Below, one piece after another: positions 1 through 64,000 of a stretch of 64,000 nt of DNA. The stretch's first letter is position 1, and the number at the start of each line of letters is the position of its first letter. Both the position numbers and the translations under genes were made by a program. The stretch lies in sequence record OM456492.1; one strand, 5' to 3'. The notes beneath the pieces were generated by a model. It was not told where the DNA came from. It saw only the letters and a program-made list of their open reading frames with translations, and searched no databases.

Positions 1-117
1 ATCGAGCATCGTGGTGATCAGTTTAACACGATACTGGTCGTCGTTGCTGTAAGAAGCGCTATCACGGACCACGCCTTCTGTACGTGGGTCAAGGGTAGTA
101 GTGTCTTTCTTAGTCAT
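1..117 (-). CDS. Hypothetical protein, 5' part only (MTKKDTTTLDPRTEGVVRDSASYSNDDQY...), runs off the window
   Basis: ATG at 117 with AAGGA SD-like sequence upstream; frame open to the window edge; directly follows the upstream gene stop. Confidence 0.7.
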   Translation of the reverse strand, partial: MTKKDTTTLDPRTEGVVRDSASYSNDDQYRVKLITTMLD

Positions 118-130
118 GAGGAAACAATCC

Positions 131-1429
131 TTAGGTGATGTGGAATTTAGGGATGTACTCTTTAACCACGGTTTCACGACCGTGCATCGCACCCATTGCA
201 GTGGTCATAACGTTCGAGAAGCCGGAAGAGATATCCGCAGCGATTGCCCGTGGCTCTTCTGCTTTGTGTGCAGAGGCGCACGCCGCACAACAGTCTACGT
301 GACCTTGCTGACATAAGATGGGGCGTCGGAGTCGAACAACTTTACCAAATTGAGTTTTCAAATACTCTTCGGTGAGTTGGGTAACCTTACCGTTAATCAT
401 CGCATTCATGCCGACATAACGCTTGTAGTTATACTGGTTAATTACAAGCGCATGGGTCAGTTTTGTCCCGCAATCCCCAGGTACGATTTTGTGGTTCTGG
501 AAAATCATCTGGATGATACGTACCTGCTCACCACCTTTGGCGGTTTCCGCACCACGCATGAAAGAACCTTCACGAGTGTCATTGAATTTCTCAATAAGGT
601 ACTTCATCCCAGTCTGGTCGACTTCCATCAAACTCGTTGGGATTAAGGTAAAGTCTGCCCCTTCTTTAAAAGCGGTCTGAATACCGTACATCAGCATCAG
701 CTTACGGCGTCGCATACGTGCTTTGGGCGAGCTGTAAAACTCAACGGACTGGTCGCCACTCAACCACTCTTTATCAAGTTCGTCGAGAGCTTTTTCAATC
801 ATAACGATAACCGCAGGGTTATCCAGTTCGTCTTTGTGCTTTAACAGCAACGCATCACGCACCTTATACGCATCAGGATGCGTTGTAAGGCTTCTAATAG
901 TACCAGTTGGGGCTATCCCACGACACAGCGGAGCAAGCTCGTGTAGACCCCCTACAAAGCGTCCTATCATGTATGGCCGAATCGCGTCTTCGTTGTCTGG
1001 ATCGGTGTCATCGTATTCCACACATCGTTCGTACATCTCCTCACGGTAGGCTAGCGGGTCACGGGACTCTGCCAGATACGGGAGACGGGTACCGAATGCG
1101 TAATAGATAGCAATCCAGTTAAAGACATAACGACCCACAGTGGTCGGGATAGGGCCAGCTAAGCCTGGATACATCTCAGGACGCAATTCAAACTGCTCTT
1201 CCGGCACGAACAGCTCTTCATCTTTTTTGCACCCTTCAATCGGCACCCACTTGGTTTCTTCGTTTTCCCAGTAGTGGGGCAAGCCGTCAATGTAGTTCAG
1301 GTCATATTGCTCAGGTGGCTCACCTTTTTCATTAAAGATGGCCACGTTGAAAACCGCAATACGCCACACCAGTCTACGCCAGGCTTCTGCATTACACGCA
1401 GCGACCAAGTATTCAATCTTGTTCATCAT
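131..1429 (-). CDS. Virion RNA polymerase beta'-like subunit, middle fragment (phiKZ gp80 / SPN3US gp42-like)
   Basis: Beta'-type motifs RGAETAKGG, GDCGT and LRRPILC..DCCAAC (zinc site); GGAGG SD; phiKZ-like split RNAP organisation. Confidence 0.85.
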   Translation of the reverse strand: MMNKIEYLVAACNAEAWRRLVWRIAVFNVAIFNEKGEPPEQYDLNYIDGLPHYWENEETKWVPIEGCKKDEELFVPEEQFELRPEMYPGLAGPIPTTVGRYVFNWIAIYYAFGTRLPYLAESRDPLAYREEMYERCVEYDDTDPDNEDAIRPYMIGRFVGGLHELAPLCRGIAPTGTIRSLTTHPDAYKVRDALLLKHKDELDNPAVIVMIEKALDELDKEWLSGDQSVEFYSSPKARMRRRKLMLMYGIQTAFKEGADFTLIPTSLMEVDQTGMKYLIEKFNDTREGSFMRGAETAKGGEQVRIIQMIFQNHKIVPGDCGTKLTHALVINQYNYKRYVGMNAMINGKVTQLTEEYLKTQFGKVVRLRRPILCQQGHVDCCAACASAHKAEEPRAIAADISSGFSNVMTTAMGAMHGRETVVKEYIPKFHIT

Positions 1430-2297
1430 CTACCTCCACGTCCCCATTGGCGTATATGACTTTCAACGCTTCCAATCCTTTCCGCAAGATTTCTCCTGCC
1501 GGGACGTTGTCGACGTTCAACAAGGCAAGGTTCTTTTCTAAATCACCGTAAGCCCCGTCAAACTCCGCATGAGGAATAATCGATAAACCTACCGCATACA
1601 TCGTCAACAAGTCAATTTCGCTAATGTCTTCTACGCGAAACTCTAACGACTGCTGCACCACCGTTAAGTCTGGCTCAGCAGGCAGATTCATAAAGACAAA
1701 CGCTGACGGGTTCTCAGGGAACAACCGCAAGTAAGTGACGATACGCTGTTGACGCTCATCGTCGCCGTTTCGTTTCTGGCTTTCCAACGACTCTGCTGCT
1801 AAGAAGTTCTCCATCACGGTAAGCACGCGTGGGCTGACAACGGTAATCAGGTCTTCGAAGTGCAGGTTTTCGTCACCGTAAACATAACGACACATGTTCT
1901 CCAGGATATACTCTGGCGTCTCACCAGAGGAGACAATCCCGTAAAGGGCGTCGCTGTCTTCGAACTCTTCGAAGGCTTCTAACACACCGTGAAGGATGCG
2001 TACGGTTTCTTTCGGTTTCTGGAAGACGATTTGTGGATTAAGTCCGATACCGAGGCGGTTGCCTAATCCAACCGCTACCTTCACGATAATGGATTCCAGA
2101 CGGACAGTTTCGTCCGCGGGGTCAGACAACGGGTTGCTATAAACATCGGATAACGCCACATCGTAACCGTAATCCATACCGAGCGTCACTAAATCTAGCA
2201 TCGGTGCTGCACGACCTTCGTGACGGTTGACTGTCAATACAGCCGCATAGTCGGTATAAATATCAATCATGGCTCTGTTCCATAGTGAAAAGGGCAT
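1413..2297 (-). CDS. Conserved jumbo-phage hypothetical protein, possibly virion (start may be 2270)
   Basis: 294-aa ORF, acidic C-terminus, overlaps the next gene, follows a terminator. Confidence 0.7.
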   Translation of the reverse strand: MPFSLWNRAMIDIYTDYAAVLTVNRHEGRAAPMLDLVTLGMDYGYDVALSDVYSNPLSDPADETVRLESIIVKVAVGLGNRLGIGLNPQIVFQKPKETVRILHGVLEAFEEFEDSDALYGIVSSGETPEYILENMCRYVYGDENLHFEDLITVVSPRVLTVMENFLAAESLESQKRNGDDERQQRIVTYLRLFPENPSAFVFMNLPAEPDLTVVQQSLEFRVEDISEIDLLTMYAVGLSIIPHAEFDGAYGDLEKNLALLNVDNVPAGEILRKGLEALKVIYANGDVEVDDEQD

Positions 2298-2310
2298 TCA
2301 TACCAAGGCG

Positions 2311-2342
2311 AATAAAAAAAAGAAAACGGGGCCGAAGCCCCG
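2311..2342 (-). terminator. Intrinsic terminator
   Basis: CGGGGC-TTCG-GCCCCG hairpin followed by a long T tract on the minus strand. Confidence 0.85.
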
Positions 2343-2350
2343 AATTTCTA

Positions 2351-2722
2351 TTAATGTCCCGTCAGATCTTTCTCCAGCTCCTTTAGCGCACGTTCACCTG
2401 CCACCTGTTCGCCGGCTTTGGCGATAATCGCTTTGCGACGACGGATGTTGTCGAGCATCAGCAGTATCTGCCAGCGGGGACGGTCGAGGAACTCATCTAT
2501 CGACATCCGGTAGTTTTCACCTACTTCTTCACGTAAGTAAGTGGCGTACCAGATATCGTAAAGACTACCGTATACCGGGTTTTCAAAATCCGACAACCCT
2601 ACCTGATGGTCGCCGGTATTAAGAGCCAGTGTACGGTCATACGCTTCCAGAAGCTCGTTATGGGCTTCCTGATACGTAATAGGACGTGTGCTACGCTGCT
2701 TGAAGAGAGAGGTGGTATCCAT
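2351..2722 (-). CDS. Hypothetical protein resembling baseplate/tail assembly chaperone C-termini; possibly expressed as a -1 frameshift fusion with the upstream ORF
   Basis: 123-aa ORF with no clear SD; reading frame open upstream to ~2899; MSIDEFLDRPRWQILLML segment resembles gp51/gpT-like chaperone ends. Confidence 0.65.
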   Translation of the reverse strand: MDTTSLFKQRSTRPITYQEAHNELLEAYDRTLALNTGDHQVGLSDFENPVYGSLYDIWYATYLREEVGENYRMSIDEFLDRPRWQILLMLDNIRRRKAIIAKAGEQVAGERALKELEKDLTGH

Positions 2723-2766
2723 CTTGAGCGTTGTAATGATTTGCTCGGACGGAACGTCTTCCTGGT

Positions 2767-4737
2767 CTAGCCAATATCGGCGTATTGATCCAGCAAGAAT
2801 TTCTGAATCTCGGACACCACTCGAGAGAGCACGAAAAAAACCCTGTCCGGACTGATGGTAACAATACCACGATACAGACCGTCTTTCTCGCCGTGTGTTT
2901 TACCACACGCCGGGCAGCGTTTACCCATGTAACCGAATACCGCTAAACGTGTACGTTCGTTGTATTCAGCAATCGCGTTTTCAAACTGACCAACGTAGAT
3001 ACGGTCGGAAGACAGCTCTTCCAACATCTCAACGATTTTCGCTGTGTCGGTTTCAGTTTGTGGGATAACCTGCATTTCACCGTTTACTTCACGTTGCTCA
3101 TTAACGGTGATAGATTTCACCATGTGAGCGTAGCGCGTTAAGCGACGGGCTTCTGCAGTTAAACGCATATGGGATTCACGTTCACGCTCGGTAGCAAATT
3201 CAGACAGCGCTGCCGTTGTTGACGCGTTAACGTCTTCAATCCACTTCTCAGTGGAGTCAAAGAAGCTACCCAGGGTGGAACGGCCAAATTCAACACGCAC
3301 GTCGTGGTATTCAAATACCGAGGACGGGTCAACCTGATGCGCTGCGATATATTCGCGCTGTTCTGCAATAGAAATCACTGGACGCTCAGTACCGCGTTGA
3401 CGTGCCCACAGTTGTTTCTGCAGGTCGCTAAACAGACCGGAACCGAAACGGATACAGCGTGCGATATTCAGCTTCACATCTTCCTGCTGGTTGCAGCCGT
3501 CTTCGCCACACATCAGCGTCCATGGAATACCAGACGGCCACTTCGCCTGCAACGGACCCAGAATAACCAGCCAGTAGTCAGCCAGATCAATGGTATCCAA
3601 CAGCACCGTACGCAGATCGTTACCCGCACAATCGATGGTTGCTTCGGTAACAAACTGAAGTGCGAATTCAACCATGTGGCGCATGTACACGCCAGAAGAC
3701 GACGACAGCATCAATCCGTAGGTCTGCATACCGATGGTTGCAGTTTCCAGCGTTAGACGCATGTCGAAGTCACAAAGGTCACGTTCATGCGGTGCGCGGA
3801 AGCCCACGTAGATACCTGTGGCCGGCAACCAAACCATGTTCGGAATACCCGACTTACGTACACGACGCAAAGCAGCCAGCGCGCCAGTGTGCATATTGTC
3901 ACGCGGTGCAATAGCACCAGATGCCTTGCCGTCCGGCAACATCACGCGCTGTTCCCAAGCGGTATCACCACGGTCCAGTGCACCCGCGAATGCCGGTACG
4001 CCGTCCTGTAGACGTGGCGGGGTCATGTTCAAAGCACGATAGATGTCGTCGTAAACCTGTTGCTGTTCAGGGCTTTCGAATAGCAGCCGGCCGTCTTTCG
4101 GTGAACGTTTAATGTTACCGAGGAACTTTTGCAGGGAGTCTGCAATGATGTTAGGGTCTTGTTTCAGACCAATCAACATCTTCGACTGTGTCAGAATACG
4201 ATCGGCTTCATCTTCACCCATTTCGGCGGTTTCAGCTAAATGGGTATTACCGAAGTCAATCTCACGCATCTGTTGTTGTTCCGGAACCTTCGGTGCTGCA
4301 TCTTCCATTTCTTTTACAGCCGGCTGTGCCGGTGCAACCGCTTCCGGAGCTTTTGGCTGCGGAGCAGGTTCTACCGTAGGCGCTTTCTCTACTACCGGTT
4401 CCGGGGCACGATGTAGGTGCTCCTGCACCTGTTCAGCAAAAGTCTGAGGTGCCGGTGGTACAGGCGCAGCAGGTTCAGGCAACGCCTCTTCTACAAACGT
4501 CGGACGCTCAAGCTTAGGCTCCGGACGATGGTAGTGTTGGTGATAAACTTCTTCTGCACGGGCAAAAGAAAAATCGGGATTGGCTTGTTTAATAGCCATG
4601 ATGATTGCATCCGAGGTCGCGTCATCAGGCACGGTCGGAAGAATCATCTCTTGTTGGGTAGCAGCCGCCACAGGGGCTGGCTGGTCGGGATTAGGGCGAC
4701 GGGCATTACCCGGACGCTGATCTTGGATCTCAGACAT
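2767..4737 (-). CDS. Conserved jumbo-phage protein with Pro/Ala/Glu-rich N-terminus and CxxC motifs; possible T4 gp26-like assembly chaperone
   Basis: 656-aa ORF, GAGGA SD, low-complexity PAPV/EAP region, CGEDGC and CPACGK motifs. Confidence 0.7.
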   Translation of the reverse strand: MSEIQDQRPGNARRPNPDQPAPVAAATQQEMILPTVPDDATSDAIIMAIKQANPDFSFARAEEVYHQHYHRPEPKLERPTFVEEALPEPAAPVPPAPQTFAEQVQEHLHRAPEPVVEKAPTVEPAPQPKAPEAVAPAQPAVKEMEDAAPKVPEQQQMREIDFGNTHLAETAEMGEDEADRILTQSKMLIGLKQDPNIIADSLQKFLGNIKRSPKDGRLLFESPEQQQVYDDIYRALNMTPPRLQDGVPAFAGALDRGDTAWEQRVMLPDGKASGAIAPRDNMHTGALAALRRVRKSGIPNMVWLPATGIYVGFRAPHERDLCDFDMRLTLETATIGMQTYGLMLSSSSGVYMRHMVEFALQFVTEATIDCAGNDLRTVLLDTIDLADYWLVILGPLQAKWPSGIPWTLMCGEDGCNQQEDVKLNIARCIRFGSGLFSDLQKQLWARQRGTERPVISIAEQREYIAAHQVDPSSVFEYHDVRVEFGRSTLGSFFDSTEKWIEDVNASTTAALSEFATERERESHMRLTAEARRLTRYAHMVKSITVNEQREVNGEMQVIPQTETDTAKIVEMLEELSSDRIYVGQFENAIAEYNERTRLAVFGYMGKRCPACGKTHGEKDGLYRGIVTISPDRVFFVLSRVVSEIQKFLLDQYADIG

Positions 4738-5350
4738 TGGCCGCTTCCTCGGTTTCTACTACAACGTCGTTGTGATCGACGATGGCGTTTTTAGGGAGTT
4801 CTTTCGAATTATTAGCCAGAGCTTCAGCCAACAGAACCTCGGCTTGTTCCACGGTATGGCCGTTATTCAGCGCCTGCTTCACGAACTTCACTTTCGCGTT
4901 ATACGTGGAGAAGATTTCGATACTGGTGCCCTGAATATCCATCGCAAGCATGTTTACCCGCTGGTCAATCAGGGACAGTTCGGTGTGGTCGACGTGGAAC
5001 TGGTCTTTGATTTCTTTCCACGTTTTGCTGTTATCGTTCAGCATGTCAAACACCGGCACAGCCTTAGCATCTGCCTCAACAATCAGTTTACCGAACAGCT
5101 CTTTACCTTGCTGACACATGCCAAGGAAAGCCGCCTGTGCCTCATCCAGCGCTTTCAACGTAAAGGCTTTCAGCTCTTCGTGCGTAATGGCTTCAGTTAC
5201 TTCACGCTCCCGATCAATTTTGCCTGACAGGAATTCGGTACTTTCGATAAACACAGCTTGTTTTTTCAACACAGACTGCATCATAGCCTTGACGAAATCG
5301 CGGGCGTCTTTACGTGGGTTATAAGCGGGTTTCTTTTTGCGACGACTCAT
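4730..5350 (-). CDS. Hypothetical helical protein with basic N-terminus (MSRRKKK)
   Basis: ORF track 4730..5392; AAGGA SD favours ATG 5350; overlaps the next start. Confidence 0.7.
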   Translation of the reverse strand: MSRRKKKPAYNPRKDARDFVKAMMQSVLKKQAVFIESTEFLSGKIDREREVTEAITHEELKAFTLKALDEAQAAFLGMCQQGKELFGKLIVEADAKAVPVFDMLNDNSKTWKEIKDQFHVDHTELSLIDQRVNMLAMDIQGTSIEIFSTYNAKVKFVKQALNNGHTVEQAEVLLAEALANNSKELPKNAIVDHNDVVVETEEAANV

Positions 5351-5410
5351 CGTAATAATCCTTTTGAAATTAGGGGTTGGGTGTATACACAATATACACC
5401 CAAAACGTGA

Positions 5411-5794
5411 TTAACTTGCATCGTGTGGAACAGTCACCCAATCGTGCCATTTTTCAGAGTAAAGACGATAAGCCATCTTTGGATTCTGATCGACACTACC
5501 GGCCGGGTTCTCATTCCACAACACGTACGTATATAACTCGTACGACGAAGTGTTACGGATACTTGACGTGCGGGTGACGTAATACGTCAACCCGCGTTGG
5601 TTAAGGAACAGGCCGCTGTAATGTTCAGTGACCATGTAGTAATGAAACGCCTGGTTGATAGTGGCGTCGGTACAGAGTTTCTTAGCGACGTCTTCTACGC
5701 CGGGATACGCCTTTAGAATGTTTTCGAGAAAACTTGCTAAAGTCATTCCGATGTAGGGTGGCAGCGGCTCTGCTGGACGCGGCGGAGTGAGCAT
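5411..5794 (-). CDS. Hypothetical protein (127 aa), possibly virion
   Basis: ATG with AAGGA SD; overlaps the helicase 3' end. Confidence 0.65.
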   Translation of the reverse strand: MLTPPRPAEPLPPYIGMTLASFLENILKAYPGVEDVAKKLCTDATINQAFHYYMVTEHYSGLFLNQRGLTYYVTRTSSIRNTSSYELYTYVLWNENPAGSVDQNPKMAYRLYSEKWHDWVTVPHDAS

Positions 5795-7388
5795 GTGATT
5801 TCCTTACAACGTAGGGGGATGTCGCGATACGGAACGACAATACGACATCCTTGAGTGATTTCTGGCGGGCATTCAGGTAATTGCAATGCTTCGGTACGTT
5901 ATACGCATGGAATAACCACACCGTTGGGTCTATTTCACCCCATTCGTTGTGGAGAATCTTACGTGGACGACCGGCCATCTGTTCGTTCAGTTGCTGATCT
6001 TCTACCGGGGTTGAAATGTACATGTGTACCAACCCAGGTTTATCGACCGCAGTCCCCGCTTTCCCCGGTGTGGAGATAGAGAAGTCTGCTTGGATAAAGT
6101 CGTCATACGAATCGCCTGCATTATATTTCGCCACCATCAGTGGATGGAATACAGGGTCACGCGATAACTTATCTTTCACATACTCGGTAAAGAACTCACA
6201 CATCGCTACCGTAGCAAAGAGTATCAAACATTTTTGGCCAGGTTGATACCGTTTAAGGAACGATTTCTCAACCACATCCCAGATCATGTTTGCGTATTCT
6301 AAATGCAAGTTCTCTTTAATCAGCTTCCCTTCGAAGAGTTTGTGGTTATACGGCGTCATCTTCGATGCCCACCACGCAAACTTCTTATCATCCAGTCGAT
6401 AGTACAACGCCTTCACGTCAACCACCGGAATGATTGGAATACTGATTCGGTACTCCATTGGGAAACGTTCTAAATACCGCTCCGCGATAAAGGCTTTACT
6501 GCTACCCGGCTTAAGGGTTGCAGACATCTCTATCGATGCCGGAGGGTTCAACATTATACCAGCCATGTAAACGAGGTGAAAATGCTCGTGCACCTCATCC
6601 ATCGCCACCAGACCCACACCCAGAACATCATAAAACGTATCCAGGTCCACAGGGTTAGTCGCAGCAGTGTTAATGTACTCCTTCAGGAAACGCTGTAGAG
6701 AGACCGTGGGGAGGATTATTACCTTAATACCACGACTATCTAGCTCTCCCGACTTACCCATCTCCAGCGCGTCGTAAATCGCCTGTACGCCTGTACAAAC
6801 TAACACCTCGTCACGAAGTATACGAAGTCCTGTTTCATCATCACAGACGTCAAACAGCCATTTGGGAACGTACGACGGACGGTGAATCAATGCGGTACGG
6901 GTTCCCCGTTTAACCATCGACTTCATACACGACTTCGTCTTCCCACGACCTGTCTGAATGGCAAAGATTGTCTGTGGTCGGTTTGGATCGGACGCTGCAT
7001 CCACAACCTCGTTCTGATAGTAAAAACGCGACTCCGGATCGCTTTCTACCATCGAGAAGCCGTAGTTATCAAATGTACAGCAGTAAGGTGTTCCTCGCTC
7101 AGGATGGTGCTCTGTCAGCTTGTACTGAAAAGCATATTCAATTGCTGCTCGTTGGAGGATATGTTTAATCTTCTCAGCGAACACTTTATGGAAAATGAAC
7201 GTCCTTAAAGACGGAATGTGTGCGTAGTACGCGTCACCGCGTTCCGTAGTTATTCGTCCATGTTGCTTGCCCATCTTTGGGGCGTGCATATTCTCTTCGG
7301 CCCACGCGAGTATGGCCCTTTCAGCCTGGCGGATAGGGACTTCAACCCGTACCCCCATACTCGTGTAAGTCATTTGAATTTCTACCAT
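5682..7388 (-). CDS. Superfamily 2 (DExH) helicase (phiKZ gp75-like)
   Basis: Walker A IQTGRGKT, Walker B DEVH, motif III SAT; GAGGGG SD before ATG 7388. Confidence 0.9.
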   Translation of the reverse strand: MVEIQMTYTSMGVRVEVPIRQAERAILAWAEENMHAPKMGKQHGRITTERGDAYYAHIPSLRTFIFHKVFAEKIKHILQRAAIEYAFQYKLTEHHPERGTPYCCTFDNYGFSMVESDPESRFYYQNEVVDAASDPNRPQTIFAIQTGRGKTKSCMKSMVKRGTRTALIHRPSYVPKWLFDVCDDETGLRILRDEVLVCTGVQAIYDALEMGKSGELDSRGIKVIILPTVSLQRFLKEYINTAATNPVDLDTFYDVLGVGLVAMDEVHEHFHLVYMAGIMLNPPASIEMSATLKPGSSKAFIAERYLERFPMEYRISIPIIPVVDVKALYYRLDDKKFAWWASKMTPYNHKLFEGKLIKENLHLEYANMIWDVVEKSFLKRYQPGQKCLILFATVAMCEFFTEYVKDKLSRDPVFHPLMVAKYNAGDSYDDFIQADFSISTPGKAGTAVDKPGLVHMYISTPVEDQQLNEQMAGRPRKILHNEWGEIDPTVWLFHAYNVPKHCNYLNARQKSLKDVVLSFRIATSPYVVRKSHAHSAASSRAAATLHRNDFSKFSRKHSKGVSRRRRRR

Positions 7389-7405
7389 GCTGCCCCTCTT
7401 CGCAC

Positions 7406-7431
7406 AAAAAAAGAGGGGCGCAAGGCCCCTC
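7406..7431 (-). terminator. Intrinsic terminator between RNAP beta' and helicase
   Basis: GAGGGGC stem hairpin followed by T7 on the minus strand. Confidence 0.75.
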
Positions 7432-7434
7432 GGT

Positions 7435-9540
7435 TTACAACTCAATTACCACAGCGGCTCCTAGGTCATCGTACAACGATGCCGGGATTTTGTACTCGGT
7501 ATAAAAACCAACGCGATCGATATTCCCCTGCTGTCCTTCAAACAACAACATCGGAATTGCCGAGCGCAAACTAATGAGCGTGTTGTGATCGACAAACCGT
7601 TTCCCGGTGGCATTAGTAGAATCCTCACTGTCAAATCCTACTGCCGGGAACGGATTGGTCGGTGACTCTACACGAGATATCGCCAACATAATCGCAATAT
7701 GCGTCATCGGTATACCACTCAGCTTACGCTGGATATACTTAAACGTGTCCATCAATGCATAAGTACACTGTTTCTCTGTAGCACCACCCATTTCAACCAA
7801 CGTTACCGGTTTCACACGACCTTGCTTCTTGTTCAGCTTCACAGTCGAGGCTGTGTTGATGATTTCCACAATGTCTTCGTTCTTATCTGCAGCAATCGAA
7901 CGGAGCTTGGTTTCTAAGCCGGCTACGAACTCTGCCATCGATTCAGAACGGTTGGTGTAGACCAGGACCGGGTGTTTCGGGTTCCATCCTTTTAAGGGGA
8001 TTTCTACCGTCTTCTTCTCGATACGAATGTTCGCTCGTTGTTTCAAGAAGTAGTGCAGGAACGGTTTAGAGAAGTTCCCACAAACACCCATTCGCACATC
8101 GATAGAATCCGCAGCGATTATCTGCCCATCTTCTAAACGACGTTGGAAAGTTAAGTCGGTGATTTCTGGTAATGCCGTTTCATCAATCGCATCGAGATCT
8201 TCATGATACGCAATCTGGCTCAGCTCCGAATAAACTTTGTCGGTAACAACCAACTCGTATTCTGACCAATTCCCACGCTGTGGTTTTGGCAGCAAGCACA
8301 ACCCTTTCAGAGAGTTATGTTTGTATTCGGTCATATACTCACGCATACGTGGGGTGAGTACCAGGTTGAGCAGATAACGCAAGAAGTCAAGGTGCTTGGT
8401 GGAGAGAATTCCCTGTGTACCCTTTTCCGAGATGGACGTGGATGCCAGGTGACCCGGCGACGTACCTTCGGAGAGATTATAAATCAAATCCCCCATACAG
8501 GTCGCACAGATGGACTGATTCGCCATCTCTTTACAGGTCATGGCACTACGGAAGACCAGCGGTTTACCAACCAGGTCAGCGTATCCACCTTTCTCAAATC
8601 GCAACCACGGACCGTTATCGCCCTCTAAACGATAACGCATTCCCACCATCGCTTTATAGGCACGCTCATCCAGCTGCGTATCCTTAAACGTGTAGCGGTG
8701 TGCGTGAGTTGTACCGCAGTCGTCGTACGTGAAGTACATCAGTACGTTTGCTGCCAGCTGCAGTTTACGTGAGGCGTATTCTGCTTCGGCAATCTTGTCA
8801 GTGTTGTACAAGTGGGAACGTGAAGTTGCACCGGATTCTTTCAAACGCGAAATAACCGAATGCATCCCGGTAAAGAAGCCTTCCCACACCTGATTGGTGT
8901 ATACGCGCGAGTCAATTTCTGACGTTTTGCCGCGCACGAACGCTTGCAGTACCTGGTTCATCTTCACGGTACCGTCCAGTACCGACATTACGACTGGGTT
9001 ATACCGCAGCGCAGGGTCTTTGAAGATTTTCTCGATAAGCTTATACGCTTCTTCAACCATATCCTGACCATCTTCATCGTAGCCAGTAGGATACTGCACT
9101 TCCCACTGACGGATGAGTTCGAAGTTCGGGTGGTCGTAGATCTCCATCATCGTATCAAAGTCGATTGTCGTACAATAGGACAGCAAGTTCTTCACTGTCA
9201 TGTTGAACGCATCGGCGTAGACATGTTGACTCAGGATATAACGCGTTTCAGCAAGGTCGACACCTGCTTTACGGGCCAGTACCGCTGCTTCCGACATAAA
9301 GTCCAGATGCAGGTCATCTGTTGCTACCTGACCTGGACGATACGCCATGGTCGATGGAGTGGGCACCTGCGGATACAGACGCGACACACCCCAATACGGC
9401 CAGCTGAGTTTGATGTGGCGACTAGACATTTCCAACGACTTACCATCGTCGAATGTCACGTAATAACGCCCGCGTAGTTTCCACACCTGATCAGAGTTAA
9501 GCATACGCAAATCACGTACGTGTACAGAACGACCCGCCAT
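7435..9540 (-). CDS. Non-virion RNA polymerase beta'-like subunit, C-terminal part (phiKZ gp74-like)
   Basis: DDCGT motif, RSAMTC..ICATCMG zinc site, trigger-loop-like SEKGTQGILSTKH; adjacent to the beta-like subunit. Confidence 0.88.
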   Translation of the reverse strand: MAGRSVHVRDLRMLNSDQVWKLRGRYYVTFDDGKSLEMSSRHIKLSWPYWGVSRLYPQVPTPSTMAYRPGQVATDDLHLDFMSEAAVLARKAGVDLAETRYILSQHVYADAFNMTVKNLLSYCTTIDFDTMMEIYDHPNFELIRQWEVQYPTGYDEDGQDMVEEAYKLIEKIFKDPALRYNPVVMSVLDGTVKMNQVLQAFVRGKTSEIDSRVYTNQVWEGFFTGMHSVISRLKESGATSRSHLYNTDKIAEAEYASRKLQLAANVLMYFTYDDCGTTHAHRYTFKDTQLDERAYKAMVGMRYRLEGDNGPWLRFEKGGYADLVGKPLVFRSAMTCKEMANQSICATCMGDLIYNLSEGTSPGHLASTSISEKGTQGILSTKHLDFLRYLLNLVLTPRMREYMTEYKHNSLKGLCLLPKPQRGNWSEYELVVTDKVYSELSQIAYHEDLDAIDETALPEITDLTFQRRLEDGQIIAADSIDVRMGVCGNFSKPFLHYFLKQRANIRIEKKTVEIPLKGWNPKHPVLVYTNRSESMAEFVAGLETKLRSIAADKNEDIVEIINTASTVKLNKKQGRVKPVTLVEMGGATEKQCTYALMDTFKYIQRKLSGIPMTHIAIMLAISRVESPTNPFPAVGFDSEDSTNATGKRFVDHNTLISLRSAIPMLLFEGQQGNIDRVGFYTEYKIPASLYDDLGAAVVIEL

Positions 9541-11777
9541 TATTTATCCTCCCGAATTGGACGCACTAATTCAAAACCTTCACAGCGATGGATGTTACGT
9601 ATCATCCTGTCAATCTGCGAATCCCCCATTGGCAGTTTCTTACGATCGACCAGCACCCCCGGATTGGTTGGTGTTGGCGAGTTATACAACCCCGTTACGA
9701 TCGCACGGTGCACCGCAGGGTTATTAGCGCGGTCATGAGTTTCGGGGAAGTTGCCCGGACCAAAGCCGTCAGTAAGACGCTGCTCGGAAGGACCACCCCA
9801 CTTCAACCCTTTCAGGTTAATCGGATATGAACCACGTCCTTGGTTGGACGCATCAATACAACCCAAATAGTTCGTGTACATCGACGAGATACTGGAGAAC
9901 TCACGACCGGTTTTATCCAGGCGCAGAGTCTCTACCATGCCGACGTAGAATTGGTTCTTCGTCCACTCTTTCTCACCCTGATAGTTAGTAATCAGTAGCT
10001 TAGACTTGCGTGGTGCATACTCGCCTAGAGCACGGCAGATTTCTACCTGGGTGGCATTCAATTCGTGGGGAAGCCAGATACGAATCGTGAAGTCGTAAAT
10101 CTCTTTAAAGAGTTCCAGACGTGACTCAGTATCCGGGTGGCTGGCATTGAGATAGAATGTCCAGCGTGGGTTATAGCGATCGATATAGTCCATCAGGATT
10201 TCCCAGGCTTCATTAACCTGGTTGGCGGCAAGTAATGGTTTCAACCGCATCTTCAACTGCTCGGATGCAGCAGACCAATACATGTGGAACAGCGCAGCAT
10301 AAGTCGAACGACGAATTACGGCGTTCATGGAACGAATGACATGCACACGTTCTCCGAACTCGTTAATCGGCATTTCTTCATCAGGCCGCACTGCACCCAC
10401 GATACCTTTTGTACCTGAACGGTCGGTGATTTTCGATGACACAGTAACCGGGATTGGATAACGTACCACGATGCGTATCGTGTAACTACCAATTGGGTCC
10501 CAAAGACCACGCTGAACCGGCTGCGCCAGTTTGTTCAACACGTTCTTATCAGCAGAACGGTTATACTCACCTTTACGCATGGCTTCATCGTATTCACGAC
10601 CAATCTCTTCACGGAAGTCGTTATAGACTTCATACGTCTCAGAACAGAACGCCTTGTCAAGAATCTCAAACGCTTTCGGTGACCAGACGATATTCTTGTC
10701 CTTGGACATCGCAAAATAGAACCGTACGATATCATTGTAAAAACGTTTCAAAGCGTTCGCGTAGTGATCTAACTCGCGTTTGTTCTCTTCGGTACATGCG
10801 ATATTGTTAACACCACGATCGCATTTGGTTTCGTCCCGCCATACCTGAATATCAACGACACGTGAACCGGTACGTTCCATCTTTTCAAAGTCGCCAGCCA
10901 GTCGCGCTTTGTAATGCTCAGGGTCAGCATCAACATACTCACAACGGTCGAAGTGCGGAGAGACATGTTGTGTTTCACCTACGTGCGAGTCAATGGCTGC
11001 CCATAGCTTATCGAAACGGCGCGCGGCAATAACCAACCCATCATCACGAATTGCCTGTCCTTTATTGGGCAGGTACTGTGGTCGACGAACGCCATCAATA
11101 CCCGTTGTCCCATACGTGTCAAGCAGGTACTCGTCGTCACGCAAGGTAAAGTCAATTGCACGTAAACCATAAGCGTGCATCGCTTTCGCTGCAGTTTCGG
11201 AGATGGTGTACGAGTCCTCGATAATGTCCGGGTGCGACATCGTCACGGTGTGCAGGTTGACCCCATCGACAAACTCACCGTCTTTCTGTGCCGGCAGCAC
11301 GGTAAGCATTTCATCTTTTTCCAGGTGCTGCGTCTGCCCGCGCAGCAACGCCTGAAGTTTCCCAGTAGCCTCTTTCTTAGACGAGAAAATGTTATCGTGG
11401 TTGGTGTAATACTTAATATCGATTACATCAATCATCACTTTGCGCTGGTTGGTTAAATCTGCGCGCGTGAAGAAGATAACATGTTGGAGCGGTTCGTGAT
11501 CCCCTTCACGACCATAGCGTGCAAAAACAGCTGCACGAGTAACACCTTCTTTGGTTGTGTAACTGCACACGGTACCACTGTCTTCCACGATATCGTTAAA
11601 ACAATAATCGTGGTAGTTCACATCAGCGCCGGTAAAATGGATAGTCGGATCTGGATTGTCCAGTGGTACCGCCGACTTCATATGTCCACCCACCATTGAG
11701 GCACGTGCCCCAGATACGCCAGTGATATTCACCTCACGGTCAGCAACGCTTGACATGAGTTCGACTGGTGTTTTCAT
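9540..11777 (-). CDS. Non-virion RNA polymerase beta-like subunit, C-terminal part (phiKZ gp71-73-like), uninterrupted here
   Basis: Beta motifs RASMVGGHMKSAVPL, HPDIIEDS, SSKITDRSGTKGIV, SMNAVIRRS. Confidence 0.9.
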   Translation of the reverse strand: MKTPVELMSSVADREVNITGVSGARASMVGGHMKSAVPLDNPDPTIHFTGADVNYHDYCFNDIVEDSGTVCSYTTKEGVTRAAVFARYGREGDHEPLQHVIFFTRADLTNQRKVMIDVIDIKYYTNHDNIFSSKKEATGKLQALLRGQTQHLEKDEMLTVLPAQKDGEFVDGVNLHTVTMSHPDIIEDSYTISETAAKAMHAYGLRAIDFTLRDDEYLLDTYGTTGIDGVRRPQYLPNKGQAIRDDGLVIAARRFDKLWAAIDSHVGETQHVSPHFDRCEYVDADPEHYKARLAGDFEKMERTGSRVVDIQVWRDETKCDRGVNNIACTEENKRELDHYANALKRFYNDIVRFYFAMSKDKNIVWSPKAFEILDKAFCSETYEVYNDFREEIGREYDEAMRKGEYNRSADKNVLNKLAQPVQRGLWDPIGSYTIRIVVRYPIPVTVSSKITDRSGTKGIVGAVRPDEEMPINEFGERVHVIRSMNAVIRRSTYAALFHMYWSAASEQLKMRLKPLLAANQVNEAWEILMDYIDRYNPRWTFYLNASHPDTESRLELFKEIYDFTIRIWLPHELNATQVEICRALGEYAPRKSKLLITNYQGEKEWTKNQFYVGMVETLRLDKTGREFSSISSMYTNYLGCIDASNQGRGSYPINLKGLKWGGPSEQRLTDGFGPGNFPETHDRANNPAVHRAIVTGLYNSPTPTNPGVLVDRKKLPMGDSQIDRMIRNIHRCEGFELVRPIREDK

Positions 11778-11807
11778 TCGTAAATGCTCCTTTTGGTTAC
11801 CTCGGTA

Positions 11808-11822
11808 AGATAATATCTATCT
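11808..11822 (-). promoter_or_regulatory. Phage promoter motif AGATAGATATTATCT
   Basis: Recurs ~30-70 nt upstream of minus-strand gene starts; resembles the phiKZ early TATATTAC element. Confidence 0.65.
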
Positions 11823-11843
11823 GTTTTATTTTAAGGAGAGACG

Positions 11844-12167
11844 ATGCTAGATAAATTTGCTACCTTATCCGAAATAATACCTTCGCCTGATTCGACCAAG
11901 TATAAGGTGTTGCATGACTATACAGACTTCCTTCGCAAACACCCAGATACTACAGAAGAAGTTGTTGACCCAAAATATGCCTACCCAGAGGTACACAGTT
12001 TCTACGCGTACTGTCGTCTCAAACAGTACGATAATAGTATTATTTATCCGATGATGTTAATGAACGGAATTTCTACTCCGTTCGATTTCACGCCAGAGAT
12101 AAGAACCTTATTGGTTCCTAGTGTCGGTGTGGTAAGTAACATCTTATCGACTATCGTAGAATCTTGA
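11844..12167 (+). CDS. Small protein, possible LysM/T4 gp53-like baseplate component
   Basis: AAGGAG SD; IIYPMMLMNGISTPFDF..IRTLLVP pattern; lone plus-strand gene ending in a terminator. Confidence 0.55.
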   Translation: MLDKFATLSEIIPSPDSTKYKVLHDYTDFLRKHPDTTEEVVDPKYAYPEVHSFYAYCRLKQYDNSIIYPMMLMNGISTPFDFTPEIRTLLVPSVGVVSNILSTIVES

Positions 12168-12198
12168 AAAAAAGAAGGGACGCCCAGTCCCTTCTTTC
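12167..12198. terminator. Bidirectional terminator
   Basis: AAAGAAGGGAC/GTCCCTTCTTT stem between convergent genes. Confidence 0.8.
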
Positions 12199-12204
12199 TA
12201 ACGC

Positions 12205-13572
12205 TTAACGTAAATTAGCTGATGAGAATGGTAGGTTGCCTAAACTGCTGCTACTTCCGCCACCTAAACCACCCAGACCACCTAACACGTCACTACTCCC
12301 TCCTAAGAGGTTGGTGCTACCGCCGCCCAACTGCGTGCTACCCCCCAAGAGATTATTACTACTTCCCAGCAAACCAGAACCCAGACCACTTTCTTTCGTC
12401 ACCGCATTACCACGCAGCGCTTCACCGAGAGACAGTTCTTTAATTGTCCCTTTCGGTAAATGGCCGTTGTTCTCACGCAGCGCTTCCTGAATCTTCGGTG
12501 CTAACGCATTGAAGCTATTAGCTGAAGACGCCTGTTGCGCTTTCTTCGCACGGAAATAGTTTACCGGATCGTTGAGATCAAGATTTTCCTGCGGAGCTTG
12601 TTGAGAAGCTAAAGCAACGACCGGCTTTGTGCCGGCAGGTGTACGCCCGATACGGAAATCCGTTGCGGTGGTATCTGTTGCCTGATCGGTACGTGGGCCG
12701 GTATTATACGGCAGTGTTTGGATAACGTTATCATAAACGCTCATGTTATCCAGTTGGCCAATCCATTCTTCTTCTAACGGACGCAGTGGAGTGTGGTCAC
12801 GCAGACCACGAACCACTTGATTGTAGTTGGTCACGTATTGTGCCCAACCGCGTGCCAAAGAACCGAAGTACGGACGCGGATCGTTAGAACCCGTAACCGA
12901 AGGATACCAACCAAACACTGCAGTTAGCAGGTTAAAGATAATGACCTTATCCTGCTTACGCTGGAGCTTGGCACCGAAGAATGTTGCTGTACCATCCAGT
13001 GACTCTTCTTCAAACATGTGTTTGTAGTTCGCCACACGGATATATTTGACACCTTCAATGGTCATATCGCTGGAGATGAAGATACTGGTGATCTTTGTCT
13101 TTTTATCTTCTTCCAGCAAACCGTAAACGTAGTTCTTCACTGCTTGCCAGCTCTGAACCAGTTTCTTATCCATCGTTGGATCTTTCAGGTCAGCACAAAC
13201 CACATCGCTTAAAAACTTCTTGTACGCTGCCAGACGGATATTTTTTCCTTCGGCTGCTGTTTCCAAAATCGCATCGATTAGCTCGAAGCTTTTCAGGAAG
13301 AGGTTCGCGTTGATGGCTTTCTTCAGGAAGCGAATCGTTCCAGATTCGCCAGCCAGTACCGATTCACACAGCGGGTGGAACGCATGACATTCACTACCTT
13401 CATCATCTTCCAACCCACGCTTAATCATCGCTGCAGTTGGAAGCACCAAGCGGCGCTTCACTTTGTTGTAGGTGAACATTGCCGGATGACCATCATCGAT
13501 AGTCAGCATGTCACCTTCGAATCCGTATCCGAGCGAGGTCAGAAACGAACGGTAGAATTCAATCAATTTCAT
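12205..13572 (-). CDS. Conserved nucleus-block protein (phiKZ gp70-like) with Gly/Leu/Ser-rich tail
   Basis: 455-aa ORF, AAGGA SD; position between the PicA-like gene and nvRNAP beta. Confidence 0.65.
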   Translation of the reverse strand: MKLIEFYRSFLTSLGYGFEGDMLTIDDGHPAMFTYNKVKRRLVLPTAAMIKRGLEDDEGSECHAFHPLCESVLAGESGTIRFLKKAINANLFLKSFELIDAILETAAEGKNIRLAAYKKFLSDVVCADLKDPTMDKKLVQSWQAVKNYVYGLLEEDKKTKITSIFISSDMTIEGVKYIRVANYKHMFEEESLDGTATFFGAKLQRKQDKVIIFNLLTAVFGWYPSVTGSNDPRPYFGSLARGWAQYVTNYNQVVRGLRDHTPLRPLEEEWIGQLDNMSVYDNVIQTLPYNTGPRTDQATDTTATDFRIGRTPAGTKPVVALASQQAPQENLDLNDPVNYFRAKKAQQASSANSFNALAPKIQEALRENNGHLPKGTIKELSLGEALRGNAVTKESGLGSGLLGSSNNLLGGSTQLGGGSTNLLGGSSDVLGGLGGLGGGSSSSLGNLPFSSANLR

Positions 13573-13584
13573 GGTTAATAATCC

Positions 13585-15285
13585 TTAATCAATGAGACCG
13601 TTGCCGAGTCCGTTTCCGCCTATACCGCCTAAGCCACCACCCAGGTCAAGACCTCCAAGAGGATCTAAGCCACCTGTGTTAGTTGGAATGTTAGATAGCA
13701 TTCGACCCCGGCCTTGGCCTTTCTCGAATTCTGTATAACCTTCTTCCACGGCTTTCAGCAGCGTTGCGGTGTTCTGTGCCAGCTCACCAACGTATTTGAG
13801 ATCGGTGGTGTTGCCGGTATGGAGACGGAATTGCATAAACGACGCGTAGGTGTAATATTCCAGCGGTTCGTCGTCGACACGGATTTCAATACGAGTAACG
13901 GTCCCCAACAATGCGGTGACCAGCATGTGGCAGCGAATATGGTTATGTTTAGTAACCTGAACCATCGCTTCTTTCATGTTCTGCAAGAAACGACGACCTA
14001 ATGCAGCAGGTAACTGATGGTGCGTGATGCTGCTGACTGAGTTAGGAATAACTTCCAGCGTAGGCTCTATCATGATATCCGTGTTACGGTTATCGAAGAC
14101 AAAGCTCACTTCACCGATCAGGTTACGTGACATAATCGGCCCGATAGACATAGCCAGATCATACGCAACTAGACTACCCTGAGTGGAGAAGCCATTACGA
14201 CCAATCCAGTGGTCGGTTTGGTTAACCAGCCCTGCACCCAACCCACGGCGACTTGCCAGCGCCAGCGATTCACGGATACATTCATCCAACCGCATTGGGT
14301 TGACAATCGCATTACGCAAATCAGCCAAACGGAACGTCGCCTTACTGGTTGCTTTCCAGCCGCCAGATACATCAGACATCCCGTTTTGCAGTGCTTGACG
14401 CATCGCAGCAATCAGTTCGTGGTTGCTGTAGTTACGAATAACACCGCGTTGCTTCAATTCGGATTCAACACCGATGGAGTTGTTACCCGCAAAGAAGCTT
14501 TCCACGCTACCGAGTTCGGTATCTACCCCAGAGCTTGCCAGATACGCATTACTGATGGCAGATACGTAGTTTTCTGGACGCTGGAGTTGGGATACCATCA
14601 ACTGTGGTGCAGAGCTACTGGTTGCGGACAGCACAGAGTCGCTCGTTGGAACGAACTTCTCACCGCTGTTCATTTCAATACGTTTTACCATGTCCGCCGC
14701 TTTCGCGATCGAAATGATATCTACCGTACTTTCTGTTTGACCTTCAACAGACAGCGCTTTCGATAAAACGTAGTTATCCAGTAGACGGAATGAGTCTGGG
14801 TTCAATGTTTTGCCACCCAGGGCATCGTGTGTATACGTTGCCTGTAAGCCGTAGATGTCGTTAATGTACAACACCATATCGTCCGGCAGCAGGCTACCCA
14901 GGCTGGTTTCTGCCTGACTGGTATAACCGGAGACGATGTATTGCGTTTCCTGAGTGCGTGTTGCATTCAGAGGTTTAGCAATAAACACCGCCACGAAGTT
15001 AAAGATACCGGTATCACGTGATTCCCATTGGAACTGTACAGGACGATTGTCATCATCGGACACGTTGATGAATGGACGCTCAAAACCGTTCTGGGTGCCA
15101 TCGAAGCCCACGATGGCAGATAACGCTTCTTGATACTGCTGTGTTCCCACAGCTTTTTCCCCGCCCAGTTCAACCGCTGCTGCTAAGTCATCCAGAGCAC
15201 CTGTCGATGCGTTAAAGCCGATACGGCGGCGAACTTGCTCTGGAACATCGTAGACCGGATACATCAGTAGATTTACAAGCTGCAT
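13585..15285 (-). CDS. Probable phage-nucleus import factor PicA/Imp1 (phiKZ gp69-like), by synteny
   Basis: 566-aa ORF, AAGGAG SD; directly downstream of the gp68-like gene. Assignment is positional. Confidence 0.55.
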   Translation of the reverse strand: MQLVNLLMYPVYDVPEQVRRRIGFNASTGALDDLAAAVELGGEKAVGTQQYQEALSAIVGFDGTQNGFERPFINVSDDDNRPVQFQWESRDTGIFNFVAVFIAKPLNATRTQETQYIVSGYTSQAETSLGSLLPDDMVLYINDIYGLQATYTHDALGGKTLNPDSFRLLDNYVLSKALSVEGQTESTVDIISIAKAADMVKRIEMNSGEKFVPTSDSVLSATSSSAPQLMVSQLQRPENYVSAISNAYLASSGVDTELGSVESFFAGNNSIGVESELKQRGVIRNYSNHELIAAMRQALQNGMSDVSGGWKATSKATFRLADLRNAIVNPMRLDECIRESLALASRRGLGAGLVNQTDHWIGRNGFSTQGSLVAYDLAMSIGPIMSRNLIGEVSFVFDNRNTDIMIEPTLEVIPNSVSSITHHQLPAALGRRFLQNMKEAMVQVTKHNHIRCHMLVTALLGTVTRIEIRVDDEPLEYYTYASFMQFRLHTGNTTDLKYVGELAQNTATLLKAVEEGYTEFEKGQGRGRMLSNIPTNTGGLDPLGGLDLGGGLGGIGGNGLGNGLID

Positions 15286-15297
15286 TTTAAATACTCC

Positions 15298-16932
15298 TTA
15301 AGAATTAAACCATTCAACTTCTTCTAACTTGCGACGTGCATTCAACACCATAAACTCCGCCAGGCTATTGTGCAGTGACAAGTGTGGTATATAGTTTGGC
15401 TGATCCGTCTCACACTTCAGCAGCGCAGCTGCTTCTGGTGTAGCCCTGAGATGGAACAGATACGGGTTGATGTGATCCTTGTGTAACAAGGTCAGTGATT
15501 CCCGTGGTGTAGATTGCGGTTCGAGATTGCGCGGGTTGCGATACTCCTGAAGATAATATCTATCTAAATCTGCTTTGAGTTCAGATCGAATTGGGTCAGC
15601 TGCGTAACCGGCAGACATCTCAGAACGCACCATATTGCAACTTAACAGTTGCGCAACGTCATACATTCCGTAATTGAGATAAGTTGCCTGTGCTAACGCC
15701 ATGCCGTAGCGAAACGCTTCTGGTCCACATTCAGTATACGTCTTATAATGCGCGCTACGATGGAGTGCTAATGCGACTAACCATTCGTGCAACGTATAGA
15801 CAGGACCGTCATGTGTTGCCAGTTGCGAATCAATCAATAACTTAACATCTGCTGGAGCGGCATTATCCAGGCGCATTGTTTTCAAGAAAGAGCGGTATTC
15901 TTTAAATACGTACTCGGTACGGACGTATTCTTTCATCTGGGCAGGAGAACGTGCCTGCACCAAATCCATGGCGTTTATCTTACCCTTTTCGCCATTGAAT
16001 ACCACACTTTCTGGATGCGCTTTTAACAGCACCGGCTGGTTAGAGATTTTGTTTGCAAAACCTGTTTCAATCTCTTGTTTAACCAGAAAATACATGCCGG
16101 TGACGATATTGTTGTTAACCATGATTTCAACCGGTAATTCACCACCGACTTCACGGACAGCCAACAATTTAATAATAGCGTACGCCAGGATATAATCTTC
16201 CATCATATCCGTGCCATAGCCCCGCACCGTAGCCAGTACCGACAAACTGGTGCTGTTCGTACCTTTGTTTGCCAGTTCTTTTTCTACCTTTTCCATCACT
16301 GTCTGTAGGAACCCACGCAGTTTCGGAATAGCAGGTAAAGACATGACTTCTGTGTCTTGAAGCATCTCCAGACAGTATGTCAGATTGTACACCATTTTCC
16401 GATGTGTTTCGATTGGCAAGTTCTTACCTATCGGGAACGTCCCCATGGTGAGGAACACCGGAATATACGGTTTAATCATCAGGACCAGTATCAACAACTC
16501 GTAATAGTCCGGACGAATGTACGTCATCGCTTCCGGATAATTACTGTTCATTTCATCGTGCGTATCTTCCATGTTCTGCGGAATCCACAGCTTATCGATG
16601 GGATACAGCTTACGATACACTTCGGCCTTGTGGAACTTCGCAATCGTCTGCACAATCTTCGGCATGTGCTTACGCTGCGTTTCCGTCGATTCGTTTGCCA
16701 GCTCGTCCAGCATCAGATACGCCATGAACAGTTCATCTTGTTCGTCTGGCGTTAAATAATCCCACACGCGTTGTAATTCCATGAAGAGAATGTTGTCGCG
16801 TGCAATCTGTTTACCTTTAACAGTGATGTAGTCGGGTGCGTTGTTATCCTTCCGATAACGTAAGCCAATAAATGAGACCTCTTGACCATGATGCTCGATT
16901 GTCATCCGGTCTTTAATCTTCGTAATTTTCAT
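15298..16932 (-). CDS. Probable nvRNAP promoter-specificity (sigma-like) subunit, phiKZ gp68-like, by synteny
   Basis: 544-aa helical ORF, size and position matching gp68; own upstream promoter motif. Confidence 0.6.
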   Translation of the reverse strand: MKITKIKDRMTIEHHGQEVSFIGLRYRKDNNAPDYITVKGKQIARDNILFMELQRVWDYLTPDEQDELFMAYLMLDELANESTETQRKHMPKIVQTIAKFHKAEVYRKLYPIDKLWIPQNMEDTHDEMNSNYPEAMTYIRPDYYELLILVLMIKPYIPVFLTMGTFPIGKNLPIETHRKMVYNLTYCLEMLQDTEVMSLPAIPKLRGFLQTVMEKVEKELANKGTNSTSLSVLATVRGYGTDMMEDYILAYAIIKLLAVREVGGELPVEIMVNNNIVTGMYFLVKQEIETGFANKISNQPVLLKAHPESVVFNGEKGKINAMDLVQARSPAQMKEYVRTEYVFKEYRSFLKTMRLDNAAPADVKLLIDSQLATHDGPVYTLHEWLVALALHRSAHYKTYTECGPEAFRYGMALAQATYLNYGMYDVAQLLSCNMVRSEMSAGYAADPIRSELKADLDRYYLQEYRNPRNLEPQSTPRESLTLLHKDHINPYLFHLRATPEAAALLKCETDQPNYIPHLSLHNSLAEFMVLNARRKLEEVEWFNS

Positions 16933-16966
16933 TATAGTTGAACTCCGCGAATAGTCGATTGCACTG

Positions 16967-16981
16967 AGATAATATCTATCT
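16967..16981 (-). promoter_or_regulatory. Phage promoter motif AGATAGATATTATCT
   Basis: Identical 15-mer to 11808-11822, 35 nt upstream of ATG 16932. Confidence 0.65.
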
Positions 16982-17068
16982 CAATCTTCTTACAGTGTGT
17001 GTTGCAGGACCACGCATAAGCGTTAATAGCCCAAGGTCTCCCTTGGGCGTATTTTTTTATTTTGTTTC

Positions 17069-17725
17069 TTAGAGGAATTCGTCGTAAGAATCAGTGGTTG
17101 CTGGAGGTGCAGATTGTTGCTGTTGATAACCGCCGCCGCTACGCTGACCACCACCCTGGCCACCGCCGTATCCACCGCGACCGAAGCTACCACCACCTTG
17201 CTGGAATTCACGCGGCTTATATTTCTCTTCCAGGTTCTGTAAGAACTTCTCGAAGTTAGTGATAAACGCACGTGCACAGCGCTCAGCAAGTTCTAAATCA
17301 GAAACCTGCTGGCCGTCGCGGAAAATACGGAAACCTTTCGGGTAGGAGAAGTAGAACTTCTTCTGGCGGGCACCAACGCCCTGGATTTCACCGGCAATAG
17401 CGATGAACGGTACCAGGTTGTCTTCACGGCCAACAATCAGACTAACGGGCGGTTTGTTGCCGTTTTCGTTAGTAAACTTCAGCATACTCTTTTCGCTCTT
17501 ACGCAGACAATCCTGCAGAGCTTCGATAATGGTACGGCAAACCGTAATCGGTGCAGAGAAATAGAGACCTTCGCCCTTACCAAAAGAGTAGCTAAACTTC
17601 ATAGTTTCAACATCACCGTTGAAATCATTCGGTTCAATGTTGAGTTTACGCGTACGGTTTTGCTGATCCGGTTCGGTCTGCGGGTAAAGCCATTTGTCTT
17701 TGAAAATTTCTTGGTTAATCATCAT
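17069..17725 (-). CDS. Probable ChmC-like nucleic-acid-binding protein (SSB/Whirly-type) with Gly-rich tail and acidic tip
   Basis: Tail GGGSFGRGGYGGGQGGGQRSGGGYQQQQ...DSYDEFL; position just before the gp68-like gene; AAGGA SD before ATG 17725. Confidence 0.6.
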   Translation of the reverse strand: MMINQEIFKDKWLYPQTEPDQQNRTRKLNIEPNDFNGDVETMKFSYSFGKGEGLYFSAPITVCRTIIEALQDCLRKSEKSMLKFTNENGNKPPVSLIVGREDNLVPFIAIAGEIQGVGARQKKFYFSYPKGFRIFRDGQQVSDLELAERCARAFITNFEKFLQNLEEKYKPREFQQGGGSFGRGGYGGGQGGGQRSGGGYQQQQSAPPATTDSYDEFL

Positions 17726-17790
17726 TTCATCCTTTTCGGAAAAGCAGTCTAGTGGTTCACACATGATGTCCCACTAACGTAAATTTTAAC

Positions 17791-18627
17791 TTACTTCATA
17801 AGCCTGCGGAGCAGTTCAATTACAAATGGCTCATTCACCAGTTTTAGACAGTTATAAATACGGTCCATTGTGGTATCCTGTTTCCAGCTGTACTTCTCTG
17901 CGGTTTTTAACACCACCCCACGCGTTTTGCGATCGAGGGGTGAAAACATTATCCCGTCGCCAAACAACGTCAGGAACGCTTTGTTAAACGGAATATGTTG
18001 GGGTTTCCCGTTAAGTTTGGTGTACCACTCCAGTTGCGTTTTCACTTTACCGGTGTGCGATTCCAACAAACCCAGTTTAGGGAAATCTTTACGTGCCAGG
18101 AGATCAGCTGGCATGTGGGTCAGTAACAGTGTGTCGCGGCTACCCTCTGGGAAAACATCGAATTGACGGAAGTCATTTTCGTGTTTCTCACCGTACATTT
18201 TTAAGGTGTCGTGTTCCAGTGCATTATAGTGCAGCTGGTTTGGCGTCATCTTATCCTGACCGCCAGCAATGTTTTTGAACGAGGCTTCGGGAAACACTTT
18301 GTTAGCGCTACGATAGCTACAAAGGTACGGAACGCATAACACCGAAGGGGCTACCGCTCTCGCGGTAGCCGTAAGATTATTAATATCTTCTTCAATCGAT
18401 GTTAGCATCACGTCGGGTGTTAACCGTTCTCTATTCTCTTCAAACGCATAGAAGGCGTTACGGAACAATGTCCGGAGGTTCAGGTATATTTCCTGATAGG
18501 AATGGATAGGCAATTCGCCTTTCCAGTCGGCGTATTCGCCGGTATGCAGCAGACCTTCAAACGCCAGCGAACTGGCGATTGACACTGAATAGAACCCGAA
18601 AGTGCGATCAACACTGATTGGATTCAT
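17791..18627 (-). CDS. Conserved protein, possible 5' nuclease (FEN/T4 RNase H-like) fold
   Basis: 278 aa; IYLNLRTLFRNAF and LTLFGDG segments; coupled to the SbcD-like gene. Confidence 0.5.
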   Translation of the reverse strand: MNPISVDRTFGFYSVSIASSLAFEGLLHTGEYADWKGELPIHSYQEIYLNLRTLFRNAFYAFEENRERLTPDVMLTSIEEDINNLTATARAVAPSVLCVPYLCSYRSANKVFPEASFKNIAGGQDKMTPNQLHYNALEHDTLKMYGEKHENDFRQFDVFPEGSRDTLLLTHMPADLLARKDFPKLGLLESHTGKVKTQLEWYTKLNGKPQHIPFNKAFLTLFGDGIMFSPLDRKTRGVVLKTAEKYSWKQDTTMDRIYNCLKLVNEPFVIELLRRLMK

Positions 18628-19775
18628 TCTATTTTCCTAATGATTGCAGTAACAACATCAGGGTCGTACTTCACTGATGTTAGCTCTTCGAGAACTAATC
18701 GTTCAAAGTTCTCAGGAGTAGGTTTTTCGTACACTGGGGCTTCGTTCGAAAAACTCTTCACTAACAACTCCTCTTCTTCAGAGGAGCGCACACGTTCTCC
18801 AGAAATGTGGAACGTGTATTCTTTTTTCCACCGACTAACATATTCGGCCATCGGTGAACCTGCGTAATACTCGACTTCAAATCGTCCAATAGCGGACGAA
18901 GGATGATTGTCGATGTATTCTAATGCAGAAAGACAAGCTGCTAACTGCGCATCAAAGTCTTCCTGTGCCCGAATCTTTTTCTGCGGGCACGCGCGTGGGT
19001 TAACCAGGAAATAGTCCCTGGCAACCGTATCGGTGAAATCGACAAGAGCTACGCCTTTGTCCTCCTCTTCACCTTGAGATAGTCGCTCAGGACTACCTAC
19101 AACTCTTATCTTGTCTAATTCCTTGGGTCGATGGTCGTGCCCGATAAATATCAGGTGCTTGACTCTCGGCAACCAGAACTCCTCGTGGAAAGAACGAGGG
19201 GACTCGACAGGGAGTTGAAACTGGAAGCAGCCGTGCATGAAGATAAAGTCTAACTTCTCCAGGCCTCGTGTCGCCATCAGTTCTGCCATTTCTGCCTCAG
19301 TGGCAGCGGCATTAATTTCATCGACGCCAGCAGCTTTATATTCGTCCTGCACCCAACCTACCATCGCATCGAGAGCCGGATCGTAAAATATCCCGATCCC
19401 TGCCAAATACAAACAGTCTGCGCCTATACTGATGTTCAGCGACTCAACTATTTTGGACTGGCCGTGGTCATGGGACGGTGTTCCCTCAACGATGCGAACT
19501 GCGGTATTAGTGGCCTTAGACCACTGGAGCAACCACGTCAAGAAGCCCACAGCTTCTTGAGAATCTTCCTGGCGAAGATGTCGGGAATCATCAAATAAAT
19601 CCCCTGCTATATAAAAGGCGTCAAGCGTATTTTCGCAGCTAATGAGTACCTCACGTATCACATCCACGATGTGCCAAGTGGGCACACGCTTATGCAATAA
19701 ATGGATATCGTTAGTGTTCAAAAGGCGCTTAACACCTTCTGGTTTCTTAGGAGGTTTAGTAATCTTCTCCATCAC
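18624..19775 (-). CDS. SbcD/Mre11-like metallophosphoesterase nuclease
   Basis: Motifs DIH, AGDLFD, GTPSHD, MHG, GHDH. Confidence 0.85.
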   Translation of the reverse strand: MMEKITKPPKKPEGVKRLLNTNDIHLLHKRVPTWHIVDVIREVLISCENTLDAFYIAGDLFDDSRHLRQEDSQEAVGFLTWLLQWSKATNTAVRIVEGTPSHDHGQSKIVESLNISIGADCLYLAGIGIFYDPALDAMVGWVQDEYKAAGVDEINAAATEAEMAELMATRGLEKLDFIFMHGCFQFQLPVESPRSFHEEFWLPRVKHLIFIGHDHRPKELDKIRVVGSPERLSQGEEEDKGVALVDFTDTVARDYFLVNPRACPQKKIRAQEDFDAQLAACLSALEYIDNHPSSAIGRFEVEYYAGSPMAEYVSRWKKEYTFHISGERVRSSEEEELLVKSFSNEAPVYEKPTPENFERLVLEELTSVKYDPDVVTAIIRKIE

Positions 19776-20430
19776 CGATCCCTACGATTGGCTGCGTTTG
19801 AGCTTGGGCTTGCGCCGAAGTCTCTGCAGCTGTCGCCGTGTTTTTACCGCCAGTAATTTTATCGACGTATTCAACCAACCCTTCCGGATATGGCAATTGA
19901 CCACCCACACCGTAGCGTCGGAAAATCCAGTTCAGCAAGTCAATAATGTACTTCGCACGAACTGAATTTTCAGCCAGAGACATATTTTCGATCCCGGTTA
20001 GGGTGTAATCGATCATCTTGTACATCTGGGTTTCACCGACGGTTGCAATCACATCAACCTGACGACGGATGTACTCAGTCTCATCGGAGAGGGAAGGTTC
20101 GCCGTCAACGGTGATTAACGAGCGGCCGGTGTTCAGCAGAGCGGGGATGGTAAATAGCAGTTTGCTATTATCAGCATCGTCCACAATCTGTAGGGGTACA
20201 AATGGACTTCCTACGTAAGCCGTCCAGGTCTCTTCGTTAAAAGTACCATCAAGCATCCCGGACAACAGTGGTAAGCCCTGACGTCGGAACTGTGCTTCGG
20301 TGAAGACGCTACAGACGTTCTGGCTTTCCGCCAAATCCTTTTCAATCTCTTTGAGTTTGTTATACTCAAAGCGCATCTGCTCATTCATCTGACTTAACGG
20401 TACACCGTTAAATGTAGGTTCCTGGCTCAT
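19756..20430 (-). CDS. Conserved hypothetical protein (224 aa)
   Basis: Overlapping operon arrangement, GAGGA SD. Confidence 0.7.
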   Translation of the reverse strand: MSQEPTFNGVPLSQMNEQMRFEYNKLKEIEKDLAESQNVCSVFTEAQFRRQGLPLLSGMLDGTFNEETWTAYVGSPFVPLQIVDDADNSKLLFTIPALLNTGRSLITVDGEPSLSDETEYIRRQVDVIATVGETQMYKMIDYTLTGIENMSLAENSVRAKYIIDLLNWIFRRYGVGGQLPYPEGLVEYVDKITGGKNTATAAETSAQAQAQTQPIVGIGDGEDY

Positions 20431-20852
20431 TACATATCCTCAATCGCACTCGACTCGGTATCCACGTACCGCTCAACATCGTACCATTCACCGTCTACAA
20501 CTTCTTGCACACGGACACTAATGAAGATGCGGTAGCGCACATCTGAATCTTTTAAAAACTCCCAGCTGGTTTCAACTTCAACGCCAGCAGGAAATACGTT
20601 CCCGTAGAGGTTCTCCAAATCCATTTTAATCTGGGCAACCATCCCGTCGGGATCTTGTGCAAACACAGCTTGCGTATACGCAAGTGATTTAATGTTCCCA
20701 CGATAAACCACCGATTGGCTATAGCCAGACTCGGTGTAATGGTTCATCAACTCACGCGCCTTTTCCTGGGGTGTACGTGCCCAGCCACGTGTGGATAAGG
20801 TTCCTACCGCAATCATGTTAGCTCCTGTCAAATTCAAGGTAGGATGCTGCAT
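20430..20852 (-). CDS. Possible T4 gp25-like baseplate wedge / sheath initiator protein
   Basis: 140 aa; IKMDLENLYGNVFP..VEVET..YRIFISVRV pattern. Confidence 0.45.
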   Translation of the reverse strand: MQHPTLNLTGANMIAVGTLSTRGWARTPQEKARELMNHYTESGYSQSVVYRGNIKSLAYTQAVFAQDPDGMVAQIKMDLENLYGNVFPAGVEVETSWEFLKDSDVRYRIFISVRVQEVVDGEWYDVERYVDTESSAIEDM

Positions 20853-20869
20853 ACAGCCCCCAGTGAAGA

Positions 20870-20898
20870 AAAAAAGAGGGGCCGAAGCCCCTCTTTTT
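20870..20898. terminator. Terminator with TTCG loop
   Basis: AAAAAGAGGGGC-CGAA-GCCCCTCTTTTT. Confidence 0.8.
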
Positions 20899-21479
20899 TA
20901 ACACGTCGCGCCAAGTTCCGAACAGGGATCACCATCTTCCCAGTCGAAAGCTGACATGCGTGCCCAGTTAAGTTGAATATCCACTTTATCGATTCGACTC
21001 AGTCGTACTGCACGATCTTCATTGGTAGCCCATTGCCAAATCTTATCTTCATCGTACTTCGTCGAAATGCCCGATGTTGCTTCGCGGAAGTGGTCATCGG
21101 TACGCATATACGCATTGCCTTTGAACACATCCAACCGCGAAAAGCCGTTCTCATAACCAGTCGCCATACCGTCATTATACAACTTACGATATTCCGGCAT
21201 GGCAACGAGGAATGGCTGTAAAGCAGCATTGGCGAACTGGAATTCACCCAACTCTTCGATCTGTCTTACCATCTCCACCGCATCGCTATAACGTAACTTA
21301 CGTGCGGTACTGAATGTTTCACGGAAACGCTCCAGTGAGATTAAGTCCTGACAATGTTCTTTTACACGGTCAACGAGATCGGGTGCCAGGCTAGACAGCG
21401 AAAACGATTCTTTGAATACGCTGAGTGCCCCGCTACCTTCGGTCTGTTTCGTCCACACCGTGCTACCTTGTAGCCACAT
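20898..21479 (-). CDS. Conserved hypothetical protein (193 aa)
   Basis: GGAG SD; follows RNAP exon 2. Confidence 0.7.
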   Translation of the reverse strand: MWLQGSTVWTKQTEGSGALSVFKESFSLSSLAPDLVDRVKEHCQDLISLERFRETFSTARKLRYSDAVEMVRQIEELGEFQFANAALQPFLVAMPEYRKLYNDGMATGYENGFSRLDVFKGNAYMRTDDHFREATSGISTKYDEDKIWQWATNEDRAVRLSRIDKVDIQLNWARMSAFDWEDGDPCSELGATC

Positions 21480-21492
21480 TACAATACTCCTA

Positions 21493-21720
21493 TTAGCCCA
21501 TCACCGCTTCCAACGGAATGCCTTCTTCATCGTCCTCATCTGTCTCAATAAGGAACTGGTTCTGCATACTGATTAGCTCGTTATGTAAAACCATGCCGTG
21601 TTCTACGCGGTCCACATCAGTAGAAGACATAAAGCCGTTATCTGGACGGAATTGGAGCGCCAACTTCATCTCAGTTTCATCGACTGGCAAACGTACCTGG
21701 AACTGGTCACCATCAAAATC
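21493..21720 (-). CDS. nvRNAP beta'-like N-terminal subunit, exon 2 (starts DFDGDQ)
   Basis: Carries the catalytic DFDGD; begins right after the intron terminal G at 21721. Confidence 0.88.
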   Translation of the reverse strand, partial: DFDGDQFQVRLPVDETEMKLALQFRPDNGFMSSTDVDRVEHGMVLHNELISMQNQFLIETDEDDEEGIPLEAVMG

Positions 21721-23124
21721 CTGTTTGTCCACTCCAATCCTTTTGGAGCAGGTGTGTAGTAACACCCTCCCTAACTTTCATTAGGGCACAGACCATACCT
21801 TAGCCATGAGCTTTCGCTTTTAGGCTCCTCCCCACTTCGGCGCTATTCTAAGCACCTACGAGCATTTCAGCTCCGGTCGTTGAACGTTCCTCTTACGAGG
21901 CTTCGCTGCTGATTACCCATTGTTAAAACCCTTAGCAGTATTGTTTAGCATAGGTCATCTCATTACTTGTTTCCGACTTTCGTCTCCACTTGGGCAAATG
22001 AGCTTTAGGGGTTCCCAGCAATTCAGGGAGATACACATCAGAGGTTTCCCGTCTGATGGGGCAAGGCTATTCTGCTGTTAAATATTGAACTTCAAATTGT
22101 TTGTACTTTCCGGTTTGTGAGACTGCTTTGGCCACAGTGTTTCTTTTCACACCAATCGCGTTTGAAAACTCTTGCAAAGAATTCCAAATGGTTTTGATGT
22201 TAGTGGTCGTATCAGTCACACGCACCATCGACGGTACACGTTTTGGCATTTGTGATTGTGGTCTGGGTTTGCGGAGATCGATCATGTCAGTTATGGCAAC
22301 ATCGATACCCACCATGTACCACGCCTCATATCCAAACTTAGTCAAATCGACGGAACCGCCGTTGAGATGGGAATAGATGAGGTGTGGTTTTATACCCACG
22401 TATTCGGCTGCTGCCGGTACAGACGAGAACAGGAAATATGGTTCCTTACCAACTTTTCTGATGACCAGTCCTTTATTACCTGGTCCTGAGTTCTTACCAA
22501 TAGAATTCTTGGTGAGAATCCAGTCGTCTTCCGGTACCTTGACTTCAAACACATCATTTAGCGTGTATTGACGATTAAGCCCACGCGCGATCGAGCTTGA
22601 AACCAAGTGCCGATTAACGCCGATATACTCAGCCGCCTTAGTCATGCTACGGAACTGAACTATATCGCCGGTCTCGAGATTTCTGACATCGACAATAATG
22701 TTGTCAGTTCTTAGACCAGTATCGAAAGCATGATTAACATTTTCCTTTCGATAACACCACTCAAGGTTTACCACAGATGGATTACTCTTAACACCATCAC
22801 GATGGTTAACCTCGTCACCACATTTATCCAGGAACACAGTCGCAACAATTCGATGTAAATGGGTTTCGCCTTTACAACCGCGCACTCCCAGGTATCCACT
22901 TTTGAGAATGAAGACTGGTAGCGGCGTGACCATACCTTTTACTTTACAGTCGCCCAACGCATCAACAAAGAGATCACGATAGACTGGGTGTCTGTAATAC
23001 CCCTTAAAAACATACGAGGGCTCTAAATCATCGCGTAGTTTCCTACTCAACTTTTCAATAATCACAATTTATTCCCTATTACCAGTCACCGACTAAGAAT
23101 AAGGAATAGCAGAATAACACTTTT
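21721..23124 (-). mobile_element. Group I self-splicing intron (1404 nt) with HNH homing endonuclease
   Basis: 5' exon ends in U (AACGGT), intron ends in G. Core elements: P AATTGCTGGGAAC (22011-22023), Q AATCAGCAG (~21906-21914), R GTTCAACGACC (21875-21885), S AAGGTATGGTCT (21790-21801), with GACC/GGTC P7 pairing. Confidence 0.9.
22067..23065 (-). CDS. Intron-encoded HNH homing endonuclease with three NUMOD1/IENR1-like HTH repeats
   Basis: HLHRIVATVF..VNHRDGVKSNPSVVNLEW HNH motif; repeats FRSMTKAAEYIGV, FSSVPAAAEYVGI, WNSLQEFSNAIGV; GTG start; AT-richer than flanks. Confidence 0.92.
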   Translation of the reverse strand: MIIEKLSRKLRDDLEPSYVFKGYYRHPVYRDLFVDALGDCKVKGMVTPLPVFILKSGYLGVRGCKGETHLHRIVATVFLDKCGDEVNHRDGVKSNPSVVNLEWCYRKENVNHAFDTGLRTDNIIVDVRNLETGDIVQFRSMTKAAEYIGVNRHLVSSSIARGLNRQYTLNDVFEVKVPEDDWILTKNSIGKNSGPGNKGLVIRKVGKEPYFLFSSVPAAAEYVGIKPHLIYSHLNGGSVDLTKFGYEAWYMVGIDVAITDMIDLRKPRPQSQMPKRVPSMVRVTDTTTNIKTIWNSLQEFSNAIGVKRNTVAKAVSQTGKYKQFEVQYLTAE

Positions 23125-24492
23125 ACCGTTAGCCATCTTTATCACACGGTCAGAGATACGCAGCGAACACTGGTTAACATCGGTAACAACTTCGTCGATG
23201 AACAGCGTCTGAATAGACAACTGTACCAGCGTTGGGTTACGTAGCGGTATGACCATGATCCCAAGACCACCTGGGGATTCACGAATCAGTTCTTTAAAGA
23301 TTTCATCTACAAGCGGGTCATACTGCATTGCCGCTTTTGCAACGATACGTTCACATTGCCGTGACGAATAACCCCGTCGTAGCAATTTATTCTCGATGTG
23401 GGTCGACATCAACCCAACCATCCAACGCCATGGTGCTTTTAACTTCCAGGCATCGTGTGGTTCTGAGATAGGTGAGATGGTTGCACGACCACCGAACGGG
23501 ATATGGGTGGAACCCAATTTCGCGCGATAGTCACCCGGTTTACCTTCCATAGACTCACGACGGAAGTCCATGTGGAAGTACGTTAACTGACGGTTCGCTT
23601 TCAAAGCACGACTAATCAGAAAACGTGGTTCGATCGCTTTACGTCGCGTATAAAGCAACGCGATATTTTTCACCGCATCAATAGCACCCGTGAACACTGG
23701 GTCTACCATGACACCACGACGACCTTCCTCAGTAACGATAAGTTTAGAGGAGATTAGCGGTAAGTGTCTTGGGAAGAATGCGTGGCGTTGCGTTTCGAAT
23801 AGCTCCTTCCATTGTAAACGTAAGCGTTCACCTTCAGCGGCGTTATGCCGATTAGGTGCGAAGATTTCCTTCCAGGCTTCTGGCGTGGTAAGGATGTTAA
23901 AGATACTAACGTGGTTATCAACCAGATTGCGCAAGCCACGAACGAAACCATGTTCTTCCAATACACGTTTCACAGCATGTGCGCGTTTACCGTCTGGTTC
24001 TTCTATACGGTAATACGGGTCAATCATCCACATCATCAAGTCATTACCGCGTTCGATAGTGACCTTGTTACGTTCAAACTTCTTCAACTTGCTATTAAAG
24101 AAAGCATTGAACATTGCCCAGAATCGTGGGTTGACGAAGTTACCCATTTCATCAGGTGCACGTAACCAGACATCGGATTCAATTCGATATTCAGTTACAA
24201 CATAGCCACACGTCGGACACTTACAACCGAGATTGTAACGATGCGCGATCGGTGCCGGACAATCCAAACTACAAATCGGTGCAGAGTTCAGTTCTTCGTC
24301 AACGATTCTGTTCTGTACCATGCGATCGATAAGTTCAGCAACCTCGATCGCATCCCCGTTAACAGCGACATCGTTAATAATAGTGGGTGGTTTAATACCT
24401 TTGGCAGCAGCTTCTATTTGCAAATCGGACAAATAGTTATCCTGACTAACCAACCGGCCGGATATTCCGTAGAATTTTGGTACCTTTCTCAC
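23125..24492 (-). CDS. nvRNAP beta'-like N-terminal subunit, exon 1 (phiKZ gp55-like); spliced product 531 aa
   Basis: Zn-ribbon CSLDC..CKCPTC, GKPGDYRAKLGST, RATISP, LRNPTL; ends KMANG before the intron. Confidence 0.9.
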
Positions 24493-24506
24493 TCTGTCAA
24501 CCTCAA

Positions 24507-24551
24507 CAAAAAAAGAGGGAAGGACGGAGGCGTTAGCCCCCGTCCGTTTCC
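24507..24551 (-). terminator. Terminator-like hairpin after chimallin
   Basis: GGACGG/CCGTCC stem with T tract on the minus strand. Confidence 0.65.
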
Positions 24552-24574
24552 TAACTACTCAGTAACCGATTCGA

Positions 24575-26428
24575 TTACAGTTTGAAGTTGCTCAGAGACA
24601 CGCCCAGACCGAAATCGGAACCGCTTGCAGACAGGCCGTTGCCAGACAGCGTGAAGTCTTCCCCACCGTTGTTGAAGAACAGAGAGGTCGCCATCGTGTT
24701 GTAGGCATTTACACCAGTCATAGACCAGGTGCAGTTGTTACGGACGAAGTCCAGCAGGCATTTACCGAAGATCGGGTTGATAGCCATATCCAGAGATTCA
24801 CCGGTAGCTTGCGGTGCTTTGGATGCGAACAGAGAAGCGGCCAGTTTCAGCATGTAGATACGCTGTTGACGCTCGTTCAGTTCACGGTGGCTGTAGGACT
24901 GTGCGTTCAGGTAGCTATAGACGTCGTTCGCGTTATCACCCAGTTTGGTAACAACGGAAATCAGGTCCATATCCTGGAAGCTACGTTTCTGTGCAGTACC
25001 GGTGTAAACACCGGAAACAGTCGGTACGGCTGCTTTCACGATGTGGCTGCAATGGATGGTACCATTGAAGGCATCGCCCAGCTGTGCTTTCAGTGCAGAA
25101 GCAAATACTGCAGTGAAGCTGGTCGCTGCAACAACTTCGCCGTTCTGATCACGCGGGGACATGGAATTCAGAATAGCGAGCAGCTGTTTCAGAGAGTTGT
25201 CGTAACCGACCGCAATTTCAGACAGCATAGTAGACAGACCACCCAGACCGTTACCGGCACGATGGCTAACTACCAGTGCTGCTTCACGCGGTGCGAACAT
25301 ATCCAGGCAACCTTCGATAGCTTCACGGCTACCGTCGATTTTGGATACATCAGGACGAGCGTCAGCACCCCAGGACAGGTATTCTGCCACACGGGAGAAC
25401 TTGCGATCTTGTTTGTTCAGACGTTTCACAAACAGGTCACGCCAGCCACCGATTGCCGCGATTTCTGCAAATGCAGCCAGCAGCAGCAGTTGACGTTCAT
25501 ACGGTGCCATTGCACCTTCAGTTTGAGAATCGACCAGACTTACTACGATTTCAGCCTGCAGCTGTTTCAGGTCGTAGACGCCGTTAACGACAGGCTTCTG
25601 ACCGGTGAAACGCATATTGACGAAACCGGTACCGGATACACGCGGATACACCTGTACCTGATTGGTGTCCAGCAGAGTCGGAGTGGCATCGGTTACGTTG
25701 CTTGGGCTGTGCTCAACGGTGATTGCGAAATCAGCACGTTGTGCGTGGCCGTTAGCATCCACAACCGCGCCATCTTCCAGCGGCATTACTGAGGCCTGAT
25801 AACGGTCATGCTTACGCAGGTTCAGTGTACCCAGGTAGCCTGCGATACGACCGAAGATTCCCATCATCATCTGACCCATCAGGGTACGTGCCCACTCAGC
25901 ATCCAGAACTTTACCCAAGTCTGGTACGGAGTTGATGATCATGAAGTTCGCATTGGTCAGACCATGCGCTTCCATGATGTTTTTCTGTACTACTGCCAGC
26001 ACGTCTTTGTTGAACAGTTCAGTGATGGTGTAGTAGTCTTCCTGGCCGTTGTTGGTGGTTTCTTTCAGACGCAGAGACTGACCGCGTTCAAAGAAGATAA
26101 TACCGTACAGCCAGTGGCCCTGCCATTGGCCTGCGACGTACGCCGCGGAACCCATTTCGTTACCCACGCCGACGATGGTGCCCCAGCGGAATGCGTTGAG
26201 GTATTCGTTGCTTTTCTTCAGCTCATCCAGGAGGTTGGTGAAGTGCATTGCATAAGTGCTGATGTTGCGGATGCCAAATGCGTTATCGAATTGGCTGACA
26301 GTAGAAGTACCCGGCACAGCAGTTTGCACTTTTACAGTCTCGTTGCCCAGACCGCCCAGTGGTGCGGTGTCTTGAGTCTGAGTGTTGTTCTGCTGAGCGT
26401 TGTTGTTAGAGTCAACGATTTTTACCAT
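24575..26428 (-). CDS. chmA: Chimallin, major phage nuclear shell protein (phiKZ gp54-like)
   Basis: 617 aa; directly upstream of nvRNAP beta'N and near the DNA polymerase (Chimalliviridae core order); codon bias of a highly expressed gene; AAGGAA SD. Confidence 0.8.
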   Translation of the reverse strand: MVKIVDSNNNAQQNNTQTQDTAPLGGLGNETVKVQTAVPGTSTVSQFDNAFGIRNISTYAMHFTNLLDELKKSNEYLNAFRWGTIVGVGNEMGSAAYVAGQWQGHWLYGIIFFERGQSLRLKETTNNGQEDYYTITELFNKDVLAVVQKNIMEAHGLTNANFMIINSVPDLGKVLDAEWARTLMGQMMMGIFGRIAGYLGTLNLRKHDRYQASVMPLEDGAVVDANGHAQRADFAITVEHSPSNVTDATPTLLDTNQVQVYPRVSGTGFVNMRFTGQKPVVNGVYDLKQLQAEIVVSLVDSQTEGAMAPYERQLLLLAAFAEIAAIGGWRDLFVKRLNKQDRKFSRVAEYLSWGADARPDVSKIDGSREAIEGCLDMFAPREAALVVSHRAGNGLGGLSTMLSEIAVGYDNSLKQLLAILNSMSPRDQNGEVVAATSFTAVFASALKAQLGDAFNGTIHCSHIVKAAVPTVSGVYTGTAQKRSFQDMDLISVVTKLGDNANDVYSYLNAQSYSHRELNERQQRIYMLKLAASLFASKAPQATGESLDMAINPIFGKCLLDFVRNNCTWSMTGVNAYNTMATSLFFNNGGEDFTLSGNGLSASGSDFGLGVSLSNFKL

Positions 26429-26474
26429 TTTAAATATTCCTTAATAGTGATTGCAATCATAGTTCGGTTCGCAG

Positions 26475-26485
26475 AGATAATATCT
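26475..26485 (-). promoter_or_regulatory. Promoter motif AGATATTATCT, proximal to chimallin
   Basis: Matches the recurrent motif, 47 nt upstream of the ATG. Confidence 0.6.
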
Positions 26486-26567
26486 GCCTGTAATATCATG
26501 GAATGCAAGTATGCCGTCGCTTACTTACAAGGCACATAGTCCAGACATTTCTCAGGAACTGTCACAT

Positions 26568-26582
26568 AGATAATATCAATCT
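26568..26582 (-). promoter_or_regulatory. Promoter motif AGATTGATATTATCT, distal to chimallin
   Basis: One mismatch to the 15-mer motif. Confidence 0.6.
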
Positions 26583-26634
26583 GAGATATTTTTGACTGTG
26601 ACTGACTTCCTATGTGGAATCTAAGGAGTCTGCC

Positions 26635-27702
26635 ATGTTCAGCCAAGCCGAGTTAAACCAAGTGGCCATAAAGGGTCACAGCACGGACCCCTCCGCTATA
26701 ACATTAGCGGCTCACGTAAAAAACAACAGCCAGCGTATACGCAACTACTTCGAACAGCTTAATCGCAGTGCTGGTAATGGCCATTTGTTGCAACAGCTGT
26801 TGTCTGCCATCGGCTATGCCGGTGAACCAGAGTACGAAGACATCGAATGGGCTTGCCGTCGCAAGCTTGTTCAGATCGGTAACGCCTTACGCTTGACGTC
26901 TGTTGGTGAGTACGGTCAAATCTTTAATAGCAAGTTTATCCAGGGCCAAGATGAGGTAATCTCTCTCGTAGCCCGCCCAGTAAATCCAGACCTTTCGTTC
27001 CGCGACTACACCCCCGCCCGTTACCTCTACCATGAGTATACCAACCTCAATTGGAAGTTCGGTGACGGACGGCCCCGAGGTGTTACGGTGATCGAAATCA
27101 ACCTGGTTGCTTTGCTTTGGCAATATGTCAAAGGTCAGCAACACTACAGTCGCGGTACCGAACCTATTGCCACACCTGTGTATCTCCAACGACATGTGAT
27201 CTCTCGCATGTTGCCGAGCTACATGGATATCGCCTTTGTAAATATACATCGTGCGATAGCCTTCGGGAAAGAGATTGAACCGGATGAAACATTACGTGTC
27301 ATTCCTGTTCCGCCGCTTCAAGCTTTAGCTGTGAAGCACGCAAAAGGCATCCGTAGTAAACTACTGGCTACCAACCCGTTACCGGGACAAGTCTTAAACA
27401 ACATCCCATTGTTCTTCCAACACCCTGATGAAGAAGGCCACACTGCACTGGAACTGATTGTCTTTCGAGAACCAGGTCAAACACTGCAGAACACCTGGCA
27501 CCAGAACATGGTGAACTGGTACTGGGCACTGTTTTGTCTTCAATACAACCAGGGGAATATGGAGAAACACAAACGTACGATGTTGGTTGATTTGGCGCGT
27601 TATGTGGACTCTAAAGTCCTCACACGTTTGACCAAATCCTTCTATAACTTCATCCAACGCGATTTGATTATCCCGTTGATGACAGAGCTAGAAGAAAAAT
27701 AA
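26635..27702 (+). CDS. Conserved jumbo-phage protein, probably virion-associated
   Basis: AAGGAG SD before ATG 26635; TATG late-promoter-like sequence upstream; divergent from chimallin. Confidence 0.7.
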   Translation: MFSQAELNQVAIKGHSTDPSAITLAAHVKNNSQRIRNYFEQLNRSAGNGHLLQQLLSAIGYAGEPEYEDIEWACRRKLVQIGNALRLTSVGEYGQIFNSKFIQGQDEVISLVARPVNPDLSFRDYTPARYLYHEYTNLNWKFGDGRPRGVTVIEINLVALLWQYVKGQQHYSRGTEPIATPVYLQRHVISRMLPSYMDIAFVNIHRAIAFGKEIEPDETLRVIPVPPLQALAVKHAKGIRSKLLATNPLPGQVLNNIPLFFQHPDEEGHTALELIVFREPGQTLQNTWHQNMVNWYWALFCLQYNQGNMEKHKRTMLVDLARYVDSKVLTRLTKSFYNFIQRDLIIPLMTELEEK

Positions 27703-27754
27703 GACTTACTCTCTCCTCGCGAACACTCTTTCGAGTATTCATACTATATACAAA

Positions 27755-27792
27755 AACTACACACTTCGGTGTGTAGTTCTTTTTTATTTTTT
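27755..27792 (+). terminator. Intrinsic terminator
   Basis: AACTACACAC-TTCG-GTGTGTAGTT followed by a T tract. Confidence 0.85.
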
Positions 27793-27801
27793 GTCTGTCT
27801 A

Positions 27802-27999
27802 CTATTTTATCGTCTCCGTGAGATCACTTGCGTACGGTTTACCCCACACAGTGATGCTACGTTTCCGTTTGGCATCCAATGCCGTGATATGCACCGTTTC
27901 GCCTGCCTGATGCAACTCAATATCCACACAACCTCGTTCTTCGAGGTCGCGACGGATTGCGGTTATCATCTCTGTGGACTTCCCACTATTTCGATACAT
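27802..27999 (-). CDS. Small hypothetical protein
   Basis: 65-aa ORF in the polymerase operon direction. Confidence 0.45.
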   Translation of the reverse strand: MYRNSGKSTEMITAIRRDLEERGCVDIELHQAGETVHITALDAKRKRSITVWGKPYASDLTETIK

Positions 28000-28267
28000 A
28001 CCCTTCCACCCGTACGTTTAAACCGCCTATTGCTGCAAACCAACCGTCGAGAGGATTGTCAAATTGCTTGTCAATAGACACAACCGGTTTCACGGTTTTC
28101 CAACGATCATCGCGTGACGATACTGAACCTTCACACGATGCCATTGTTTGAAACTGCGTTGGCAAAGACAACACATGCTGCCGTACCAGGTTAGGCTGGC
28201 TGTGCAAATAGAGCTGTCGCCAGCCCCAGTTATTTGCTTTACTGTTTCGTTTCGACACAATGTTCAT
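27986..28267 (-). CDS. Small hypothetical protein
   Basis: 93-aa ORF, AAGGA SD, overlaps its neighbours. Confidence 0.45.
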   Translation of the reverse strand: MNIVSKRNSKANNWGWRQLYLHSQPNLVRQHVLSLPTQFQTMASCEGSVSSRDDRWKTVKPVVSIDKQFDNPLDGWFAAIGGLNVRVEGYVSK

Positions 28268-28371
28268 CCTTTAGATAAGATAACCAAAGATTGAGTAGCG
28301 CCGTCGGTACCGGTGCTGGGTCCACCCACGTAACGGTTATTGTTTGTGGTACACACGATCGTGACTTATTC

Positions 28372-30651
28372 TTACTCCTCCGCTTCTTCCCCATCTTCTT
28401 CCTCTCCATCACGTTCAGATTTCTTAACGTACTCACCACTACCTAATTCTTCCTTGACGGAATCTACAGACTCACCGTAGTAATCCGAAAGCAGACGAGT
28501 TCTGTTCTTGTCCATCATGAACACACCCAGACATTCCAGAATGTGATAGTAAGGTTCTACTGTGGAGAATGCGCTTCGACGTGTGTCTGCAGCATCAATC
28601 AGCTCCGGCGGAATACCGAAGTTTTCCACCAGGAACTCTGGCAGTATCAGAGTACGATAGGTACGATAGTTGTTTTCTTCGAACCACCGTGTTGCAGTGG
28701 TCTTAATCATCGGGTCTTTAATGTTTTCCAGCCACTCTTTAACGGCTGTTTTGTTCTCCAGGTTTACCGGAAGCTTCACGGCGTCATAAGGCGGTTCGTC
28801 CAGGTAGCCGTACTTCGGTCCAAAGATAGCGTTGTACATGCGGTGGTAGTGGTAACTCTTTTCATCATCTTCAGAGTACGCACTACGGTCTTTGACGTTG
28901 GTTGTTTTCAGGTAGCCTGCTTTACCAGCGCGAATAGAATCCACCACAACGTGCTCAATTGCAGCAACCTTTTCCAGCAGAGGCAGAATCTTAATCTTGT
29001 CACCACGTGCCACGATCTCACAGAGTTCTTTAATCGTGCGTTTGAACTCTTTCATGACCACCGGAGGAATGTTCGACGTACGTAAAGACACGCCCTTAAC
29101 TTCTAACTCAGGGTCGGACTTCAATTGTCCTTCCTGGCCAGTGATGATGGAGAAATAGTGTTTTGCTTTCGTGGTTAACGCAAAGGAGTCGAACTTAAAT
29201 TCGTTCTTCATTGCGTACAAAAACAGACGCTCTTTCGCCACGCCGATGTTCGCCGACATACTCGCCATCAGATGACGTAAGTGTTGGGTTGCGATATAAA
29301 TCATCGCATCCGATACGCGCGTAGCTTCACGACCGTAATGTTGACCGGTATACCACTGTGCCCACCACTGTGCAGTCATCATCGTGGAGTCGGTATCAGA
29401 TACCACACCAACACGACGAACCACGTCGGGCATCCTGGCAATGTTAATTGGCAGATTTTTGGTAGTCAGGATATTACGAATCAAGCACGCGTACTTACCG
29501 ATGGTTTTCTGCAGATACACAGCTGAGCGAATCAGCTCTTTGTATTTTTCCTGCTTATCCCACGGTTCCGCTTTGTTCGTGTTTTCGTCTTTGAGTTTAA
29601 CGTCAGAGAACGACTTACCTAACGGCACGATATCAGTACGGAACTGCGAGATAATGATCTGCATGTCACCGTCGATGGAGCGCTCAGCAGCATCCCAATC
29701 GGTGATCTCGTCTTCCGTCTCCTCGGCAATCAGCGCACCGATAAATCCGCGCATGAATTCATCGTTGTATTTCGCCAGGTGGTAGAAGTCACCCATGTAG
29801 ACAAACGCTGCACGTACCAGCGGGCTACAATTACCGACGTAGTGACGAATGAACTCTAGCCCTTCGTCGTTACGGAAGTAAAACTCTGCAGAATACATAA
29901 CCACTTCCATAACCTCGTCCACTGTTGGGTAGTGGAGGTTATAGAGTTCCATACACTTCTTGAACTCCGCAAAGTTAGTCAGTGTACCAATAGACAGTAA
30001 GTGGTCGATAACACGGGACGGTGTATCGTAGTGACGATTACCGCCCAGTAGACGTTCGTTGCCAGCGTTACCGAACGATGTAGCCGTACGGCAGGTTGAC
30101 GTCAATACAGAGTGTGAAGACTGGTTAAAGATTACCGTGTACGGTGATGAGAATGCACCCGACATCCCGTTGTTCAACGTCTTAACAGCATTCTGTTCGT
30201 TCTTTTTGTTAATACGCAGAACTTCATTACCCGCAGCACCTGCTGCGTACATCTCTTTCTTAACAACCGCACGCTTACGCACGTTCTCTGCGGTAAATTC
30301 AGCAAGCTTAGAACGCTTTACGTGTTCCGGCAAATAGAAGGTCAACGACGGTGCAGAAATGATCTGCTTATCAATCACTGTACGGAACAGTTTATCTACC
30401 GTGGTGTATTTTTCTTCGCGATCGCCGGTCTTTTGATTGCGCACCCACATCTTACACACGGGGAATTCGTGTACTAACTCACCACCAGGTTGGAACATTT
30501 CTTCGACCTGCTGTCGACAGAACTCCAAAGAATATTTCCCGTTGGTGACGGTATGAATGTAGAGCGCCAGTTGTTCGTAGTACGCATCGATAACGTCAAT
30601 GTCGCGATGATACTCGTCTTGACTAAGACGAAATGGTGAATTGTAGTCCAC
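28372..30651 (-). CDS. Family B DNA polymerase, polymerase-domain gene (phiKZ gp50-like)
   Basis: Motif B EQNAVKTLNNGMSG, motif C VSDTDS, KAKHY; GTG start with AGGGG SD. Confidence 0.9.
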   Translation of the reverse strand: MDYNSPFRLSQDEYHRDIDVIDAYYEQLALYIHTVTNGKYSLEFCRQQVEEMFQPGGELVHEFPVCKMWVRNQKTGDREEKYTTVDKLFRTVIDKQIISAPSLTFYLPEHVKRSKLAEFTAENVRKRAVVKKEMYAAGAAGNEVLRINKKNEQNAVKTLNNGMSGAFSSPYTVIFNQSSHSVLTSTCRTATSFGNAGNERLLGGNRHYDTPSRVIDHLLSIGTLTNFAEFKKCMELYNLHYPTVDEVMEVVMYSAEFYFRNDEGLEFIRHYVGNCSPLVRAAFVYMGDFYHLAKYNDEFMRGFIGALIAEETEDEITDWDAAERSIDGDMQIIISQFRTDIVPLGKSFSDVKLKDENTNKAEPWDKQEKYKELIRSAVYLQKTIGKYACLIRNILTTKNLPINIARMPDVVRRVGVVSDTDSTMMTAQWWAQWYTGQHYGREATRVSDAMIYIATQHLRHLMASMSANIGVAKERLFLYAMKNEFKFDSFALTTKAKHYFSIITGQEGQLKSDPELEVKGVSLRTSNIPPVVMKEFKRTIKELCEIVARGDKIKILPLLEKVAAIEHVVVDSIRAGKAGYLKTTNVKDRSAYSEDDEKSYHYHRMYNAIFGPKYGYLDEPPYDAVKLPVNLENKTAVKEWLENIKDPMIKTTATRWFEENNYRTYRTLILPEFLVENFGIPPELIDAADTRRSAFSTVEPYYHILECLGVFMMDKNRTRLLSDYYGESVDSVKEELGSGEYVKKSERDGEEEDGEEAEE

Positions 30652-30699
30652 GTCTGGCCCCTTGGTTTTTACTCAGCTATAAGACTTGCGGGATACGTG

Positions 30700-30736
30700 A
30701 AAAAAGAAAAAAAAATAACCCACTCCGAAGAGTGGG
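30700..30736 (-). terminator. Intrinsic terminator
   Basis: CCCACTC-TTCG-GAGTGGG plus T tract. Confidence 0.8.
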
Positions 30737-30742
30737 CTTACT

Positions 30743-31153
30743 TTAACCGGCAATATTCTCAACGATTTCAAAATCGACATCATTGAAACCGTTGGCAGCC
30801 AGGGCGCGCTTAAGGTCGTCAATCTCCTGTTTGTTATCCAGGGTGACGGTGAAGCGCACCTTCGTGTTTTCGATAATTTGAACATCACGAATCCAGGCAT
30901 CAGCAGCGACTTTGGGTTTGCCATCAACACCTTTAAAAATCAGATACGTGTATTTGTTCACGTTATCTTCTGGCTGAGAAACAATGGAAGAGTAGATATT
31001 CTTCTGCTCCGCCATCACATCCATATAGCTTTTGGCCATTTCATAGCCAACGCCGGTTGCCAGAATAATTACACGCGTCTCTTGCCCTTTCAAAGGGGTG
31101 TCGTAAACAATGTTAACTTTTTGCCCAGCGACCAGTGTGCGTAAATCGAACAT
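30743..31153 (-). CDS. Conserved hypothetical protein (136 aa)
   Basis: GAGGA SD, coupled ORF. Confidence 0.7.
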   Translation of the reverse strand: MFDLRTLVAGQKVNIVYDTPLKGQETRVIILATGVGYEMAKSYMDVMAEQKNIYSSIVSQPEDNVNKYTYLIFKGVDGKPKVAADAWIRDVQIIENTKVRFTVTLDNKQEIDDLKRALAANGFNDVDFEIVENIAG

Positions 31154-31752
31154 TATTCCTCCTCAGGAACATCAATAAGCAGCCTCATATCCAAAGCATT
31201 GGTCACTGGTGTTTTCGGGAAGTCCACCTTGAGAACCAACGTACGGATAGCGCCATTATGCGCCTCTAAGAACATCTTCACCGGCTCAACATAATGCGCC
31301 ATAACTGCCTCCGTTACGGCGGTCGCCATTAGATCCAACGTATAGTGCTTGAGCGTGGCCCAGTGTGAGCTGTCTTGCTCTTTGTACATCAACGCTAAAT
31401 CTAACAATGGTGTCAGCCCGTTAAAATGTGACTCAGTGCTGGCTTCCATTGCAACATTAAACTTCCACCGACGGTACTCGTCAGTCAGTAACGTAAAGAA
31501 GTCGTGCAAGAACGTAAGGTCGGTGCGAGCCAACATGCAACGAAACTCGTACGTGTAGCTGGTCAGCGTTTCACGTATAAGTTCGTGCATCTCGTCCTGG
31601 TCCAATTCTTTTACGGGTATCTCCACGGTGATACGCGGTAGGCGGACTACGGTGTCAACCACCAAATCCAAAAACCGCATACCGTCCGGAAGATACCCCA
31701 CGACCCCCAAGTCCACATTAATCAAGTGGTTGGCGATCACCTTGTAGATCAT
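31153..31752 (-). CDS. Hypothetical protein (199 aa)
   Basis: AAGGAG SD, operon spacing. Confidence 0.7.
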   Translation of the reverse strand: MIYKVIANHLINVDLGVVGYLPDGMRFLDLVVDTVVRLPRITVEIPVKELDQDEMHELIRETLTSYTYEFRCMLARTDLTFLHDFFTLLTDEYRRWKFNVAMEASTESHFNGLTPLLDLALMYKEQDSSHWATLKHYTLDLMATAVTEAVMAHYVEPVKMFLEAHNGAIRTLVLKVDFPKTPVTNALDMRLLIDVPEEE

Positions 31753-31761
31753 TCGTACTCC

Positions 31762-32193
31762 TTAACATTCAACACAGATGAGTGCGTTGCCAATTTCATT
31801 CATAAGGAGTGAAACCTTTGTCTTTTTTGCTCCGTCTTCTGGAGTCAAGCCAGCCATGCCCCACACACGTTCTATCACGGAAAGGATTTCATAGAACCGA
31901 ACTTCATCCTTAATCCCACTGCTCATGTTGTAGCAGTTTAGAGGCAGTACCTTTTCAGTACCCCACATCCCGCGCAACTGTTCCAGTATCAACGCAGGGT
32001 CTGGGGGAATAAAAGTAAGAAAGTTCTCACCCTTACCTAGCCCATTAACAATAGAACGTACCGTTAATTCGGCGTAACTGGCCAGAAACAAATAAGCGAC
32101 AGCGGGCTCGATCTCGCTAGTATCAGCAATCTCGGCCCGTGCCAACAACGACTCATATTTGAAGACTTCGCCTATGGTCATGTACAGTTTCAT
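31762..32193 (-). CDS. Hypothetical protein (143 aa)
   Basis: ATGA overlap with the upstream gene. Confidence 0.7.
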   Translation of the reverse strand: MKLYMTIGEVFKYESLLARAEIADTSEIEPAVAYLFLASYAELTVRSIVNGLGKGENFLTFIPPDPALILEQLRGMWGTEKVLPLNCYNMSSGIKDEVRFYEILSVIERVWGMAGLTPEDGAKKTKVSLLMNEIGNALICVEC

Positions 32194-32678
32194 TCGCAGA
32201 TTAACACCACATCGTTAAAACTATCACCTACATACGTTTGATATCGCCCCGGATACAGCGACTCTATCAGTCCAGCAAAACCAGTTAAGTTTGTTAACTC
32301 TTCGACCAGCAAACTTACCGCAGCGCCGAAGGCTGCTTGATGTTGTTCGGGCGAACCTTGTGCTGCCAGAAACGTCGTATCGACGGACGTTTCCTTAGCG
32401 AACTGGTCAACGGACAGACCATCGGTCACCAGCTCCCAATTGCCCAGAGGTTCAAGCGTGTCTTCCTGTAACAAATCAACCATCGTCGAAGGGTCACGAG
32501 TTTTCACACCGATGATATACGCAAACGCAAAACGTTGATAAAAATCACGTATCTGTGTTTCATCAATCTCCAGGTTACTGGCTTCCAGTACACGCAATGC
32601 CGCTTCACGAACATGCTCGTAAAACCGAGTCGCGCTATATTGGTTCGCAATATCCGCCACATCAAACAGAACGCTCAT
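32190..32678 (-). CDS. Hypothetical protein (162 aa)
   Basis: ATGA overlap, GGAGG SD. Confidence 0.7.
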   Translation of the reverse strand: MSVLFDVADIANQYSATRFYEHVREAALRVLEASNLEIDETQIRDFYQRFAFAYIIGVKTRDPSTMVDLLQEDTLEPLGNWELVTDGLSVDQFAKETSVDTTFLAAQGSPEQHQAAFGAAVSLLVEELTNLTGFAGLIESLYPGRYQTYVGDSFNDVVLICE

Positions 32679-33184
32679 ACACGACCTCCGAGATTACCGA
32701 TAAGCAAATCGATAACAGGCAGAAGTTGTGGGGTGATTCGCTCGTACGCTTCCTGGCTGGCAAACTGTGGGAATTTATCACCACCATTATAGTCCAGTAA
32801 GAATTCGACATCCGCCGGATTATGCATTGTGTATTGTGCACCGACCCAACGACCGTAGTGAGTAAACCAATAAGGAGACTGTGACACAGCAGTCATATAC
32901 GCTCGGCCGATGTTTTGAATTGCAGTGCCATAGGTGATTACTTGCTCATTTTCCAGCACAACGCCGTGTGCATTCAGCGTACGAGAAACAAACCCAAAGG
33001 TATTGTTCATCATAAACTTTAACTCACTACCAATGGTTCCACGTTCCACGAAGCTCATGGCGGTATTGATTATCGAGTTCAAATCGTCATTCACTTCGCG
33101 GAGCACATCGTTTGGCGAGAACTCCGTTAACGGCCCAGCCAATAACTGATAGCCGGGGATATAAAAATGAGATCGCTCAATCAT
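32675..33184 (-). CDS. Hypothetical protein (169 aa)
   Basis: Overlap-coupled ORF. Confidence 0.7.
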   Translation of the reverse strand: MIERSHFYIPGYQLLAGPLTEFSPNDVLREVNDDLNSIINTAMSFVERGTIGSELKFMMNNTFGFVSRTLNAHGVVLENEQVITYGTAIQNIGRAYMTAVSQSPYWFTHYGRWVGAQYTMHNPADVEFLLDYNGGDKFPQFASQEAYERITPQLLPVIDLLIGNLGGRV

Positions 33185-33584
33185 TGTAAGTAACCCCTGT
33201 AGTCAACATTTTCCAGACACCGTCTCCTACATGCCAGAGGAGAAAGTCGGATTGTGGTAAAAAAGTCATGTCCTCGTCGATTGCTTGCCAGATGCAATCA
33301 GTATCCCGTATCAACAACTCAAATCGACAAAGAGCCCAGTATTTTGCCGACGTGGTTGGTGTAATGATTGGGTTATCGTGAACATACTCCATAAAGAACT
33401 GGCGTATCATGCTATCGATAACGCCATATTTTTTCCGCAGAACGTGCAACCGAACAATTTGCTCGATATAGTCGTCAAGCTCTACCGCAGCATCCTGGTA
33501 ATCGATGCCGAGATTCTCTTTGACGAGTGTGGTGAGTCGGCAAGTCAATCTCACGAACTCAGTATAAACCGTCATCATAGACAT
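33177..33584 (-). CDS. Hypothetical protein (135 aa)
   Basis: Overlap-coupled ORF. Confidence 0.65.
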   Translation of the reverse strand: MSMMTVYTEFVRLTCRLTTLVKENLGIDYQDAAVELDDYIEQIVRLHVLRKKYGVIDSMIRQFFMEYVHDNPIITPTTSAKYWALCRFELLIRDTDCIWQAIDEDMTFLPQSDFLLWHVGDGVWKMLTTGVTYND

Positions 33585-33867
33585 CTGTTACCTTACGTGG
33601 AATGAAACGGAGAATTCTGTCTGCTTGATTATAATGATACCGATACCCTTTCGGAGGAATGCCCATTTCCTCACAGATAGCACGATGAACGTGTGACGCA
33701 ATGGTGTGGATTTCCCGCGAATGACTTCTGGGACGATAACACCTAACAATCAGTGAGACTGTTTCTACGTCCCACGTACCGTGTTCTGTAAATGTCGGAA
33801 TCATGTATTCGAGCATACAGAGAATGATATGCTTCAACCCCGTGTTAACATCATACATGCTGAACAT
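33559..33867 (-). CDS. Hypothetical protein (start uncertain; track start 34026)
   Basis: ATG 33867 removes a 146-bp overlap with the upstream gene. Confidence 0.55.
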   Translation of the reverse strand: MFSMYDVNTGLKHIILCMLEYMIPTFTEHGTWDVETVSLIVRCYRPRSHSREIHTIASHVHRAICEEMGIPPKGYRYHYNQADRILRFIPRKVTDVYDDGLY

Positions 33868-33880
33868 GATGTCGCTGGGG

Positions 33881-34444
33881 TCATTCAATATCCTGACGTA
33901 TGCCGTCGAGGCAATGTGATCGATCAGTACCAGACGGACGATATCGTTTGTTTGGGAAGCATTGGCGGTAGTGGATGAATCTGATGTCTTCTCCAATTTG
34001 TAACTCCAGAGATTGCACCTGCCCACGACGGGTTATGTGTGGTTCCAGTTTAATCGTCGCATAACGATTAAACGGGTGTTTGGCGGCTTTCACAGCATTC
34101 TCCACAAGTGCATGGATACTGTCCAGGAAACTGTTGTAACAGTCTTCGAATGCCAATCCGATAAGATATTCGGTAGAACGTAAAATCGCTACGGTCTCCT
34201 TCGTCTTATTAACCGGAGTACCCAAACCGCCACTGGAAACGTGTGTACGTTCCACAGGAACTGTTTTCGGTGGAAGTATGATCTGGTCAGCCACCAACAT
34301 CATCGTGAGATTAAAAGCGTCAGTATAAGGTTCCAGCAAAGGTTCCATACGTGCATTAGGCATTTCCGGAACGGAGTAAAAGATATCTTCGAGCGCAGTG
34401 TGTAACAGTTGTACAGTTAACATCTCGCGTTCTTTTTGGCTCAT
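33881..34444 (-). CDS. Hypothetical protein (187 aa)
   Basis: ATGA overlap at 34441-34444 favours this start over 34642. Confidence 0.65.
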   Translation of the reverse strand: MSQKEREMLTVQLLHTALEDIFYSVPEMPNARMEPLLEPYTDAFNLTMMLVADQIILPPKTVPVERTHVSSGGLGTPVNKTKETVAILRSTEYLIGLAFEDCYNSFLDSIHALVENAVKAAKHPFNRYATIKLEPHITRRGQVQSLELQIGEDIRFIHYRQCFPNKRYRPSGTDRSHCLDGIRQDIE

Positions 34445-34761
34445 CCGCAGAGCGGTAGCGTACTGGGAAGCATCGACAGGCCCCCAGAAGCTAGAATGAA
34501 CCGCAGCTGGTTCGAGGTATATTCTGACCACGTTTGCACAACTCCATTTTTGTAATGAAAGGGATAGCGATGGTTTCGGCCCAACGCCGAAATAACAAAC
34601 CACGCTTCCGTGCCAAAATAACTTTCGGCAATGCGTATCCACTCACGTGGAAACTCATGCGTGCCGGGATAAATGACTTCTTGTATCGCGCACAGTAACA
34701 TGTCCGCAGGCACAATCAGTTCATTTGTCCCTGGAGAGAAATTAAAGAACATGCGCGTCAT
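34441..34761 (-). CDS. Hypothetical protein (106 aa)
   Basis: AAGGAG SD; promoter motif upstream. Confidence 0.7.
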   Translation of the reverse strand: MTRMFFNFSPGTNELIVPADMLLCAIQEVIYPGTHEFPREWIRIAESYFGTEAWFVISALGRNHRYPFHYKNGVVQTWSEYTSNQLRFILASGGLSMLPSTLPLCG

Positions 34762-34791
34762 CGAGAAATGCTCCTTAAGGATAATTCACGA

Positions 34792-34804
34792 AGATAATAT
34801 CTAT
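34792..34804 (-). promoter_or_regulatory. Promoter motif ATAGATATTATCT
   Basis: Matches the recurrent motif, 31 nt upstream of ATG 34761. Confidence 0.6.
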
Positions 34805-34924
34805 GCAAAATTTCTTCGAGTATGGTGCGCACATAAAGGTCGTAAAACGTATTTTAATGTCAGGTAATGCTATCCCATTACCCGATGGTATGAGTTGTCC
34901 TACGAGCTTCATAGGAGCCTTAGA

Positions 34925-35737
34925 ATGAATGTTATCGACTACTGCCTGCGTAAAATCAGACAGCATATCCCTGCCCCGATTCTACAGGCGGCTTTTGTTC
35001 CAGAAAACCTCAAGTTACTGGGAATTGCAAGCTCTGTAGATAACGAAATTCAACAACGCGTTATTCGTGAAATTCTGGTCCCTGAAATCTCCAGAATGGG
35101 GCAGTATCAAGAAGTAGATTTGCAAGGTGTTCCTTGGGATAACGACACGCAAGATTATTTCAGTCGCGTGTACTATCTCGACGACATCAAAACAGGCGGT
35201 CGCCCTATTCTGGACGCCCATATCTCTGTAACACCTGTTGCCGGGCAGGCGTACACCATGCCACCTGCCGGTTCGTATCTGGACGGTGCAACCTCCGGTG
35301 TACTGGCGTCCACTCAACAAGTGGTTGATAGCCAATCGGCGATGCCACGTATCGCCTCGCCAGAAGTTGAGGTGCTCGGTCCGAATACCATTCGTATCAA
35401 AGACCCAGGCATGTTCGTTTACTCTACCAAACTCGTGGTGAAGTACGAACTGTCCCAGGAGATGAACGAAATCAAACCAGCATTCTATCCGGTTGTAGGT
35501 GAGCTGGCAGTCATGGCTGTTAAGCAATATATCTACAACACCATGATCTTCGACATGGACTCTGGTAAACTGGAAAATGGTATGGAGTTCGGTGCCTTCA
35601 GAAACGTTATTGAAGGTTACTCGGACGCAGGTCAAATGTTCGAAGACACCTTGCCGAAAATGCAGCGTTGCCTGGTCCACAACGACAACATCGGAAACCG
35701 TTGGAACTACATGAACGGTGGACGCTTCAAGTCGTAA
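34925..35737 (+). CDS. Conserved jumbo-phage protein, probably virion structural
   Basis: TAGGAG SD before ATG 34925; plus-strand gene ending in a terminator. Confidence 0.7.
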   Translation: MNVIDYCLRKIRQHIPAPILQAAFVPENLKLLGIASSVDNEIQQRVIREILVPEISRMGQYQEVDLQGVPWDNDTQDYFSRVYYLDDIKTGGRPILDAHISVTPVAGQAYTMPPAGSYLDGATSGVLASTQQVVDSQSAMPRIASPEVEVLGPNTIRIKDPGMFVYSTKLVVKYELSQEMNEIKPAFYPVVGELAVMAVKQYIYNTMIFDMDSGKLENGMEFGAFRNVIEGYSDAGQMFEDTLPKMQRCLVHNDNIGNRWNYMNGGRFKS

Positions 35738-35738
35738 C

Positions 35739-35792
35739 AAAAAAAAGAAAGATTCCGTACCTCTACGCAAGTAGAGGTACTTCTTCTTTTTT
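35739..35792. terminator. Bidirectional terminator
   Basis: GTACCTCTAC-GCAA-GTAGAGGTAC with A and T tracts either side. Confidence 0.85.
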
Positions 35793-36180
35793 AACCGGCA
35801 ACACCCAGCACATCCTTAAGATGATGGGTAATACCTGACGTCCACGCTTCACCTTCACGCACGATTTCCGGTTGAGCGTTAACCAGTCGGCGGAGAGAAA
35901 TTGTGTGTTCCGCTAAACCCGCTACGGGAAACACAGGTGGAACGGTGGCTTGTTTGACATAATCGACGACATCGTTGAAGCCTTCGTTAGAAGACCAATC
36001 AATTTCTACACCGTCGCAGACATCTAATTGACGCGTGTTATTCTCTTCATCGGGGTGGAAAGTAAAACCCCATTGAATTGTATCCAGGAGACCACGGTCA
36101 AGTTCGTTGACCACTTTAATTTTCTTGAGGGTATCCGGATGCGCCATAATCACGTCCAGCGGACGCAGTTTGTTTTTCAT
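35791..36180 (-). CDS. Hypothetical protein (129 aa)
   Basis: AAGGAG SD. Confidence 0.7.
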   Translation of the reverse strand: MKNKLRPLDVIMAHPDTLKKIKVVNELDRGLLDTIQWGFTFHPDEENNTRQLDVCDGVEIDWSSNEGFNDVVDYVKQATVPPVFPVAGLAEHTISLRRLVNAQPEIVREGEAWTSGITHHLKDVLGVAG

Positions 36181-36247
36181 CGAGCATCTCCTTTGGAATC
36201 TATTACAGCACAGACTCCCTACAAGATAGGTGCCTGCCGTAAAAAAG

Positions 36248-36664
36248 TCAGTGTAAGGTTCCGAGGGTTTTATAGTGTTTATAATTCATTGCGTGGATGC
36301 TGTCTAACACAATGGCGAATACTTCCTCATAAGGTAGTCGTTTCTGCATAACTGCAGCACACATCGAATCGAATAAAGAAGGCATTAGTTGCGGCATTTC
36401 GTTTAACGCCGACGATTCGCTACGGGATAAACATTCGCTTGTGTTTATTGTTGGTGTGTCTGACCCAGTGTAGATAGCCACAGCCTCTACCACATCTAGC
36501 GAGTCGAGCCACGGCTGGAATTGAGGCAACTGCATTAGCACTGGAAAGACCTCACTTGCAAGTATTCTTGAATAACTGCACTGCGGTCTTAAAGTCGTGG
36601 GTAATTTATTTTCTTCCAATGCTTTAAATAAATCTTTCGTCTGGTAGTAGCACTGCGTAATCAT
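36248..36664 (-). CDS. Hypothetical protein (138 aa)
   Basis: GGAGG SD. Confidence 0.65.
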   Translation of the reverse strand: MITQCYYQTKDLFKALEENKLPTTLRPQCSYSRILASEVFPVLMQLPQFQPWLDSLDVVEAVAIYTGSDTPTINTSECLSRSESSALNEMPQLMPSLFDSMCAAVMQKRLPYEEVFAIVLDSIHAMNYKHYKTLGTLH

Positions 36665-36700
36665 GGTAACTTCCTCCTATAAGATTCTGAGGCAGTCGTG

Positions 36701-36736
36701 AAAAAAGAAAAAAAAAGAGGGAACCGAAGTTCCCTC
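36701..36736 (-). terminator. Intrinsic terminator
   Basis: GAGGGAAC-TTCG-GTTCCCTC plus T tract. Confidence 0.85.
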
Positions 36737-36750
36737 AAAAGCATCGACTA

Positions 36751-37698
36751 CTAATCAAACTGAAAATCGTACACGCTAAGCCATTGCTCACGTGGAAACA
36801 AATTATAAACTTCCTCAGGGATGTGGAGTACCAACCATCTAGCTCCGTTACCGCCAACGTACCAGGAAGCGTACGGATATATAGAATCCTTCGGTGGTGC
36901 TAACGGAGAAGGTAATTGCTGAGCCCCATAAACGATGCTACCGACCATCTCGCCGTCCGGTAGGACTGCCGCAACCATCCAATTCGCGGGATAATAGGTT
37001 CCAGCATCGGGAGTCGCTAAATAACGCAAGTATAAGTTATCTGGCTCAAACCGCTTGCGTAGAGTTAAGAATAAACACAACTCATACGGTTCGATGTTCA
37101 ATCTGGTGTTCGGGAGACTATGCTCTTTATACCAGTTTGCATAACCTGCCTGCAGTGCTCTGATTGCCAGGATTGGTTTGTCTATATCCACAGGTAGCTG
37201 GAGTGGTGTAACGTTCAAATCTGCGGCGGTTGGAAACATTACCGGTTCAGGATTGATGAGCTGGTTATACGCTTCCCGTAAACGATTCATCTTGATGCGT
37301 AATGCACCGTTCGTTAACACCAGCCTACGTCCATGGTTTTCATCTGCCGCACGTTCCGTAAAAAGTGCATCGCCGAAGTGGCGAACAAACTCAATGCTTA
37401 GGAACTTGGTGTGGTACGTAGGTGATGTGTACTCAATGAACTCATTCTGTCTGAATCCAAAATGGTGGAGCAATTCGCCGTTGGTCCATTTGAACACAAA
37501 TCGGAATTCGAAGTTCTTGTACTGTAGCGCATCTTTTACAGCACGTATCGCTTCCCAAGCGTCGAAGTTCGTTCTGTATAACGAACCAAAAGGGAAGAAT
37601 CTGCGAGGTAAGAAAGGTCGAATGCGGGTTGCTTCTGCGAGGCTGAAGCCATCCTGGTTTAATCCTTCGATAGCGCTAGGATTACTTGGTCTGTACAT
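36751..37698 (-). CDS. Hypothetical protein (315 aa)
   Basis: AAGG SD; promoter motif upstream. Confidence 0.7.
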   Translation of the reverse strand: MYRPSNPSAIEGLNQDGFSLAEATRIRPFLPRRFFPFGSLYRTNFDAWEAIRAVKDALQYKNFEFRFVFKWTNGELLHHFGFRQNEFIEYTSPTYHTKFLSIEFVRHFGDALFTERAADENHGRRLVLTNGALRIKMNRLREAYNQLINPEPVMFPTAADLNVTPLQLPVDIDKPILAIRALQAGYANWYKEHSLPNTRLNIEPYELCLFLTLRKRFEPDNLYLRYLATPDAGTYYPANWMVAAVLPDGEMVGSIVYGAQQLPSPLAPPKDSIYPYASWYVGGNGARWLVLHIPEEVYNLFPREQWLSVYDFQFD

Positions 37699-37757
37699 GA
37701 TGCATACCTTTTATAGTCGAGTTGGGAGAATTCAGATGAGGATTTCTCATCTCACTT

Positions 37758-37772
37758 AGGTAATATCTATCT
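37758..37772 (-). promoter_or_regulatory. Promoter motif AGATAGATATTACCT
   Basis: Motif variant, with TTGCATTC further upstream as at 59227. Confidence 0.6.
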
Positions 37773-37788
37773 GTGGATATTTGGAATG

Positions 37789-37831
37789 CAAAAAAAATAA
37801 AAGAGTTGTCCTCACTCCGAAGAGTGAGGAC
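37789..37831 (-). terminator. Intrinsic terminator
   Basis: GTCCTCACTC-TTCG-GAGTGAGGAC plus T tracts. Confidence 0.8.
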
Positions 37832-37921
37832 TTCCCTGGTGTTGGCATGTAAATCTACAAGGTCTTACAAGGTCAGACGAGGGCTAATCGTCAGGAACAT
37901 AGCTACTGGGCGTTAGCTAAT

Positions 37922-38743
37922 TCAGCGAAGGGCGTCGGTAGTCTTACCGTGGGAGTTAACCACGTAGACTTCGTCGCCTTTATAAAACAGTTCGTACAAC
38001 GCACCGGTACTGATCTGGTTATCAGGATCGTATCCAGATTCTTCTTCGATGCACATTGCGCCAATCAATTCATCGACTGACCGGTCGCCAGGGCGAGCGC
38101 CTTTTAAAACAGTAACAACGCATTCACCATTAACCCATTGAGACTGCTCCTGGACATCGGTGAACTCCATTACTGGTCCCGATTCCAATTCAACTTGCTG
38201 CAGCTCTTCCTGGGTGTAGATAATAATCTTCATATCGCTGTCAGGCGACGGTTTGTACCAACCTAATTTCTCTGGTGGTGTACCGTAACCAACGATTTCA
38301 CCACAAATATTATCCACAGCATCGGGTATACGTGAACCCGTGTCCAGTATCAGAACAGCATTACCTTTATCATCCAGCACATAGCTGATAAAGTCACGCA
38401 CATTGCAGTTAAACAGCACAATGTCGTCCAAGTCGGGAATAACAAGATTAGGGAAAAGCTGTTTCAGATACAGATGACCCGATTTTTGATCTTCTTGCAT
38501 TCGAGTCACCCAACTGTAATAATCGGACGGGTGCTTTGTAATCGGATCAGGTACGTCGGCGGCGACGCGTTTTAATCCTGGATTAACTGCTAAAAAATCA
38601 TCATCGACAACGATGTCGAAGCGCTCGTTCTCGAGCATTTTTAATGCCTCGCGGAATACACGAGACTTACGGTCACCGATACGAACCTTTTCATGTTCGG
38701 TAATGATGCGGTCACCATCAATCACACGTTTAACTGTAAACAT
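37922..38743 (-). CDS. Hypothetical protein (273 aa; MFTVK...GDEVYVVNSHGKT type)
   Basis: AAGGA SD before ATG 38743. Confidence 0.7.
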   Translation of the reverse strand: MFTVKRVIDGDRIITEHEKVRIGDRKSRVFREALKMLENERFDIVVDDDFLAVNPGLKRVAADVPDPITKHPSDYYSWVTRMQEDQKSGHLYLKQLFPNLVIPDLDDIVLFNCNVRDFISYVLDDKGNAVLILDTGSRIPDAVDNICGEIVGYGTPPEKLGWYKPSPDSDMKIIIYTQEELQQVELESGPVMEFTDVQEQSQWVNGECVVTVLKGARPGDRSVDELIGAMCIEEESGYDPDNQISTGALYELFYKGDEVYVVNSHGKTTDALR

Positions 38744-38809
38744 GTTGCTTTCCTTCTTACTTCTACTATTGCTGCTTCTATTGGTAGTCCACGACATATC
38801 CCTCGTGGG

Positions 38810-39117
38810 TGGGTTCGGTGTGTAACCGAATAAGTTTTCTGCTCCCAGGGCAACGCACCAGGCTTAATTGATTTAGTTGGCTAACTAGGAACAGAAAAGG
38901 GTGAACAAACCAGGGCGCGAGGTGGCTCAGTATCGATGCGTAAGAAAAACCCAAACGGCCCTGGTCTGTAATTTGGCCCGAAGTCACCGTGTCGGAGGAC
39001 AGCCCATGCAGGTAGGCGGCAATGGACACGGTGACCGCGGAAGTGGTTCGTGTTACCCTTGACCCGTGTGTGGATACGCGTCTTATTTCGAATGCCTTCG
39101 GGATAAGGATAACACAA
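38810..39117 (-). ncRNA. Candidate structured ncRNA (~300 nt) 3' of tRNA(CAU)
   Basis: Four long helices, including a 14-bp helix (38835-38848/38885-38898) that pairs fully only on the minus strand (2 G-U); no credible ORF. Confidence 0.55.
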
Positions 39118-39118
39118 A

Positions 39119-39199
39119 TGGGGCGAGCAAACGGACGGATTCGAACCGTCGAAATATCCGATTATGAGTCGGGTGTTAATTCCTCTAACTTCGCTGCTC
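39119..39199 (-). tRNA. Atypical tRNA with CAU anticodon (Met elongator or Ile2)
   Basis: D stem GTTA/TAAC, anticodon loop CT-CAT-AA, T arm GACGG-TTCGAAT-CCGTC; extended bulged acceptor stem; 3' GCCCCA. Confidence 0.7.
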
Positions 39200-39200
39200 T

Positions 39201-39269
39201 TGCTTTGACCGGTCTCGAACCGGCGACCTTCCTCAAAGAGGTTGCTCTACCTACCTGAGCTACAAAGCC
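39201..39269 (-). pseudogene. tRNA-like element with a collapsed anticodon loop
   Basis: GGCTTTG-TA-GCTC-AGGTAGGTA-GAGC, arm CCTC-TTT-GAGG, variable region AGGTC, T arm GCCGG-TTCGAGA-CCGGT, CAAAGC; no encoded CCA. Confidence 0.7.
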
Positions 39270-39647
39270 ATTGTAAGGTGCCGGTGCATCCCGGCGTGTG
39301 TTAGTGCAGTCAGCTCCCTCGGGCCTATCTGCGGCAACACGTTGCCCGGCGCACCGACATATACCACAGTAACCTCGTAAAGTCACTCTGGTATTGTTCG
39401 TTGCATATTACTAAGTTATCACGTAAACGATTTCACCACTTCCAATAATTAACCTAAATTCATTTCTGAATGCAGGTGATGGACTTCTTCTTCTGAGCCT
39501 GGCCATAAGGTCAGGTCTTAGCGTCTCCAAGCACCACCCGCTATCACGTACATTCGTGGCGTACCGGCCGTATGAGGTACCGCGCCTACGGTGACACACA
39601 GTCACCCTAACACTGGGAACTCAATCCCATTCGGTTATCAGATTGTG

Positions 39648-39769
39648 GATTTACAGGCGTAGCATGGCGGCTTAATGGGCCGGTGCTTGCCTGTCCCCTA
39701 GGGACGGTTGTCGTGGAGACGCCAGTCTGTAAGTGGGGCCCTTACGGGAAAACCCATCGCCTGTAAACC
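39648..39769 (-). ncRNA. Candidate multi-way-junction RNA (~122 nt)
   Basis: 12-bp closing helix (39648-39659/39758-39769) enclosing five hairpins. Confidence 0.5.
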
Positions 39770-40044
39770 AAACATGACTGAATACCCAGAACCGGACGTT
39801 TGAAATCAACATCCTGATGTACTGGAGTATTTCATGCATAAACGTGTCTCGTATCGAATGAGGTTATGACCGGTCAGATACCCAGCATCCTGTACAAGCG
39901 ACCTGGTGCTTTGTGTACCTGGCTGCTACGGATTTATCGGTTTACCGTAGGTCTGAGCTGCTACCGGCTCATGCGGGACATCAACCCGCACAATCTGAGT
40001 AAGTATCATGGCTCGAATAGGGTTAGTGGGCCGAAGCCCACTGT

Positions 40045-40299
40045 TTAGCCAGCATTGAACGATTCATGAACGACGGTCCCAGCAGGATAGTGCGTAGTGC
40101 CGATAAGAGTAACGGTCAGGGTAAGCCCTTCATCCCAGCGCTCTTTCGGTAACCAGCGGCAGTCCATCCAATGACCACAGTCGGGAGGAATTGCACACGC
40201 AGCTTGCTCCGTAGGAGCCGCCACGATTATGGAATCAAATTCATCATACCCGATATCGTCAGTTCGTTCTAGCAAGTACAAATTCATGTTGTTCTCCAA
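40045..40299 (-). CDS. Small phage protein (MNLYLL..GYDEFDSIIVAA..SFNAG type)
   Basis: GGAG SD; pattern I recall from phage hypothetical proteins. Confidence 0.75.
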   Translation of the reverse strand: MENNMNLYLLERTDDIGYDEFDSIIVAAPTEQAACAIPPDCGHWMDCRWLPKERWDEGLTLTVTLIGTTHYPAGTVVHESFNAG

Positions 40300-40351
40300 C
40301 AGTTGACAAATCTGTGTCTTCTGTGTTGAACCTGAATTTGTTGGCTAAATG

Positions 40352-40427
40352 TGGCGGGGGCACGAGGTTTCGAACCTCGAACCTTCGGTTTTGGAGACCG
40401 GTGCGCTACCAATTGCGCCATACCCCC
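40352..40427 (-). tRNA. trnW: tRNA-Trp(CCA)
   Basis: 76-nt cloverleaf: GGGGGTA/TGCCCCC, anticodon loop CT-CCA-AA, T arm CGAGG-TTCGAAA-CCTCG, encoded CCA. Confidence 0.95.
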
Positions 40428-40520
40428 AGAATTCTTTAAACGTGTTTATACGGATGCGCTACCCCGTTATCGCAGGCGATTGATGGGGTCAAGCTTGCGT
40501 GCTTCTGACTCCCGCATGAT

Positions 40521-41012
40521 TCACCTCCGTAGTTCGTAAGTGCTAATCTCACCACCGGTGTAGATATCGCATTCGGACGCAATCTCAACAGCACGAACCG
40601 CATTCGCGCCCATCTTCATCGCACCCAACGCATACTCGTAACCGCTTCCGGTTGCCAGAGGTGGTGTGGCTTCACTCCACCACAACGACACGTCGTCTTC
40701 ACGCTTCCCACCGACTATCGCTTTCCCTGAGGCCAGAAGCATCAGGAAAGTAAAATCCATCTTCGCAGGTAACTGCGAGCTTTGTGTTAACCCCTTGTAG
40801 CCGGGTCTCAAGCGGATAGTTTCCAGCAGGGCCAATTGTCCTGTGATGTCGCCGCTTACCCCGAACACCACAATTCGTTCACCGGTAATCCACCACTCCT
40901 CGTCAGGAGGACAGACGAATAACTTCTGGGTATTCAGGTTGCAGATATTCGACCCACGGGTTAACTGGCCGTCAGCAGCTAAGACTTTTCCATCGAACGC
41001 TATCGTGGTCAT
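40521..41012 (-). CDS. Ntn-hydrolase, HslV/proteasome-beta-like threonine peptidase
   Basis: N-terminal MTTIA..LAAD, conserved K, ATGSG..ALGAM, D..TGG; GGAG SD. Confidence 0.8.
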   Translation of the reverse strand: MTTIAFDGKVLAADGQLTRGSNICNLNTQKLFVCPPDEEWWITGERIVVFGVSGDITGQLALLETIRLRPGYKGLTQSSQLPAKMDFTFLMLLASGKAIVGGKREDDVSLWWSEATPPLATGSGYEYALGAMKMGANAVRAVEIASECDIYTGGEISTYELRR

Positions 41013-41069
41013 GATTTAATTCTCCGTTTGGTTTATCATACCTCACGCAGAATCTGTAAATTTTAATCA

Positions 41070-41900
41070 GCCAGGTACCGTCGTTTCTCAACGGGAGTAC
41101 CCACCCCTCTCGTCTGTTCCGAGCCGCCAAGATTTGGACCAACCTCCTCGTCGGAGTTATCCCCCAAGTCTGCGGTTCTACACGCAGACCCCTTTTCGAC
41201 GCAACGCCGAATTCGAATCAGTTTTGGCCCGACGCCAGAGCGGAATCAGCGATAACTATCGGAGGTAAGTTCAACGACGTCTCTCCGCTGCCCAGTCCTC
41301 TGGCGCTGCCACGGTCAACTCGGATTTTGTCATGGGTGCGCAGTCGACTTTCTCGACACTCTCGCAAACCGAACTACGCCCGACGTAGCACCGTCGGCAG
41401 GTCGGTTATCTACCGAGTACCTGAATGGGTGGTGATTGTCGGAATCCCCGCCGACGCTCACCGGTTCTGTTCCACGGCGAAAGTTTTCCAGAACATAATA
41501 AATCACGCAGTGTTAGATTGCGCTTTGTCGAAGACACCACGGCAGGTATTTTCGAAAAAGCGTCCTGGGTATCAATCCCAGGACTTGGAGCCCTAGCGTG
41601 CAGGGTTTAAAAAGTGATTGGACCATTGGCGCGGTCAATCGCTATTCGCATATAACAACAAACTCACGTAATCAAAAAATTACCGGCTCGAGGCGTAGGC
41701 GTCCAGGAGCCGGTGAGTCACACAGCAGTGAGTCCCTCTGCGGGGATTTTCGTGGAGCTTGTCGTTGGAATAAAAATCCGTCCCTGGACGGGTTGGTGGT
41801 GTGGGTCGACTTGTCAGAGTCTGCCGTCCAGGGAGGCGGCCACCGAAGCTATGGGTTTTGGACATCGAGTGGTGGTCTGAACACACGATAGGGAAACCAC
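41070..41900 (-). ncRNA. Candidate large structured ncRNA (~830 nt)
   Basis: More than 12 helices of 5-11 bp; G-U pairs and GAGA/GAAA loops favour the minus strand; no credible ORF. Confidence 0.55.
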
Positions 41901-41959
41901 GTAAAAAATACACAGGGTACCCAAACCAGGACGTCTGTCCGATCACGATCTCTTAATAA

Positions 41960-42130
41960 GGATCACGCGCGCGCCCGCACGCGTTTTAAGATCTTAATAT
42001 ATTAATATATTTATTTATATAAATAATTATAATAATTAAATATAATACCTAAAGGTATTATTATATTTAATATTATTATATATTTTAAAAGATCCTGGAG
42101 GATACGGGTGCGCGCACGCGCACGCGTATA
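41960..42130. other. AT-rich palindromic core flanked by CG/CA alternating runs (origin-like)
   Basis: About 7 G/C in ~110 nt (41984-42093); central ATAATACCT-AA-AGGTATTAT; GCACGCG on both flanks. Confidence 0.55.
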
Positions 42131-42729
42131 AGGAAAGGGTCTTCGACCCGATCCACAGGATCAATCTAAAAAACAATCTAAGTGATTGTTTTAAAAAGAA
42201 ATTTTTAGAATTAGATTAAATTATCCCCTAAGGGGGATTTTAGAGCGAGTTAAACAACCCAAAAGAACTCGTAAGTAACCGACAGTGTGTGTCGGTTACA
42301 GAACGATCCAGTTTTCACCCAGACATGGCACGAAGTGCTACCCAACGTGTGATCGTCGCGGCGACCGGCGACCGTCGACCCGGAACCGAAACGGGAATGG
42401 CTCTCTCGCGCTCTCAGCGGGCCGCTGGCGCGATTTTCCGGTATGGGGAACCCAAGTGTACTGGGTTGGGTATAAATCTCGTTCTAGCGCTTTCTAGAGC
42501 GTTTTTAATAACTGGTTAAAAAACATACAATCCCGAATCCCCATTCCCTGAATTTCCTCGCACCGACAAAAATAAATTCACTAACTCGATGCAAGACCCC
42601 CTCTAAAACGCACGTAACCTACCCTAGAAAACGATAAACCATCAAAAATGAGCTACCCTACATCCGGACCACTTAATCGTTTTCTGACGTCTCCTAGACC
42701 CCCTTTAACCGGCCGGTTAAAAAATAATC

Positions 42730-42779
42730 AAAAAAACAAAAAAAAATAAGATTGGCGTACTCCCCGAAGAGAGTACGCC
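42730..42779 (-). terminator. Intrinsic terminator
   Basis: GGCGTACTC/GAGTACGCC stem plus a long T tract on the minus strand. Confidence 0.8.
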
Positions 42780-42786
42780 TAGTGAC

Positions 42787-43341
42787 TTAACACTTGATGG
42801 TATAGCCATCAAGGCCAAGGTGTACTGGTTTTATCCATAACCCTGGCTCCCCGAAAATATTCAGGTCGTAAGTTTGGTAATGCATGATCTTTGCAGGAAC
42901 ATGCACACCCATGCGTTGCAGAAATTCCCAGACGGCGACGTAGCGTTCACGAGTGATGAACATTAACCCGGAGTCGAACCCGGAACCGATGTCTAGGAAA
43001 TTACCAAGAGAACTATCAAAACTTGACACACCGTCTTGAGTAAGTGCGACCAACCCTTTAGTTAAATCTCTGTGGTTGTCAATGAAGTTACAGAGATCTA
43101 CGATGGTTATTTGACCGTAAATACGACGGAGGACGGCAGCAACAGCCAAAATCTCGCTGGTATTTCCGTAGTCACCTAAAGGGTTATGGTCCATCATCGC
43201 AGTAATTATGCTTGTGTCGCAGAGGTCGATTAACCGCTGGTCGTGTACCACCAGGTTAAGTCCTTGCCCCACCCGCATGGTTGGCGCAGTAAACATAGGA
43301 GGCTCCTTACGTTTTGACTGACTGTGAAGGTACTCTGGCAT
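42787..43341 (-). CDS. Hypothetical protein (start probably at MFTAP)
   Basis: 184-aa ORF, AAGGAG SD upstream of the internal ATG. Confidence 0.65.
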   Translation of the reverse strand: MPEYLHSQSKRKEPPMFTAPTMRVGQGLNLVVHDQRLIDLCDTSIITAMMDHNPLGDYGNTSEILAVAAVLRRIYGQITIVDLCNFIDNHRDLTKGLVALTQDGVSSFDSSLGNFLDIGSGFDSGLMFITRERYVAVWEFLQRMGVHVPAKIMHYQTYDLNIFGEPGLWIKPVHLGLDGYTIKC

Positions 43342-44440
43342 CGTACATTAAAAAGATTTCCAGCAGACTCATACCCGTCGCGTAAAAGATTTGGTCTGTA
43401 ATGACACTCGCCAACGCTTCTGGGTCTATTGCATCTACTGCAAAATCACTGTCGAACTGCCAGAACTCGACGTCATCCCCCTTTTCAAACGCCGCGGCAT
43501 ACAATCCAGGTTTCACACCACGCCGGAACGAAAAGAGTTTTGCGTCAGACTCAGTGTCCTTACCATAAATTTCCCCGTCGGTCCGTGTGATCGCTGCGCG
43601 TTTACACCGAGTTACCGTAAGGAGCGCACGGTTTGTGGATGCTTGCGATTTAAACGGATAGGGGCCATCGTATGTCGGGACATTCTGGTCTCCTAAGGCA
43701 TCAAGTGCCTTACTCCGATAGACTACCGGAGACTTAAAGTTACACAGTCGATTCCCTTCGGTAAACATTGTGTATTCGACCTTAACGTCGGTACCGACGA
43801 GGTCAGCAGGGGACACTTTGTAGTGTGCTAACTGTCCCTGCACGCGGCGAGAGAGCATCGATGCCAGGAAGGTATGGTTGCCCTGTGTACGCAAGACATA
43901 CCCAAACTCTGTGCAGTCGATAATACGTGCGTCCATACGTCGTACAGGCTCCAGCCGATAAGTCACATCGTTAGCTTCGATAAGAAACTGACTGATGCTA
44001 ACATCGCGAGATCGGTGTTTGATTGCTTCAAACACTTCACCCGCTTCCAGAATAGCTGGTTCAATTACATTGACCTGAAATGGGAGGGGCTTCGTTGGCC
44101 GTTGACCCATTGTTGTCACTGTCATCGAACGTAGCCACGGGTCGTCCTCGCTAGGGTCATTGGAGAGCCAATGCGTTAACCAGCGAGAAAGATTCTGGGG
44201 AATCGTTGCGGTTGAATATAAAATCACGGTACCCATTATGCCTGCATCAGCTAGCAAGCGTGCGAGTACCGTGTTCATCGAATCGTATTTGCCATTTCGA
44301 AGAATAGGCAATCCTCCGACCTGGACCATTTCGCAGATGACGCCGTGTGGCAACACCCACATCTTCACTTGTTGGGCAGAATGTATCTGCCCAGTGCGCA
44401 GCTTTTCTTGCCACGCGTGCTTACGTTCAAAGTTCATCAT
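43307..44440 (-). CDS. Hypothetical protein with a DNA-ligase-like OB segment; catalytic KxDG absent
   Basis: LVGTDVKVEYTMFTEGNRLCNFKSPVVYR resembles ligase OB-fold C-termini; GGAG SD. Confidence 0.5.
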   Translation of the reverse strand: MMNFERKHAWQEKLRTGQIHSAQQVKMWVLPHGVICEMVQVGGLPILRNGKYDSMNTVLARLLADAGIMGTVILYSTATIPQNLSRWLTHWLSNDPSEDDPWLRSMTVTTMGQRPTKPLPFQVNVIEPAILEAGEVFEAIKHRSRDVSISQFLIEANDVTYRLEPVRRMDARIIDCTEFGYVLRTQGNHTFLASMLSRRVQGQLAHYKVSPADLVGTDVKVEYTMFTEGNRLCNFKSPVVYRSKALDALGDQNVPTYDGPYPFKSQASTNRALLTVTRCKRAAITRTDGEIYGKDTESDAKLFSFRRGVKPGLYAAAFEKGDDVEFWQFDSDFAVDAIDPEALASVITDQIFYATGMSLLEIFLMYDARVPSQSVKT

Positions 44441-44512
44441 CGGGTAAAATCTCCTTCAGGTATACTCTCAGTATGATAACATATATCCGTAAATTTTTAG
44501 AGGTTTAGTGCC

Positions 44513-45889
44513 ATGTCTGAACTGGTTTATGATTTCAGTACCGGTTGTTATCGCGATACCGGAGTGAAGGTTGCCGTCGAATCATTCGGACGTGACCCAT
44601 TCTTCGACGATGACACGTATTCTACGGGCTTGTACTACGACTATGGTTTTGGCGGCTACGTCCCGATGGGATTGGTGGTTGCTGCAGAAGCCATGAAGAA
44701 TGACCGATTACGTAAAGTGTTTGACGAATGCTTTAAACATGTCGTCATCGATCGTCGTTTTGCAAAGCAAATTCAACTTCACGTGGATAACATTCTTAAA
44801 CGTGAAGGCAATGTGGAGTGGTTAGGGTCTAACCTGCTAGGTGTCCACACTATCCGTTTTTACGATTCTGACCGTAACCGCTTTTTTGAAGATGTCTTGA
44901 AAGTGGATGAAGATTATCTGTTCGAGATGATTAAAGAATCGGGTACGATTAACACCGACTGGGCAGTGGCTGGTGATCCGTATAACCTCTCTACGGTGTA
45001 TACTCTACATCGAATGATGCCGAAATTCGCCGATCGTGAAATCCACGCCGCGGCTGTATCGTTAGTAACGCTTCTGCAATTCAAATTCTACTCCAGTATA
45101 TACTACCACTTCTTCCCCAAGCCGGTCGACATGGCCGCCGCTGACGCTGCGTATTCAATGCTGTCGTTAAAGTTCGATATTCGACGTTTAGGTAACTGGG
45201 GCTTGCACATGCAGGAGCGTTCAGAATACTTCTGTTCCCCAGAGTACCCAAACTACGATGCGGTTAAACGCTTCGATACGCCGGATTTGGTGCTGCGCTT
45301 CATCACCGACTTGAACACCCGTACCAAACAAACCGTGAAAGACTATTACGCGGTACTGGACAAAGTGCGACGTGATAACAGCCGTGTGATTACGCAGTCA
45401 ACACGTATTGAGTTAGACGGCGAATCGATTATTCGTGATAAAGTGGGCGCGTTGGATATCGCTAAGCAGAATCTGTTCGATGCGTCTTACGATATCAACA
45501 ATCTTTACAAAGAGCAATTAGCAAAAGTGGTGTTGGAGCTAGTACCCAAAGCATCTCCCGCGGCACTGAAAACTTTGCTGGCGTATATTGCAAGTCTACC
45601 GCTTGGCAAAAAGCGCGATGAAATTAACGCTATCATGGAGGACACGTTATCGCACGCGTTCGACGAAATTGTTACCTCTCGTCTGAACTTTAACGACGCG
45701 AGTACGGTTCTGCTACGTATGCGTTCGTTGTACCAGGCCTCGAAGTCCCCTAACCCGTACGTGTTATCGTTACGTGAACGGATTGAGAAACTGGCTGCAC
45801 GAGAAACACATATCCGCCATGAAGCCGCCTTGGCCGCTTTGCGTAATGCGTTGTTGTTGTACTTCTTGATCCGCTCTTTGCAGAAATAA
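44513..45889 (+). CDS. Conserved jumbo-phage virion protein (458 aa)
   Basis: Long ORF, GAGG SD, terminator downstream; next to terminase. Confidence 0.75.
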   Translation: MSELVYDFSTGCYRDTGVKVAVESFGRDPFFDDDTYSTGLYYDYGFGGYVPMGLVVAAEAMKNDRLRKVFDECFKHVVIDRRFAKQIQLHVDNILKREGNVEWLGSNLLGVHTIRFYDSDRNRFFEDVLKVDEDYLFEMIKESGTINTDWAVAGDPYNLSTVYTLHRMMPKFADREIHAAAVSLVTLLQFKFYSSIYYHFFPKPVDMAAADAAYSMLSLKFDIRRLGNWGLHMQERSEYFCSPEYPNYDAVKRFDTPDLVLRFITDLNTRTKQTVKDYYAVLDKVRRDNSRVITQSTRIELDGESIIRDKVGALDIAKQNLFDASYDINNLYKEQLAKVVLELVPKASPAALKTLLAYIASLPLGKKRDEINAIMEDTLSHAFDEIVTSRLNFNDASTVLLRMRSLYQASKSPNPYVLSLRERIEKLAARETHIRHEAALAALRNALLLYFLIRSLQK

Positions 45890-45897
45890 AATAAAAT

Positions 45898-45925
45898 GCC
45901 ACCTCTCCAGTTTCGGAGAGGTGGC
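45898..45925. terminator. Bidirectional terminator
   Basis: GCCACCTCTCC/GGAGAGGTGGC stem between convergent genes. Confidence 0.8.
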
Positions 45926-45955
45926 TACGTCGTATTTTTTCGAGTTAAAGTTGAT

Positions 45956-46198
45956 TCAGGCGAGTGCTCCCGATACGGCAACTTGATGTAGGGTATACAC
46001 AACGTGTAGCCCCGCGGTCGATAGTCCACCGATAAGCAATGCGCCAAAGCTACAGATAATCTGTCCGAGCCGCATTGTGCGTGTGCAGACATCGTGACTT
46101 TGTGCGTGTATGCGTATTACTTCGATGGTGTGGCGTAAGCCAAAGTACAGGCAAATCCACATTACCAGCACGATTGCATAGTAGAGTTGAGTCATCAC
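45956..46198 (-). CDS. Small two-TM membrane protein
   Basis: Two hydrophobic segments; overlaps the terminase stop. Confidence 0.6.
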   Translation of the reverse strand: MMTQLYYAIVLVMWICLYFGLRHTIEVIRIHAQSHDVCTRTMRLGQIICSFGALLIGGLSTAGLHVVYTLHQVAVSGALA

Positions 46199-48306
46199 TT
46201 CATCCTCTGTCGTTGGATTAGCTCTTTCAAGCTTTCCATCGATGCGACGTTACGAACGTCAGTGTTGAGTTGAGAGACGAGCGCTTGAATACGATTCTTG
46301 TACATGAGCTGTTGTACCGGGTCGGCCACAACTTGACTCTGTCTAATCATCGTTTCAATTTGCCCCATCAGTTGTTGTTGCTTTTCTTCTTCCTCGACTG
46401 CAGCCTCTTCATCGAATTCACCTGCCATGCCCCCGAGCATATTGCGGTTGCGCATCATCAGTCGGCTGTTACTTATACCGTAGTGGCCTAAGTTGTTGCC
46501 GAACAGAAGTAACCACATTGCCAGAAGCCAGGATATTACCAGGTCATCGTGACCGGATGCACGGTGGTCTATGCGCCCGTTTCGTTCGACGAGACCGAGG
46601 ATTTGATCGATCAATTCGCCTGACCGCAGTAAGTCCGCAGAAAGACGCAACGCCGTGGTAAATACTTCACCATACAACTTACGGCGTTTATCCTGGTCGG
46701 TTGAGAAACCGATGTATTTACGGAATTTGTCCCAGAAGCGCTCTGGACTGCCCACAGGGCCACGATGGAACTCTTTGTAAAGTTCATCGTTCCTTGAGTA
46801 ATCCTGGGTCACTTTCACGTACAAACGACGATGCAAATCGCGAACCTTAGATTGCAGCTGCAGTATGATGGCATCTGCTACCGAGGAGCCGGTAGACCGT
46901 CGTTCCAGAATGAGTACCGTGTTCGGATATTCGATCATGAAGTCTGCTAAGTGAATCGCAAACCCGATGACGTTTGTTTCGTTCACGGTGAGCTTGCCGG
47001 CATATTCGGCAGTGACAGAGTTGACGATTGACATGGCAATGGCGTCACGTCCAACAGCTTCGGAAGTATCCAAACCGATGATGTGGCGGTCTTGCATTTT
47101 AACCAGCATCTGTTCTTCAGTGTAATACCAATCCGTTACGTAATTGGAGGCAGAGATAATTTTCTGCGCCGCACGAACACGCGAGGCGTTCATACGTCTT
47201 GCATCATCGCCTGAGAACGGTTTGTTGTAACCACCGGTTGTCCATTCACCACCGAAGTCGCGGCGGATTTGGTCTGGTGTACCTGGGGCGTTCGCAATCA
47301 TATCTGCGAGTTCTTCGTCCGTAGTACCGAGCTGGCGGTGGTTATATTTCACGTAGAACATGATACGTGGAATCTTCGCAGTAGAGCCTTTGCGAATCAT
47401 GTCAATCAGTTGTGCACGAGTCGGAATGTCGATATACCGTTCATCCCACGAAATCCCCGACGTCATCAGGCTGTACATGTACTCGCCTTCTTCTGTCGCC
47501 AAATCCCCAGGCGTTGTTGCGAAGACGTTGCCGTATGGAACACCTTCGGCTTCGTTAATACGACGCGCCGCAGTACCCGATGCTAGTGCAGCAGGGAGGA
47601 TATGGTGGATGTTGTTGGTGAACGGTCCTTCGTCCGAGAACAGACGGCCGGCTGTGAGTCCACGGCCTACCCCGTTCGCAGCTTCCTTATCGTTCTGGCC
47701 GATGCCGGTGATAAGTTTGTTACCCTGCGCCAGACAAGCAAATGTCTCACGGTTATCAGGATCGTCCGGATGATGAGGCCAGAGGTAATCCGGTAACGCG
47801 TTACGCAGTTGCTTCATCTTGTTGATAGTTTCTTCACGCAGGGCAGGACCCTTCGTGATAAGAATCGTACGTGAGTTCTCCAGGAAGCGCATCAGCCACA
47901 ATAGCAGTGCGGACATCCCGACAGTTTTACCATGCTGACGGAGAAACTCGATAGCGGCGTCGATGTTGTTGAAGAAAATCCAATACATCGAAAAGTTACC
48001 GCGGTCTAGACGAAACGGCATCCCGTTTTTTACACCATCCGCAGGGACACGGACACATTCACGGAAGAAGTACCATGGGTTTTCCGCGCACTCCGTAACA
48101 ATCATCGCTTTTTGTTCGAGCGTTAAATCCGGACTGAATGGATCAACACCACGTAGCTCAGGATTGTGTAACGCCAGGTGAACGTACCAGTGCTGAACAC
48201 CTAATCCCTGTAGTGTTGTGGCGAATTGAAGGAAGTGCACGTTTGGCGTGACATCGTCAACAATCGCCCCCGGATAGTGTCGCCAATCGTTTTTTCGCAG
48301 TATCAT
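46195..48306 (-). CDS. Terminase large subunit
   Basis: Walker A FLRQHGKT, Walker B FSDEG, coupling motif ATTP, nuclease IGLDTS..GRD and GHDDLVISW. Confidence 0.92.
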   Translation of the reverse strand: MILRKNDWRHYPGAIVDDVTPNVHFLQFATTLQGLGVQHWYVHLALHNPELRGVDPFSPDLTLEQKAMIVTECAENPWYFFRECVRVPADGVKNGMPFRLDRGNFSMYWIFFNNIDAAIEFLRQHGKTVGMSALLLWLMRFLENSRTILITKGPALREETINKMKQLRNALPDYLWPHHPDDPDNRETFACLAQGNKLITGIGQNDKEAANGVGRGLTAGRLFSDEGPFTNNIHHILPAALASGTAARRINEAEGVPYGNVFATTPGDLATEEGEYMYSLMTSGISWDERYIDIPTRAQLIDMIRKGSTAKIPRIMFYVKYNHRQLGTTDEELADMIANAPGTPDQIRRDFGGEWTTGGYNKPFSGDDARRMNASRVRAAQKIISASNYVTDWYYTEEQMLVKMQDRHIIGLDTSEAVGRDAIAMSIVNSVTAEYAGKLTVNETNVIGFAIHLADFMIEYPNTVLILERRSTGSSVADAIILQLQSKVRDLHRRLYVKVTQDYSRNDELYKEFHRGPVGSPERFWDKFRKYIGFSTDQDKRRKLYGEVFTTALRLSADLLRSGELIDQILGLVERNGRIDHRASGHDDLVISWLLAMWLLLFGNNLGHYGISNSRLMMRNRNMLGGMAGEFDEEAAVEEEEKQQQLMGQIETMIRQSQVVADPVQQLMYKNRIQALVSQLNTDVRNVASMESLKELIQRQRMK

Positions 48307-48350
48307 ACAATCTCCATACCTCCACCCCCGAAGGGGTGGAGGAAGGTTTG

Positions 48351-49994
48351 TTACTCGATGTGGTGCGCCAGCATTGGCGTAGCCGCGAGGTTAAGCGTAT
48401 CCGTAGGAGTGCGACGAATCCAGCGAATAACTAACGAATCGTCCAGAGCGATACGATAATCTACCGTTTGCTCATTTAACCACTCATCGATGCTGTAGGT
48501 GTAAACCTTACCACCGACATGCACCTCAAAGTGCGTAGGCTCGGGAGCCTCAGATTCATTACGACGATCGTAGAGCGGATAAATCGGCTCGTACAACGCT
48601 TTAAGCCACTCGGCTTTAGAGGCACAACCACAACGAAGGTTCAGCGTGGAGTAGTTGACATTAGAGTATTTGAACTCCGCCCAAATTTCATTACCATAGG
48701 CCAGCCCATCAGGCAGGTACTCGATAAGGAAGTTGGTGTTCAACTCGTTACCTGGGTTAACCAGTGTGATAGCGAAAGACTGCGCCTGGATGAATGCGCG
48801 GAATTGTGGATTCACTTTACTGATATCCACCTGCACGTTCAGACGCTGCTTCACACCCATCAACAGTGGGTCGAAAGTAGTCCCTGTGGTGTACTGGATG
48901 TTTGCGGTCGCGTCGTAGACTTGGCCGCGTGTCAGGTTGTACAGAAGGAACGACAGACGATAACCACGGTTCGCATCCAACCAACGTGGAACCACAAACA
49001 GTTTCATGGAATACGCACCATCGACTGTTTCGGTTACAGCGGTATAGTCTTTGACAATTGTATCTTTAACAATGTCGGTACCACCGTAGGTTTCACCACG
49101 GGCCAACTGATAGCTTAACTGGCAAGGTAACTCATTACCGGCGTTTGACGCAATGTAGAATGTGTCGTGAGCACCAGAGTTACGCAGACCGTTAAACTTC
49201 ACACGCGAACCATCGATAGGCAAACGCTTGGTTCCGTCGCTATACTGGATATCACACCACAGCGGAATAGATTCCAGCGGGATGTTAATCGGCAGTGTCA
49301 GCGTAGTACCATTATCGTCCACTAAGAACGGTGAAACCAGTTTAATACCCAGCACAGTACGAGACGGAGTCTCTTGCGCCATCACCAGGTTGGTCTTGAT
49401 GATGTGTCCGTGGGCGATCTGAACAACGTTACCGACGTCGGAGTAGACCAGGAAAGTACACTCTTCGCCGTTACTGACTTCGGCCAGACAGCTCCCAGGA
49501 ATCGCTTGTTTCACCACCGTTTCTGCGTCAGCCGCGCTGATAGTCTGTACCGGCAGATAGTTCTTTTTCAGAACCCCATCTTTGTAATAACCAGACAGGA
49601 TTTCAGCATTATCGTTTACAGATGAGCCACGCAGGATACGTACGCCATCGATATCAGGACCGTTAAAAGTAACGGCATCGTCGATAACCATCGTCGGTGG
49701 AAGTTTGGTGCTGTCCACGTAGACGCGATATTTGTCGGAACGTAATGGGTAGTGACCATTAAGACGCCCGTCTTGGTTAGCCACGCCGACGCCACCGAAC
49801 GGTTCTGTTTCCCACGACGGTACCGAATAGTTTACGCTAACCACACGGTCAAAGCCGGAGGTCATGTCGTTCACGATAAGGTCGCGTGGGTTAGGTACGT
49901 AGCCTGTTGGTTTATTTGGTTCGTACAATTCACTCGGGTCCCAGACTTCGAACCCGCGATCCTTGTCGATTAATTTGGACGCAATCTTCGCCAT
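48351..49994 (-). CDS. Virion structural protein (phiKZ gp26-like, tail/baseplate region)
   Basis: 547-aa beta-rich ORF; terminase-sheath synteny. Confidence 0.7.
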   Translation of the reverse strand: MAKIASKLIDKDRGFEVWDPSELYEPNKPTGYVPNPRDLIVNDMTSGFDRVVSVNYSVPSWETEPFGGVGVANQDGRLNGHYPLRSDKYRVYVDSTKLPPTMVIDDAVTFNGPDIDGVRILRGSSVNDNAEILSGYYKDGVLKKNYLPVQTISAADAETVVKQAIPGSCLAEVSNGEECTFLVYSDVGNVVQIAHGHIIKTNLVMAQETPSRTVLGIKLVSPFLVDDNGTTLTLPINIPLESIPLWCDIQYSDGTKRLPIDGSRVKFNGLRNSGAHDTFYIASNAGNELPCQLSYQLARGETYGGTDIVKDTIVKDYTAVTETVDGAYSMKLFVVPRWLDANRGYRLSFLLYNLTRGQVYDATANIQYTTGTTFDPLLMGVKQRLNVQVDISKVNPQFRAFIQAQSFAITLVNPGNELNTNFLIEYLPDGLAYGNEIWAEFKYSNVNYSTLNLRCGCASKAEWLKALYEPIYPLYDRRNESEAPEPTHFEVHVGGKVYTYSIDEWLNEQTVDYRIALDDSLVIRWIRRTPTDTLNLAATPMLAHHIE

Positions 49995-49996
49995 GA

Positions 49997-52510
49997 TTAA
50001 CCCTTGATTATCAGATACTGATTAAGCTGCACTTCGCCATTCAGATAACGTTCATTGACGCGGTCTAAGAAGGCAAAGCCAAGTTCGTTGATTTCTACCG
50101 TTTCGTATTTCACATGCGGATGCAGTTTTACAAACGCTTTATCGTAACCGATGTAGGCCGGGTCAAACGGGAGGAGGTCTTTATAACGCTCCATGATATC
50201 ATCCAGCTGTGACGTCGAAATACGATACTCCGGATCGTCTTCCCGTAGAATCAGAATACCTTGTAAGTAGTCCCACAAGATTTTGTTCAGGGTTGGCGAA
50301 TAGAGATGATACAGATACGGCAACGGTACCGGGTTAACCGGCGGTGGTGTTGGGAACCAGTTAGACAAATAAGCCTCAACGCGGGTGTCCAAATCACGGG
50401 CAGTGTCGCGCAAGTCGTACGTATCGCCGCTTACCAACGTCCGCAACGGAATAGTCGGATCGTCGACCGAGTATGGGAACCCGTCTTGTACGATGTCGAC
50501 ACCTACAGTGTTGTCTTCACGGAACACGACTTCGTCACGCAGCAGCAGTGAACCACCACCCACAACGCGAATTACTTTGTCATCACGACAATCAAATTGG
50601 TTGTTGTTAGACAGCAGACCGCTTGACACGAAACCGTGTTTAGGAATACGGAGTTCACCGGTCACCCCACGGCAACGCACTGAGATTTTGTTTGTATCTC
50701 CGTCTGCCATCCATGCCTTACAGACCACCACAATTTCCGGCCAGCGGGTGTGGTAATCGATACCATGTACCAGCGGGTGATTGTTCAGCCACACTTCAAC
50801 CGTTTCCATTGGTAGCCACAGTGTGCGCTGTTGCCCGTCTTGGTTGCGTGCCACAATCGGAATACGTATCTGCCCTTCCGACACTTTAACTTCCACTTCG
50901 AAGAACAAATGGAAGTCATCGTAAATCACAGTCGGGTGACGTCGCGTCCGATCCACAGTCCATGTAATTTTGTTCCCGTCACGGGTATAATCCGTTCCTT
51001 CCTCTGCTTTGTAGTAGTCATTGGTCGGAACTTCCCCGATGACCATTCGAATCCACAGCCCAACGTTTGAACCTGGCTCAATTTCAAAGTCAGGAGCGTT
51101 GTCAACAATCTTCACCGCGTCTGAGACTTCGCCTGCGATAGCCTCGATGATGCGTGCTTCTGGATTGCGTGGGATGTAAACATCGTAGCCAGCGTTACGG
51201 TGATGCTCTAACAGCAACCCATCGGCATCGTACTCGTATACAGTTGACAGCGTTGCCAGTAAGTCGGGCAGAGTACCGCGATAACCGCCGGATGTAAGTT
51301 CCAGACGCTGTGGAGTGTCAGCACTATAACGCGCTGCGGCATTGTAACCGTAGGCATCCGTACAGAGGTCACGGGTGATGTTCCGAAGTTTAGCTGCGGC
51401 TAACCGATTTGCTGCCGATTCTTCGAGCGCGGCTGCGGTCCACTCCGGTACGTTGGAGTTTGCCCCCACCATCGCACCGATGATTTGCTCGTCGTTAAGA
51501 CGATACAGGTCATGGGTGTGGGTGGAGTTATACAGCGGCTTCAGGTCAAGGAAATCGTCGCGTATCAATAAACGAATCGTCAAATCGTCAATATCGTTCA
51601 TTGGGTTAGTAAAGGTCGTGCGGTATTTCGAAATCCTCATCGAAGGAATCGATAGATCGTTCCACGTTAACTGACGAACATCCTGATGACGATGACGATG
51701 GTAATAACGCCCTTCACCTTTCCACAGCAACTGAATTTCACAGTCGTTGTTGAAAATCCAAATGCCGTCACCTTTCGGAATATGCAGCAGGTATTTTCGC
51801 GTTTGGTCAAGCGTTGAGTAGAACGTTTGCAAATCCCCACAACGGTATTCAATCACACGACGAATGCGGCCGTCAACACGGATTTCAACATCGTCCCACG
51901 CTTTGATATCCGCAGGCTTAGGATCGGCGATCAGCTTCCCGTTTACCCAGAAATCGACATAGCCGTTTTTCTGGCTTTTCAACAGATTATAACGGTCTAA
52001 GACGATTTGAATCTGTTGTGGGTTCGGCGGATTATACGGTTCGATAAATGTCGGTTTAACAACAGGAGCGTTTTCGCCGCCGTCATTACCCGCATAAATG
52101 CGTAGGTAACATGGCGCGTCGTCTAACCATTTGTAACGTTCTGACTGTGGAATTGCCATGTAAATTTGGCCAGAGAGTGTCCGCCAGAAATACACAGAAT
52201 TCGACGGGATAATTGTCCCATCCTCGTTATACACCTGCATCCACGCATGGAAGTTATTTACACACGTAGTAAGTTTCTTCCAGCGCTCAGGAGGGATGCT
52301 CAAGTTGCCGTAGTTGAGGTGGAGCTTGTCAATTACAAACGCGTGCCACCACCCCTCGCCCGGTAAAGGAATCGGATTACGCCCGTGCTTGAAAAACCCG
52401 ATCGCTCCGGTCTTTTCAGTTAATCGAAAAGGCGCAATGTTCAACACCCCATCGAGGTACGGACGCTGCCACGCATTTTTAACGGCGTGAGCGACCAGCC
52501 AGTTCTCCAT
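49997..52510 (-). CDS. Virion structural protein (phiKZ gp27-like)
   Basis: 837-aa ORF; synteny. Confidence 0.7.
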   Translation of the reverse strand: MENWLVAHAVKNAWQRPYLDGVLNIAPFRLTEKTGAIGFFKHGRNPIPLPGEGWWHAFVIDKLHLNYGNLSIPPERWKKLTTCVNNFHAWMQVYNEDGTIIPSNSVYFWRTLSGQIYMAIPQSERYKWLDDAPCYLRIYAGNDGGENAPVVKPTFIEPYNPPNPQQIQIVLDRYNLLKSQKNGYVDFWVNGKLIADPKPADIKAWDDVEIRVDGRIRRVIEYRCGDLQTFYSTLDQTRKYLLHIPKGDGIWIFNNDCEIQLLWKGEGRYYHRHRHQDVRQLTWNDLSIPSMRISKYRTTFTNPMNDIDDLTIRLLIRDDFLDLKPLYNSTHTHDLYRLNDEQIIGAMVGANSNVPEWTAAALEESAANRLAAAKLRNITRDLCTDAYGYNAAARYSADTPQRLELTSGGYRGTLPDLLATLSTVYEYDADGLLLEHHRNAGYDVYIPRNPEARIIEAIAGEVSDAVKIVDNAPDFEIEPGSNVGLWIRMVIGEVPTNDYYKAEEGTDYTRDGNKITWTVDRTRRHPTVIYDDFHLFFEVEVKVSEGQIRIPIVARNQDGQQRTLWLPMETVEVWLNNHPLVHGIDYHTRWPEIVVVCKAWMADGDTNKISVRCRGVTGELRIPKHGFVSSGLLSNNNQFDCRDDKVIRVVGGGSLLLRDEVVFREDNTVGVDIVQDGFPYSVDDPTIPLRTLVSGDTYDLRDTARDLDTRVEAYLSNWFPTPPPVNPVPLPYLYHLYSPTLNKILWDYLQGILILREDDPEYRISTSQLDDIMERYKDLLPFDPAYIGYDKAFVKLHPHVKYETVEINELGFAFLDRVNERYLNGEVQLNQYLIIKG

Positions 52511-52520
52511 AGTGGGCCTC

Positions 52521-53426
52521 TTACTTGATGTTCAGTGGTTTGGTGTTTTGATTCATCAGAAGGTTGTAGGTGAATTCAAACTTATCGCGTTTCTTAGCGG
52601 TGTCTGACTTCCTCACAATCCCACCTAACCGACTGCGGTTAAACATGTTATTATCCAGACAAGCCTTAATCATAACGAAGAGGCTAGGCGGATATTCGAT
52701 GGCGCTAGTAGCGAGTTGTTTTTCATAACTCACCCCGAAGAAGCTGGTATTCAACATCTGCTGTAAAGACAGAATGCTCAGGTCACGCACCCGCGGAGTG
52801 ATATCTGCAGCCTGCACCATTTCGACGAATTCTGCGATATTACGCGGGAAAAGATATTCTGTGTGGCCTGTCACCGATTCAAACAGTTCCGCAGGTAAGC
52901 CTAATTGTTGCTCCAGCATCTGCTGCAAACGTAACGCTTTCACGTCATCTTCGACGTGGTTATAGAACTGCCCCACTGAGAACAATGCAGCCAACGCTTT
53001 GATTTGCCCACTTTGATATGGAGCAAGTGCAAACGTGTGGGTAATCGCATCCGACACCCATTTGCTGAAAATCTCATGGTGGTAGGGCATCTGTGCCATC
53101 AGTGCAGCAAGCTTACCATTACACCGTTTCCACACCAATTCCCAGCGAGCCTGGTCGAGACGCAATGCGTGTTCGACTGGGTTTCGTATTTTTAGCTCGT
53201 TGGTCTTATCCAGCGTGGTAAACGTGGCTGCGTATACATAAACGTCGTCGCCGATAACAATCGGCAAAGGAAACGGTTTTACATCAGCGGTCTCAACAAC
53301 GTAATGAACTTCATCGGACTGCGGGACAGTTTGGTTAAGTTTACGGGCTAATTCCAGGTCTGCCTTGGTGCGAGTAAGGTCGATTGCATTAAAGGGATTA
53401 CCGCTGTAAGCGTTTTCGAGTGCCAT
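52521..53426 (-). CDS. Virion protein (phiKZ gp28-like)
   Basis: AAGGA SD before ATG 53426, which avoids overlap with the sheath gene. Confidence 0.7.
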   Translation of the reverse strand: MALENAYSGNPFNAIDLTRTKADLELARKLNQTVPQSDEVHYVVETADVKPFPLPIVIGDDVYVYAATFTTLDKTNELKIRNPVEHALRLDQARWELVWKRCNGKLAALMAQMPYHHEIFSKWVSDAITHTFALAPYQSGQIKALAALFSVGQFYNHVEDDVKALRLQQMLEQQLGLPAELFESVTGHTEYLFPRNIAEFVEMVQAADITPRVRDLSILSLQQMLNTSFFGVSYEKQLATSAIEYPPSLFVMIKACLDNNMFNRSRLGGIVRKSDTAKKRDKFEFTYNLLMNQNTKPLNIK

Positions 53427-53483
53427 GAGTATGATCCTTAGTATGACCATCAGGTCTTTAAGACGAATATATGGAGACGTTCC

Positions 53484-55529
53484 ATGACTTTTATTCCACG
53501 AAACGGCGCGCCGTTGAATAACAAGCAAGGTTGGCAGGATAATTCTGTCCCCGAGCTTGTGCGCACCCCTACGGGTGACGCAATTCATAAGCCGCTGATC
53601 TTCACCTTTGCCGCGCGCGGGGTAGACAACGAGGCGTTCCCGTTAACCGGGGATAATGCACTGTCTCTGCTTGGTCGCAATGTCTTTGACTTGCGAGGCC
53701 CCTACGCGACGTTCAACACGCCCTATCAGGCGATGTTCAACGCTAACGCAAACGAGTGTATGTATCAGCGCTTGATCCCTGAAGATGCGAAGACCGCAAG
53801 TGTTCGCGTATTCGCCGACGTACTCGAAACGAAAGTTCCGTCCTACGAACGCGACGGCAACGGGATCGTTCAGTACGACAACTCGGGCAAGCCCAAGATC
53901 AAAGAACAAGTTGACGGTTTGGTAATCGTCTTCCGTTCTGTCGTAATCGACGAAACTACCCCGGCCATCGGCGCAGGTGTGGTTATCGAAGGGACGATGA
54001 CTGGCGAAGGCGGCACGAAATCGAAGCTGTATCCGTTGTTCGATATCGCAGGCCCGTATGCGGGTGCTGACGTCAACGGTTTCGGTTTCAAACTGATCCC
54101 ACTCAGCGAGAAATCCAGCCCGGCTCTGACCTCCTCCTATCAAAATGAAGTCGGTGGTCGTGTTTACAGCCTGCAATGGTTCGAAACCCTGGCAGGCGTG
54201 ACTTCTCCGGTAGTGTGGAAAACTCTTACTGGCATGAGTAGCATCAATTTTAGCTTTAAGCCCGATGCATACTATCAGCCGATGAGAACGCAACTCGACT
54301 TCGAAGTTGTTGTTGCGGATGCATATCGTCAGACGATGCCTGACGTTGGCGAGCTGCCAGATTATGGTCCTTTCGAGCAGTTCTATCTGTATCGCGAGAA
54401 CCTGGAAACTGTACTGGGATTGGCTCAGGCTGCTATCAAGACTGATGCGCCTGCTGACCCGTATATGGTTGACATCTTTGGCGGCTATGATTTACTGGGC
54501 CAGCCTTACGATGGTCTTCAGGTAAACCCGGCTACTGAAACCGGTAAAGTTGTGTTCTCCGCATCCAACATCCACTACCTGCAAGGCGGTAGCGATGGTA
54601 CCATGAACAACGATGTTTACGACGAACTCGTTCGCCGCGAAATGTTGCTGTTCCCGGATGGCGGTAAAGTCCGTTACGACAACGAGCTGAAATACTCGCT
54701 GGGTTGTTTCTGGGACTCTGGCTTTAGCTTCGATACTAAAGCTGCGCTCGTGAACTTCATCGGTCGTTCACGTAACACCTTCTTGACGCTGGCGACTCAC
54801 GTTTACAACCAAGGTCGTAACGATGAGCAGACAGAAGAAAGTGCAAAAATCGCCCTGATCGAATTGATCACTGCGGTACCGGAATCTGCCTATTACGGCA
54901 CTCCGGCTGCACGCGGTATGGTTACCGGCCAATCGGCATTCATCAAGAACTCTTCCTACAAGAAGCCTGTTCCGATGAACTATTCCCTGGCGAACTTCTT
55001 CTCGAAGTACCTGGGTGCTGCTGAAGGTCGTGCAAAACCGGCTTATCGTTTCAGCCGTGGCGAACTGACGATTATCGAAGATCTGACTGACCTGAGTATG
55101 CCGTGGAAAGGCAATGAAGTGTATGCGTCTGACTGGGACGTGTCGCTGATCACTGCCCGTTCCTACGACTACTATCGCTTGTTCATTCCGGCGATTCAGT
55201 CAATCTACAGCGAAGATCGTTCTGTACTGAACAACGCCCTGTTCAACTTCATGATGACCTACGTCTATCGTGTTTCCGACCGTGTATGGGCGGACATGTC
55301 TGGCGAAGCGGCCATGACGGATGATGAACGTGCGAAGATGATTGAGAACAAAATTATCGAACGTCTGGAAGGTCGTCTCGATAACGTTGCTGTCGTCACT
55401 CCGAAGGCGTACTTCACTGCAGACGATAAATCCAATGGTTACTCTGTGACGCTGGACCTGATCGCTGAAGGCGGTGTGCTGCTCACCCAGTTCAACACCA
55501 CTATCAAAGTTTACCGTCGGGAGAGCTAA
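53484..55529 (+). CDS. Contractile tail sheath protein (phiKZ gp29-like)
   Basis: 681 aa; LQGGSDG and FWDSGF motifs; GGAG SD with TATATG upstream; followed by the tube gene. Confidence 0.88.
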   Translation: MTFIPRNGAPLNNKQGWQDNSVPELVRTPTGDAIHKPLIFTFAARGVDNEAFPLTGDNALSLLGRNVFDLRGPYATFNTPYQAMFNANANECMYQRLIPEDAKTASVRVFADVLETKVPSYERDGNGIVQYDNSGKPKIKEQVDGLVIVFRSVVIDETTPAIGAGVVIEGTMTGEGGTKSKLYPLFDIAGPYAGADVNGFGFKLIPLSEKSSPALTSSYQNEVGGRVYSLQWFETLAGVTSPVVWKTLTGMSSINFSFKPDAYYQPMRTQLDFEVVVADAYRQTMPDVGELPDYGPFEQFYLYRENLETVLGLAQAAIKTDAPADPYMVDIFGGYDLLGQPYDGLQVNPATETGKVVFSASNIHYLQGGSDGTMNNDVYDELVRREMLLFPDGGKVRYDNELKYSLGCFWDSGFSFDTKAALVNFIGRSRNTFLTLATHVYNQGRNDEQTEESAKIALIELITAVPESAYYGTPAARGMVTGQSAFIKNSSYKKPVPMNYSLANFFSKYLGAAEGRAKPAYRFSRGELTIIEDLTDLSMPWKGNEVYASDWDVSLITARSYDYYRLFIPAIQSIYSEDRSVLNNALFNFMMTYVYRVSDRVWADMSGEAAMTDDERAKMIENKIIERLEGRLDNVAVVTPKAYFTADDKSNGYSVTLDLIAEGGVLLTQFNTTIKVYRRES

Positions 55530-55532
55530 TAG

Positions 55533-56408
55533 ATGGCAATCAAAGATCGTCTCATTTTGCCTGATCAGGGTCTGCACGTCGACGGCGGCCAGTACGATAT
55601 GGTCAACGCGTTCTCCTCGGGCCAAAACGGCCCGGTTGGACAGGTTGGCAAGTTCGTTACTAACGCCAGCCGTCTGCGTCGTAACGTCATTGCGCGCGTC
55701 ATGGAATTCCCTCGTTGGGTGGATTACATGCCGAACCCGCAGATGTGGCGTCAGGCTATCAAGTCCTTTATCGAGGTTCACTCCGAGATTACTGGCCTGG
55801 ATAAAACCCTGAGCCATGCGGCTGTTGAAACACAGCAGGGTCGTAACAACCGTACCCAGTATGAAGCTGGTCTGGTAACGGAAGCACTGTCCTCTGTTAC
55901 CTTCACCACCCCGGATAAACTCGGGAAGGTGTACCAGAATATGCTGTGGGCGTGGCTGGTTTACGGTGTTTGTGATCCCCAGACTGGTCACCCAGGCCTG
56001 GCCGCAATCAACCCGAACGTTCCTGACCACCTGCCGGATATGTACAGCATGACCGTGCTGTTCATCGAACCGGATGCATATCAGCGTAAACCGCAGAATG
56101 CGTGGTGGTTAACGAACATGATTCCGGAAACCGCTGGCCAGGATATCGGTGAGCGTGAAACCAACACCGGTCCGCAGATTAACGAACTGTCAATCGCCTT
56201 TACCTCCCAGCAATGGACAGGTTGGGGTCCGATGCAGGCCGCTGCGAAAGAGCTGGACCGTATGAAGTTGTACGGTCTGCGTCCTTACGAACGCAAACTG
56301 TGGCTTACTCCGTCTCAGCAGACCGACGGTATCAACCCGGACGTCAACGCAACCCCAGGTGGTTACAACTCTGTCTCCGACGAGCAGATGGCCAACCAGA
56401 TGCGCTAA
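55533..56408 (+). CDS. Tail tube protein (phiKZ gp30-like)
   Basis: 291 aa directly after the sheath; high-expression codon bias. Confidence 0.82.
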   Translation: MAIKDRLILPDQGLHVDGGQYDMVNAFSSGQNGPVGQVGKFVTNASRLRRNVIARVMEFPRWVDYMPNPQMWRQAIKSFIEVHSEITGLDKTLSHAAVETQQGRNNRTQYEAGLVTEALSSVTFTTPDKLGKVYQNMLWAWLVYGVCDPQTGHPGLAAINPNVPDHLPDMYSMTVLFIEPDAYQRKPQNAWWLTNMIPETAGQDIGERETNTGPQINELSIAFTSQQWTGWGPMQAAAKELDRMKLYGLRPYERKLWLTPSQQTDGINPDVNATPGGYNSVSDEQMANQMR

Positions 56409-56411
56409 GAC

Positions 56412-56466
56412 AAAAAAAAACAAGCGTTACCTCTCTCCATCTGGAGAGAGGTACGTTTTATTTTTT
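56412..56466. terminator. Bidirectional terminator
   Basis: TACCTCTCTCCA/TGGAGAGAGGTA stem with A and T tracts. Confidence 0.8.
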
Positions 56467-57036
56467 CGGTTGGCTAGCATCAATTTCACGCTGCGCATTG
56501 GCACGAATCAGCAAGTTCTTGATTTGTAACAATAACAGATAGGTTACGAGCACATCGAATTCAGACGGTGGTTGAACGTCGCCCAAGTCTGGATGGGCAA
56601 TCTTCCAGAGAGACATCCCGTCTTTATAACCTTGCCCTGATTCCGCTGCGAGAATGTCGTTGGTGGACATGCTAATGAGTTCGTGTTCCAGTTGACGGAG
56701 CACCTCGTCGCCCAATTCTACCTGCAACAGACATTTAAAGCGAATGATAAACCCCGCGATAATACGACCGCTACTACCTTTGGTGATCGTGTCGAGAAAA
56801 CGCTGGTAGCCGTTGATGGTGTGCGGGATAATCTCAACCGGATATTCGGCAATGGTTTCGAATGCATCTTCCAGTATAGCTTTCATGGACAACGTAAACA
56901 CGTCACCGATCTGATTGATGTGGCGAATAATGTCTTCACGTTTCATATCAGATGGAATCGGTTTGATATCATCCTGACCGAGAGTATTAAGTTGCTTCAT
57001 TGTAGCTCCAAAATCAAAAAAAAATAGGGCAGTCAT
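56458..57036 (-). CDS. Hypothetical protein (start probably MKQLN)
   Basis: 192-aa ORF; GGAG SD upstream of the internal ATG. Confidence 0.65.
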   Translation of the reverse strand: MTALFFFDFGATMKQLNTLGQDDIKPIPSDMKREDIIRHINQIGDVFTLSMKAILEDAFETIAEYPVEIIPHTINGYQRFLDTITKGSSGRIIAGFIIRFKCLLQVELGDEVLRQLEHELISMSTNDILAAESGQGYKDGMSLWKIAHPDLGDVQPPSEFDVLVTYLLLLQIKNLLIRANAQREIDASQPKK

Positions 57037-57105
57037 AAGACCACCCTATTGTTTACTGCTTCCGACCGAGTAGCTCAGCGAGTTACTTTGGGCTGGACGG
57101 AATCA

Positions 57106-57594
57106 TTATTCGTCGTCTTCGTCTTCTTCATCAGTTGCCATCATGGACTTGGCAAACTCTTTACGCAGTTTGCCTTCCAACGCTTTAGACTTCGGAGAAC
57201 CGAAACCGTAAGAGATGGACGCTGCCCATTCTTTCTGAGTTGGGTTTTCAGTAACCGGGCGAGAGAACACGGTAGAGAATGCTGCGTTACCGATATCCAG
57301 CGTTAAGTCCAGTGCACCGATATCGCTATCCGCTTTTGCACGGTCAGCAATCAGACCACCGGCAACGCCACCGAACAGTTCAGTGAAGTTTGCGTCGTGC
57401 TGTCGCAGAGCGTCCGCGTCTTCCAGTGTGAAGCGATAGTCCACATCCCCAACTTTCGTTACCGGCAATGTGTCTTCGTAAATCTTAACCAGCGGGTCAG
57501 CGTTCAGCGCCAGGTCTTCGGACAGGGTTGCTGCCGGCGTGTCCAGTTCAGCGATCAGTTTGTGCAGTGCTTTCATTGAAGTTACTTCAGCCAT
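57106..57594 (-). CDS. Hypothetical acidic protein (162 aa)
   Basis: AAGGAA SD; DEEDEDDE tail; high-expression codon bias. Confidence 0.7.
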   Translation of the reverse strand: MAEVTSMKALHKLIAELDTPAATLSEDLALNADPLVKIYEDTLPVTKVGDVDYRFTLEDADALRQHDANFTELFGGVAGGLIADRAKADSDIGALDLTLDIGNAAFSTVFSRPVTENPTQKEWAASISYGFGSPKSKALEGKLRKEFAKSMMATDEEDEDDE

Positions 57595-57620
57595 CTTAAT
57601 ATTCCTTAAGGTCAGTGTGA

Positions 57621-58292
57621 TTAATCGTGTGAAAGACGAGCTTCGAGGTCGTCGATAATGGTATCTGTGAAATAGCTAATATCTAGCTGCTCCACGAAAT
57701 CCCTGCGTTCCAGAATGCGCTCTGCGAAGAGCGTACCGTACCAACTAGGGACATTACTAACGCCGTTGCGTCCGAACTTCTGTTGGACATGACTAACGGC
57801 ATGGAATTTTGCATCACCTTTACTTTTACCCTGCTCACGGGCAAACAGATAAGAACGGTGCATGTAATTGCTCACGTCGTCTACAGACGGTATACCGCGG
57901 TCAGCTGCGGCAACTATCTCAGAGACAATCCCGTTGTAGTTCCCTTTGTGAGAACTGCGGTGTTCTAAGACTGCATGGGCAATCGTCAAACACTCATCAT
58001 CGGTAAGTTTATACTTACGTTTGAGCACTGGCTTGTTATCCAGTATCCAGCTATACCCTTTGATGTGGTGCGACGCACGGTCTTCTTTGGTAGAGAAGAT
58101 ATCGTGAGCTGCCACCGCAATCAGTATCAGCTTCAGGTGTTCGGTTTGCCCAAGCATATACGCGATACGAATCGCATTTGATTTAACTGAGTTGATGTGA
58201 TCCATGCGATGCGCACTATCGGTATAACGATAGAAGTCGCGGAATTGACGAACCAGTTTTTCCCAAAGTTTGTTGAGTTCAGTGCCCTGCAT
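57621..58292 (-). CDS. HD-domain phosphohydrolase
   Basis: HRMDH..V, AAHD, HH..G, EH, AAD metal-binding pattern. Confidence 0.85.
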   Translation of the reverse strand: MQGTELNKLWEKLVRQFRDFYRYTDSAHRMDHINSVKSNAIRIAYMLGQTEHLKLILIAVAAHDIFSTKEDRASHHIKGYSWILDNKPVLKRKYKLTDDECLTIAHAVLEHRSSHKGNYNGIVSEIVAAADRGIPSVDDVSNYMHRSYLFAREQGKSKGDAKFHAVSHVQQKFGRNGVSNVPSWYGTLFAERILERRDFVEQLDISYFTDTIIDDLEARLSHD

Positions 58293-58326
58293 GTAAATAT
58301 TCCTTACGATAATGGTCGATTAACTA

Positions 58327-58716
58327 CTACGAGAATGTGTGATAACAACGTGTCAGTGTAACCTTCGCGTTATCAGAATGGTCTTCGTTGGTATACATCA
58401 CCGGCCAGATAATGTTATCAGACGAAAGCGCCTTTGATAACCCTTCAATCAATTCCTTCATTGAGGTTCCCTTCAGCCGATGGGTCGTACGCCACCTGTG
58501 TGACGTCATACGGCTATAAACCACCATATCTGGTGTAAGGGTACTACTTTCCTCCTTAATCTCCTCTAAACGCTTCTCCTCGCTTTCTACGAAGCTTAGT
58601 AAAGCATCTGGATTTCGAACAAACTCACCGAAACGATCGTCTCGGCGCAAGCCACAAAGAACCCATAGCGTAAATGGATCTCTGCACGCATCTACCAACC
58701 CCTCTGCGATTTTCAT
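58327..58716 (-). CDS. Hypothetical protein (129 aa)
   Basis: AAGGAA SD. Confidence 0.65.
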   Translation of the reverse strand: MKIAEGLVDACRDPFTLWVLCGLRRDDRFGEFVRNPDALLSFVESEEKRLEEIKEESSTLTPDMVVYSRMTSHRWRTTHRLKGTSMKELIEGLSKALSSDNIIWPVMYTNEDHSDNAKVTLTRCYHTFS

Positions 58717-58770
58717 TTTATTCCTTCCTACACAGTCAAAGGATTTGTACGATTCGTTATTTTTGAGAGA

Positions 58771-59169
58771 TCAGATCAGCTGCTCGGCGCGCAAACGTCT
58801 CAACGTGTTCGTTGCTGTAATAAGAACATCTTGCAGCTCTTGTATTGCTTCGCCATCAAAGTACGCTTTAAGATGCAGGTCGCTGGTGATGAGTCCGCCG
58901 TATTTGTAAGGCAGGTCTGTAATATCACAGACGATGGGATTTTCTGCTCGCCACTTTTCATCAGCAATGAGAATAAGAAACTTCCAGGCGTTTTGATTGT
59001 CGAGCGATTCACCGGTTTCTGGCTTGTAGAGTTCTTTTAAACGTTTATCGCGCTCAGCGATAAGGTATTCGTCATCAGTCAACAGACGAATTAAATCGGC
59101 TTCGTTGCTCTCGGCTTTAGCACAAAGCATCATGGCAACAAAGGGGTCTTGGCGTAGTTGGTTAGTCAT
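58771..59169 (-). CDS. Hypothetical protein (132 aa)
   Basis: AAGGAG SD; promoter motif upstream. Confidence 0.7.
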   Translation of the reverse strand: MTNQLRQDPFVAMMLCAKAESNEADLIRLLTDDEYLIAERDKRLKELYKPETGESLDNQNAWKFLILIADEKWRAENPIVCDITDLPYKYGGLITSDLHLKAYFDGEAIQELQDVLITATNTLRRLRAEQLI

Positions 59170-59226
59170 TGTAAATACTCCTTCTGGGTAATAGTCGATT
59201 AAAGCGTTAACGTGTAACGCTCACCT

Positions 59227-59241
59227 AAGTAATATATATCT
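59227..59241 (-). promoter_or_regulatory. Promoter motif AGATATATATTACTT (contains TATATTAC)
   Basis: Exact phiKZ early-promoter core; TTGCATTC further upstream. Confidence 0.65.
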
Positions 59242-59315
59242 CAGTTCTTTTTGAATGCAATTAATAAAATAAAAAGGCTCACCCGTATCCGAAGATAGGA
59301 TGAGCCTACTGGAGC

Positions 59316-59909
59316 TTAGACTTGCAGTAGTGTCCCCGAGTGAGTAATCGGGTCATTGTAGAACGCTTCACACTGGAGGCAAATGCCATCAATGTTCGGT
59401 TCTTCAGTTCGCGACCATATTGCCGCGCCACCTTGCAAAATCCATTCTCGACAGTTACGACCATAATCGTCGACAAGCAAATTACCTCGCGAGGCGTAAG
59501 CTTTCTTCTGCCCTGAACTTTCGGTGACGATGACTTTGTCAGCTGGTACCCCAAAGTGCTTCATGAACCACCGTTGTTTTGAGTCCACAACTAATTGGTG
59601 GTCGTAGTGATCTTCTGATCCAGAGGTGAGTATTGCCCAACTGTCGCAAAGTCTATCTACCGTTTCCAGGATTCGCTCTACACCCTCAATTGGTTCGAGT
59701 TTGTAAAACAAGTCAGGATCGTTCTGATACATCGAACGAACCAAACTACGGCGACGGAGTTCAGGTAGTGCGTTAAACTCTTTAATCGTCATTCCGGGAA
59801 AATGTGTGGATAAAACGTATTTACGCCAGCGTGCAAAAACGCCATCGCTATCCAGATAAAACATCTTCTTGTCCTTATTTTGTTCCCCAACACATGAAAC
59901 CAACGTCAT
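59316..59909 (-). CDS. HAD-superfamily 5'(3')-deoxyribonucleotidase-like protein
   Basis: Motif I YLDSDGV, ILTS, K, motif IV LLVDD. Confidence 0.82.
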   Translation of the reverse strand: MTLVSCVGEQNKDKKMFYLDSDGVFARWRKYVLSTHFPGMTIKEFNALPELRRRSLVRSMYQNDPDLFYKLEPIEGVERILETVDRLCDSWAILTSGSEDHYDHQLVVDSKQRWFMKHFGVPADKVIVTESSGQKKAYASRGNLLVDDYGRNCREWILQGGAAIWSRTEEPNIDGICLQCEAFYNDPITHSGTLLQV

Positions 59910-59917
59910 GTAAAAAA

Positions 59918-60217
59918 TTACATCTGCTTTATTGCCATATTCGAACGATACGGCTCAGTGAGTAGAAAGTAAGTACGGCGATAGTCGATTGTCACTCCAG
60001 CCTCTTTAATGTCGCAATAGAGTGCCATGATATCTAGCGACGCGATTCCGGAGATGATGTTATTAATCTTGCGTTTTGTATCAAAACGTTCCGATAAGAT
60101 TTCGGCAAGCACTTCTTTACCAGCCTTTCCTTGGATAGCGTAGATCGCTAACGCTTTCAGTTCTTCCGGCGTCAAACAACGAAGGGTCGGAGGTATTGCG
60201 ATGTTAACGACCTTCAT
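59918..60217 (-). CDS. Hypothetical protein (99 aa)
   Basis: GGGGGA SD. Confidence 0.6.
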   Translation of the reverse strand: MKVVNIAIPPTLRCLTPEELKALAIYAIQGKAGKEVLAEILSERFDTKRKINNIISGIASLDIMALYCDIKEAGVTIDYRRTYFLLTEPYRSNMAIKQM

Positions 60218-60273
60218 GCGTCCCCCTTACTGTAGTGGTTTTTAGTTGTGATTTGCAGACCACGAACTAGGCA

Positions 60274-60903
60274 CTACGGTGAAACGACGTATTCGTTCAG
60301 TGCGTTATCAAAAGCAGTACGCGCAGTGGCGACCGCCTCCGAGACCTTAACTTCACCGCGCTCCCAGTTGACGCTGATAATCAGTCGATAAAATTCGCCG
60401 GCTTTCAGCAGTTGACTGGTAGACAGGCGCACATCTTGTCCGAAACTTAAGTGATAGACAAAAACATGGCCACCGTTGCGAAGTTCTGACAACCGCATCT
60501 CACCCAGGTAAATCGGTTTGATATCCCAGTTCGACATGCGGTGTGGTACAATCCATACTTCACCCGCCCGATTCGGTTCTTGCGTCAGGTTGACCGAAGG
60601 CTGCGCTACATCACGTTCATCAAAACCGTAAAGATACAATCGTGTGGGTATTTCGATTGCAGAGAAGTTGTGACGTGCACCCTTAATCGCTCGCTCTAAA
60701 TCTACCGAGCAGCAAATCCTGGGTACAGTCTTGTCTTCATCTGGCGCGCACGAAAGTGGGATACGCGGCGAAAACGTCGCTATCTTACACTTGCTTAAAT
60801 GCAGCGGCTGTTCAGTCAGTTTACGCAACGTCAACTTTTTGGCGACGTGCGGCATCTGGCGTTCACACCACCGCTCTAATGACGGGTCGATATGTTCTGC
60901 CAT
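60274..60903 (-). CDS. Conserved hypothetical protein (209 aa), possibly virion
   Basis: Coupled to the protease gene; PRICCS motif. Confidence 0.65.
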   Translation of the reverse strand: MAEHIDPSLERWCERQMPHVAKKLTLRKLTEQPLHLSKCKIATFSPRIPLSCAPDEDKTVPRICCSVDLERAIKGARHNFSAIEIPTRLYLYGFDERDVAQPSVNLTQEPNRAGEVWIVPHRMSNWDIKPIYLGEMRLSELRNGGHVFVYHLSFGQDVRLSTSQLLKAGEFYRLIISVNWERGEVKVSEAVATARTAFDNALNEYVVSP

Positions 60904-60905
60904 TT

Positions 60906-61709
60906 TTACCAGCTCCTTACACCCATGCCCATTACCCGCAGATTGGACACTTTCGGAGCCAGCTGCAGGTATTCCTGCGCGAGTTGTTGGAGAGCACCAC
61001 GACGGGACTCAGTGGCAACAGCGCTGGTCGTTGTCGGATTGTACAGAATGTCTTCCAACACTTGACGACTGATAGGACGGTCGACGTAAGTGCGAGTAGA
61101 TTCCTGTGCCACTTTACTACCGCGTTGAATCGCGGAGTATTTGTTACAGATTTGCAGGCCATCTTCGATAACCCAGTCAAAGGTGACCAGTTTATCGATA
61201 CGGCGTACGATAGTCGTACCCAGACGACCTTCACGAACGATAGCACGCAATGAGAAACACACGTTCTGATGTGGGTTCTCTAGTGCTTCCGCCAGAAGCG
61301 GACCACGTTCACGGTTAGGTTTAATCCAACCCCAGATTTCCATCACCGGCAGACCGTTACACATCTGGTCGGTCGGCTTCACTTCTACTTCGCGAATGTG
61401 CATACACACGTTACGCGTTTCGATCCATTCGTTACGTTCGATCCACTGGGCTTCGCTCATGCCTTGTTCGTATTGCGGATGGTCTTCTTCACCGAAGAGA
61501 TTCCCCGCTAAAACTTTACGCATGAATACGTTAGAGCGCTCGAAGACATGTTTTGACTCGTTATAGGCGTAGTAAATATTCTCAGAGTTGAAAATATTCA
61601 GTGCACCTAACAGGACGTAGTAATACCCGTCCGCATCTTTCTTTAGCGTTGCCCCTTTATTGACCCCAGCGAGTGCCACGCAGTTATAACGTAGTGACAA
61701 GTTTTCCAT
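60906..61709 (-). CDS. Prohead (head maturation) serine protease (phiKZ gp175-like)
   Basis: GEEDHP (His), CFSLRA (Ser), TFDWV (Asp). Confidence 0.88.
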   Translation of the reverse strand: MENLSLRYNCVALAGVNKGATLKKDADGYYYVLLGALNIFNSENIYYAYNESKHVFERSNVFMRKVLAGNLFGEEDHPQYEQGMSEAQWIERNEWIETRNVCMHIREVEVKPTDQMCNGLPVMEIWGWIKPNRERGPLLAEALENPHQNVCFSLRAIVREGRLGTTIVRRIDKLVTFDWVIEDGLQICNKYSAIQRGSKVAQESTRTYVDRPISRQVLEDILYNPTTTSAVATESRRGALQQLAQEYLQLAPKVSNLRVMGMGVRSW

Positions 61710-61771
61710 TGGTTTCCCCAGTTGTTATTACCGAAGTGGGTTATTGGGGACGTACAATAACCCTACCCCAG

Positions 61772-62500
61772 TTACCTCATATACAAATCCTCGAGTGGCT
61801 CTGCACGTACCGGATCGACCTGGAGTGCAGAACGGATACCTTGTTTCAGCTCCACATCTGCAATCTTGGCCAAGCGGGAAGTTTTGTTCAATGAACCTGA
61901 ACGCAGCGGAATAAACTGCACCCGATTCATCAAATCGCTGTCTTTTTTCAGGGTATAGCGGAAATACGTCCGCGGGTCGCCAACCTTACGCTGTGTGTGG
62001 GCAGCATAACAGTCAGCGGTGATTTGATCGTTAAAGACCGTAAAGCCGTTCCACGTCTTAGTGTCAGACAACAGCTCAGCGTCATCTACTGCGGTGTACC
62101 AGAAAGGACGGTTGCCGAAGTCGTAGATGTACGAAGCAATGTTGTAGACTGGCGAGGATAGCACTTGCAGCATTCGGTTGGGGAACACCACCGTGCCGGG
62201 GTCAAAACGGAACTCGTAATACGGCACACCCTGAACATCAATTTCCTCAAACGCCGACGGGGTAATTTCAATGAACGTCGTAACGTTCGATACTCCGTAG
62301 GTTTTGCGGTCAGTGGAGATAGCGAAAATGCCGACGATTTCTACTTGTGAAGAAATTACCGCCAGCTCTTTAGCCACGAAGCCAACAGGGATGTAAATGT
62401 AACATCCCCCTTTGGTGATGGTGGCCGTGCCTTGGTCCACTAAATCTGCATGAATTTTCGTCGCGTCACGACGTGCTGTTTCAATGGCGCTCACGACCAC
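61772..62500 (-). CDS. Virion RNAP beta'-like C-terminal subunit (phiKZ gp176 / SPN3US gp244-like)
   Basis: Position before the protease; TSRLAKIADVELKQGIRSAL..PLEDL resembles the beta' C-terminus. Confidence 0.6.
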   Translation of the reverse strand: MVVSAIETARRDATKIHADLVDQGTATITKGGCYIYIPVGFVAKELAVISSQVEIVGIFAISTDRKTYGVSNVTTFIEITPSAFEEIDVQGVPYYEFRFDPGTVVFPNRMLQVLSSPVYNIASYIYDFGNRPFWYTAVDDAELLSDTKTWNGFTVFNDQITADCYAAHTQRKVGDPRTYFRYTLKKDSDLMNRVQFIPLRSGSLNKTSRLAKIADVELKQGIRSALQVDPVRAEPLEDLYMR

Positions 62501-62509
62501 CTCTCTTTA

Positions 62510-63985
62510 TTAAACTTTGCTCGGTACAGAAATAACCACACCGCCACAAATCCAATCCAGGACGTAGTTAATCATCCAGTCGGTTGCTACCTCGTCAGGT
62601 TGACGGTTAGCAATCATACCACGATGAATATCCAGCATTAGCTTGGACAGTTCGTACTCACCAAAGACCTCGGTTGCTGAGACCTTGATAACGAACTCAG
62701 TGATGTCGGTGGTGTCGGTGGTGAAGAACTCGTCGATGAAGCTCGCCGTCGAACGCTTAATGTATTCTGGCGTTGCTACCTGACCGTCTTCTCCACGCCA
62801 GAACAGTTCAGGATCGGTTGCATCGATAGCCACGTTAAACGCTTGTTTCAGTGACTGGCGATTGCGTGTTACCCAATTGCTGTCAAGTTTAGCACGCTGA
62901 ATCGCGGAACGGTGGCCCCAGGCAGCGATGTAGTCTTTCTGTTTTTCCAACAGTGAAGCTACACGCGTGGAGACATTGGTGTCACCTTCGTCCAGTTGGT
63001 AAATAGCGCCCAGTAACGCTTCAACGCTACCGCCTTTTTCCAGATAGTCGTCCATCACTTCCTGACAGATATACACTTTCTTCTCAACGTTGTCGTATCC
63101 GAAGACAATGTTACCGGTCTTGATACGGGTAACGATGTTCTGGGTGTAGGCGTAAACCCAGCCGATATAGCTGTAATGCAATGGCAGCATCTGTGCTTTC
63201 CACTGCCCGCTATTCAGACCAGAGTCTTTCCACGGCATTTCCAGGTAGTAGCCAGAAAGCAACATAAACAGAATGTTACGTTTCAGGTTGTGTGGTGCCT
63301 GGTCGCTTACCGGAGAGAGCATGTTCCCTTCGAGCATGGTGCGAACGGCTTCGTTGATATTCCAGCCCAGCGAGTTCAGCAGTTCTTTAACCAGATCGTC
63401 GTAAGCTTTGCTGCCGGTTTCTGGCAGTTCGATATCGGCAGGGACGTTAGCTTTAACCGCAGGATGCGTGGTACCGTTACCCAGCGGGTTCTCTACCGAA
63501 TCAATTAATGCCTGTACCACCGGGGAGTTCAACGCCGGGTCCATACCTGTAGGTACGAGTGCCCACTCTTCGCTAACTGCCTGGTTTTCAATACCCTGGT
63601 TGTTTTGGATAACCAGCTGAACAAACGGCTGAATAACATTACGGGCAAAGTCAAGCATACCCTGACAACGCTGGATAGCCATGCGCTTCAGTTCAAACAG
63701 CGTTGGTTCGTGGTCTTCGACGTTCAACGTTTCTGGACCCGCTGCCGTATCCGCGATTACAGACGCTTCGCCCGTGTCAAATTGCGGCGTTTTCAGTGCA
63801 GTGATATCCGGCAGAGACTGGAAGAACTCTTCGTCAGTTATCTGTGTATCGAAAACGCTCTGCTGCGTAGTCGCTTTTGTCAGTAGACCAACAGGACTGT
63901 CAACGTCAGCTTCCAAACGAATCTGGTGTTGTTTCGCCAGTTTCATTGCGTTGGTGACAGCATTAAGTGAATATAAGTTGATCAT
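62510..63985 (-). CDS. Internal head / ejection protein (phiKZ gp177-like)
   Basis: 491-aa ORF; synteny. Confidence 0.6.
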   Translation of the reverse strand: MINLYSLNAVTNAMKLAKQHQIRLEADVDSPVGLLTKATTQQSVFDTQITDEEFFQSLPDITALKTPQFDTGEASVIADTAAGPETLNVEDHEPTLFELKRMAIQRCQGMLDFARNVIQPFVQLVIQNNQGIENQAVSEEWALVPTGMDPALNSPVVQALIDSVENPLGNGTTHPAVKANVPADIELPETGSKAYDDLVKELLNSLGWNINEAVRTMLEGNMLSPVSDQAPHNLKRNILFMLLSGYYLEMPWKDSGLNSGQWKAQMLPLHYSYIGWVYAYTQNIVTRIKTGNIVFGYDNVEKKVYICQEVMDDYLEKGGSVEALLGAIYQLDEGDTNVSTRVASLLEKQKDYIAAWGHRSAIQRAKLDSNWVTRNRQSLKQAFNVAIDATDPELFWRGEDGQVATPEYIKRSTASFIDEFFTTDTTDITEFVIKVSATEVFGEYELSKLMLDIHRGMIANRQPDEVATDWMINYVLDWICGGVVISVPSKV

Positions 63986-64000
63986 GCCTGACCCCCGTTT

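Follow-up and report, generated by a model that had tools for sequence, protein, structure and literature searches.

A probable programmed -1 recoding site in core gene cg18 of the Chimalliviridae

Comparative sequence analysis indicates that a 656-aa ORF and a 123-aa ORF, annotated as two genes in a nucleus-forming jumbo phage, are very likely fused by a programmed event. The window that we analysed is a 64,000-nt stretch of OM456492.1, the genome of Salmonella phage SaP7, an SPN3US-like chimallivirus. A preliminary description of this DNA had proposed a programmed -1 shift joining the two ORFs, and the comparison with relatives lends this proposal strong support: the arrangement is kept in all nucleus-forming jumbo phages examined except one. 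We interpret it as a programmed -1 recoding site in Chimalliviridae core gene cg18 at which the ribosome probably slips, a reading that we favour over slippage of the RNA polymerase. What we observe directly, and present below, is the slip site, the reading frames and the conservation of both, together with the coding signature seen in the bridge between the two ORFs.

On the minus strand of SaP7, the codons around the slip site read GAC AGG GTT TTT TTC GTG, and the heptamer T_TTT_TTC lies in frame 72 nt upstream of the stop codon of the 656-aa ORF (Table 1). Direct reading of this strand reproduced the local layout as first described, namely the in-frame heptamer, a -1 frame that has a stop near position 2900 and is then open through the slip site, and a 37-codon bridge, with the same peptide, running into the ATG of the 123-aa ORF. 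The overlap that is read in both frames comprises the final 21 codons and the TAG of the 656-aa ORF in frame 0, and the first part of the extension in the -1 frame. A slip at the heptamer would join 635 frame-0 residues to 160 -1-frame codons, giving a predicted fusion of 795 aa, the size expected earlier. Within the 656-aa protein, residues 1-190 are of low complexity and rich in Pro, Ala and Gln, and residues 190-656, which include four nearly invariant Cys, make up a conserved globular region. The nearly invariant Phe-Phe encoded by the slip site occupies residues 634-635, and structure modelling places the 21 frame-0 codons after it in a predicted C-terminal helix. Directly 3' of the end of the -1-frame ORF lies an intrinsic-terminator-like hairpin, which puts the 656-aa and 123-aa ORFs on one transcription unit.

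Table 1 Features of the cg18 locus in the SaP7 window
Feature	Position	Strand	Basis
Frame-0 ORF, 656 aa	2767..4737	-	ORF list
Slippery heptamer T_TTT_TTC, frame-0 register, encodes Phe-Phe	2833..2839	-	Direct reading
T7 run containing most of the heptamer	2834-2840	-	Direct reading
Overlap read in both frames	2767..2832	-	
5-bp hairpin: TCTCG (2826-2822), 9-nt loop, CGAGA (2812-2808)	2808..2826	-	
37-codon -1-frame bridge	2723..2833	-	
Annotated 123-aa ORF, SPN3US gp40 homologue, phrog_7580	2351..2722	-	
160-codon -1-frame extension, stop included	2351..2833	-	
Full open -1-frame stretch, 182 codons + stop	2351..2899	-	
TAA bounding the -1 frame upstream	2902-2900	-	Direct reading
Intrinsic-terminator-like hairpin CGGGGC-TTCG-GCCCCG + T tract	2313..2342	-	

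We compared 30 distinct loci, 26 from phage genomes and 4 from metagenome contigs. They represent Seoulvirus, Erskinevirus, Wellingtonvirus, Machinavirus, Derbicusvirus, Phikzvirus, PhiPA3, Agricanvirus, Goslarvirus, Moabitevirus, Eowynvirus, Tepukevirus and Chiangmaivirus, together with Vibrio, Burkholderia, Stenotrophomonas and Proteus phages. Conservation of the slippery site had been named beforehand as a test of the proposal. In 29 of the 30 loci, a run of T5-T8 falls on the same pair of almost invariant Phe codons, 27-117 nt upstream of the frame-0 stop. The downstream ORF is likewise in the -1 frame, and this frame is open across the T run, in 29/30, and the stops or frame changes in the bridge that had been envisaged for relatives are absent from 29/30 as well. 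The canonical in-frame T_TTT_TTY is present in 23 of 28 loci, compared with about 3 expected from simulations based on each gene's own codon usage, and none of the 200,000 runs reached 20 loci. The first Phe codon is TTT in every locus (28/28), even in genes that use TTT for 6-15% of their Phe residues. Five loci are without the canonical heptamer. In four of them T6 forms N_TTT_TTT, and in the Vibrio pVa-21 clade there is T5 only, plus another in-frame heptamer further downstream. Nucleotide diversity has a minimum spanning -30 to +40 nt around the T run, and within the overlap it is lowered at all three codon positions. By itself a T7 run is unremarkable, as the window contains 28 overlapping matches where 15 are expected; it is the conservation in relatives that exceeds chance. 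The comparative data indicate that the T run is under selection at the nucleotide level.

The -1-frame stretch past the T run also behaves as coding sequence. Its length is 152-188 aa in all loci except one contig that stops before its end, and the +1 frame over the same span contains 5-29 stops. The annotated small downstream ORFs range from 68 to 182 aa, with starts placed 15-88 codons past the T run or, in RAY, 25 codons upstream of it. Among 10 SPN3US-clade genomes, variation upstream of the T run peaks at frame-0 position 3 (0.32/0.30/0.52), and variation in the 44-nt "intergenic" part of the bridge peaks at -1-frame position 3 (0.22/0.61/0.33), so that past the frame-0 stop the bridge varies chiefly at -1-frame third positions. 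Two further pairs, AH06/RAY (differences 6/8/21) and pVa-21/pVp-JHP1101 (11/8/27), exhibit the same -1-frame third-position pattern, with synonymous exceeding non-synonymous changes. Protein-level conservation of the bridge, proposed in advance as a check, is present, and the substitution pattern indicates that the bridge evolves as -1-frame coding sequence.

These observations bear on whether the downstream ORF could instead be a gene of its own, translated from its own start or by re-start, with the T run representing mere Phe-Phe codons. Two genes are indeed annotated in nearly all deposited genomes examined, and the 123-aa ORF of SaP7 does have an ATG at 2722, which the preliminary description had considered as a possible independent start. 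Yet this ATG is not conserved: most other genera have TTG or CTN in its place, and the annotated starts are scattered. No ATG, GTG or TTG occurs in SaP7 between the heptamer and the ATG at 2722, nor in the -1 frame upstream of the T run in 20 of 27 loci, and in phiKZ/KTN4, AH06, RAY and one metagenome locus the 70 codons past the run contain no start codon at all. SD-like motifs are nearly absent across the loci; the absence of a clear SD before the 123-aa ORF, remarked on earlier, holds in that no SD-like 4-mer is found 4-14 nt upstream of the ATG at 2722. As for re-start, the frame-0 stop of SaP7 is 44 nt from this ATG, a distance too great for translational coupling. Given in addition a start-less bridge that evolves as -1-frame coding sequence, a -1 frame relation in 29/30 distinct loci and a T run far above codon-usage expectation, we consider an independent downstream gene very improbable.

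The least probable reading is that one gene of about 795 aa has been split, either by a sequencing error in the homopolymer or by a genuine frameshift mutation, since this two-frame layout is found repeatedly in metagenomes and in genomes that were sequenced independently and represent at least 17 genera. Three kinds of record could be cited in its favour. SEGD1 is annotated with a single 795-aa CDS, two short Logan contigs have a continuous ORF across the junction, and the deposited sequence of RTH11 has another frame relation. However, SEGD1 retains the T7 run, and its fusion arises where the sequence, identical elsewhere, is garbled and carries one additional base, while one of the Logan contigs has 7 gaps in 1.5 kb relative to the window. 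The apparent natural fusions in both Logan contigs probably reflect assembly noise and were set aside. No intact in-frame fusion occurs among the 150 best of 885 family clusters; intact full-length proteins end at most about 50 aa past the Phe-Phe, and longer tails appear only in gene calls of fragmented SPFM assemblies and in one short contig.

We propose the following mechanism for the fusion. Ribosomes translating the 656-aa ORF would reach U_UUU_UUC at the codons for Phe-Phe 634-635. A tRNA-Phe would then occupy the P site as well as the A site, and both tRNAs could shift back by one base and pair again. Without a slip, ribosomes would add 21 further residues, the predicted C-terminal helix, and stop to give the 656-aa form. 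Ribosomes that slip would read 160 -1-frame codons, which take in the presumed intergenic region as well as the 123-aa ORF, to give a product of about 795 aa; because they would read through into the 123-aa ORF, we propose that this ORF is not an independent gene. In the long form, a helical extension of about 160 aa would thus substitute for the C-terminal helix. We infer the ribosomal nature of the slip, the need for both forms and their ratio.

Frameshift stimulators were sought on both sides of the site. The small TCTCG/CGAGA hairpin of the preliminary description does exist, beginning 6 nt past the heptamer, and 8 of 9 members of the clade retain it; neither covariation nor thermodynamics supports it, with 0 compensatory pairs and a z of +0.48. 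Over the 60 nt past the T run in 28 loci, the mean z is -0.05 and no locus falls below -2. The 16 nt upstream of the run contain GGA and AGGG on direct reading, with no GGAGG-type element about 10-14 nt off. Since neither hairpin covariation nor folding z-scores revealed a conserved or stable downstream RNA structure, this evidence does not distinguish ribosomal from transcriptional slippage; nor does the phase of the T run, which the Phe-Phe codons would fix anyway.

Transcriptional slippage would require the phage RNA polymerase to stutter on the template A run and add a U to some transcripts; normal translation of these extra-U mRNAs would give the same long product. Bacterial examples include Thermus dnaX, Shigella mxiE and some IS elements, where the runs are usually 9 or longer. 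The cg18 site resembles them in its homopolymeric A/T run and in a net effect equal to a -1 frame change. It is a pure T6-T8 homopolymer in nearly all loci, its length drifts within T6-T8 though the required -1 change is constant, and no downstream stimulatory structure was found; moreover, these phages are transcribed by their own unusual multisubunit polymerases, according to the SPN3US annotation. On the other hand, runs of T5-T7 are short against the usual 9 or more, the full range of T5-T8 seen here lies below that length, and transcripts one base short would enter the stop-rich +1 frame. The ribosomal X_XXY_YYZ register, present in 23 of 28 loci, argues the same way, albeit weakly, as Phe-Phe codons impose it. 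On balance we regard transcriptional slippage as unlikely and retain ribosomal slippage as the favoured reading.

Ribosomal slippage at cg18 would also find parallels among known systems. T7 10A/10B undergoes a -1 shift near the end of a long ORF at a U-rich tRNA-Phe site, yielding a minor C-terminally extended form. The cg18 slip site is similar in both sequence and location, but the T7 gene encodes a capsid protein, its extension is shorter and it is confined to T7-like phages, whereas the cg18 site spans a whole family and its uncultured relatives. In E. coli dnaX (tau/gamma) and IS3-type orfAB, an X_XXY_YYZ heptamer and a -1 shift let one mRNA yield two products in a fixed ratio, with well-defined stimulators, an upstream SD-like element and a downstream hairpin or pseudoknot. 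The heptamer pattern and the direction of the shift are shared by cg18, whose mRNA would likewise yield two products in a fixed ratio; in contrast, no such stimulator was detected at the cg18 site, and the shifted product of dnaX is the shorter one while that of cg18 would be the longer.

The 656-aa protein is a homologue of SPN3US gp39, phiKZ gp077, PhiPA3 gp074, Goslar gp081 and RAY gp267, with tblastn matches to PHIKZ077, PhiPA3 074 and Goslar_00081. phiKZ gp077 is Chimalliviridae core gene cg18 (Table S3, PMC10299810). Its position is conserved by synteny, adjoining homologues of gp078, gp079 and gp080. Identity with phiKZ gp069 (PicA/Imp1) was considered and rejected, as the sequence records show gp077. 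The counterparts of SPN3US gp40 are the phiKZ ORF after gp077, PhiPA3 gp073, Goslar gp082 and RAY gp266, to which gene callers have assigned many different starts. The locus is surrounded by a helicase gene, homologues of phiKZ gp078/gp079, and virion RNA polymerase and DNA polymerase genes. In the library that we searched, we found no publication on SPN3US gp39/gp40, on what phiKZ gp077 does, or on a frameshift in these phages.

Searches for a function gave few matches. Neither the large protein nor the extension matched Pfam or NCBIfam, and the PHROG families that were matched are of unknown function, none of them a tail-chaperone family. A sequence search of solved structures with the large protein yielded nothing credible (best E 0.24), and a PDB fold search with its model found no match. 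A match of the extension alone to 5dmp (E 0.005) was rejected, having disappeared with a 24-sequence profile; the predicted structure of the extension was poor (pLDDT 51) and was left out of the fold search. Foldseek comparison of the high-confidence model with baseplate-hub assembly entries, including assembly chaperones, in BFVD gave E values of 2e-4 to 4e-3, and up to 8e-2, with TM scores of 0.44-0.50 on the target and about 0.3 on the query. Profile matches were obtained in a few family members, to phrog_150 in 1 of 10 (E 2e-4) and to PF12322 in 2 of 10 (E about 0.3, 11 bits versus a cut-off of 24.5), with the SaP7 protein itself unmatched in both. A tblastn search with a distant family member, with T4 gp51 and gp26 in mind, found no T4-like comparator, and a related-locus search from phiKZ and PhiPA3 returned only those two phages. 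The fold and profile matches weakly link the large protein to T4-type baseplate-hub assembly proteins, although all matches to PF12322 and phrog_150 are below curated thresholds and cg18 has no baseplate gene neighbourhood. Proteins of that type, at about 250 aa, would cover only part of the large protein, and we know of no frameshift in T4-type baseplate hub or hub-assembly proteins.

It had further been suggested that in jumbo phages this gene pair may correspond to the G/GT (P2 E/E') tail assembly chaperones. The general plan is alike: as in lambda G/GT and P2 E/E', the latter of which slips on a T-rich heptamer, the sequence predicts a -1 slip on a heptamer close to the 3' end of the upstream ORF, giving a C-terminally extended second product that shares its N-terminal part with the first, and distant relatives keep the arrangement even though their proteins have diverged. 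The link to T4-type baseplate-hub assembly proteins, tenuous as it is, could be added to this side. The genomic context, however, speaks against this identity, as the pair lies in a replication/transcription block and not between the tail tube and tape measure genes. Size does as well, the upstream product being 476-720 aa (roughly 500-700 aa) rather than about 100-150 aa. Moreover, the gene family is a different one, no Pfam, NCBIfam or PHROG tail-chaperone family was matched, and the extension here would replace a C-terminal helix instead of being added to a small chaperone. The G/GT identity is therefore exceedingly improbable. Given the weak baseplate-hub link, a tail-assembly role of another kind than G/GT is possible.

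The Chimalliviridae are a main model for phage cell biology, and cg18/gp077 is among their 72 core genes. A real frameshift would mean that nearly all deposited genomes examined mis-annotate gp40 and its counterparts; the extension is missing from the core-gene list because it was never recognised as a single conserved unit. Knock-down, tagging and interaction studies of gp077 homologues would then have to allow for two protein forms. The cg18 site would be a family-wide recoding site outside the tail-chaperone genes, built on a bare U run with no evident stimulator, and it offers a natural test for slippage by phage-encoded polymerases. Should it be the polymerase that stutters in the phage nucleus, this would amount to transcript editing in a DNA phage, conserved family-wide, and polymerase slippage would determine in what proportion the two forms are made of a core protein for whose fold no related structure has been solved.

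Direct reading of the window bears out the slip site proposed in the preliminary description: near the end of the 656-aa ORF, frame 0 on the minus strand reads GAC AGG GTT TTT TTC GTG and contains the heptamer T_TTT_TTC in register. The distance to the frame-0 stop is 72 nt, measured from the heptamer's first base to the final base of the stop. As was also proposed, the -1 frame is open from its upstream TAA onward, 37 codons bridge the heptamer and the ATG at 2722 that opens the 123-aa ORF, and no SD-like motif precedes this ATG. Among the 37 bridge codons there is no ATG, GTG or TTG.

Coordinates of the features discussed, in the window unless another source is named
Feature	Source	Position	Strand	Detail
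Overlap of the 220-aa ORF with the start of the 656-aa ORF	window	4730-4737		8 nt, ATGTCTGA
Low-complexity region, residues 1 to ~190	window	4171-4737	-	rich in Pro, Ala, Gln
Modelled region, residues 190-656	window	2770-4170	-	holds Cys 410, 415, 608, 611 (full-protein numbering)
Stop upstream in the -1 frame	window	2902-2900	-	TAA
Slippery heptamer	window	2839-2833	-	T_TTT_TTC
Frame-0 stop	window	2769-2767	-	TAG
T tract compared with other window T runs	window	2313-2326
Single annotated CDS, SEGD1	KU726251	664-3051		795 aa
Xanthomonas phage RTH11 locus	L021	1506-3708
Vibrio phage pVa-21/pVp-JHP1101 site	L013/L014	3848-3911

Here the sequence matches Salmonella phage SaP7 with 100% identity and SPN3US with 98.8%, which identifies the window as an SPN3US-like Seoulvirus, a nucleus-forming jumbo phage. 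Its SPN3US counterparts, SPN3US_0039 (656 aa) and SPN3US_0040 (123 aa), are both annotated "hypothetical". The same strand carries two RNA polymerase subunit genes, a helicase gene (phrog_16), two small ORFs followed by the 656-aa/123-aa pair, and past the pair a 285-aa ORF and then a virion RNA polymerase subunit gene; next after this block comes a DNA polymerase gene on the opposite strand. A terminator-like hairpin and its T tract lie 3' of the small ORF, so the transcription unit ends there. The window as a whole has 28 overlapping matches to T7 or longer, against 15 expected in total, and 27 of the 28 fall on the minus (coding) strand; several of these runs are possibly terminator T tracts of the kind tabulated. 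The 656-aa ORF starts within the upstream 220-aa ORF (phiKZ gp078 homologue, phrog_8045); annotations of SPN3US, STsAS, Asesino and others show the identical overlap, whose conservation suggests coupled translation.

We compared 30 phage records, representing 26 distinct locus forms, and four metagenome contigs; each sequence was translated unaltered, one frame at a time. The SPFM series (LR535901-LR535917) was excluded from all counts; about a dozen of these assemblies matched the region only as some 40 small pieces with fragmented gene calls, and look like low-quality assemblies. In the listed good SPN3US-like assemblies, tblastn gave one full-query unbroken match for each of two queries, the frame-0 protein and the -1-frame stretch, so both frames and the run are kept. 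Homologues of the large protein include PHIKZ077, PhiPA3 074, Goslar_00081 and RAY gp267. It is Chimalliviridae core gene cg18; the core list (PMC10299810, Table S3) enters it as "hypothetical protein" and does not include the next ORF. Across 102 aligned family members the C-terminal Phe-Phe and four Cys are nearly invariant.

The arrangement extends well beyond the SPN3US clade. In all loci but one, a T5-T8 run covers the Phe-Phe codons, the frame-0 stop follows within 27-117 nt, and, on a check named in the preliminary description, the downstream ORF lies in a -1 frame that is open from before the run. After the run this frame encodes 152-188 aa in every complete locus, one contig ending earlier; in that span the +1 frame is interrupted by 5-29 stops. 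The small ORFs as annotated range from 68 to 182 aa, and their starts lie 15-88 codons past the run or, in RAY, 25 codons ahead of it. The "218-nt intergenic gap" of phiKZ/KTN4 (36% G+C) amounts to 87 open codons in the -1 frame, against one stop per 5.6 codons in the -1 frame of the gene body. The sole exception is RTH11, whose large ORF as deposited terminates in the third frame, with one frameshift-type difference and a long non-homologous tail; whether this is an error or a real change we cannot tell. In the two Vibrio phages, the Phe codons carry just T5, and an in-frame A_AAT_TTG is located 33 nt ahead of the stop. The two share all 16 overlap codons but have 46 differing sites in the 60 codons after these; in this clade the slip site may have shifted position.

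A conserved Phe-Phe alone leads to T-rich codons. Yet the canonical pattern (TTT and next TTY, preceded by a codon with T at its third position) occurs in 23 of 28 loci versus about 3 expected from each gene's codon usage, a count inflated by kinship among loci, although the genera compared share only 20-50% protein identity. Conservation of the slippery site, a test named earlier, is upheld; none of 200,000 simulations reached even 20 canonical loci. Phobos, CR5 and one metagenome locus among the 23 read CTT TTT TTC. The first Phe codon is TTT in all 28 loci, and is kept even where TTT makes up merely 6-15% of Phe codons (DT01, PhiPA3, RSF1, FLC9).

The bridge itself carries a coding signature. 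In ten SPN3US-clade genomes from five genera, variation by frame-0 codon position was highest at position 3 ahead of the run (0.32/0.30/0.52) and low throughout the overlap (0.14/0.26/0.27). Conservation of the bridge at the protein level, a test named at the outset, was found: the 44-nt "intergenic" bridge varies most at the -1-frame third position (0.22/0.61/0.33), and the annotated small ORF shows the same pattern (0.10/0.48/0.18). Over the 60 codons past the frame-0 stop, AH06 and RAY differ at 6/8/21 sites at -1-frame positions 1/2/3 (18 synonymous and 9 non-synonymous codon changes), and pVa-21 and pVp-JHP1101 at 11/8/27 (20 and 12). The -1 peptides can be aligned over their full length in all clades, including the stretches ahead of the annotated starts. 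Independent initiation at 2722 was the alternative named in the preliminary description; most other genera have TTG or CTN in place of the SaP7 ATG codon. Between the upstream stop and the run, the -1 frame of 20 of 27 loci has no ATG, GTG or TTG, and four loci lack all three for 70 codons past the run. Judged from these loci, start codons cannot explain the coding pattern of the bridge.

A search of 1.84 billion cluster representatives yielded 885 family clusters, and the best 150 of these included no intact in-frame fusion: intact full-length proteins all end within about 50 residues past Phe-Phe. Longer tails are gene calls in fragmented SPFM assemblies, and the extension profile found only two matches among the family proteins compared, both fragments on short contigs. 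Because intact family proteins all end near Phe-Phe and the exceptions are fragmentary, the two-frame split is maintained, consistent with a requirement for both products or for a fixed ratio of the two. These two Logan contigs, ERR3201938 and SRR24775682, carry continuous ORFs matching both the large-protein and extension profiles; aligned to the window, the former shows 7 gaps within 1.5 kb, and the register of the latter, which may be a real hard-wired variant, differs from its relatives' more than once. In SEGD1, a single CDS is annotated across both ORFs. Its T7 run is unchanged, and continuity arises from clustered mismatches and one extra base, the rest being identical to SPN3US. Given this garbled short stretch, the SEGD1 fusion is probably a sequence artefact, and says nothing on mechanism beyond the -1 frame being open.

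The 5-bp hairpin noted earlier does begin 6 nt past the heptamer and is present in 8 of 9 clade members, but a role for it gained no support: these nine members show no compensatory pairs, and shuffled sequences fold at least as well as the 76-nt region (z = +0.48). Across 28 loci, no stable structure was found in the 60 nt past the run (mean z -0.05, none below -2). Double coding can account for the conservation around the run, where diversity is about 0.1 from -30 to +40 nt. The site therefore resembles a bare U run, on which two tRNA-Phe would slip, with -1 reading to follow. Polymerase stuttering on the run would yield the identical long protein; we nevertheless regard it as unlikely and ribosomal slippage of the two tRNA-Phe as the probable mechanism, given the short runs and the preserved heptamer register.

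Residues 190-656 gave a confident predicted model (pLDDT 92.8, pTM 0.91), in which Phe-Phe forms the opening of the last helix; a shift would therefore be predicted to swap that helix for the extension, itself poorly modelled (pLDDT 51) and all-helical. The four Cys suggest a putative metal site. The ~190-residue N-terminal region varies in length within the SPN3US clade and is missing from the phiKZ, PhiPA3 and Vibrio homologues. A Foldseek search of the PDB with the model found nothing similar (best E 0.84). Among predicted viral structures it matched its own family and, more weakly, proteins labelled baseplate hub assembly protein or chaperone (target TM 0.44-0.50, E 2e-4 to 4e-3). One of ten members matched phrog_150 "baseplate hub" (E 2e-4), two of ten touched Pfam T4_baseplate far under threshold, and some depositors had already annotated "baseplate hub assembly protein". 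We take this link to baseplate-hub assembly as a lead, not as membership. The text of the preprint on the Goslar virion structure does not name Goslar gp081, an omission that would suit an assembly factor outside the virion but is no proof of one.

The cg18 site follows the same logic as G/GT, P2 E/E' and T7 10A/10B. The suggested kinship with G/GT goes no further than this logic, the gene being none of the three. A joined CDS is marked in none of the 30 annotated records, and the literature searched, whose scope stopped short of subscription journals (e.g. the phiKZ, EL and 201phi2-1 genome papers), nowhere describes these phages as using a frameshift. The finding should be of real interest to researchers working on them.

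Follow-up and report, generated by a model that had tools for sequence, protein, structure and literature searches.

A modular family of hairpin RNAs that probably forms the trailer of a tRNA operon in SPN3US-like jumbo phages

The stretch of DNA analyzed here (64,000 nucleotides of sequence record OM456492.1, in the following called the window) carries an array of hairpins behind its tRNA-like genes. This array (P1-P4b) represents a new modular hairpin family and probably constitutes the structured trailer of the tRNA operon, which would be transcribed from the minus strand together with the tRNAs. The local genes are located on the minus strand, and all RNA features are read from higher to lower window coordinates (5' to 3'). 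Salmonella phage SaP7 matches the region with 100% identity, and SPN3US as well as about 30 other Seoulvirus genomes match it at 96-97%. By its sequence, the window is that of an SPN3US-like jumbo phage (Seoulvirus). Seoulvirus phages of the SPN3US type are jumbo phages of 240 kb, which are related to phiKZ.

A sequence-only reading of this DNA had proposed a structured RNA of about 300 nt at 38810-39117. When we folded the corresponding minus strand (326 nt, 39125-38800), we obtained a minimum free energy of -122.8 kcal/mol compared with -90.5 ± 5.6 kcal/mol for dinucleotide shuffles (z = -5.75), and none of the 100 shuffled sequences matched this value. For the plus-strand fold of the interval, a z-value of -1.53 was calculated. 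The first module, P1 (39047-39118, minus strand), is a long hairpin with a basal stem of 13-14 bp, which appeared in the minimum free energy fold and in a covariance model; it corresponds to the branched stem that the sequence-only reading had placed at 39050-39115. Its conserved apical region reads UCCYGRAGRCAUUC ... CAUYCAU ... GGUC, and in the SaP7-type phage GAACCA is found on the 3' side. P2 (38977-39041, minus strand) consists of a basal stem of 4+12 bp, an internal loop, a short apical stem and an invariant CCUGCA hexaloop. The 11 perfect pairs that had been predicted between GUCACCGUGUC and GACACGGUGAC (39035-39025 / 38993-38983) are part of this module. P3 (38905-38969, minus strand) is a 14-bp stem around a conserved U-rich segment (GGGUUUUUCUU), and the helix ACCAGGGC / GCCCUGGU was recovered exactly where it had been placed (38965-38958 / 38916-38909). 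In P4 (38835-38898, minus strand), UUUUCUGUUCCUAG (38898-38885) and CUGGGAGCAGAAAA (38848-38835) form a 14-bp stem with two G-U pairs and a conserved GCCUGGYG apically. On the plus strand these two G-U pairs would read as A-C mismatches, as had been pointed out before. P4b (38814-38830, minus strand) is a small hairpin (UUCGGU-UACAC-ACCGAA), and beyond the interval proposed originally we found P5 (38789-38808, minus strand), a 6-bp hairpin with a conserved GGGAWAWG loop.

Comparison with related phages showed that the folds of the P1-P4b array are real and under selection. A covariance model of P1 and P2 (R1) aligned 17 phages. Here, 93.6% of the cells were paired, compared with 36-45% when the partners were slid, and 13 pairs had changed on both sides (0-4 in the slid controls). 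For the main stem of P2, changes on both sides were counted at seven of 12 pairs, but the P2 counts of this alignment are too low and understate the pairing, because the model-guided alignment left P2 of the Huxley group out of register; single-sequence folds do show the helix. The P2 architecture was constant in 10 phages on four unrelated stem sequences, with a basal stem of 12-18 bp and an invariant CCUGCA loop. A second covariance model covering P1 alone (R2) recovered 22 P1 copies from four genera, which exhibited compensatory changes at nine of the 13 stem pairs and 92% paired cells (34-56% in the slid controls). The P1 covariation score was reached by no shuffle, with the reservation that the shuffles ignore phylogeny and that there are only some six to eight independent lineages. 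In Wellingtonvirus, the entire P1 stem is swapped for unrelated sequence and the apical region (GAAUGGCAUUCCGGAAAAAUUUCAUUCA) is retained. P5 showed compensatory changes at five of six pairs, and 97% of its cells were paired (24-51% in the slid controls). Chance is an unlikely explanation for the covariation, since the helices agree with each other and the slid controls differ.

For the remaining modules, we inspected close and more distant relatives. Among seven SPN3US-like genomes, seven of the eight variable stem columns keep the pair. P4 has three variable stem columns in these phages and the pair is intact in all three; in P3, the pair at 38911 is broken in one SPN3US-like variant. Two checks suggested by the sequence-only reading, covariation of the helices (P1+P2, P1 alone, P5) and the search for uncompensated helix breaks in close relatives, came out in favor of the proposed structure, apart from the one broken pair in P3. 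P3 is retained with an altered stem sequence in pEa_SNUABM_29 and in the Wellingtonvirus phages pEa_SNUABM_11 and Kwan, the GCCUGG motif of P4 also occurs in Machinavirus and Erskinevirus, and SPAsTU carries UUCGAC-UUCG-GUCGAA at the P4b position, so that modified versions of P3, P4 and P4b exist in pEa_SNUABM_29, SPAsTU, Wellingtonvirus or Erskinevirus. An alternative inner helix of P1 (GACAU with AUgGUC) was considered; one compensatory change in pEa_SNUABM_29, noticed by eye, speaks for it, and it was not counted. The module content varies by genus: P2 is absent in pEa_SNUABM_11, P3 is reduced in Machinavirus and only P1 occurs throughout. The array may therefore not act as one unit, and P1 is, judging from these alignments, the universal module of the hairpin family.

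These comparative data also bear on the idea that the hairpins are decayed tRNA relics in an eroding operon or that the stretch codes for small proteins. SPN3US-like phages have indeed lost most of the 8-11 tRNAs that their relatives carry at this locus, and each hairpin is roughly tRNA-sized. Moreover, ORFs of 78 and 83 codons overlap the interval and several records annotate a 'hypothetical protein'. However, the tRNA model RF00005 (at least 29 bits) found no match inside 38744-39125, even at E ≤ 10, and the hairpins are also present in phages with a full tRNA set. The compensatory changes indicate selection on pairing, the lineages differ by indels of 1, 5 and 7 nt, which no reading frame would survive, and the overlapping ORFs are without a match to a PHROG family. 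Both versions of this explanation are very improbable and we consider them largely refuted.

Searching 50,697 phage records with blastn, we found the element only in four genera of Erwinia and Salmonella jumbo phages. The blastn matches themselves fell into Seoulvirus (SPN3US-like phages, SPAsTU, pEa_SNUABM_29) and Machinavirus, and synteny with two downstream proteins added Erskinevirus (Asesino, Stratton, phiEaH2) and Wellingtonvirus (Kwan, Wellington, pEa_SNUABM_11). When the second downstream protein was used as query for further related loci, SPN3US alone was returned, and a scan of IMG/VR with the P2 loop motif yielded only SPN3US and Caitlin, i.e., no relatives outside the GenBank phage collection. 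As the sequence-only reading had advised, we also searched Rfam 15 (including GOLLD, ROOL, T-box and known leaders), and no family matched the minus strand of the interval even at E ≤ 10; the homologous loci of four relatives gave tRNA matches only. In the literature on SPN3US and other Chimalliviridae, we found no description of the hairpin array. Since the array is conserved, structured and located beside a tRNA cluster in four genera, which is the placement of the structured RNAs of phage tRNA islands, we file it as a new RNA family of this kind.

At its 5' side, the array is connected to the tRNA operon. The only tRNA that ARAGORN called in the window was tRNA-Trp (40352-40427). Two tRNA-like genes, neither of them called by ARAGORN, precede the array in one operon. 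The upstream one (39200-39269, minus strand) scored 38.1 bits with the Rfam tRNA model and has an anticodon loop shortened by 4 nt. Its neighbor (39126-39197, minus strand) is the last tRNA-like unit ahead of the hairpins. The sequence-only reading had addressed it as tRNA(CAU); the CAU anticodon and the match to the Rfam tRNA model speak for this designation, but the match is weak (30.6 bits at a cut-off of 29), and we refer to it as tRNA-like. In related phages, tRNA-Asn is the last of 8-11 clustered tRNA genes, and the next 235-540 nt contain no credible gene. Upstream of the tRNA-like pair, the window has 780 nt without credible ORF (39270-40050, minus strand, fold z = -4.1), which extend to an 84-aa gene and contain a second copy of ACCUGCAU at 39477; at the matching position the relatives have tRNA genes. 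Some SPN3US-like phages carry an insertion of about 260 nt at 39268-39274. Two further observations concern the RNA-rich parts of the window. Beside tRNA-Trp there is a gene (40521-41012, minus strand) matching the PHROG 'peptidase HslV family' (E = 5e-38), and at 21769-22097 (minus strand) the Rfam group I intron model gave 51.9 bits, barely over the cut-off of 50.

The direct contact of the structure with the tRNA 3' end, as described in the sequence-only reading, holds across the family with one exception. In 19 of the 20 trailing copies, which cover four genera, P1 starts 0-3 nt beyond this end. The 30 nt ahead of P1 belong to a tRNA or tRNA-like gene, of which they comprise T arm, acceptor strand and 3' end. 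This 3' end is CCA except for the CAU tRNA-like gene of the SPN3US-like phages, and the spacing is independent of whether the last unit is tRNA-Asn, the CAU tRNA-like gene or an unannotated tRNA-like sequence. A sequence of the latter type lies between tRNA-Asn and P1 in pEa_SNUABM_29 (locus L001, 1393-1498); it consists of an acceptor stem, a T arm (GGGGUUCGAGUCCCC), ACCA and a long insert and is called neither by ARAGORN nor by Rfam. The exception is Salmonella phage 1252, where a CDS of 540 nt is inserted exactly at the junction (locus L018, 1-394). This CDS may be a mobile gene that uses the tRNA/P1 junction as insertion site. In five whole genomes of 240-250 kb, among which SPN3US represented the window as its nearest record, P1 was confined to the tRNA locus. 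Machinavirus phages of the Huxley group have a second P1 copy inside the tRNA cluster just upstream of tRNA-Asp, which ends 0-1 nt from the annotated tRNA-Asp start in Huxley and pSal04 and slightly overlaps it in pEa10. These second hairpins (L008, 597-672; L009, 415-490; L010, 504-580) each come after a further structured stretch of about 230 nt.

On its 3' side, the array of the SaP7-type phage is not bounded. The sequence-only reading had described a structured RNA of about 300 nt; its strand specificity and its direct contact with the tRNA were borne out, and it is also conserved, but it is not a self-contained molecule in this phage. On the minus strand between 39125 and 38744, we detected no terminator-like or attenuator site (G+C-rich hairpin followed by a U run), so that nothing of this kind separates P1 from the next start codon, and the structure passes 38810 into P5, a tract of ten consecutive A-R-N triplets ((ARN)10, 38753-38782, minus strand) and the ribosome binding site. 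The tract leads into the Shine-Dalgarno sequence AAGGA (38751-38755), which is located 7 nt before the ATG at 38743. Tracts of at least seven A-R-N triplets occur twice in the 64 kb compared with 0.035 expected, and the other one is coding. A tract of 9-15 triplets was present in all 18 relatives that have the downstream gene. Relative to the ATG, these tracts occur in all three frames, and in six phages the frame of the gene is closed by a stop codon at most five codons ahead of the ATG. Thus, the periodicity is a feature of the RNA and not of a coding sequence, and the longer annotated starts (ATG 38797 in the window, Huxley gp20) are probably wrong. The downstream gene (37922-38743, minus strand) encodes 273 amino acids and belongs to phrog_17697 (E = 2e-112); its product matched no Pfam family. 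Homologues of this gene come after the array in Seoulvirus and Machinavirus. In both genera, the array passes into P5, a tract of 9-15 ARN triplets, the Shine-Dalgarno sequence and the gene without an intervening terminator-like site, and a terminator behind the gene ends the unit. P5 is present only in phages having the gene, and we assign P5 and the ARN tract to the downstream gene.

The first terminator-like hairpin on this strand (37808-37831, 10 bp with a T-rich tail) lies past the gene and closes the unit. Together with the promoter-like region behind it, the terminator of SaP7 aligns with the sequence that follows the bare array of the Erskinevirus phage Asesino, which indicates that the transcription unit consists of the tRNAs, the hairpin array, an optional gene and the terminator. 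A promoter for this unit was not located. Between the terminator and the next gene (36751-37698), there is a copy of the motif GATAGATATTAYCT (37758-37771, minus strand), which is conserved in Asesino, Kwan and Huxley. This motif occurs at 15 sites in the window (1.9 expected), 13 of them on the minus strand, and it probably defines a phage promoter class.

The lack of a terminator-like site between the hairpins and the gene could also mean that the array is simply the cis-acting 5' untranslated leader of gene 37922-38743, that all its hairpins stabilize or regulate this single mRNA and that the neighboring tRNA is incidental. P5, the ARN tract and the Shine-Dalgarno sequence form a clear translation-initiation region that travels with the gene, and the element and the gene are joined in RNA-seq contigs. 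However, the hairpins persist where the gene, P5 and the ARN tract are all missing. Erskinevirus keeps P1, the SPAsTU-type hairpin and the P4-type GCCUGGUG hairpin, and Wellingtonvirus keeps P1 and P3. In Asesino, the array (z = -6.9) leads straight to the clear homologous terminator, and the extra P1 copies upstream of tRNA-Asp in the Machinavirus tRNA clusters are far from the gene. Because the array persists without gene, P5 and tract and ends at a terminator in Asesino, P1-P4 are more than the leader of one gene, and we consider the pure leader explanation unlikely.

RNA-seq contigs from four libraries of one study, which involved a phage 97% identical to the window, span 37840-39274 in one piece; the sole gap is a diverged stretch of 281 nt inside the downstream gene. 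These data are assembled contigs (Logan) that report presence and neither ends nor strand nor abundance; they cover nearly all of the 5,901 nt compared, and DNA carry-over is possible. They are consistent with co-transcription of the tRNAs, the array and the gene. In the same RNA libraries, gene 36751-37698 had by far the highest contig depth.

How might such a trailer be generated and what could it do? According to the trailer reading, which we prefer, the RNA would be made as part of the tRNA precursor. An endonuclease that cuts behind the last tRNA to mature its 3' end would then free the trailer with P1 at its extreme 5' end. Release by tRNA processing, as already suggested by the sequence-only reading, appears plausible. 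The cut might be made by RNase E in the A/U-rich spacer (AUUUUG) and the weak U-A/U-G base of P1, or by RNase P, which would accept P1 as hairpin substrate. With its 5' end base-paired, the trailer would be protected from 5'-monophosphate-dependent decay by RNase E, and so would the mRNA fused to it. We also considered P1 as a CCA-tailed minihelix of the RNase P type, for which one would expect a stem of at least about 12 bp with discriminator base and CCA behind it. GAACCA follows P1 in the SPN3US-like phages and in the main copies of Machinavirus, but the tail reads GAACAC in Stratton, AAACAC in pEa_SNUABM_11 and CCU or CCC in the second copies, so that the tail is not conserved across the family, which speaks against this candidate.

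The invariant loops (apical region of P1, CCUGCA of P2, U-rich segment of P3, GCCUGGYG of P4) may serve as sites for a protein or RNA partner. This feature, invariant loops atop freely covarying stems, is also what one would expect if the array were an abundant trans-acting non-coding RNA derived from the tRNA precursor, which works as decoy or sponge for a host RNA-binding protein or a defense factor or as scaffold for a phage protein. Asesino has a gene-less, terminator-bounded unit that would fit such a function, and tRNA-adjacent structured phage RNAs are known from T4 (RNAC/RNAD; PMC3014915) and from the GOLLD and ROOL families (bioRxiv 10.1101/2024.12.08.627333). However, the conserved loops have no standout complementary site in the window, and the module content is inconstant between genera. 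We regard this trans-acting function as rather unlikely. A variant of it, which we put forward with considerable doubt, holds that P1-P4 is cut out as an abundant trans-acting RNA whose loops capture a host or phage factor, and that P1 is a new processing signal for the last tRNA. The captured factor may be a host RNA-binding protein or nuclease, a tRNA-directed defense factor or a phage protein handling tRNA or mRNA. If P1 were such a signal, the last tRNA of the operon could be matured without a downstream tRNA.

Several more specific assignments of the loops were explored. On the transcribed strand of the window, we found no complement of GCCUGGUG, and complements of ACCUGCAU occurred in the window at about chance frequency. 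The P2 loop as mimic of a tRNA anticodon loop was rejected, as the loop has 6 or 8 nt and C in the place of U33 (by eye). In Huxley, UGCCUGGCGG is identical over 10 nt to what we take to be the 5'-end sequence of 5S rRNA, but this identity is seen in one lineage and the others differ, and we took it as chance. The U-rich P3 segment is a possible anti-Shine-Dalgarno sequence; by its complementarity it fits the SPN3US-like and Caitlin-like phages but not the AGGAG Shine-Dalgarno sequence of the Huxley group.

For phages carrying the downstream gene, the trailer reading adds a second element. The GGA of the P5 loop, the ARN tract and the Shine-Dalgarno sequence would set the translation of this gene, most likely via Hfq bound to the ARN triplets and possibly together with CsrA. 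Motif resemblance suggests both proteins as putative binders of the leader. In the case of CsrA, GGA is invariant in the P5 loop and also present in the Shine-Dalgarno sequence. However, the base before GGGA varies (A, G, U) and the A(N)GGA context of CsrA sites is thus not conserved, so that the resemblance to a CsrA site appears only loose.

The public records describe this RNA as 'hypothetical protein' or leave it blank. Database CDS annotations run over it in the window (38744-38797) and in the homologous loci L008 (1779-2000), L027 (3095-3499) and L017 (268-504); among them are the extended start of the SaP7 gene, Huxley gp20 with 74 additional codons, gp20 and gp21 of Asesino and, on the other strand, SPFM4_00252. 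Both the covariation and the in-frame stops of sister phages speak for erroneous annotation, and start codons and ORFs of several deposited genomes are corrected by our analysis.

Nucleus-forming jumbo phages are used as models and as therapeutic agents, and to our knowledge almost nothing is known about their non-coding RNAs. The array adds a new and well-supported RNA family, whose position in the tRNA operons of these phages is fixed and conserved. It bears on the maturation of the last tRNA of a phage operon, on the protection of an mRNA that starts at a processing site and on the use of host Hfq and CsrA by lytic phages, for which 10-15 ARN triplets at a ribosome binding site are an unusually clean candidate Hfq site.

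Among the systems known so far, RNAC and RNAD of phage T4 arise by processing of tRNA precursors. These species 1 and 2 RNAs are small structured RNAs from the tRNA region of the phage (PMC3014915) and they are visible on Northern blots (PMC9697503). The hairpin array is likewise a structured RNA in a phage tRNA region, but it has no sequence similarity to them that is detectable by blastn. It is longer, consists of independent hairpins in a row and continues into an mRNA in two genera. GOLLD and ROOL are structured RNAs of phages and prophages that are often located beside tRNA islands (bioRxiv 10.1101/2024.12.08.627333). In contrast to these pseudoknotted and multimeric RNAs of 580-800 nt, the array comprises about 330 nt of mostly simple tandem hairpins with modules varying by genus, and it matched neither of their Rfam models at E ≤ 10. 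Stabilizer hairpins at 5' ends and hairpin-type substrates of RNase P are represented by the ompA leader, the 4.5S RNA precursor and the M3 RNA of phi80. Here, the likeness consists in the long stem at the predicted 5' end and in P1 followed by GAACCA, which resembles a stem with discriminator base and CCA, but the CCA-like tail is not family-wide, and the large conserved apical region of P1 would be superfluous in a mere stabilizer. Finally, repeated A-R-N triplets are sites of Hfq cross-linking, which often coincide with Shine-Dalgarno sequences (PMC4104026), and Hfq represses translation on such motifs (PMC8266614). The phage tracts share the sequence features of a site for the distal face of Hfq, with 9-15 consecutive triplets that are non-coding and lead into the Shine-Dalgarno sequence; compared with the usual Hfq sites, the candidate tract is two to four times longer and would be part of the mRNA of a lytic jumbo phage.
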